From the UHGV virus genome UHGV-0205323: a DNA stretch of 26,989 nucleotides. One strand, written 5' to 3'. The notes beneath the pieces were generated by a model, which did no database searches, was not told where the DNA came from, and worked only from the letters and a program-made list of their open reading frames with translations. Each line of letters begins with the position of its first letter. Positions within the stretch are counted from its first letter, which is position 1. This document shows positions 1 to 26,989 of the stretch, in pieces. A program made the position numbers and the translations under genes. The DNA is from a virus.

Positions 1-113
1 ATCGAGCAGAGTCCATAAAGGCTCATAAATGCTCTTCCATCCCCGTCTAATTGGCGGGGAAGGAAACCACTTTGTAATAAAAAAATTCCAAAGTTGTTTC
101 ATCGGAGGTCAAC

Positions 114-413
114 ATGACAGTAGTCATTACATATCTGGCTGACGATAACGCCAGAAATCGCCGCAGAGCACGCAGACAGGCTCAACGTGAACAGGCAATG
201 CAAGAGCAGCGACTGGCGCGAAAGATTGCGCTAAAGCTCTCTGGTTGCGTCAGAGCAGATAAAGCAGCATCACTCGGAAGCCTTCGCTGCAAGAAGGCAG
301 AAGAAGTCGAGCGTAAACAGAACCGTATTTACTACCGCAAGCCACGCAGTGAAATGGGTGTGACCTGTGTTGGTCGCCAGAAAATGAAATTAGGCAGCAA
401 ACCACTTATTTGA
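114..413 (+). CDS. hypothetical basic Arg-rich protein (99 aa)
   Basis: Complete ORF with GGAGG Shine-Dalgarno 6 nt upstream of ATG at 114; stop TGA 411-413 abuts the next ORF; no recognisable domain. Confidence 0.45.
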   Translation: MTVVITYLADDNARNRRRARRQAQREQAMQEQRLARKIALKLSGCVRADKAASLGSLRCKKAEEVERKQNRIYYRKPRSEMGVTCVGRQKMKLGSKPLI

Positions 414-424
414 GAGGAATTAAT

Positions 425-1048
425 ATGTCATCAATCCGCTTAACTACGAGAATGAAAGAGGAAATCGCTCGTAACGCTTTAATTAAGTCTGGGGTTTTCA
501 CTGAACTTGAAGAAGTAACAAAGTTAAAGAACCAGCTTGCACTTGACGCCAGAGTTATTGCGTTTGGCGGTAAAAAGAAAACTGAGGAAGTGGATCGGTT
601 ATCATCCAAGTTAGCAGCTATAAGTGAAGAACTTGAGAAGATGGGATGTTCATTTTACTCATGCGATGTTCGTTCTGCTTCGATTTATCTGACTGTATCT
701 GGAAGAAGGGTTGGCTGGCATTCATACGGAAAAGACGGCAACGGTGAAGATATATTGCTCCCCACCCCAGAAAAAGATAAATGCATGTTTGACGCAGAAC
801 ACGAAATAACAAAAAGGTTTGATGAAATCTGCGCATTGCAACAAAAACTTGAAGCCAAGAAAAAGGATATCGAATCAAATGTATGGGCTGCTTTGAACTC
901 AGTCACAACAGTTAAGCGACTTATTGAAGTTTGGCCTGAAAGCAAAGAATTGCTACCAAAAGAAGCAGATAAAGCAAGTACAGCACTTCCTGCTTTACGG
1001 GTAGAAGATTTGAATAAGATGATTGGACTTCCTTCCGAGGCCGCATAG
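425..1048 (+). CDS. hypothetical early protein (207 aa from ATG 425; six-frame track starts at TTG 410)
   Basis: Long ORF in early operon orientation; GAGAGG RBS upstream of ATG 425; followed by a hairpin plus T-run; no domain recognised. Confidence 0.5.
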   Translation: MSSIRLTTRMKEEIARNALIKSGVFTELEEVTKLKNQLALDARVIAFGGKKKTEEVDRLSSKLAAISEELEKMGCSFYSCDVRSASIYLTVSGRRVGWHSYGKDGNGEDILLPTPEKDKCMFDAEHEITKRFDEICALQQKLEAKKKDIESNVWAALNSVTTVKRLIEVWPESKELLPKEADKASTALPALRVEDLNKMIGLPSEAA

Positions 1049-1063
1049 TCGGCCTTTATTTTT
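1038..1063 (+). terminator. putative rho-independent terminator overlapping stop codon of 425..1048 ORF
   Basis: AGGCCG(1038-1043) / CGGCCT(1050-1055) stem with 6-nt loop, followed by TTATTTTT. Confidence 0.5.
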
Positions 1064-1221
1064 GGCATAAACAACAGAATAAACACTGAACTGTGTATTC
1101 ATTCCAACGAGTGAATACACGGAGCAATGTCGCTCGTAACTAAACAGGAGCCGACTTGTTCTGATTATTGGAAATCTTCTTTGCCCTCCTGTGTGAGGGC
1201 AATTTTTTTGATGGAGGAATT

Positions 1222-1638
1222 ATGGAAATTACAGATATTCTGGTTAATCCAGATAATTACGACCAATTCAATATCTCTACTCAATCAGTTGATTTGGGTT
1301 GTGCAAGTGTCAGCGCATGGCTACTTAATGGTAAACAGTTGGATAAATGCCTTGATGCACATATGACGGTTAACAGCTTCCTTGCAGAAAAAACACACTG
1401 GCAAGATGCTGGAGGGAAATATGCTGGATGGCTTGAAAGCATGGGATTTGAATATCAATCTGATGAAGGTTGGTGGAGCCTTATAGCTGTAACGCCTGAG
1501 ACAATAGAATGCTTCGTTAAATACTCAAACGACGATGACTATAAACACCAGGTGGATTCTGCGATAGAAAGATATAAAAGAAAATCATTCAGCCACGAAA
1601 TATCATCAGTTCTTGATTTCATAGAAGTCTTCAAATAA
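1222..1638 (+). CDS. hypothetical acidic, Trp-rich early protein (138 aa)
   Basis: Strong GGAGG RBS 6 nt upstream of ATG 1222, inside the longer 1168..1638 track ORF; net acidic composition; no domain recognised. Confidence 0.5.
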   Translation: MEITDILVNPDNYDQFNISTQSVDLGCASVSAWLLNGKQLDKCLDAHMTVNSFLAEKTHWQDAGGKYAGWLESMGFEYQSDEGWWSLIAVTPETIECFVKYSNDDDYKHQVDSAIERYKRKSFSHEISSVLDFIEVFK

Positions 1639-1670
1639 GCCGCCTAAGCGCGGCTTTACCGCATACTAAT

Positions 1671-1696
1671 AACGCTTCACTCGAGGCGTTTTCGTT
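1671..1696 (+). terminator. possible weak terminator/attenuator hairpin
   Basis: AACGCTTC / GAGGCGTT stem (one G-U pair) with 4-nt loop followed by TTCGTT; lies between 1222..1638 ORF and the small-ORF cluster. Confidence 0.35.
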
Positions 1697-1722
1697 ATGC
1701 AATCAAACAGAAGGAGTTACCC

Positions 1723-1857
1723 ATGATGCACTTTCAGCTCGCGGGTAGCGGCGTCATGTCCGCTTTCTACCCGCACGAATCTGAATTATCACGCCGAGTT
1801 AAACAATTAATCAGAGCAGCAAAGAAACAACTGGAGGCGTTATGCGCAATGAAATAG
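1723..1857 (+). CDS. small ORF (44 aa), hypothetical
   Basis: AAGGAG RBS 6 nt upstream of ATG 1723; below the 60-aa cut-off of the ORF track; translated by hand. Confidence 0.35.
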   Translation: MMHFQLAGSGVMSAFYPHESELSRRVKQLIRAAKKQLEALCAMK

Positions 1858-1994
1858 CCATCAATCACCAGATACTTCGTGCTGCACAAAACAAAGCAGT
1901 AATAGCCAGATTTATTGGTGATTCAAAAATGTGGCTTGAAGCAAATAAAGCGATGAAATCAGCTATCAACCTTCCGTGGTATCGCAGGAAATGA
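1842..1994 (+). CDS. small ORF (50 aa), hypothetical
   Basis: GGAGG RBS upstream of ATG 1842; overlaps the end of the preceding small ORF; translated by hand. Confidence 0.35.
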   Translation: MRNEIAINHQILRAAQNKAVIARFIGDSKMWLEANKAMKSAINLPWYRRK

Positions 1995-2148
1995 GTTTTA
2001 CAGATAACTGGTCAGACGAAGAATTCATTCGTCAGATGAAAGAATTAATCGGTAACGAAGGAGATATTCATGTCACTTGCAACCACGGTGAAGGAGAGCA
2101 AGTTACAGAGACGCATGTACACGCAGAAAGCTCTCTGGTATCGCCATA
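1990..2148 (+). CDS. small ORF (52 aa), hypothetical acidic protein
   Basis: ATG 1990 overlaps the TGA stop of the preceding small ORF (ATGA coupling); translated by hand. Confidence 0.35.
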
Positions 2149-2248
2149 ATGGCGACCGCGAAGGAATGCGGGTATGCCTTAATTTGTCCAGAGTCGAAGT
2201 ATTAAACCAGCGTTATTTCCTTGGGCCGTGTCCATTCTGAGGTGAATT

Positions 2249-2956
2249 ATGGATTTGAACAAATTCGATGAGCCATTCAGCCCTGAAGATATCGAATGGC
2301 GAATACAGCAAAGCGGTAAAACACGCGATGGCAAGGTGTGGGCTATGGTGCTGGCTTATGTCACGAACAGGGCAATCATGAAACGCCTGGACGATGTTTG
2401 CGGCAAAGCAGGATGGCGCAATGAATACCGCGATATTCCCAACAACGGAGGCGTTGAATGCGGCATATCAATCAGGATTGATTCCGAATGGGTAACCAAA
2501 TGGGATGCTGCTGAAAACACGCAGGTAGAAGCCGTCAAAGGTGGTCGTTCAGGTGCAATGAAGCGTGCTGCCGTTCAGTGGGGAATCGGTCGGTATCTGT
2601 ATAACCTTGAGGAAGGTTTCGCACAAACATCTCTCGATAAAAAGCAGGGATGGCACAGGGCAAAACTCAAGGATGGAACAGGATTTTACTGGCTCCCTCC
2701 ATCGCTGCCGGGATGGGCAATCCCAGCATCAAATAACAAACCATCACCAGAAAATACCAACCAGAAATCTCCATCGGTTGACTGCGAGCAAATCCTGAAA
2801 GACTTCAGCGATTATGCGTCAACAGAAACTGACAAGAAAAAACTCATCGAGCGTTATCAGCGTGACTGGCAATTAATGGCTGGCAACGAGGAGGCGCAGG
2901 CTAAATGCGTTCAGGTAATGAACATCAGAGTTAACGAACTAAAACAGGCGGCATAA
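2249..2956 (+). CDS. Rad52-like single-strand annealing protein (recombinase)
   Basis: 235-aa ORF; N-terminal half has a Rad52/22-family-like pattern (GAMKRAAVQWGIGRYLY region); GAGGTGA RBS; immediately upstream of ssb. Confidence 0.7.
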   Translation: MDLNKFDEPFSPEDIEWRIQQSGKTRDGKVWAMVLAYVTNRAIMKRLDDVCGKAGWRNEYRDIPNNGGVECGISIRIDSEWVTKWDAAENTQVEAVKGGRSGAMKRAAVQWGIGRYLYNLEEGFAQTSLDKKQGWHRAKLKDGTGFYWLPPSLPGWAIPASNNKPSPENTNQKSPSVDCEQILKDFSDYASTETDKKKLIERYQRDWQLMAGNEEAQAKCVQVMNIRVNELKQAA

Positions 2957-3472
2957 ATGGCAAGCAGAGGCGTAAATAAGGTGATCATTATTGGTCGCCT
3001 TGGTCACGATCCAGAAATCAGATATTCACCATCAGGAACGGCATTTGCAAACCTTACCGTTGCTACGTCAGAACAATGGCGTGATAAGCAAACTGGAGAG
3101 CAAAAGGAGCAGACGGAGTGGCACCGTGTGGTAATGAGCGGGAAACTGGCAGAAATTGCCAGCGAATATCTGCGAAAAGGCTCTGAGGTTTATCTTGAAG
3201 GCAAATTGCGGACAAGAAAATGGCAGGATCAAAGCGGACAGGATCGGTTCACTACCGAAGTCATCGTGGGCGTTGGTGGAACCATGCAAATGCTTGGTGG
3301 CAAGCAAGGAGGCAATGAACAGTCCTCACCTCAGCGAAATAACGGTCAGCAACAAAGACAGCAACCTCAGCAGCAAGGGAATCACAGCGAACCACCTATG
3401 GATTTTGACGACGATATCCCCTTTGCACCAGTAACTCTCCCCTTCCCTCGTCACGCTATTCACGCAATTTAA
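2957..3472 (+). CDS. ssb: single-stranded DNA-binding protein
   Basis: Canonical SSB N-terminal OB-fold sequence ([16 protein letters not shown]...TEWHRVV), Gly/Gln-rich linker and acidic DDDIPF tail; start overlaps stop of upstream gene. Confidence 0.9.
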
Positions 3473-3480
3473 GGACTTAC

Positions 3481-4029
3481 ATGAATCACTTAATGGTTGA
3501 CCTTGAAACAATGGGCAATGGGCCATACGCGCCAGTTATTTCTATTGGGGCGGTATTCTTTGACCCGAATACCGGAGAAACAGGAGAAGAGTTCTCGGTA
3601 AATATCTCGCTTGAGTCATCAATGCGATATCGGGCGCGTCCTGACGCTTCAACGATTTTATGGTGGCTGGAACAGAGTGAAGAAGCCAGAAAATCGCTAA
3701 CCAGCAACACTCAGGAGCTTTCAACGGCTCTTTCATGGTTATCTGAATTCATCATAAAGAACGCTAACCACAAATTCGTTCAGGTTTGGGGGAATGGAGC
3801 ATCATTTGACTGCGTTATTCTCCGAAACAGTTATTCGCTGACAGGGCAGCCAGTTCCATGGCAGTGGTGGAATGACCGCGACGTAAGAACAATCGTCGAG
3901 CTTGGAAAGGTAATAGGATTCGAACCTAAGCGAGATATGCCATTCAAAGGAACTCGCCACAACGCTCTTGATGATGCCATTCACCAAGCCAAATACGTTT
4001 CAGCGATCTGGAAAAAGTTAGCTAAATAA
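3481..4029 (+). CDS. DEDDh-type 3'-5' exonuclease (DnaQ-like)
   Basis: Exo I motif MVDLETMG, Exo II WGNGASFD, Exo III HNALDDAIHQAKY in the correct order and spacing. Confidence 0.75.
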   Translation: MNHLMVDLETMGNGPYAPVISIGAVFFDPNTGETGEEFSVNISLESSMRYRARPDASTILWWLEQSEEARKSLTSNTQELSTALSWLSEFIIKNANHKFVQVWGNGASFDCVILRNSYSLTGQPVPWQWWNDRDVRTIVELGKVIGFEPKRDMPFKGTRHNALDDAIHQAKYVSAIWKKLAK

Positions 4030-4045
4030 TCAACAGGAGAAAACC

Positions 4046-4342
4046 ATGCCAGCGCCTCTGTATAGTGCGGATGACCCGCGCCGCTGTTCCGGCAATTCCG
4101 TATCGGAGGTGCTGGATAAATTCAGGAAAAACTACGACCGGATAATGTCGCTACCGCAGGAAACGAAAGAGGAAAAGGAATTTCGCCACTGTATATGGCT
4201 TGCAGAGAAAGAAGAACGCGAGCGAATTTACCAGACATCAATCCGACCATTCCGCAAAGCCACATATACCCACTTCCCTGAATATATCGACCCGCGCCTG
4301 CGTAATTACCGCTCACGCTATGGCGCTATCAGTAATGACTGA
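4046..4342 (+). CDS. hypothetical protein (98 aa)
   Basis: ORF with AGGAGA RBS upstream of ATG 4046; no domain recognised. Confidence 0.5.
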
Positions 4343-4514
4343 GGAATTTACCATGAGAGGACTTGCATACAATCCCGGCATTCTTCCGGCAGAAATGATT
4401 ATTCGCCAACGCGTAAAGCCAATGCCATCGAGAGATGGAATTGCTTAAGAGAAATTCTTTTCCGTCAGTGAATCAAAACAAATATCTGAATGCGATGTGG
4501 CGGAGTGGGAAAAA

Positions 4515-4868
4515 ATGAAACAAATGTCACTAATTGAGATGGATGGATTTCTGAAAGGTAAATGCATACCACGAGATTTAAAGGTTAACGAAACAAACGC
4601 TGAATATCTGGTGCGTAAATTCGATGAAGTACGTGCTGAGGCTCGCAACGAGGGTATTAACTATACCGCAAGCCGTCTTGCTGCTGCGTTCAATCACGGA
4701 TTTATCAATAAGTCTTTACGTGAAGTTTTCGACGTTACGCGCATGATTCTGTCAGCGAAAGAAGAGTTGGCTAATGAACCGCATCCGATTGATGGCCTGT
4801 CCGGTGAATATGCAGAGAAATCCCTTGAAGAATGGGCGGAACGGCTTCGCAAAGGAGGCAGCCAGTGA
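4515..4868 (+). CDS. hypothetical protein (117 aa from ATG 4515; track ORF starts at 4497)
   Basis: GGAG RBS upstream of ATG 4515; stop TGA overlaps the GTG start of the downstream methyltransferase ORF (GTGA). Confidence 0.5.
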   Translation: MKQMSLIEMDGFLKGKCIPRDLKVNETNAEYLVRKFDEVRAEARNEGINYTASRLAAAFNHGFINKSLREVFDVTRMILSAKEELANEPHPIDGLSGEYAEKSLEEWAERLRKGGSQ

Positions 4869-5350
4869 CTGGACATGCAGCAATCCTCGACATGTGCTGT
4901 GGCAGTCGCATGTTCTGGTTCGATAAGAATGACGACCGGGCGATATTTAGTGATATCAGAAAGGAAGAGCACACATTGTGTGATGGACGACGCCTGATTA
5001 TCAGTCCTGACCTGATAGCTGATTTTCGTGCACTACCATTTGCAGACGCATCCTTTTCGATGGTTGTATTCGACCCTCCGCATCTTGAGCGTGTTGGTGA
5101 TAACGCTTGGATGGGAAAGAAATATGGACGGCTGAATAAAGATACCTGGCGTGATGATTTACGGCAGGGATTCAAAGAAGCCTTTCGTGTGTTGTGGCCA
5201 TACGGCGTTCTGATTTTTAAATGGAATGAAACGCAAATACCTGTTCGCCAGATATTGGCACTGACCGACAGAAAGCCTGTTATCGGTCAACGAACAGGAA
5301 AGGGTGACAAGACCCACTGGATTATTTTTATGAAGGAGGGCAACCAGTGA
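4865..5350 (+). CDS. putative SAM-dependent DNA methyltransferase (orphan, small)
   Basis: Motif I-like DMCCGSR followed about 65 residues later by DPPH (motif IV-like, as DPPY/F/W in amino-methyltransferases); likely GTG start at 4865 overlapping the upstream stop; no adjacent restriction endonuclease candidate. Confidence 0.55.
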   Translation: MTGHAAILDMCCGSRMFWFDKNDDRAIFSDIRKEEHTLCDGRRLIISPDLIADFRALPFADASFSMVVFDPPHLERVGDNAWMGKKYGRLNKDTWRDDLRQGFKEAFRVLWPYGVLIFKWNETQIPVRQILALTDRKPVIGQRTGKGDKTHWIIFMKEGNQ

Positions 5351-6096
5351 GCGAGATTGATTATCAGGCACTGCGTGAGGTGGCGGAACGTGCAATTCCA
5401 GCAATGGAACGCCTGTTAATGTTGCCAGCTGATGATGACTTGTTAAGTGAACAGGAACTTAAAGATTACGGTGTGGATATTGATGCGCTCAACGCCTTCA
5501 AATTTCTGACCGGACCAGAAACCGTGCTGGCACTGCTGGATGAACGGGAAAGAAACCTGCAATACATCAAAAGCCGCGATCAGGAGAACGAGGATATTGC
5601 GCTAACGGTAGGGAAGCTGAGAGTTGAGCTTGAGGAAGTAAAACAACACGCTGAAGAATTATCCGAAACCAAGGCTGTTCGTAACCAATGGCGGCCAGAT
5701 ATTTGCCCAATAACCGGACGTGCATTTTTCATGTGGATTGAGCATCCAACATTGGGAAATGTGCCGACATATGGTGGCCCATTAGATAGTTACACCATTC
5801 CAACAAAGGACGGTGACGGTGAGTTTTCATGTGAGCGTTACGATCATGATTTTGGCGGTTGGGTAGAAAGCGAATGTCTTGGGTTATATCTGATTGATGA
5901 TAGAGAACAATGCAGGGTCTACGAACTGGAGGAACGCGTTAAGGAACTGGATGCTCGGGAAATATCGCTCCCAGAACGTAGCAGCATGCTTCATCGAACA
6001 GATTTTCACGATGATTACCAAACGGTAATGGCATACAAAGTTTCTGAAGTCATCGCTGCAATCCGCGCCGCTGGCATTCGCATCAAAGGAGAGTGA
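5347..6096 (+). CDS. Ead/Ea22-like prophage early protein (hypothetical)
   Basis: 249-aa ORF with coiled-coil-like N-terminus resembling proteins commonly annotated Ead/Ea22-like in enterobacterial prophages; GTG start overlapping upstream TGA; AGGAGG RBS. Confidence 0.5.
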   Translation: MSEIDYQALREVAERAIPAMERLLMLPADDDLLSEQELKDYGVDIDALNAFKFLTGPETVLALLDERERNLQYIKSRDQENEDIALTVGKLRVELEEVKQHAEELSETKAVRNQWRPDICPITGRAFFMWIEHPTLGNVPTYGGPLDSYTIPTKDGDGEFSCERYDHDFGGWVESECLGLYLIDDREQCRVYELEERVKELDAREISLPERSSMLHRTDFHDDYQTVMAYKVSEVIAAIRAAGIRIKGE

Positions 6097-6097
6097 T

Positions 6098-6604
6098 ATG
6101 AGCACTATCACTAAAGAACGTATCGAATTGTTCATTAAATCCCCGCTTGAAAACGGGCTTACCCGTGGTGAACAAATGGAACTGGCACGGATTGCGCTGG
6201 CATCGCTGGAAGCAGAGCCGGTGGCGTGGAAGGTAACCTTCACGCAAATTGACCGTGAATATAACACGTTCACTGGTATGTATTCTGACAAAGCAGAAGT
6301 CGAACGGTGGGTGCGGCTGCATAAAGCATGTAATTTTCGGGCAGATATAACACCGCTTTATACCGCCAAGCCAGTTCCGGTAACTCCGGATGGTTGGATA
6401 AGCTGTAGTGATCGAATGCCGGATACCAAAACAGCCGTTCTTGTTGCCGTGGAGTTTGACAGGAAAGGTGACTGGCGAATGAAATGGGCGACTTACATCC
6501 CGGGGCATCCTGACGCTAATGATGGGTGGATAATTCCTGGTGCGTCGTGGAAACCGTCACACTGGATGCCGCTACCGGAACCGCCGGAGCAGGATGGTGA
6601 ATGA
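6098..6604 (+). CDS. DUF551-domain protein
   Basis: C-terminal region with the typical DUF551 pattern (DGWISCSDRMPD...VLVAV...HWMPLPEPP); GGAGAG RBS. Confidence 0.65.
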   Translation: MSTITKERIELFIKSPLENGLTRGEQMELARIALASLEAEPVAWKVTFTQIDREYNTFTGMYSDKAEVERWVRLHKACNFRADITPLYTAKPVPVTPDGWISCSDRMPDTKTAVLVAVEFDRKGDWRMKWATYIPGHPDANDGWIIPGASWKPSHWMPLPEPPEQDGE

Positions 6605-6690
6605 TGCCGCCAGTTAAAGTTGTGATTATCACTTTGGTGATAATAGTGATTGCGAGAATCATGTCTGGTGAAATTGGGTGGATATGGTAA
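6601..6690 (+). CDS. small hydrophobic peptide (29 aa), possible membrane peptide
   Basis: ATG overlaps the TGA of the DUF551 gene; sequence MMPPVKVVIITLVIIVIARIMSGEIGWIW is a single hydrophobic helix; not in ORF track because under 60 aa. Confidence 0.3.
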   Translation: MMPPVKVVIITLVIIVIARIMSGEIGWIW

Positions 6691-6752
6691 TGACCAGGGA
6701 AGCAGCAGATAGCAACCAACAATCCTCGCACTCGCGGGGATTTCTTTTATCT

Positions 6753-6780
6753 GAACTCGCTACGGCGAGTTTTGTTTTAT
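6753..6780 (+). terminator. putative rho-independent terminator
   Basis: AACTCGC / GCGAGTT stem with TACG loop followed by TTGTTTTAT. Confidence 0.5.
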
Positions 6781-6791
6781 GGAGATGATAA

Positions 6792-6959
6792 ATGCACTTC
6801 CGAGTTACAGGTGAATGGAATGGAGAACCATTCAACAGAGTTATCGAAGCCGAGAACATCAGCGACTGCTATGACCACTGGATGCTGTGGGCGCAGATAG
6901 CACATGCAGACGTAACCAATATTCGAATTGAAGAACTGAAAGAACACCAAGCCGCCTGA
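6792..6959 (+). CDS. small ORF (55 aa), hypothetical
   Basis: GGAGATGA RBS upstream of ATG 6792; flanked by terminator-like hairpins on both sides; translated by hand (MHFRVTGEWNGEPF...). Confidence 0.4.
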   Translation: MHFRVTGEWNGEPFNRVIEAENISDCYDHWMLWAQIAHADVTNIRIEELKEHQAA

Positions 6960-6973
6960 TGGCGGTTTTTTAT
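6951..6973 (+). terminator. putative rho-independent terminator overlapping stop of the 55-aa ORF
   Basis: GCCGCC / GGCGG(T) stem with TGAT loop followed by TTTTTTAT. Confidence 0.55.
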
Positions 6974-7016
6974 TGCCTGATTTGCAGGTTCGATTCCCTA
7001 TTCGGAGATAGCACTC

Positions 7017-7217
7017 ATGCAACACGAACTACAGCCTGATTCACTGGTTGATTTGAAATTCATCATGGCCGATACTGGCTTCGGTAAAACCTTCATCTAC
7101 GACCGGATTAAGTCCGGCGACCTGCCAAAAGCCAAAGTTATCCACGGGCGAGCAAGATGGTTATATCGTGACCATTGTGAATTCAAAAATAAGCTCTTAA
7201 GCCGCGCCAATGGGTAA
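7017..7217 (+). CDS. xis: excisionase-like DNA-binding protein (HTH_17/AlpA-type)
   Basis: 66-aa ORF immediately upstream of the integrase; pattern ...DRIKSGDLPKAKVIHGRARWLYRD... resembles the excisionase/AlpA winged-helix family. Confidence 0.6.
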   Translation: MQHELQPDSLVDLKFIMADTGFGKTFIYDRIKSGDLPKAKVIHGRARWLYRDHCEFKNKLLSRANG

Positions 7218-7466
7218 AATAGCGGGTAAAATATTTTTCACATCTAAAAAACACCATTCTAATCAATCCCCTGCTGCGTCAAGTAGATGTCTGCAGGGGA
7301 CACCATTTATCAGTTCGCTCCCATCCGTACCAGTCCGCAAAATCCCCTGAATATCAAGCCTTCCGTAGATTCACAGTTCGTAATGGTTCGCGTCAGATCG
7401 TTGACAGCCGCACACCATGACGGGTAAAAAGTGGATAAAATAATTTTACCCACCGGATTTTTACCC
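7212..7466. repeat. cluster of GGGTAAAAW 9-mers in both orientations spanning the xis stop to the int start; candidate Int/Xis binding sites or attP arm sites
   Basis: GGGTAAAAT at 7212-7220 and 7224-7232; GGGTAAAAA 7422-7430; GGATAAAAT 7433-7441; inverted ATTTTACCC 7443-7451 and TTTTTACCC 7458-7466; an 8-bp inverted repeat TCCCCTGC/GCAGGGGA at 7267-7274 and 7293-7300 lies between the two groups. Confidence 0.55.
7401..7430 (+). promoter_or_regulatory. candidate int promoter overlapped by the GGGTAAAAW repeats
   Basis: Consensus -35 TTGACA at 7401-7406; weak -10 TAAAAA at 7425-7430 (18-bp spacer); no experimental support. Confidence 0.3.
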
Positions 7467-8624
7467 ATGCTCACTGTTAAGCAGATTGAAGCAGCAAAGC
7501 CGAAAGAAAAACCATACCGCCTTCTCGATGGTAATGGCCTGTACCTTTATGTCCCTGTATCAGGGAAAAAGGTATGGCAGCTTCGCTACAAGATTGACGG
7601 TAAGGAGAAAATCCTGACCGTCGGAAAATATCCGCTTATGACTTTGCAGGAGGCAAGGGATAAGGCATGGACTGCGAGGAAAGACATCTCGGCTGGCATC
7701 GATCCGGTAAAGGCGAAAAAGGCTTCGTCTAACAACAATTCCTTTTGTGCGATTTACAAGGAATGGTACGAGCACAAGAAGCAAGTCTGGTCAGTAGGCT
7801 ATGCAACTGAACTTGCCAAAATGTTTGATGACGACATTTTACCCATCATCGGCGGTCTTGAGATTCAGGATATTGAGCCGATGCAACTGTTGGAAGTAAT
7901 CCGCAGATTTGAAGATCGCGGTGCAATGGAGCGAGCCAACAAAGCACGCAGAAGATGCGGCGAGGTTTTCCGTTACGCTATTGTCACCGGAAGGGCTAAA
8001 TATAACCCGGCACCTGACCTTGCTGACGCCATGAAGGGATACCGCAAGAAGAACTTCCCGTTTCTTCCTGCAGACCAGATCCCGGCATTCAACAAAGCAC
8101 TGGCAACATTTTCAGGAAGTATCGTATCGCTCATTGCGACCAAAGTTTTACGCTACACAGCCCTAAGAACGAAAGAGCTTCGTTCCATGCAATGGAAGAA
8201 CGTCGATTTTGAAAACAGGATTATCACTATCGACGCCAGTGTGATGAAGGGACGCAAAATTCATGTGGTTCCGATGTCGGGCCAGGTAGTTGAACTTCTC
8301 ACTACGCTAAGCTCCATCACTAAACCAGTATCAGAGTTTGTTTTTGCCGGGCGCAACGATAAGAAGAAGCCAATCTGCGAGAACGCGGTATTGCTTGTGA
8401 TCAAACAAATCGGCTATGAGGGTCTGGAAAGCGGTCACGGATTCAGGCATGAATTCAGCACAATTATGAACGAGCACGAATGGCCTGCTGATGCTATTGA
8501 AGTGCAACTGGCACATGCCAACGGCGGATCTGTACGCGGGATTTACAACCATGCTCAGTATCTGGATAAGCGCAGAGAAATGATGCAGTGGTGGGCGGAT
8601 TGGCTTGATGAAAAGGTGGAGTGA
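7467..8624 (+). CDS. int: tyrosine integrase, P4-type (DUF4102 N-terminal domain)
   Basis: N-terminus MLTVKQIEAAKPKEKPYRLLDGNGLYLYV...WQLRY typical of P4/CP4-57-like integrases; C-terminal catalytic region with HGFRH and conserved R/H/Y context; start placed at ATG 7467 rather than the track's 7431. Confidence 0.85.
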   Translation: MLTVKQIEAAKPKEKPYRLLDGNGLYLYVPVSGKKVWQLRYKIDGKEKILTVGKYPLMTLQEARDKAWTARKDISAGIDPVKAKKASSNNNSFCAIYKEWYEHKKQVWSVGYATELAKMFDDDILPIIGGLEIQDIEPMQLLEVIRRFEDRGAMERANKARRRCGEVFRYAIVTGRAKYNPAPDLADAMKGYRKKNFPFLPADQIPAFNKALATFSGSIVSLIATKVLRYTALRTKELRSMQWKNVDFENRIITIDASVMKGRKIHVVPMSGQVVELLTTLSSITKPVSEFVFAGRNDKKKPICENAVLLVIKQIGYEGLESGHGFRHEFSTIMNEHEWPADAIEVQLAHANGGSVRGIYNHAQYLDKRREMMQWWADWLDEKVE

Positions 8625-8643
8625 TCCACCTTGACTATCGAAT

Positions 8644-8700
8644 GGCACAAAGCCTTGCAATCCAGTGCAAAGCTTTGTGTGCCTCAGTTTTGTCTCATTA
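8644..8700 (+). terminator. putative terminator / structured element downstream of int
   Basis: Long imperfect hairpin GGCACAAAGCCTTGCA / TGCAAAGCTTTGTGTGCC followed by T-rich TCAGTTTTGTCTCATT; a separate perfect 8-bp hairpin AAGGTGGA-GTGA-TCCACCTT (8613-8632) spans the int stop codon. Confidence 0.45.
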
Positions 8701-8751
8701 TTAAAATAATTCCGTCAACCTCACTACCTTCATAATATTGAATTTTTTTAA

Positions 8752-10413
8752 TTACCTCCATGCAACAATTGTAACTGGTATAGTTACTGACTGACTTGTA
8801 ACTATAAGTCCTGTTGTTGTATCAACAATTCTTATTGCAAACCCGGTAGAATTATAAGTGTCGGCGTATACTTGATATTTAAAAGGAGATGGTACTGCAC
8901 CTGAATGAAAATCAGGATGTATAATTACTTTTGAGGCATAAAAACCAATTGTAACTATACCTCCCGGATTAACTGTTGTTGTCGATATATAATCCGGCGA
9001 GTTGTGTATCTTATCGTTAACCCTTATTATCTTACCATTTCCAATCATGCTAAATATAGTAAATACACCATTTGGGTCATTAAGATAAACTGTTGCATTA
9101 TCTTCTACTCTTATATGACCTGCTGTTCCGTCATCATTAAGCAAGACAGGGTTGTTAATGTAAGTTACTGAATTTCCTCGACATCTAAAATGATAAAAAT
9201 TAGGTCCGTTTGGATTAACTCTATTGAAGTGTGGATTGTTATATGTGACTACTGAAGATGATGCTACCAGTATTGATTGTGTTCCTGCTGTCATTTTTCC
9301 ATCTGTAGAATCCATCTCAAAATTTGGTGAGTCGAAAACAACCCCGGTAGAGTTTGTATCAATATGATGGAAGTAAGAGTTATAAGACCCATCATGCCCC
9401 ATATTAAAATTAATCCACTTAGACCCCTTTACACCACGAAGTCTTAGTGCAAATGCTTTGAAGTTTGCCGCATAACAGTTTATATATGTATTTTCAATTA
9501 TCTGGCCGTTACTCGAAATATCAAAACCAATTCTATTCCCATTTGCTCTGATGTTTGTAAACACATTGGAGAAGTCAGCAGGACCAGCTTTATAACCAAC
9601 ATCAAAGTAGTCTAAATACATATTAGAGAAAGTGCAGTTTACTGTCTTATTTACTCCGGTAAGATCAAGACCAGAACCAGATCCAATTGGTTGACCTCCG
9701 CTAACGGCACCCTCAACAATTAAACCTATATTTGCTATTACTGTTCCTCTTAATTCATTTCCAGATGCAGATATTCCTGAAATCCCGCTAGGTGTTTTTA
9801 TGCTTGATGTAGATAGAGAATCACCAATTAATCCAAAATTATTCTTAAGTGAAATGTTACCTTCCCATTCCCCTGGAGGAACCTTAAGGGTAATGGGAAT
9901 GCTACCAGATGCTATATAATCATTTACCGGGGAAAGATCATTACCGATAACACCAAATCCTCTTATATCTCCTAATCTTCTATAATCAGTAATAGAAATA
10001 AAATCCTGAACGGACTCCCCAGTATCGTAACAAACTAAAGATGCTCCAATATTAGACGCAAGCCTTTTTTCAAGCTGATCCGGGTCGTACTTCAGTACAT
10101 TCGGAAAATAAAACTGCTGCGCACCGTACGCATCATAAACAGCCATAGAATGGCCTTGCACGGTAACGAATTTGGCAATCTGTCCGTTATATACAGGGTA
10201 ACCAGCAGCGTTAATGATGATTGGCTGGGATACAGGAACGTGAGAGCCGTCTTCGTTCTCCACATAAACCTGAATCTGGTTTTCAGGATTTACCGGGTCA
10301 GTGTCAATTTTACCGATATAAATTTTGCCATTGGCTACGGCTTTAAAAGAACGAGCCATAGTGAAGAGTTGCGAAGGCATCGATACGATCACATTGGCTG
10401 TAATGTCTGTCAT
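8752..10413 (-). CDS. tailspike protein: P22 gp9-like N-terminal head-binding domain fused to a divergent receptor-binding domain
   Basis: N-terminal ~110 aa ([11 protein letters not shown]...[22 protein letters not shown]...[13 protein letters not shown]...VLKYDPDQ) closely matches the P22 tailspike head-binding domain as recalled; the remainder is Gly/Asn/Ser/Thr-rich and unlike P22; last gene before the int-proximal end. Confidence 0.85.
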
Positions 10414-10471
10414 TTAATTTGCTCCAGATACAAGGAATCGCCGCAGCATGGCTACGGTGAATTTTGGGCAT

Positions 10472-10496
10472 AAAAAAACCCAGCCGAAGCTGGGTC
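10472..10496 (-). terminator. rho-independent terminator between ant and tailspike (minus strand)
   Basis: Minus-strand stem ACCCAGC / GCTGGGT with TTCG loop followed by TTTTTTTAT. Confidence 0.6.
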
Positions 10497-10513
10497 GTTG
10501 CGTTTGTTATCTG

Positions 10514-11404
10514 TCAGTAGTTATGTACTGAAGGAGGTAATTCTTTATTCTTAAGTCTCATCCATGCGGAAAGATTCGCTGGTCCGTCTGGCTCATTAAT
10601 ATCAACATCTCGTGTGTGGTTTATTAAAACGTCTCTCGCCATTCCGATAACATACGAGAACTCATGACCGTAGTCGTAGCATCTTCCGGAATAGTTCGAT
10701 TGAATTTGTTTTAACGCCGGATACAGTTCGCGGAATAATGCCTGTGAACGGTTGGCATAATCCCATAACCATACAAGACTGTTTGCTTCTTTTGCAGAAA
10801 GCTCGTTGGTCTTCTTCTCTTGTTTGCCGATAAACTCGCCTTCAAGCACTACCCTGTGGATGTACTCTACGGCCAGCGGGATTTGTTCAATTGAAAGTTC
10901 ATCAATGCTGTCAATACCAAAACGCTGATGAACCATATTGTATGCATCGTCATAGCGAAGTCCTTTCTTTCCTACCAGCATGTTTACTGCATCGCGTAGC
11001 GGTGTGCGTTCAGCTACTGAAGTTTTACCGCCAATAGCCTTCCTCTCTTGTGTGGTAGTAACCATTGCGTCATATGCACGGATAACCTTCAGCGCAAAGG
11101 CTGCGCTAATCCACATGGCGTAGGAGTAAACAAGCTCCTTGCACACGTAGGTTCCACCATATCTACCTTTCTTAGAAAGGACGGGATTCTTATTCTGCAT
11201 ATCCGCAGAATTAAAAATTTCATTAATCAATTCAATAGTTTCATTTCTACGCATGAAGAAAGCTGGCTGATGTTTTTCCTCCTTTCCAGACGCTACATGA
11301 AGGTCATTAAGCGAGTAACGACCCTCTGAATCCATATGAATCTTGACGTCAGAAATGATGATGCTATTAGTGCAATTTACAGTTGACTTTGCTAAGCTTG
11401 ACAT
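10514..11404 (-). CDS. ant: antirepressor Ant with KilA-N-type N-terminal domain
   Basis: 296-aa ORF downstream of arc on the same strand; N-terminal KilA-N-like pattern ([36 protein letters not shown]); position matches the P22 immI arc-ant arrangement. Confidence 0.65.
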
Positions 11405-11470
11405 ATCAATAATACCTCGTAAGTTTTGTTGATACCGAAGCCCTGACTGTTACAGCAGTTGGGGCTTCAA
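11377..11470 (+). ncRNA. candidate sar-like antisense RNA opposite the arc-ant junction and ant RBS
   Basis: Plus-strand terminator hairpin GAAGCCC...GGGCTTC followed by AACTTTTT (11434-11470) antisense to arc/ant; candidate promoter -35 TTGACG 11343-11348 with -10 TATTAG 11365-11370 inside the ant 5' end; 5' end uncertain. Confidence 0.3.
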
Positions 11471-11640
11471 CTTTTTGCTAGATTACCTTTAGAACTATCC
11501 CGCCTTAAACTATCCACTAACCGCATTACCATCTCGGTATTTATTGAGCGACCATTTTCTTTCGCTGACTTCTCGATTGCTAACTTAACCTCTAATGGGA
11601 TGCGCAAAGGGTACTTTGGTGCGTCTGACTTGACTATCAT
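11467..11640 (-). CDS. arc: Arc-like ribbon-helix-helix repressor
   Basis: 57-aa protein from ATG 11640 with GGAGGT RBS; PKYPLRIPLEVKLAIEKSAKENGRSINTEMVMRLVDSL parallels P22 Arc (PQFNLRWPREVLDLVRKVAEENGRSVNSEIYQRVMESF, recalled). Confidence 0.7.
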   Translation of the reverse strand: MIVKSDAPKYPLRIPLEVKLAIEKSAKENGRSINTEMVMRLVDSLRRDSSKGNLAKS

Positions 11641-11658
11641 ATTACCTCCAATCAACTT

Positions 11659-11675
11659 GGTATAACCGTTATACC
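11659..11675. promoter_or_regulatory. perfect 17-bp palindrome, candidate Mnt-type operator overlapping the ant/arc promoter
   Basis: GGTATAAC-C-GTTATACC is an exact inverted repeat around a central base, located between divergent arc and mnt and about 20 bp upstream of the arc RBS. Confidence 0.5.
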
Positions 11676-11676
11676 A

Positions 11677-11704
11677 TTGTGATCGCAGTGATGCAATAGT
11701 AATA
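11677..11704 (+). promoter_or_regulatory. candidate Pmnt promoter
   Basis: -35 TTGTGA at 11677-11682; -10 TAATAT at 11699-11704 (16-bp spacer); upstream of mnt RBS GGAGGTGG. Confidence 0.3.
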
Positions 11705-11728
11705 TCACCAAAATGCTATGGAGGTGGT

Positions 11729-11965
11729 ATGTCACGCGAAGAGCCGCAAATAAATATCAGGATTTCCAAAGAGTTAAAGGCAAAGGTTAAAGCCAGGGCG
11801 CAACATAACAAGCGTTCCATGAATGCTGAAATAATACAGATTATCGAAGATGCTGTTTGTGGTAGATCGCTTAATAGCAATGAATTTGCTCAGAAAGAGG
11901 CTGACAAATTCAGGGATGCGCTACTTGAAACACTGAAAACCATGTATGGTAAGGATGAAAAATAA
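11729..11965 (+). CDS. mnt: Mnt-like ribbon-helix-helix repressor
   Basis: N-terminus MSREEPQINIRISKELKAKVKARAQHNKRSMNAEIIQIIEDAV parallels P22 Mnt (ARDDPHFNFRMPMEVREKLKFRAEANGRSMNSELLQIV, recalled); divergent from arc-ant. Confidence 0.75.
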   Translation: MSREEPQINIRISKELKAKVKARAQHNKRSMNAEIIQIIEDAVCGRSLNSNEFAQKEADKFRDALLETLKTMYGKDEK

Positions 11966-12501
11966 TGCTGCACACAATTCATTTCTTATGCCCCGTTAAC
12001 ACTGCCACTGTTGGGCAACTTCAGAACCACTGTCTCACCGCATTATCTCAAGGCGCAACTGAATTAAATATCCATATATCAAGTCAGGGAGGGGAAACTG
12101 CCGCTGGTTTTACTGCGTATAACTTTCTTAAGTCACTCCCTGTTACCGTTAGAACTCACAACATAAGCAATGTTGAATCCATAGCTAATATCGTTTTCCT
12201 GGCTGGCTCAGAACGTTTCGCAAACCCATTATCAAGATTCCTGTTACATCCTCTATTATGGGGCTTTGCCACCCCAGCCGCCGACCATGCCAGATTGAGA
12301 GAGTACGGGAAATGCCTCGATAACGATCTTGATCGCTTCGTTGAGACGTTCAATATCGACATCGGAACCCATATTAGGTGGGCATCCCTGATAGCAGACT
12401 CGACCATTTTGGATGCTAACAAGGCTCTTGAGCATGGCATAATTAATTCCATAAAAACTGCAAGGCTGGTATCCAATCAGGCAAACTGGTGGGTTGTTTG
12501 A
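11965..12501 (+). CDS. ClpP-fold serine peptidase-like protein, translationally coupled to mnt
   Basis: ATG overlaps the mnt stop (TAATG); sequence aligns by eye to the E. coli ClpP core (IHISSQGGETAAGFTAYNFL vs [20 protein letters not shown]; Ser in SNVESIANI at the GQAASMGA position; His in FLLHPL at the MIHQP position; C-terminal LEHGIINSI vs VEYGLVDSI). Confidence 0.6.
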   Translation: MLHTIHFLCPVNTATVGQLQNHCLTALSQGATELNIHISSQGGETAAGFTAYNFLKSLPVTVRTHNISNVESIANIVFLAGSERFANPLSRFLLHPLLWGFATPAADHARLREYGKCLDNDLDRFVETFNIDIGTHIRWASLIADSTILDANKALEHGIINSIKTARLVSNQANWWVV

Positions 12502-12578
12502 TGGGTAAATCATGATTACTCCTATGGCAGGAAAGATTCGCATCCTTAAATTTAGTGAGCAAGGATTACCATCACACC

Positions 12579-12764
12579 TTAACAGCCTCCGCGTCCACGA
12601 GTAATTCTATTGCGGATTTGCTTCTTGCGGTGGTTTAAGCTGGAGAGCCTGGCTTCTGCTTCTGATATTTGCGCATCAAGATCTTTAAGCTCAAGATCTG
12701 AAAGTCGCTGGTCAAGCAGGGTTTGGTTCAACTCAATGTTGTTCAGGCGTTCTTCTATGGTCAT
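12579..12764 (-). CDS. small coiled-coil protein (61 aa), hypothetical
   Basis: AAGGAG RBS 5 nt upstream of ATG 12764; heptad-like Leu-rich sequence; start lies immediately downstream of the lipoprotein-gene terminator. Confidence 0.45.
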   Translation of the reverse strand: MTIEERLNNIELNQTLLDQRLSDLELKDLDAQISEAEARLSSLNHRKKQIRNRITRGRGGC

Positions 12765-12772
12765 GATTACTC

Positions 12773-12802
12773 CTTATAAAAAACCCACCTGACGGTGGGT
12801 TT
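12773..12802 (-). terminator. rho-independent terminator downstream of the lipoprotein gene (minus strand)
   Basis: Perfect 9-bp stem AAACCCACC / GGTGGGTTT with 4-nt loop, followed on the minus strand by TTTTTTAT. Confidence 0.6.
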
Positions 12803-12808
12803 CATTTC

Positions 12809-13240
12809 TTAATCTTGCTTTGTAGACGGTATAAGGGATGCGTTTGCCTCTTTTGGCTTCAAGGTATACATCCCACCATTAAATGGATCAACAGCAAGCC
12901 AACCAATTAACCCACCAAACACAAGGTTTCCACCAATATACCAACCATTAGCATTGGCTTTGATTGGCAGGGTAACTGGTTCGTACCCATCCTTCTCCAT
13001 AGTGATCTGGTAGCTCTTTTTGCCAAAATAACTACCATCTGACTTGGCAAGAGTTACTCCTTGCGGGGTCTTACCTTGCGCAACAATCACGCCTGATTCG
13101 TCTTTTACCTTAAAGCTCGCACCGGAAGGATTGCTGTTCACTTGCACAAGCTGTGTTTCGTCACCAACAATAGTTGCGCACCCAGATAACATGATAGCGC
13201 CAGCAACGACGCTAATAATCCTCTTCATATCAATTTCCAT
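12809..13240 (-). CDS. lipoprotein (signal peptide with lipobox LSGC); candidate superinfection-exclusion or surface-modifying moron
   Basis: N-terminus MKRIISVVAGAIMLSG-C has a type II signal peptide and lipobox; Gly-rich C-terminal segment WYIGGNLVFGGLIGWLAVDPFNGGMY; followed by its own terminator; alternative start ATG 13228. Confidence 0.6.
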   Translation of the reverse strand: MEIDMKRIISVVAGAIMLSGCATIVGDETQLVQVNSNPSGASFKVKDESGVIVAQGKTPQGVTLAKSDGSYFGKKSYQITMEKDGYEPVTLPIKANANGWYIGGNLVFGGLIGWLAVDPFNGGMYTLKPKEANASLIPSTKQD

Positions 13241-13323
13241 ATCTAAAAAACCGGAAACATCCTAATGACAAACCATTCAAATGTGAAGCACGAGATAAGA
13301 TCAATCCATCCGTGGACGACTAA

Positions 13324-15459
13324 TTACTCCTGTGTCATTCCGCTTAGCGATGCCACAATCCCAGCCCTCGACAAACGCTGGAACTCTTCGTTTCCTAATG
13401 CATCGCGAATTGCTTTTACGGCGGCCTTATTTGCCATAAATCTGCGTTCCGCCGCCGCTAATGCGCCATCACTTGCCCCAACCTTAACTGCCTTTGTTGC
13501 CTCTTGAACAGCCTTTTCAATAGCGTAACGACCACTTCTGGTTGCGGATAATTTCGCTATCGATCCTTTTGCTATCGCATCAATTGCTCCACCTGCAGCG
13601 CCACCAACTATTGCTCCAATAACACCTCCTCCAGAGAACCCTGCGATAGCGCCAGCGGTTGGAAAAGCGCCAGACAATACGCTCTCTAAAACTGGATGAA
13701 GGCCATTCTCAAGAGTGCTAATGGCTGGCATAGAGCGCCCTGTCTGTTCAACATATCGAAGTGGCTTTGTTGCAGCTCTTGCAAGTTCTCCGTATGAACT
13801 TGTAATCCTGCCAAGTTCTGGAGAATATCGACTAATTGCCTTCACGTTTTGTGGGGTAAGAATAGTCGCGATATGCTTAATTCCAGCCTCTTCAGACTTA
13901 CCTCCGCGTACCCCTTGCGATACCGCATCTTGTAATATTGATGCAATTGCTGGCGCGCGTTCCGACTCAGGTAGGGCGCTTATTATTTTATGAAACTGAC
14001 CTGTTCCACTTTTTGCTGAGCCCTGTAACGCCTTAGAGCCATTAGTTACTAACTGATCAGTTGCAAGGTCTCTACCAAACGCTGCTTCAGCCTGTTCTTG
14101 TGCTGTAAATCTTGCTTTTGACAGATCATTAGCTTTTTGCCAGTCATCAAGAAAACCGCCATTTTGAGCCATTATGCGCATATCTTCCGTTGCTGCATCA
14201 CGAAGCTCAGCCATGCGCCTTGCCGTATTTGCCTCACCAGACCTTATATACTTCTGCTCTGCGTCAGCAAGTTTACTTCGCCATGCCTTCATGGCATCAA
14301 ACGTGATTCCTTTTTTACCAGTTTTAGCATAAGCAGATGCGAATTGTTTCATCTCAGGAGTTAGCGGCATGCCAGCCAAAATATCACCCTGAATTGTAGC
14401 GTTCAGGTTTGACATTCTGGCCTTTGCGTCAGGCATCGTGGAGCGGACGCTATCCCATGCAGCCTTTTCTGAATTTTTCATTTTATCAATACTTGCCAAA
14501 ACCCTTTGTTTTATGGCTGCACTTTTTTCTGATGCAGTTCCTGCTTCAGCCCCAAACTCATCCAATGCTGAGTTAAATTTCGACTCTATTTCACTGAATG
14601 CTTTGGTGTGTGCATCCTGTGTAATTCCGGGCTTTGACGCCAGAATCCCCTCCGCCTGAGCAAGACCACGACTACCTGATCTCATGCCAGGAGTTAATGC
14701 GTTGATATCTATTCCAGCAGTATCTGCTGCTTTTGCTATTTCGTCTGACACATTAGCTGACTGTCTGGCAATAATCTCTCTTCCTGTACCAGACTTTGCC
14801 ATTTTCGAAACATCAGCAGCGGAATTTATTGCCCCGCCACCAAGAACTTGAGGTGATTTAGAGGTTAAGATCCTTCCAGCCCCAGAAAGTATCCCCTGAG
14901 TACCAATATTGATACCACCGTTAATGGCAGCATTTTGTGCAAAATCGCCCTCCTGATTTGCAGCATCAGCAAGAGAACCGGCAATCATGTTTCCTGCGGA
15001 ACCGATATCTCCAGCGAGCTTTGCTGTCGCTCCAGCAGCTTTTGCCGCTGTGCCAATTGGCAGGAGATACCCACCAATTGTTTCACCGGCTTGCGCATAA
15101 GGGTCTGTCGGTCTGTCTACTGGACGATAAACATCATCCAAAACCTTGGGTCCACCAAGCCCCTGACTGATTGCATTAATCAGACTTGCGCCGCCCTGCA
15201 ATACGTCAAATGGTATGTTTACCAGACCACGACCAGCCTGTTCTGCAATTTGCCCTGCACTTTGACCACCAGTGAGCCAATCGCCAGCTTGTTGCATCAA
15301 TGATGGTTCTTCCCGTGTTGGTGCATTATTGGCCTGATTAACTGTTTGTTGCTGAACAGCCTGACCAGCAAAATACTCATCAATGGCGGTGCCAATATCT
15401 TCCGTGCTCGTACCATCAGGGAAGGTAAATGTCTTACCGTTTGCAGTTACTTTCATCAT
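13324..15459 (-). CDS. ejection (internal virion) protein, P22 gp16-like
   Basis: 711-aa Ala/Gly-rich protein in the position of P22 gene 16 after gp7 and gp20; start overlaps the gp20 stop; assignment by synteny and composition. Confidence 0.65.
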
Positions 15460-16832
15460 TCCACCGTAAATTGAATGCCTGATTTTGACGTGTAGCTACC
15501 TCCTGCTGATTGCTGAGTAGCTGGCTGTTGCCTTGATGATTTCTTCCCGCTATTACCAACATTAACGTTATATTGCTGGTTGTAATTGTCGGTATATTGC
15601 TGAATGTCGCGCATTGATTGTTGTAGTGCTTCAGGGCTTGAGAAATCAACCTGTGGCATACCTTGAAAATACATCTTTGCTTCTGCAACGGTGTTGATAC
15701 CAGATGCCCCCATGTCTCTGGCTGCTGCAATGCCCTGATTCTGCATCTTTCCTTGGATTCGCTGTGCAGCGTTGTATAGTTTCCTCTGATCACCACCAGA
15801 TGCACGGCTACGAATATCTGCACCAAGAGCAGGAGAACCTGAAGAGCCTGTAATGCCAGTCATGAAGCCAAGATCGTCAATTGATGCGCCAGAAATTGCA
15901 TCAAGATCTTTCTTCATTGCGTAATTCTGCGCGCTTGCTGCCGACGTGGCCGGAGCAGCAATAGAGCCAGCAGGAACGCGAACCATGTTCCCCTCATTGT
16001 CTATACCTTCGTAGAACGCGTTAGCACCAGCACCATGAAGCTTCCCGCCTACGGTTACAGTTCTGCCATCTGCTAACTGAACTGTACGCTCATTATTCCC
16101 AACCGCCCCTTTCATTGATGCTCTCTGCATCGATAAATCCTGACCGCGCATCGTGATATTCTGACCTCGTGCTGTTAGCGCCTCGCCAGCCTGATTGCTG
16201 CGGATTGTCTCTGCAAGTTTTCCGCGATCAATCTCACGCCCAACGATTCTGTCTTGCGCCTGAAAATATTGTTCTGGACCAAGTGCAGCCATTCCAAGGT
16301 GATCAACAAACTCTGTGAAACCTTGTGGATTTTGCTGATACATTTTCGCCACATCCAGAGGGTCTACTCCGGCACGAGTAAGCTCAGATGAGTTGTTCTG
16401 CAACCATGACATCATGGCTTCTGGAGATGAAGCTGCGAGTCTGGCACTTGCTGCCAGTGTACCGACAGTGGAACGCTGGTCTTCATCGACAAATTTCATG
16501 CCGTTTCTTACAGCGTCAAACTGCTCAGGATACTGTGATGCCAGTTTTCGCATTGCATCGCGGTCACCAGATATATATGCATCAGCATAAGCCTGCTGAA
16601 ACTCTTGCTGTCGCTTCTGCTGATCCATCTGCTTATACATATCCATGACAGATGAAATGCCCTGCAAAGCCTGCAAGCCAACGTTATTACGTCCTGAACG
16701 CTCCATCTCGTTATTCTGTCGAATGTATGCAAGCGTGGCGTCTGCATCACTTGCTCTTGGAGCGTTGGAGTTCATGCCGCCTAACCCGGCAAGAAGCGCG
16801 CCTGAATTACCAGCCTGTTGCCATGTAGCCAA
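15456..16832 (-). CDS. ejection (internal virion) protein, P22 gp20-like
   Basis: 458-aa protein between the gp7-like and gp16-like genes; synteny with the P22 7-20-16 ejection cluster. Confidence 0.65.
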
Positions 16833-16844
16833 GAGACACCTCCA

Positions 16845-17498
16845 TTAAAAAAGTGAACCAAGAAGACCGACGCCAGCACCAATTGCTGTACCCCAACCAG
16901 GCATGATTGCAGTACCTGCAGCTGCACCTGCTGCCGCTCCACCCAAGGCGCTCTGAAATCCTGATGGTTTATTCGCATTAGCCGCAGATGCTGCCGCCTG
17001 CTGTTGATACAATTGGCTGACGTTGTTAGCGTAGTTCTGTCCGGCGTTTGCCTGACCTGTAAGAGCACCAAGGCCGATATTTGCCAGATTGTTGTAGTTG
17101 TTCATCTGACCTGACAGCCAGTTTTGACCAAGTGTAGGTGCGATTGCTGCTAACTGGTTTCCTGTTGCTGTAGAGCCTAATCCACCCGTTGCCTCTGCTG
17201 CTGCCAGACTCTGATAGCGCGCCTGCCCTGCAAGGTCTTTATACTGCTGAGAGTTGTAATACTGGTTAAGCGCCTGACCTTGCCCCTGAAGAGAGGAAAG
17301 ATTCTGCAACTGTGATACGTACTGCTGAGCGAGTGGCGTGAACGGTGCAAGGTTTTGCATGTTCGTCTGCCACATTTCACGCTGCAGTTCGATGCCCTTT
17401 TCAGTTGCGCGGGCCTGCTCTTTTGCTCCGCTATCACTGCCACCTTTGCAGTAAACAGCTTTGCTGAGGTGCTTATTGGCAATCTGGAAAATTAACAT
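16845..17498 (-). CDS. ejection (internal virion) protein, P22 gp7-like
   Basis: 217-aa Gln/Ala/Gly-rich protein with hydrophobic C-terminus, following the gp14-like gene; synteny. Confidence 0.65.
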   Translation of the reverse strand: MLIFQIANKHLSKAVYCKGGSDSGAKEQARATEKGIELQREMWQTNMQNLAPFTPLAQQYVSQLQNLSSLQGQGQALNQYYNSQQYKDLAGQARYQSLAAAEATGGLGSTATGNQLAAIAPTLGQNWLSGQMNNYNNLANIGLGALTGQANAGQNYANNVSQLYQQQAAASAANANKPSGFQSALGGAAAGAAAGTAIMPGWGTAIGAGVGLLGSLF

Positions 17499-17955
17499 TC
17501 GTTAGCTCCTCGTATTTTGAGCGCGGTAACTGATAAATTGTGATGCCTACAGGCTTTCCATTGCTGGTATAAGCATCATCAAGGTGACCAACACGGGTAG
17601 CGCCAAGCAAACGGATAATTGCCCGTCCGTATTTCGTGGTGTCAGGAACCATAGTGATGCTGTTAAGGAATGGTGAGTTTTCGAGAAGCCATTTGCAGAA
17701 TAATCGATGCCCTTGCAGTGCATATTCGCCACGGAATCCGGGGTCGTACACCGCATGGCATTCAACAACGCTATGCCAGAAGTTACGCACTTCATGCACT
17801 CCGACCAGCATCAGTCCTTCGTAGATGCCGAGGTATACCGCATCAGGCTTGATGTAGTATTTGTCTCCACTGTCTACGATATTTCCCGTGTTTGCCGGGT
17901 TGTTGAGGAATTCTGCAAGCTTCACCGGATTATCGATGAGCTTTATTTCCATCAC
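17473..17955 (-). CDS. P22 gp14-like virion assembly protein
   Basis: 160-aa ORF between tail needle and ejection genes, as in P22 gene order 26-14-7-20-16; start overlaps the gp26 stop. Confidence 0.55.
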
Positions 17956-18800
17956 TGCTCCGCAATGATTTTGATGGTTGTGGCAGTAAACGCCGCACCA
18001 TTCGACTGAATGGTTAACGTGCTGCCATTTGTGGCAAGAAAGCCGTCTTTATCCACGCTGAAGAACGTAGCTAACAGGATGTTATCGGTCGTTGTCGCCG
18101 AGTTGCGGCTGCTTACCAGTGTGTCAGGAACAGAGCCGGAAAAGGTTAGCTGCATTGACCTGTTGGCTGTTCCGCTGGGCCACGTCCCGACGATCGACAG
18201 CTTGAAGAACAAGGTTTTGTTCTCGTTGAACACAACCATCTTGTTGTTAACGGTGTCGAAGAATGGTGCCAACGTGCCGGATGACGGCGTGAGCGTTTTC
18301 AGCAGGCTAACAAGGTTGGTCGGCGCTATCGGGATGGTTACAGATACGCCAGAGTAAACAACCTCTGACTTTTTGCGAGTAGTGGCATACTCCAGAGCAT
18401 CAATGCGCGTTTCATGGTCTGAAACCTGCGACTCCAGCGACTGAACTCTGGTATCAAGCGACGCAATATCGCTTTCATTCTGAGCGATTCGCGTTTCATG
18501 GTCCTGAAGAGTTGATTCTGCCTGGCTGATTCGCTCCTCATGATTAACAAGCGTTGCTTCCGCAGCAGAAATTCGCTGCTCATGGTCAGCGAGAATCACA
18601 TCCTGCTCATCGTTCCTGACTTGTGCGTCATAAGCGCCCTGTCCGGCCTCGTTGGCCTTGTTCGCCACATTACCAACATCAGTGCCCTGTGCGATAACGT
18701 AAAGCAGATACGACTGCGAGAAGATATTGCGTGGAAGGACTGATGTGTCGAGCCGTGTAGCCTGAATGATTACCGGCACATTGAGATTCGAATCAGCCAT
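17952..18800 (-). CDS. tail needle protein (P22 gp26-like N-terminus, extended C-terminal knob-like domain)
   Basis: N-terminus [43 protein letters not shown]...[21 protein letters not shown] matches the P22 gp26 N-terminal domain as recalled; heptad coiled-coil core; C-terminal ~110 aa unlike P22. Confidence 0.85.
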
Positions 18801-20218
18801 TACTCAATCCTTATCTGGCAGCCAGACAGAGTGACAGGTGACTTCGTGATAACGCGCAATTTGAAGCCAATGTTTTTCCTGATGCGCCCTACTCTCTTCC
18901 ACAAAACGCGTTTGTCGTAAACGAACGGTTCATTCTGCTCAATCATCTGCTCACGTCCGTAATTGATTCCGTCAGTGGTTGCAGAGAGAAAAAGGCGGTC
19001 GGCGTACTGCGCAACGCCAGTTGACGATTCAACCTCAAAGTCAAACACCCTGGCGTTATCCGCTTTGAACAACGGAGTAAACAGCAGGTGTTCCTGTTGC
19101 TTGTCGTACTGGCTGCTGATGTCAAACTGCAATTTCCCTGTCATCGATTCAAGCTTATCGCCGCACGTTATCTGATTGCCTTCGTAAATGAAGTCGATAG
19201 CGCGGTACACATCGTCATACAGGCCTGTTTTCAGCACACACCATTGCGGACCATTGGCGCTTGAAGATGCGTCGTACACCAGAACATGGCGCGGAAGGTG
19301 GATAATCAGCAACTCATGAGCATCAAATCGCAGCGATTCCATCACGCCATCAGCCAGTTCATCAGCAGTGTAGGAGCGGAGAATTTTCTCAATGCTCGCG
19401 CTGGCGATTGGTGATACCTGACCGGAGCCGATGATGTATACAGACGGCGCACCCGTTGCCGGATTGCTGATGAACGCATACGAATCAGCAAACGTCGTTT
19501 TGCAGTAAGTCCCGGCAATACCTTTCTGCACCATCAGCGATGGCTGTGCGACATACAAAGCGGCACCAACGGTGGTTGCACCAGTCAGGGAGAAATATTC
19601 AATCGTCGATGAACCAAAGCAGACGATGAAGTCTCGCCATGTGCCGATGCCGATGATGCCGTCCGGCTGCGATTCTGCGCGATATTGTGCGCTGTAACGG
19701 TCAGGATGCGATTCGTCTTCAAGGTCAGTGATAAACCATGAATCAGTGCCGTCTTTTGACCACGCATAACGCCCACGTAAGCGCGTAATGTCGCGAACTG
19801 AACCTAACTCGTACTGTGTGAATCCGCTGTCTGTAGGCCAGTTTGAGACTGTTTTAACTGTGCCATCATAGCGGTATTCGACCAGTTGCCCGTTAACACC
19901 TACCGCCTGTGATGTCCGACCATGTGCCATTGATACGCGACCACTTCCGGCAACGTCACCGACTTCACTTTCGCCTTTGTAGAGCTTGCCACCACACACA
20001 CGATAAACAGCATTCTGCGCCATGTTGTACTCGACGCCTCGAGATACACCGTTCACATCAGAACGTTTGGCAATGCCCGGGAATGAGCGAAGATATCCGC
20101 TGCTGTTGAGGATTTCTTTGGGTGTAGCCAACATATTCACTGGCAGATAGTCGATATAGTCGGCGTTTCGGAAGTCTTTGCCGACACCTTTCATAAGCGG
20201 AAGTTGCTGAATCGGCAT
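18800..20218 (-). CDS. tail hub / tail accessory protein, P22 gp10-like
   Basis: 472-aa ORF between gp4-like and tail needle genes; length and position match P22 gene 10 as recalled. Confidence 0.8.
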
Positions 20219-20718
20219 TATTCGCTCCCGTTATCGCAAGGTTCCTTTCGGTGGAAGTAATTCCAACCGTTCCACTTCGCCAACTGGTTACCGCTACCAA
20301 CAGGCATACGGTTTGGATAACCGGACTTACATTTAGCGGCTTTTGCTCTGTCCATTGCAGACAGTTTGACGAGTCGCTCTTTCCCGTATCTGGCAGTGGT
20401 TATAAGTTTTGCTGACGCTTCCAGCGCATAATCCGGAGCAATGCGGCAGGCAAGGTTGAAAATGACGGCATTGATAGCGTTATTTGATAAACCGTGCTCA
20501 TCGCCAGGATCCGGAGCGACATCTGCATCAGCAAAAATGTAGCCAACGTTGATCCCAGGTGACGCATCACCGCCAAACCATTCAGCCATCATCATTTCAA
20601 GGTCGTTGACGCCGTCTTCCATAGACTGCGGTTCGACATCGGTTAACGTGGCATTTGATGCCACACCGAGCTTACGTAATGCCGCAAGAACTAAATCACC
20701 CTTCGTTGTCAGGTTCAT
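20218..20718 (-). CDS. head-completion / tail adaptor protein, P22 gp4-like
   Basis: 166 aa from ATG 20718 (AAGGCGG RBS); sequence [21 protein letters not shown]...[14 protein letters not shown] resembles P22 gp4 as recalled; the track's longer ORF is an upstream in-frame extension. Confidence 0.75.
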
Positions 20719-20926
20719 CTGCTGCCGCCTTAGGTTTTCGACCAGGCTTTTTACGCTGTTTTTCTTCTGGCTCTGGCTCTGCAACATCCTTCAGAAGGTC
20801 ATCGGGATGTGCAAACCAGCCAGCATCCAGATATTCCTGAAGCTCTTCGGCTTTCACGATTTCAAAGTCGTATCCAACGCCTTTCCACTTCTTCATGTCG
20901 CCATGACGAAAGATCATGTGTGTCAT
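20696..20926 (-). CDS. small hypothetical protein (76 aa) between coat and gp4
   Basis: GGAG RBS 6 nt upstream of ATG 20926; overlaps the gp4 start by 23 nt; Lys/Glu/Pro-rich C-terminus. Confidence 0.4.
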
Positions 20927-20938
20927 GTTTGTCTCCAG

Positions 20939-20962
20939 ATAAAAAAGGGAGCCGAAGCTCCC
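20939..20962 (-). terminator. rho-independent terminator immediately downstream of the coat gene (minus strand)
   Basis: Minus-strand stem GGGAGC / GCTCCC with TTCG loop followed by TTTTTTAT. Confidence 0.55.
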
Positions 20963-20970
20963 TCTGGTTA

Positions 20971-22266
20971 TCACGCAGTCTGGTTAGGCAGACCAACGCC
21001 AATTGCCTCTGGTCGTACAGCACATGCTGAATACCACACAGCAATACGGCACTTACCAGACAGAGTGTTGATATCACCCTGCGTTGCGAAGATGCCGTTA
21101 ACACCAATACCTGGAATGCTGAAGGAAGACGTTTTCATGCCAGCAAACAGTTCATGGGTTACCGGGATCGGCTGAGAAAGCAGACGGATTGAGTCATCAG
21201 CCCAGAACACGTTAGCGGTGGTTGTTGCCACGTTCAGAACGTTTACCGGAGTGGCATCAGCAAGAGAGGTGTTTACGTTAGCGTAAGCCTTCTCTTCTTT
21301 TGTCAATGAAGCGTCATCAAGCGCAATCGGCTTCGGCGTGATTTCGATGTGAGTACCATCGATCACACGGGTGATTGAGAAAGTCGCGTCATCAGTCAGC
21401 ACGTTCTTCGCCATCTGAGACAGGAATTTCACACCAGTGAAGCTGATTTTGTCGCCGCGCTTAAATCCGGTGGTGGAGGATACGGTCACCGTTGCAACAC
21501 GGTTGTCGACGTTCTCTTTGTTACCATCGGTATCAAGGGTGTATGCCTGCGGCTTAAACTTCTGCGCACCAGAAACAGTTACACCAGTAGCGGTTGACTT
21601 GGTAACCGCCGGAAGTTTCGGTGAGCGAAGAATTTCATCAAAGCCAGCAATCTGACGCTGAATAGTACCGTTGCGATACGCTTCTTCAGGAACGCGCCCA
21701 AAGATGTCACCATCTACCAGGTTGCGGCCTGCTTTGCGGTAATCGTCAGGGTTCAGGAAGTAACTGATGCCCATATCGCGGTTTAGCTCACGGGAGAACA
21801 TCAGGCGCTCTGCATCAGACACAAAATCCCAGCCAGACAGGCCAGTAGATGGACCAATTGCGCGGGTATCGTGAACAACAAGCGAGCCCATTTCAGTTGC
21901 CTGTTTGGCAATCGCTGACTCAATGTTATTCGCCAGTTTTTTGGCGGATGCCTGGATGCGGCGACGGTAAGAACGCTCATCACGCAGGTCATCTGCACGA
22001 AGCTCGAAGAAATCGTTATCCGGATCGCCCATGTTGCATTTCACGGAGAGTTCCAGAATCCCGGTTGCGTTGCCAGTTAAATCCCAGCCAGTCTGGGTTG
22101 GCGCTTCCTGCTCAACAGGCATCCACACGGTGTTGCTTGAACGTTGCATGGATTCTGCCGGAGGGGTGTATTTTGTCACTTTGGACGCCATTGGCGTCAG
22201 GTTCTGGACGGTTTCGATGATTTCATCCAGAGCATACGTGACCAGTTGACCTTCATTTAATGCCAT
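20971..22266 (-). CDS. major coat protein, P22 gp5-like
   Basis: 431-aa protein; long stretches match the P22 coat protein as recalled (MALNEGQ...NLTPMA...[21 protein letters not shown], ...[13 protein letters not shown] at the C-terminus). Confidence 0.9.
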
Positions 22267-23177
22267 TATCGAATTCCTTTATTCAGTTGCGCCTTAAGCT
22301 TGCGGTACGTCTCTACATCCCCTTTGTTTGCTGCCGCTTCCATCTGCTTTTCAATCGCAGAGATATTTGCAGCAACAGCGTGTCCCTGAATGGGTTCATC
22401 AGGTAACGGGGCTTCTGAAACAGGCTTGGCTCGAGGCTTGAGAGTTAAACGTTCTGACAGTCGAGTGAGTTCAATCAGCGCGGATTGCCCGTCCATCGCC
22501 AGCAACTGGCGTGTCTTCTCAGGATTAGCACCAAGGTGATACATGAGAGCAGCGGATTTCTCCGGGAAGAGACGCATGATATCGGCACCGACTGCTGGCG
22601 GCACCAATTGCATGAATGCATCCTCTTTCTCCTGATAGTCAGGGATGTTGAGCTTTTCCGCTGCGTCGTAGTGCTTACGGGCTGCCTCGACGTATTGCGC
22701 TGATTGCTGGGTGAACTCCTGAGTTTTGCGCCCCTGCTCGGCGACAGCCTGGCTTCGTGCGTCCATAGCCTTGATCTGCCATTCACTGTTTGCCTGCTGG
22801 AAGGCAGCCAGTGCGCGGCTATGGTCATAGTCGTACTTAGCCAGTGCATCTTCGGAAAGATAATCGTTAGGGTCTGGTTGTTTTGGTAACTCAGGGTTCA
22901 CCCGCAGGTGCTCCGGCAACTCTCCACGCTTAACCGCTTCCATCTGCTGCTCAAGCTCACGCTGGCGTTTGCGTTCGATGCGGCGACGGGCAAATTCAGC
23001 ATTAGTTGCCGGGTCTTGTTTTGGTTTCTCATCGTCTTTCAGGACAATCTCGAAGCCTTCTTCCTGACCTGCGCTGTCGTTGGCATTATCGACAACTAAG
23101 CCATCAGCAGATGCCGCTGCATGATTGCCGGGCAGGGTTAATTCTTCAGAAGCCTGAATGTCGGTGGTTTGGGTCAT
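22266..23177 (-). CDS. scaffolding protein, P22 gp8-like
   Basis: 303-aa acidic coiled-coil-rich protein; near-identical segments to P22 scaffold as recalled ([40 protein letters not shown]); immediately upstream of coat. Confidence 0.9.
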
Positions 23178-23190
23178 GATTAACTCTCTC

Positions 23191-25356
23191 TTATTGAGGT
23201 GTCTCGGCTACTCCGCCGGAGGGGATTTGAACTTGACGCATAAGATTCGCGAAATCCATGCGTTGTGAATGAGTCTGGTCTGCATCTTTAAGAAGCAGCT
23301 CAGCGTTAGCACGAGCATCTTTGCTGCGCTGTTGCTGGAATTGACCTACGAGCTTGAGGTACTCACGCAGTTCTGCCTGCTTGTCGAGGTCCATATTGTT
23401 GAAGATTTCCGCAATCTTCGCGGCGTTGAGTTGGTTTTGGGCTTCAACCTTGGCGGCTTCAACCTGAATCTGCGCCTGTTGGTTCTCTGCCTTGAGCAAT
23501 TCAGCCTGACCTTGCAGAAGGATACCCTGCGCCTGAATTTGCTCTGCTGATGGCTGCTGCGGCTGCTGTTGAGCCTGCTGTACCATCTCCATCTCTTCAG
23601 GTGTTTCTGGCTTCTTCAGCCCCATCATCACCAGTTGCTTGTTCGCGTACTCTCGCATCATCTCGACGCCTTTACCGTCAAGCAACGTGAAGTATTGCAG
23701 CATCAGCATCTGGAACTCTGGAGTACCTTGCGGAACCTTGGTGAGCAACTCCTGAATCTCTGCGCGATTCTGTTCCTTCATGCTCTGGAAGGATGGCCCA
23801 ACGTCTGTATAGCACTCATAGCGACCGCGAATGTCGTTGAGTGTTACCACATTGCCGGACTGGTAATCGACAACTTGCGCATAGAGTTGAACGTCTTTCT
23901 CGCTTCCATCTTCAAGTGTCAGCGTTACATGACGAGGAACGTCATAAATATCGTTGACCATTGAGGCATAAATCTCGCCATCACGTCGCATTGCGGTAGC
24001 CAGGTTATCCTGAAACACGTATGTCTCAAGGTCTGCCCGCATGTTCAGTTGATTGACGGTATCGAAAGCGACCTGAGAGTTTGCTGCCTGCGCATCCACA
24101 CCAAGACTAGCCACCTCTTTCACTGCGTTGGTGGCAGCCTCAAGCATGTAAGCGTTGGCTTGCGGCACTTCAGGATTTTCCATGTAGGAGATTGGACCAA
24201 TCGGCAGGTCGTTACCGTTTTCATCGGTCTTGTTCTGCAGATAGTACGGATAGTCATCATTTCCACCGTACATGTATTCGTAGCCTTCGATTTGCTCAGG
24301 GAAGAAGGTCGGTTTCTTCTTCGGTGAACGAGCAACAATATCGGCGTTGAATGACATGATCATGTTACGAAGGCGCTGACCGTCTTTCGTCAGCCTTACC
24401 ACTCCTTCGTAGCACTCCTTGTCACCAGCGAATGACCATTCGCCATACACTGGAACGATTGGAATATGCTCTCCGGCTATCTTCTCGCGGTCTTTCAGTA
24501 TCTGCGTGCAGGTGATGATCGACTTATACACACGCCGACGCTTCACCTTGCGCTCTGCTACCTTAATGAATCCACGATTAGCCAGGTCGTCGATGACGTC
24601 TTTGATATCCTGCTGGTAATAGCTGACCGGCTCACCTGTCAGCGGGTCGCGGTAGATGAAGACTTTCTCTTTCTTCTCTTCTACCTCGTAATACTCAGCG
24701 ACGTAGACGACATCATTCGATACCCACGGAAACAGCCATGTGTCGTTCGGATTCTGGAAAGATGGCAGGGTGTCAGGATCAATACCGTAATCCTCTGCGA
24801 ACTCTTTCCAGCCATTGCGTGACAAAGCGTTAATCACCGTGCAGTGCTTAGCGTCGCTCTTATCCATCTGCTTGCTGTTGGCGTCCCATATGACGTGTGA
24901 GCAGGCTTCATGAATTGGCAGGCGTCGAATTACCTGATTGTTGCTTGTTGGATCGTTGTCTTCGTACTGCGTGACCAGACGCCATGCACCAACGCCTGAC
25001 TCTATCTGCTCACGAACGCCAACGTTAACGGCAATTTTTGCCGTATTATGGCGCATATCAGTACGATACATCCCCATCAGCACATCGGCAGCATCAGGAT
25101 TAGCGCCGTCTTTTGGTCTGAAGAGAACATCGATAGGGTTCCTGCGCATCTCTGCGACCAGCTTCCTGACCACCGGGCGAACAACATCGAATTGTCCGCG
25201 ATATTGCAGGGTGGTGTAGTTTGATAGCCAGTCATCCCATTGCGACACTCGGCTAAAATACAGGTCATTTGTCGCCTCGGTTCTGGCTTCATCGCTCGCC
25301 ATCCAGTCTGCGTCAAACTTACACAGAATGGAATTGAGTCTGTTTTCGTCGGCCAT
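23191..25356 (-). CDS. portal protein, P22 gp1-like
   Basis: 721-aa protein between terminase large subunit and scaffold; size and Gln-rich C-terminal barrel-like tail consistent with P22 portal. Confidence 0.9.
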
Positions 25357-26856
25357 TTAAGTTCTCCGTGCGATGGGCCTGATTGGGGCTGGTATCTTTT
25401 TCTCTTTTGGCTTTTTGATGTCGCGCATCATTTTTGCGAAGCGGCGCATCATGTATGCATAGCGAACGGCGGATAGCACGTCGTCGTTAAGCTTGACGAT
25501 TTTCCCGTTTTCATCACGGTGATAGAGGCGGAACTCCTCAAAGAATGGCTCACAGGTGTTGAATACTTTGAAGCGACCGTCGAGCATCATGTCTCGCAAT
25601 TCAGTGATGCCAGGCTCAACAGCGTTACCGCCATCAGGCCATGTCGCATGCTCCTGCAACATCATAAATCCAGCGTCCGCATACTGCCCTTTGAGCTGCT
25701 CACCGCCGCCCTTCTCGTGCTGGTTTCCGTCATGAGGCCATGCGGTTGGCACTTTATGCGCCCATGGTTTAACAGCTCCCCACGCCTGAACGGCTGTCTT
25801 TTCTTTCGCCTTCCAAACGCGTGAAAGGTAGATTATGTCTGCGTCCTTATCCCACCAAAGCTGAACCTGCGCCTGCGGGTGATCCCATCCGAAATCCATA
25901 CCGCCAATTACGTAGAAGTGATCAGGACACTCGAACGGCTGACACTTAATCGTCTCTTCCGGTATCTGGAAGATTCGACCACTACCCATCGTAGGAATAC
26001 CGCGAGCTCGAGCCTCTCTCTCATGCTCTGGATAGGATGCGATGATTTGCTCTTTCTGCTCATCGGTATAGTGCTCAGCGTCATAGATGGTCATGTTGAC
26101 CACTTTCTGCGACTTGCTGGGATTCTTCAGGAACTTGGTAACAACGTCAGACATCCCCATCAGCGGGGTAAACGTCAGAATTGAGAATTGCCCGTATTTG
26201 TTGGTACGGGTAAGACCTTCGCCATAAATGCTGTATGGTGGCTCTTCGTCAAACCACACGCCGTGGATTGTATCACCCTGCCAGCGAGCACGGCCTTGCG
26301 AGTATGGTTTGAAGTAGCAGATTGAAATGCCATCTTCAACGCCATCTGCCGTGTGATGCTTAACCAGAAGGTGATCAACAAGGTTCGGAAAGAAAGGAGA
26401 CTTCTTCCAGCTAATGATGTCCTCTTTCGGTATTGAACCGTAGCCCGGCTCATCATTCTCTTCAATACGACCGCACAGGATGCGTTGAGTCGTTTTGGTT
26501 ACCGTCTCGTTTGTCTCGCCGCCAATCCAGAAGACAACAGGCTCATAGAAACGCTTACCTTTCCACTCCCCACCATATTTACCATCAGCCGGATAGCCTT
26601 TTGTTCCCGGATAACGCCCGGTAAGGTGAAACGCGACTTCAGCAGCCCCAGTAAATGACTTACCAAGCTGGTTACCAGCCATAAAACAGCGCTCTGGATA
26701 GTCATGCCCGGCGTCGATGAACTCACGCTGTTTGCTGTATGGCGTAAATTCATATAGCAGGTGTGTGTTCCGGTAGTTCTCTTCTTCTTCGAGTAGCTCG
26801 AGCAATTCGATTTGCTCTTCGTCGCTCAGGTTATCAAGAATCGCGTCCAGTTCCAC
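25357..26856 (-). CDS. terminase large subunit, P22 gp2-like
   Basis: 499-aa protein with Walker A-like GNQLGKS near the N-terminus; position upstream of portal; GTG start with AAGGAG RBS. Confidence 0.9.
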
Positions 26857-26989
26857 GGTTGAAAAGCTCCTTGATACGAGAGCGCCGCTTATCGCGATCT
26901 CCCTTATCAGGTGTCACGTCTTCAACTTGCGACTGCTCTTTGAGGCCCAAATCACGGGCGATGATGTTAGCGTTGAGAAGGTCAGCGGC
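26834..26989 (-). CDS. terminase small subunit, C-terminal end (partial; 5' end outside window)
   Basis: Open frame running in from the window edge (...[14 protein letters not shown] stop) that overlaps the terminase large-subunit start; assignment by synteny only. Confidence 0.45.

What the first reader, a model, noticed from the sequence alone, without database searches (positions are those of the whole stretch)
12773..13323. Terminator-flanked lipoprotein moron at the position where P22 carries sieA
A 143-aa protein with a clear lipobox (LSG-C) and a Gly-rich C-terminal segment sits between the last ejection gene and immI. It is followed by a perfect 9-bp-stem terminator, and a possible promoter (TTCACA, 17 bp, TAGGAT) lies in the 83-bp gap upstream, which is the layout of an autonomously expressed moron. 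Phage lipoproteins at comparable positions (T5 Llp, phi80 Cor, as recalled) block receptors or DNA entry, so this is a candidate exclusion factor of an unrecognised family.
Basis: partly seen in the sequence, partly recalled or inferred. Interest (0 to 1): 0.6.

Follow-up and report, generated by a model that had tools for sequence, protein, structure and literature searches.

The report
Prophage-expressed lipoprotein moron, function unknown
A P22-like E. coli prophage carries a small, self-contained gene for an envelope lipoprotein; a near-identical copy in another strain is transcribed while the phage lies dormant, and whether it blocks other phages or simply toughens the host envelope is untested.

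Summary
On the minus strand, 13228..12809 encodes a 139-aa lipoprotein precursor, not 143 aa, because the upstream ATG is not conserved. It has lipobox LSG|C (Cys17, Ala at +2), a conserved Gly/aromatic segment, a 10-bp terminator hairpin (-16.2 kcal/mol) and a TTCACA-17-TAGGAT promoter-like site. It lies between the gp16-type ejection gene and the immI region.

It is the epsilon34 gene 15 / phrog_6823 family, listed as unknown function since 2008. The moron reading is well supported:
- Mosaic homology breakpoints lie at the promoter and just past the terminator hairpin (12778-13288).
- Both promoter hexamers survive in phage Gally although the spacer has diverged.
- Published RNA-seq of the Gally lysogen shows the 98.6%-identical gene at repressor-like levels while the adjacent injection genes are silent.
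- Homologs of 68-77% identity sit in three other positions of siphovirus tail clusters.

The exclusion function is untested. The family is also a widespread chromosomal singleton in Proteobacteria, and the mature protein is invariant (dN/dS 0.01-0.05). This points to a conserved envelope activity rather than a receptor-specific blocker. Fold search gives only a generic PEGA/transthyretin-like sandwich. Verdict: a real but ordinary kind of element whose function is open; moderate interest.

The parts
13259..13287 (-). sigma-70-like promoter: -35 TTCACA (13287..13282), 17-nt spacer, -10 TAGGAT (13264..13259), about 30 nt upstream of the ATG at 13228
   Evidence: One search gives 9 of 12 matches. 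One search shows both hexamers and the spacing kept in epsilon34, E92 and Gally (TTCACG-17-TAAGAT), although the Gally spacer sequence differs. Transcription of the Gally ortholog must start in this intergenic region, because the upstream gene is silent and the neighbour is divergent.
12809..13228 (-). lipoprotein gene, 139-aa precursor (epsilon34 gp15 / phrog_6823 family); the alternative upstream ATG at 13240 gives 143 aa and is not conserved
   Evidence: phrog_6823, E 2.6e-86, full length; 99.3% identical to epsilon34 gp15; dN/dS 0.01-0.05.
13178..13228 (-). signal peptide (residues 1-16) plus the lipobox cysteine, LSG|C (Cys17 codon 13180..13178); Ala at +2
   Evidence: Read directly from the sequence. 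Kyte-Doolittle maximum of 2.14 over residues 4-22. Cys17 and Ala18 are invariant in 45 homologs.
12950..13156 (-). PEGA/transthyretin-like beta-sandwich, residues 25-93
12866..12949 (-). conserved Gly/aromatic hydrophobic segment, residues 94-121 (NGWYIGGNLVFGGLIGWLAVDPFNGGMY)
   Evidence: It holds the densest run of invariant columns in the family. The model shows a low-confidence helix at 101-116. My hand Kyte-Doolittle average is about 1.3, below the usual transmembrane threshold, and the segment is not among the top hydropathy windows.
12780..12803 (-). intrinsic terminator hairpin with a U run; also reads as a terminator on the plus strand
   Evidence: -16.2 kcal/mol, z -4.1. Conserved in epsilon34 and Gally with one loop change. 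Annotated as a terminator in epsilon34.
12778..13288 (.). mosaic module boundaries: the stretch shared with epsilon34. The upstream break lies 1 nt beyond the -35 hexamer and the downstream break 2-3 nt beyond the terminator hairpin, within its U tract.
   Evidence: In one search the epsilon34 match covers query 279-789. HK620 homology (end of gene 16 / hkcB) resumes at 13289.

Best explanation
This is a lysogenic-conversion cassette (a moron): promoter, one gene, terminator. It is inserted after the last ejection gene of a P22-like prophage.

Shown:
- The gene is intact and under strong purifying selection.
- Its module boundaries lie 1 nt upstream of the -35 hexamer and 2-3 nt beyond the terminator hairpin.
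- The 98.6%-identical copy in the Gally prophage of E. coli LF82 is transcribed in the lysogen at about the level of the C2 repressor in DMEM and inside macrophages. It is weakly transcribed in stationary LB. The adjacent injection genes stay at background throughout.

Inferred from sequence:
- The precursor is exported and lipidated at Cys17.
- Because residue +2 is Ala, the Lol system sorts it to the outer membrane.
- A PEGA-like beta-sandwich hangs in the periplasm.
- An almost invariant Gly/aromatic hydrophobic hairpin (residues 94-121) dips into the membrane or drives self-association.

Most likely role (inferred): it carries out the same envelope-intrinsic activity as its many chromosomal homologs, changing the lysogen's outer membrane or periplasm to the host's benefit. 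Phage exclusion is one possible consequence (about 0.3). It is more likely a general envelope effect than a receptor-specific block.
For: Cassette structure:
- Promoter, terminator and mosaic boundaries.
- Presence/absence polymorphism among P22-like phages.

Transcription of the ortholog GALLYPH_14 (PMC9928086 S1/S4), as log2 fpkm:
- Stationary LB: 6.2 and 4.8.
- DMEM: 9.8-10.5.
- Macrophage 1 h: 11.0.
- Macrophage 6 h: 9.4-9.5.
- Injection genes: 2.3-4.2.
- C2 repressor: 8.9-12.0.
- The pattern matches the known moron bor.

Selection and spread:
- dN/dS is 0.01-0.05, and the mature protein is identical in the window, epsilon34 and Gally.
- Family members sit as terminator-flanked inserts at three other places in siphovirus tail clusters.
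- An intact copy is kept in a decayed prophage remnant.

Conserved envelope activity:
- Chromosomal homologs at 50-60% identity occur in housekeeping contexts across Proteobacteria, and in some Enterobacterales.
- The family has 5565 clusters at E <= 0.001.
- One relative is fused to an OmpA-like beta-barrel, which fits an outer-membrane location.
- Fold.
Against: - No experiment addresses localisation, lipidation or phenotype for any family member.
- Transcription was shown for an ortholog whose promoter spacer and upstream neighbour differ, not for this window.
- The LF82 authors did not class the gene as a moron. It was 3.3x background in stationary LB, below their 5x cutoff.
- The hydrophobic segment is modelled with low confidence (pLDDT about 53-61), so its topology is a guess.
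- GC content does not differ from the flanking DNA.
- My test for phage context used a limited reference set. Some copies I call chromosomal could lie in unrecognised mobile elements.
Confidence: 0.55

Rival explanations
1. Superinfection exclusion factor. The outer-membrane lipoprotein blocks a post-adsorption step of incoming phages. Either it blocks formation of the trans-envelope channel by ejection proteins or the tape measure protein, or it masks a secondary outer-membrane receptor. It would be functionally analogous to Cor, Llp, the mEp Lpp proteins or SieA.
For: - It lies where P22 has sieA.
- The 68%-identical relative lies between the tail chaperone and the tape measure gene, exactly where HK97 carries its gp15 exclusion moron.
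- Other copies lie next to the tape measure gene or gene J.
- Phage lipoproteins encoded in structural clusters do exclude phages that use the same receptor (PMC11893012).
- HK97 gp15 also derives from a chromosomal envelope family, YebO.
- It is expressed in a lysogen.
Against: - No homology to any known exclusion or defence protein. The Cor match covers the signal peptide only (E 7.7e-4 in PHROGs, below cutoff in NCBIfam), and PADLOC gives no match.
- The same family, at 68-77% identity, is carried by podoviruses and several types of siphovirus in different genera. It is also chromosomal in non-phage contexts at 50-60% identity.
- The mature protein is invariant, with no sign of an arms race.
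- Position is weak evidence, because other morons such as a porin occupy similar sites.
Confidence: 0.3
2. A phage-cycle function rather than a prophage function, for example a lysis accessory or spanin-like lipoprotein, or an assembly or ejection helper expressed with the late operon.
For: It lies in the late-operon direction, directly after the ejection genes. Outer-membrane spanins are lipoproteins (PMC6139136, listed).
Against: - It is absent from most P22-like phages, including P22, HK620 and Emek, so it is not essential.
- It has its own promoter and terminator.
- It is transcribed when the late genes are silent.
- The lysis cassette of these phages is elsewhere.
- Chromosomal homologs exist without any phage.
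Confidence: 0.04
3. A hitch-hiking passenger with no selected function in the phage or the lysogen.
For: The function is unknown, and it is found in only 124 of 5426 complete E. coli genomes.
Against: - dN/dS is 0.01-0.05 at dS up to 0.28.
- The promoter hexamers are conserved across a diverged spacer.
- It has been captured repeatedly by different phages.
- It is retained intact in a degraded prophage.
Confidence: 0.05

Closest known systems
Salmonella phage epsilon34 gene 15 (ACF16641.1) / phrog_6823; Gally GALLYPH_14 (LF82_139)
   Same: The protein is 99.3% identical to epsilon34 gp15 and 98.6% identical to GALLYPH_14, and the mature part is 100% identical. Position in the 'ant moron' between gene 16 and mnt/immI is the same, as are the promoter hexamers and the terminator.
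   Different: In the window the divergent hkcB-like gene is absent, and a 61-aa ORF plus an Arc/ClpP-like operon follow instead of mnt. None of these genes has a known function.
HK97 gp15 moron (superinfection exclusion; YebO-related)
   Same: It is a single-gene moron expressed from the prophage and derived from a chromosomal envelope-protein family. The 68%-identical E. coli relative occupies the same slot between the tail chaperone and the tape measure gene.
   Different: gp15 is a small inner-membrane protein, not a lipoprotein. There is no sequence similarity, and gp15's exclusion activity has been shown experimentally while nothing has been shown here.
P22 SieA
   Same: Same genomic region (between gene 16 and immI), and both are prophage-expressed.
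   Different: SieA is an inner-membrane protein. No homology was detected: no PHROG match other than phrog_6823 passed E 0.01 apart from signal-peptide-only hits.
Cor (phi80/N15/HK022), T5 Llp and the mEp Lpp021/Lpp010 exclusion lipoproteins
   Same: These are small phage lipoproteins encoded in or near structural genes, and they act at the outer membrane.
   Different: They are about 60-80 aa and specific for one receptor (FhuA, OmpA or LamB). Here the Cor profiles match only the signal peptide (residues 5-24 or 5-33), and the fold and length differ. This family is not tied to one phage type or receptor type.
Lambda Bor/Iss lipoprotein
   Same: A prophage-expressed outer-membrane lipoprotein moron. 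In LF82 it shows the same expression pattern: low in stationary LB and high in DMEM and macrophages.
   Different: There is no Pfam or PHROG similarity. Bor's serum-resistance role has not been tested for this protein.
PEGA-domain proteins (PF08308) and the LEPBI_I2678 family (NF047662)
   Same: Beta-sandwich fold, with weak profile matches: PEGA E 0.0038, and LEPBI_I2678 E 6e-5 to 1.5e-6 for homologs.
   Different: All matches are below the curated cutoffs, and neither family has a known function.

Membership tests
Moron (Juhala/Hendrix sense) | Present in some and absent from other closely related phage genomes at the same site | tested here: met
   Present in epsilon34, Gally, 720R6 and E92. 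Absent from HK620, Emek, Kapi1 and SEN22, which match only the flanks.
Moron (Juhala/Hendrix sense) | Own promoter | tested here: met
   TTCACA-17-TAGGAT. The hexamers are conserved across a diverged spacer. The ortholog's transcript must start in this gap. The transcription start site has not been mapped.
Moron (Juhala/Hendrix sense) | Own terminator | tested here: met
   Terminators also follow the relatives in Proteus, Pseudescherichia and E. coli ED1a prophages.
Moron (Juhala/Hendrix sense) | Expressed from the repressed prophage | tested here: inconclusive
   Shown for the 98.6%-identical Gally ortholog in published RNA-seq. Not measured for this prophage.
Moron (Juhala/Hendrix sense) | Base composition different from flanking genes | tested here: not met
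   GC is 0.44-0.45 across the gene, against 0.44-0.50 in the neighbours.
Bacterial lipoprotein | Signal peptide ending in the lipobox [LVI][ASTVI][GAS]C | tested here: met
   MKRIISVVAGAIMLSG|C. Cys is invariant in 45 homologs.
Bacterial lipoprotein | Lipid modification, and outer-membrane sorting (no Asp at +2) | not testable with these tools
   Residue +2 is Ala (invariant), which predicts Lol sorting to the outer membrane. Lipidation and localisation need experiments.
PEGA domain (PF08308) | Score at or above the Pfam gathering threshold (20.8 bits) | tested here: not met
   17.5 bits, E 0.0038. Only 12 of 45 homologs match at E <= 0.1. The fold is compatible.
Cor exclusion lipoprotein (NF047972 / phrog_1119) | Profile match over the mature protein, above cutoff | tested here: not met
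   Only residues 5-24 or 5-33 (the signal peptide) match. 13.3 bits against a cutoff of 31.
Known anti-phage defence proteins (PADLOC-DB v2) | Any profile match | tested here: not met
   0 families at E <= 1.
Glycine-zipper lipoproteins (SlyB/Pcp, PF05433 and related Gly-zipper families) | Pfam match to a Gly-zipper family | tested here: not met
   No such family at E <= 1 for the protein, or at E <= 0.1 in any of 45 homologs. The resemblance is only compositional.
Lambda Bor/Iss | Pfam or PHROG match to the Bor family | tested here: not met
   No match.
Superinfection exclusion protein (functional class) | Reduces infection by superinfecting phage when expressed | not testable with these tools
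   No experimental data were found for any family member.

The most novel reading that the evidence does not exclude
The family is a new, broadly acting class of outer-membrane exclusion lipoprotein. Through its invariant Gly/aromatic hairpin it would alter the outer membrane or periplasm so that trans-envelope DNA conduits cannot form. This would cover P22-type ejection proteins as well as siphovirus tape-measure or tip complexes. It would explain why unrelated temperate phages place the gene beside their own DNA-delivery genes, and why bacteria keep chromosomal copies as a stand-alone defence.
Probability: 0.2. Interest if true: 0.65.

Novelty: new member of a known kind. Interest (0 to 1): 0.38.

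Why it matters
The gene occurs in about 2% of complete E. coli genomes (124 of 5426) and in Salmonella phage epsilon34. Relatives are carried by prophages of Proteus, Pseudescherichia, Phytobacter and others. They belong to a family of thousands of proteobacterial lipoproteins with no assigned function.

It is expressed in an adherent-invasive E. coli lysogen in cell-culture medium and inside macrophages, at levels equal to or above those of bor in DMEM and about equal at 1 h in macrophages. A defined phenotype, whether phage exclusion, serum resistance or stress resistance, would annotate a large family and add one more lysogenic-conversion function. It would also correct the published statement that prophage Gally carries no moron.

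As it stands, this is an ordinary type of element with an open function.

Tried and rejected
- Sequence search of the PDB gave only spurious RNA polymerase beta' hits (E 0.1-0.18).
- The BFVD search returned unnamed or structural proteins.
- The afdb50 library was unavailable.
- PADLOC gave no hit.
- NCBIfam gave only a sub-threshold match to the uncharacterised LEPBI_I2678 family.
- An all-against-all neighbour comparison over 80 genomic loci found no conserved partner gene. The only recurrent 'clusters' were antisense ORFs overlapping the gene itself.
- Longer relatives carry low-complexity Pro/Ala tails and, in one case, an OmpA-like barrel. None has a recognisable enzymatic domain.
- Literature searches by accession, locus tag and PHROG id found nothing. 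Searches on 'PEGA domain', lipoprotein and phage were uninformative.
- Base composition gave no horizontal-transfer signal.
- I looked for the relative that sits between the tail chaperone and tape measure genes in LF82 prophages Perceval and Tritos, hoping for a second expression data point. It is not there.
- I considered a C-terminal inner-membrane helix topology and think it less likely. The segment's mean hydropathy is about 1.3. The model's C-terminal strands (121-131, block pLDDT about 89) may pack back on the sandwich, though coordinates were not inspected. One relative continues into an outer-membrane barrel. This topology is not excluded.

Full report
**What is there**

The finding's coordinates cover a minus-strand gene and its flanks. 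The gene follows the gp20-like (16832..15456) and gp16-like (15459..13324; phrog_770, E 9e-221) DNA transfer genes. An 83-bp gap separates it from gp16 if the first ATG is used.

Downstream lie several further features:
- a hairpin terminator;
- a 61-aa coiled-coil ORF (12764..12579; phrog_7586);
- a plus-strand Arc-like plus ClpP-fold operon (11729-12501);
- a second Arc-like gene;
- an antirepressor gene;
- the tailspike gene.

The window is a P22-like (Lederbergvirus) E. coli prophage.

**Check of the observation**

- Start codon: the ORF from the first ATG is 143 aa. That ATG is ACG in phage Gally. Every annotation and the PHROG profile use the second ATG. The precursor is most likely 139 aa (13228..12809).
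- Lipobox: it starts MKRIISVVAGAIMLSG|CATIVG, a standard lipobox with Cys17 and Ala at +2. Both are invariant in 45 homologs.
- Gly-rich segment: residues 94-121 (NGWYIGGNLVFGGLIGWLAVDPFNGGMY) are the most conserved stretch of the family.
- Terminator: it folds as a 10-bp stem of -16.2 kcal/mol (z = -4.1) followed by a U run.
- Promoter-like site: TTCACA-17-TAGGAT (13287..13259) matches 9 of 12 positions. Such matches are not enriched in this region (3 found, 4.9 expected), so the pattern alone proves nothing.

**Is it an autonomous cassette?**

Four lines of evidence say yes.

1. Mosaic boundaries. Megablast homology with epsilon34 runs from 12778 to 13288. The upstream break lies one base beyond the -35 hexamer, and the downstream break 2-3 nt beyond the terminator hairpin. 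Homology to HK620 (end of gene 16 / hkcB) resumes at 13289. Other P22-like phages match only the flanks.

2. Promoter conservation. In Gally the spacer between the hexamers is unrelated in sequence. Both hexamers and the 17-nt spacing are nevertheless kept (TTCACG-17-TAAGAT).

3. Published stranded RNA-seq of E. coli LF82, a Gally lysogen (PMC9928086, tables S1 and S4). Values below are log2 fpkm.

| Gene | Stationary LB | DMEM | Macrophage 1 h | Macrophage 6 h |
|---|---|---|---|---|
| GALLYPH_14 (98.6% identical; mature protein identical) | 6.2 / 4.8 | 9.8-10.5 | 11.0 | 9.4-9.5 |

Across the same five conditions the upstream injection genes range from 2.3 to 4.2 and the C2 repressor from 8.9 to 12.0.

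The neighbour GALLYPH_13 is divergent, so the transcript must start in the short intergenic gap. The authors used only the LB data with a 5x cutoff. The gene was at 3.3x background, and they concluded that Gally has no moron. Their own tables show it behaving like bor, which reads 4.4/4.1 in LB, 8.1-8.5 in DMEM and about 11 in macrophages.

4. Recurrence in other phages.
- A 68%-identical relative lies between the tail chaperone T gene and the tape measure gene of E. coli lambdoid prophages.
- A 70%-identical one lies just upstream of the tape measure gene in Proteus prophages.
- A 77%-identical one lies between tail genes I and J in Pseudescherichia.
- Each is followed by a hairpin terminator.

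**Selection**

Between the window, epsilon34 and Gally, dS is 0.13-0.28 and dN/dS is 0.01-0.05. All amino-acid changes fall in the signal peptide. The gene alone is found in 124 of 5426 complete E. coli genomes, always on the chromosome. One of these is a decayed P22-like remnant in O111:H8, where the gene stays intact beside a frameshifted neighbour.

**What the protein is**

- PHROGs gives phrog_6823 (unknown function) at full length.
- Pfam gives only a sub-threshold PEGA match.
- Cor profiles match only the signal peptide.
- NCBIfam and PADLOC give nothing above their cutoffs.

AlphaFold2 with 45 homologs gives a mean pLDDT of 77.6. The model has three parts:
- a confident beta-sandwich (residues 25-93);
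- a poorly defined helix over the Gly-rich segment (101-116);
- two confident C-terminal strands.

**Distribution**

- A profile search finds 5565 clusters at E <= 0.001.
- A scan of one genome per species finds 303 loci.
- Outside Enterobacterales the homologs occur in Pasteurellaceae, Halomonadaceae, Azomonas, Mariprofundus and Betaproteobacteria. They are usually 157-171 aa with a C-terminal extension. They sit among housekeeping genes (accBC, panF, purL, fadBA) with no conserved neighbour.
- Within Enterobacterales, 8 of 28 loci have phage tail genes nearby by my limited test.
- Others lie next to mutS, murJ or ldhA.
- One relative is fused to an OmpA-like barrel.

The protein therefore belongs to a broad chromosomal lipoprotein family that temperate phages of enteric bacteria have picked up and equipped with expression signals.

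**Mechanism**

The following steps are shown:
- an intact, constrained gene;
- cassette structure;
- prophage transcription of the ortholog.

The following are inferred from established rules of lipoprotein biogenesis:
- export, lipidation at Cys17 and Lol sorting to the outer membrane;
- a periplasmic sandwich domain;
- a conserved hydrophobic hairpin that contacts the membrane or mediates self-association.

The phenotype is not known. Three observations bear on it:
- the mature protein is invariant;
- its closest relatives serve bacteria with no phage context;
- carriers include podoviruses and several siphovirus types.

From these I judge a conserved, envelope-intrinsic activity that benefits the lysogen to be most likely (0.55).

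Superinfection exclusion remains a live alternative or consequence (0.3). It is supported only by analogy and position:
- P22 sieA and HK97 gp15 occupy the same two slots;
- phage lipoproteins in structural clusters can exclude phages that use the same receptor;
- HK97 gp15 also descends from a chromosomal envelope family.

A lytic-cycle role or a functionless passenger is unlikely.

**Comparison and novelty**

The gene is a near-identical copy of epsilon34 gene 15. The kind of element, a lipoprotein moron in the P22 'ant moron' region, is known. It fails the membership tests for Cor, Bor, Gly-zipper lipoproteins, PEGA (by score) and all PADLOC families.

Three points are new here:
- recognition that this catalogued hypothetical is a lipoprotein cassette with conserved signals;
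- the finding that existing data show it expressed in a lysogen;
- the finding that it recurs at DNA-delivery gene junctions in unrelated phages.

This amounts to a new member of a known kind, of moderate interest, and its function can be tested with simple plating, fractionation and envelope-stress assays.

Noticed in passing
window 11729-12501 (+); also L003/L004/L007 about 14376-15411: Where P22 has mnt, this prophage has an Arc-like gene (78 aa) translationally coupled to a ClpP-fold protease gene (178 aa; PF00574, E 4e-12). The same block of Arc, Clp protease, Arc and antirepressor is inserted between tail genes L and K of E. coli lambdoid prophages. It looks like a portable immI-like module that includes a protease.
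   Followed up: partly
window 12579-12764 (-): A 61-aa coiled-coil ORF (phrog_7586, unknown function) has a strong AAGGAG ribosome-binding site directly after the lipoprotein terminator. It is shared with phages Emek and Kapi1, which lack the lipoprotein gene. How it is transcribed is unclear.
   Followed up: no
L095 (phage Gally) 5032-6071; PMC9928086 tables S1/S4: The LF82 study states that Gally has no moron. Its own tables show GALLYPH_14 and the divergent GALLYPH_13 at log2 fpkm of about 8-11 in DMEM and macrophages, against 2.3-4.2 for the adjacent injection genes. This is the same pattern as bor.
   Followed up: yes
L096 (E. coli O111:H8 strain 8E) 4501-4920: A decayed P22-like remnant next to cscA keeps the lipoprotein gene intact, while the upstream neighbour is frameshifted and most of the prophage is gone.
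   Followed up: partly
P0143 (365 aa, from the representative search): A family member is fused at its C-terminus to an OmpA-like transmembrane beta-barrel (PF01389, E 2e-15). In two Pasteurellaceae loci (L044, L068) the gene lies directly after an ORF with an exported, OMP-like N-terminus; this ORF was not profile-tested. Both observations hint at outer-membrane function. The fusion could be a gene-calling artefact.
   Followed up: no
L003-L006, about 12261-13425: The E. coli lambdoid prophages that carry the relative between the tail chaperone and tape measure genes also carry a porin gene (PF00267) between tail genes M and L. These tail clusters therefore hold several envelope morons.
   Followed up: no
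window 11437-11468 (+): A 14-bp-stem hairpin followed by a T run lies between the antirepressor gene and the minus-strand Arc gene. This is the position where epsilon34 and P22 have the sar antisense RNA, so it may be its terminator.
   Followed up: no

Follow-up and report, generated by a model that had tools for sequence, protein, structure and literature searches.

An Sf6-type tail needle gene in the virion operon of a P22-like Escherichia/Shigella podophage

The window analyzed here, that is, the whole 26,989-nucleotide stretch of UHGV virus genome UHGV-0205323, carries a tail needle gene orthologous to Sf6 gene 9 and P22 gene 26 at positions 17952..18800 of the minus strand (282 codons followed by a TGA stop). 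This gene is located between homologs of P22 genes 10 and 14 on the same strand, and the order is the same in P22 and Sf6. The upstream neighbor (18800..20218, minus strand) encodes the 472-aa tail hub protein, a homolog of P22 gp10 and Sf6 gp8, which matched PF11134 (Phage_stabilise) with E=3e-300 and was 94% identical to Sf6 gene 8 at the DNA level. It is preceded by a gp4-like gene (PF11650, minus strand), which is called at 20218..20718 in the source-contig annotation. Downstream of the needle gene are a P22 gp14-like gene of the DUF2824 family (17473..17952, minus strand; PF11039, E=2e-65) and, also on the minus strand, gp7-like (16845..17498; PF25688), gp20-like (15456..16832; PF16928), and gp16-like (13324..15459; PF26808) genes. 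All genes in this order, from the gp4-like to the gp16-like one and including hub and needle, were intact. Further along the same strand, an antirepressor with KilA-N and P22_AR_C domains (10514..11404) and a tailspike with a P22-type head-binding domain (8752..10413) are encoded.

The needle gene is joined to both neighbors by one-base overlaps. The TAA stop of the hub gene overlaps the ATG of the needle gene (TAATG), with an AAGGA motif 8 nt upstream, and the TGA stop of the needle gene overlaps the ATG of the gp14-like gene (TGATG); Sf6 genes 8, 9, and 10 are arranged in the same way. The start of the gp14-like gene was placed at GTG 17955 (160 aa) in the mechanical list of open reading frames (ORFs), as opposed to ATG 17952 (159 aa). 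The latter is the probable start, since it agrees with the source-contig gene call and with the Sf6 arrangement. The two sources also differ for the gp4-like gene, listed as a 189-aa ORF (20218..20787) but called as a 166-aa product starting at 20718 on the source contig.

Both the ORF listing and reading of the sequence gave an intact needle ORF of 282 aa that begins with ATG and ends with TGA. An earlier note on this DNA had described the protein as about 50 residues longer than P22 gp26; with 233 aa in the latter, the excess is 49 aa. The same note had described the last ~110 residues as Thr/Ser/Asn-rich and unlike P22. The composition was as described (Ser, Thr, and Asn together account for 35.5% of the last 110 residues, 34.5% of residues 141-282, and ~21% of the N-terminal 140 residues), but the extent was underestimated, because the non-P22 part covers ~143 residues (140-282). 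Two plus-strand ORFs within or overlapping the needle gene (18010..18357, 115 aa; 17707..18009, 100 aa) were rejected as shadow ORFs, the needle gene itself being strongly supported. Matches of the needle in PADLOC and NCBIfam (JetC, LmuB, SMC, RNase Y) were all sub-threshold, and further Pfam matches (tropomyosin, XhlA, and others) fell under the cutoffs; these were attributed to compositional noise of the coiled coil. The shaft has a 14-residue 'DHExRI...' periodicity, which was considered as a possible driver of shaft-length variation of the kind seen in HS1, and the needle gene was therefore scanned for repeats. Tandem Repeats Finder with a min_score of 30 revealed no DNA-level repeat in it.

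The closest characterized relative of the product is Sf6 gp9 (NP_958185). The two proteins were identical at 278 of 282 positions in a gapless full-length alignment, and the gene showed 96.1% DNA identity to Sf6 positions 8254-9100. The earlier note had found the C-terminus reminiscent of the knob-bearing needles of Sf6-like phages, which is borne out by this identity together with the matches to knob structures 3RWN and 4K6B and to PF16532. The latter profile (Phage_tail_NK, 'Sf6-type phage tail needle knob') was matched over its entire length (1-175 of 175) with E=5e-117 and 388 bits, the gathering cutoff being 27, and PHROG 1030 ('tail needle knob') was matched with E=8e-135. The four substitutions relative to Sf6 gp9 are S92 (R in Sf6), A113 (S), I158 (T), and A270 (S). 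Alanine at position 270 is the residue of HS1. I158, located at the base of the knob, was absent from the compared Sf6, HS1, Louie, and DLL7555 copies and probably has no effect.

The protein is also well represented in public data. An exact copy is deposited in NCBI as DAE98135.1 ('MAG TPA: tail needle knob [Caudoviricetes sp.]'), encoded among the same neighbor genes on a metagenome scaffold of 36.7 kb. Clustering at 90% identity places the needle in a group of 3620 members, mostly annotated as E. coli 'tail needle knob protein'. Of 5426 complete E. coli genomes, 920 contained matches to the needle DNA, and at least 80% of the gene was covered in 474 (~9% of the 5426). The same cluster includes 'DUF2824 family protein' entries of 153 and 159 aa, which correspond to the product of the neighbor gene and are unrelated to the needle; their presence looks like a clustering artifact, perhaps arising from fused gene calls. 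The needle is therefore nearly identical to a protein that has been crystallized and studied genetically, is correctly named in public databases, and is common in E. coli prophages; in this sense, it is already known.

DNA identity to Sf6 gene 9 was uniform along the gene, being 95.1% in the plug, 96.2% in the shaft, and 96.5% in the knob segment, with no internal breakpoint. This uniformity bears on whether the gene could be a new hybrid whose C-terminus resembles that of Sf6 only superficially, either because it carries a novel tip domain or because it is a new intragenic recombinant. The sole point in favor of such an origin was the earlier impression of a length exceeding that of P22 gp26. 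Collinearity with Sf6 gene 9 over the whole length, each of the three segments being 95-96.5% identical in DNA, argues against it, as does the fact that the knob differs from that of Sf6 at only 2 of 143 residues, which is inside the spread of up to 4.9% among known knobs (PMC3741392). The probability of a new hybrid is practically nil.

The N-terminal, virion-proximal domain (codons 1-60; 18621..18800, minus strand) was 100% identical to that of Sf6 in a comparison of residues 1-68 and, as known from the literature on its homologs, would plug the channel of the tail hub. BLASTP alignment with P22 gp26 covered residues 1-137 only (81/137, 59% identity, E=8e-54). Likewise, residues 1-137 matched P22 gp26 structures (2POH, 3C9I, and 8EAP chains) at E~1e-43, and the P22 gp26 chain 8EAP_B matched residues 3-64 with E=2e-27. 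By segment, identity to P22 gp26 was 82% (56/68) in residues 1-68, 35% in residues 69-139, and 18% with 50 gaps in residues 140-282. Thus, the resemblance to P22 gp26 previously proposed for both the N-terminal tip and the coiled coil holds for the tip, whereas the shaft is well diverged. Full-length collinearity with P22 gp26, which would have contradicted the earlier note, is absent, since the BLASTP alignment stops at residue 137.

The shaft region (codons 61-139; 18384..18620, minus strand) is predicted to form a trimeric coiled coil of ~11 heptads; its identity was 97% with the Sf6 shaft and 35% with that of P22. One heptad register in residues 70-139 placed L, I, or V at 10 of 10 'a' positions from L70 to I133, while the other registers gave 0-3. 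Relative to the 11-heptad Sf6 shaft, the region was gapless. The needles of Sf6 and P22 have trimeric shafts of 11 heptads each (PMC3741392), with which the unbroken 10/10 register agrees.

Codons 140-282 (17955..18383, minus strand) encode the Sf6-type knob, which by homology would be a TNF-like jellyroll trimer binding L-glutamate. Residues 130-282 were identical to the crystallized Sf6 knob (PDB 3RWN, chain 3RWN_A) at 151 of 153 positions (E=7e-90), and the HS1 knob (PDB 4K6B, chain 4K6B_A) was nearly identical to the needle C-terminus (E=2e-89). Because of this identity to 3RWN_A and near-identity to 4K6B_A, the C-terminal ~143 residues are assigned to the trimeric TNF-like beta-jellyroll fold, as predicted from sequence. 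In the published structures, the Sf6-type knob forms a jellyroll trimer of the TNF-like fold to which three L-glutamates are bound (PMC3741392). All seven residues of interest were present (Sf6 numbering), namely E146, K200, S248, and D250, which contact L-glutamate, and the S231-R232-N233 triad at the distal tip; the list of contact residues was taken from PMC3741392, where HS1 numbering minus 35 corresponds to Sf6 numbering. The helical tip of the P22 type, an inverted coiled coil formed by gp26 residues 141-233, was not found in the needle by BLASTP or by global alignment, which places the gene in the Sf6 subtype rather than in the P22 subtype. The residual similarity of residues 140-282 to P22 gp26 (18%, 50 gaps) does not reflect real homology. 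Among 164 P22-like genomes, 69 had knob-type needles and 95 had P22-type needles (Leavitt et al. 2013, PMC3741392). Known knobs differ by at most 4.9% and, among P22-like phages, are confined to those of Escherichia and Shigella; their entry into the P22-like group was probably recent (PMC3741392).

Every feature of the Sf6-type needle family that can be tested in sequence was found in the window gene, as were those of the wider gp26 needle family apart from the P22-type tip. Nothing in the sequence speaks against the identification. We estimate at about 97% the probability that it encodes the Sf6-type knob needle of a P22-like (Lederbergvirus-type) Escherichia/Shigella podophage, with the plug, shaft, knob, and ejection mechanism included. 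The gene product can thus be annotated confidently as the tail needle (knob) protein of the Sf6 type, and the phage as a P22-like podophage infecting Escherichia/Shigella.

The mechanism may be outlined from the sequence identity, domain boundaries, ligand residues, heptads, and synteny established here, while trimerization, plugging, ejection, and the kinetic role are transferred from what has been published about Sf6, HS1, and P22. Three needle chains would assemble into one long needle. After DNA packaging, the N-terminal ~60 residues would enter the hexameric gp10-type hub and plug the DNA exit channel. Residues ~61-139 would form a trimeric coiled-coil shaft reaching past the tailspikes, and residues 140-282 would form the distal trimeric TNF-like beta-jellyroll knob with one L-glutamate at each subunit interface. 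During infection, the needle would be expelled, opening the channel, and its tip could tune how quickly DNA delivery begins. In the studied phages, the trimer enters the channel of the hexameric hub with its N-terminal end and retains the packaged DNA, and needles are missing from particles that have already injected their DNA (PMC3741392). For P22 gp26, both DNA retention and expulsion at infection have been established by genetic and biochemical work (PMC3741392). Cryo-EM of the Sf6 tail showed that a helical hairpin resolves the 3:6 symmetry mismatch (PMC9728967).

The earlier note had assigned to the needle tip an influence on both DNA delivery and host range. Published data support the former in terms of kinetics, since changes in the tip slow K+ release (PMC3741392). 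An effect on host range would be expected if the knob were a receptor-binding module, recognizing, for example, OmpA or OmpC, so that a needle swap would retarget the phage. Several observations are in line with this possibility: the TNF-like fold is also that of the receptor-binding fiber knobs of adenovirus and PRD1, the knob is confined to Escherichia/Shigella phages among P22-like ones, and the authors of that study allowed for a specific function of the knob in Sf6 infection of Shigella (PMC3741392); besides, OmpA and OmpC are secondary receptors of Sf6 (PMC9728967). However, when P22 was given Sf6 codons 69-282 or the knob of HS1, the chimeras infected Salmonella efficiently, with normal yields and normal plaques, and neither glutamate-site mutants nor knob swaps in P22 had a clear phenotype (PMC3741392). 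Leavitt et al. concluded that the tip affects the kinetics of DNA delivery and that a role in host specificity is unlikely (PMC3741392). We likewise consider a receptor-binding, host-range function of the knob unlikely and retain only the delivery part of the proposal.

It is also very improbable that the I158 allele, or the combination of an Sf6-type hub and needle with a P22-type head and non-Sf6 ejection proteins, makes the needle behave unlike the characterized ones. One example of such behavior would be a host-specific role of the knob in E. coli that P22/Salmonella chimeras could not reveal. As to the purpose of the knob and of the glutamate bound to it, the window sequence adds nothing new.

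Sf6-like DNA (~94-96% identity) was limited in the window to 20223..17950, that is, to the hub and needle genes, according to both a 100-nt identity profile and BLAST. The same two approaches found no DNA match between the gp14-like gene and Sf6. The head genes (gp4-like, coat, scaffold, portal, and terminase) are of the P22 type and not of the Sf6 type in DNA. Identity to P22 DNA was 77% over 18580..26989, and within the needle gene, similarity to P22 ended at about codon 73. The closest whole phage, CurroJimenez_Bas106, showed 96.6% identity over the head and hub genes but has a P22-type needle of 233 aa. At the start codon of the needle gene (18800), identity to this phage dropped to ~70% from ~95%, and it disappeared after about codon 67. 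An intragenic joint near codon 68, as could be supposed from the BLAST alignment with CurroJimenez_Bas106 ending at 18598, was rejected in view of the drop at 18800 in the 100-nt profile. The position of this drop indicates that the unit exchanged relative to CurroJimenez_Bas106 is the whole needle gene and not just its 3' part.

The same combination of modules was present in phage Louie and in the prophage of E. coli DLL7555, with high identity to the window through the needle and downstream genes. The needle, gp14-like, and gp7-like genes of the window vary together in their agreement with these two. The earlier suggestion of a mosaic joint at the needle is therefore correct as regards the Sf6-type hub and needle adjoining a P22-type head, but the joint is not specific to the window, and the transition from a P22-like N-terminus to a knob is the standard architecture of Sf6-type needles. 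The mosaic joints are located at gene boundaries, the same arrangement occurs in isolated phages, and this pattern has been published for P22-like phages. The window provides a further example of the already documented exchange of modules at gene boundaries in P22-like virion operons.

The state of this operon was also considered with respect to a possible origin of the gene from a decayed prophage remnant that had lost its function. More than 100 E. coli genomes contain a P22-like remnant of several genes that includes an Sf6-type needle gene (PMC3741392), and many of the E. coli genome matches reported above could be such remnants. In the window, on the contrary, the intact gene is part of a complete and uninterrupted virion module extending from the terminase to the tailspike, on a metagenome scaffold of phage size (36.7 kb), and it shares 96% identity with the corresponding module of phages that have been isolated and form plaques, Louie and CurroJimenez_Bas106 among them. 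An origin from a remnant is extremely improbable.

Beyond the needle, the adsorption apparatus has another mosaic joint in the tailspike, which is only 553 aa long. Its residues 1-113 constitute a P22-type head-binding domain (PF09008, E=7e-67), the remaining ~440 residues matched no Pfam family, and in DNA, only the 5' ~350 nt resembled the tailspike genes of Sf6 and P22. Two small ORFs lie between the gp16-like gene and the antirepressor and tailspike genes, in an accessory slot that is occupied by sieA/mnt/arc in P22. The first, a 143-aa ORF on the minus strand (12809..13240), is located just downstream of the gp16-like gene; it matched no Pfam or PADLOC family and had only a sub-threshold NCBIfam match. 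It may be a moron or a superinfection-exclusion gene, being at the position of P22 sieA. The second, a 178-aa ORF (11965..12501), is on the opposite, plus strand and has weak similarity to the ClpP family (Pfam PF00574, E=4e-12, 46.7 bits; NCBIfam 'head maturation protease, ClpP-related', E=4e-13, well under the cutoff), with no match in the PADLOC scan. P22-like phages are not known to have a prohead protease.

Among known systems, the fiber knobs of adenovirus and PRD1 have only the fold in common with the Sf6-type knob (PMC3741392). Homologs of the TNF-like C-terminal knob outside the P22-like group are found in the T4-like phages 31, 44RR2.8t, and RB43 and in Mu-like Vibrio prophages; they are 37-63% identical and conserve the L-glutamate contacts but are not joined to a plug and shaft of the gp26 type (PMC3741392). 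With P22 gp26, the window needle shares the gene position, the role of plug and needle, a homologous N-terminal domain, and the number of heptads. The shafts, on the other hand, are only 35% identical, and the 93-residue helical tip of P22 (141-233) is replaced by a 143-residue jellyroll knob. HS1, a prophage of E. coli HS, has nearly the same knob, with Ala likewise found where position 270 aligns, and the same type of N-terminal domain, but its 317-aa needle has a shaft of 16 heptads compared with 11 in the window (PMC3741392). In phages vB_EcoP-720R6, Gally, and JEP4, the needle genes matched that of the window in two pieces and are ~954 bp long versus 849 bp, which is consistent with an HS1-type 16-heptad shaft carrying the same knob.

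Knob needles with 96.5-98% DNA identity and three amino acid differences are encoded by Louie, N7, Kapi1, and prophages of the DLL7555 type, which also share with the window the P22-type head genes and the downstream ejection genes. The DLL7555 prophage, otherwise 96.5% identical, differs from the window in that a gene with a NUMOD4 domain is located between the hub and needle genes. This homing-endonuclease-like gene occupies positions 11463..12008 of the prophage sequence, corresponding to ~18802-18899 of the window. In Sf6, the head genes and the gene at the position of the gp14-like one are of another type in DNA. The needle itself, however, corresponds to Sf6 gp9 in its length of 282 aa, in the succession of plug, 11-heptad coiled coil, and knob, and in the residues contacting L-glutamate and phosphate, as well as in the neighboring hub gene and the one-base overlaps.
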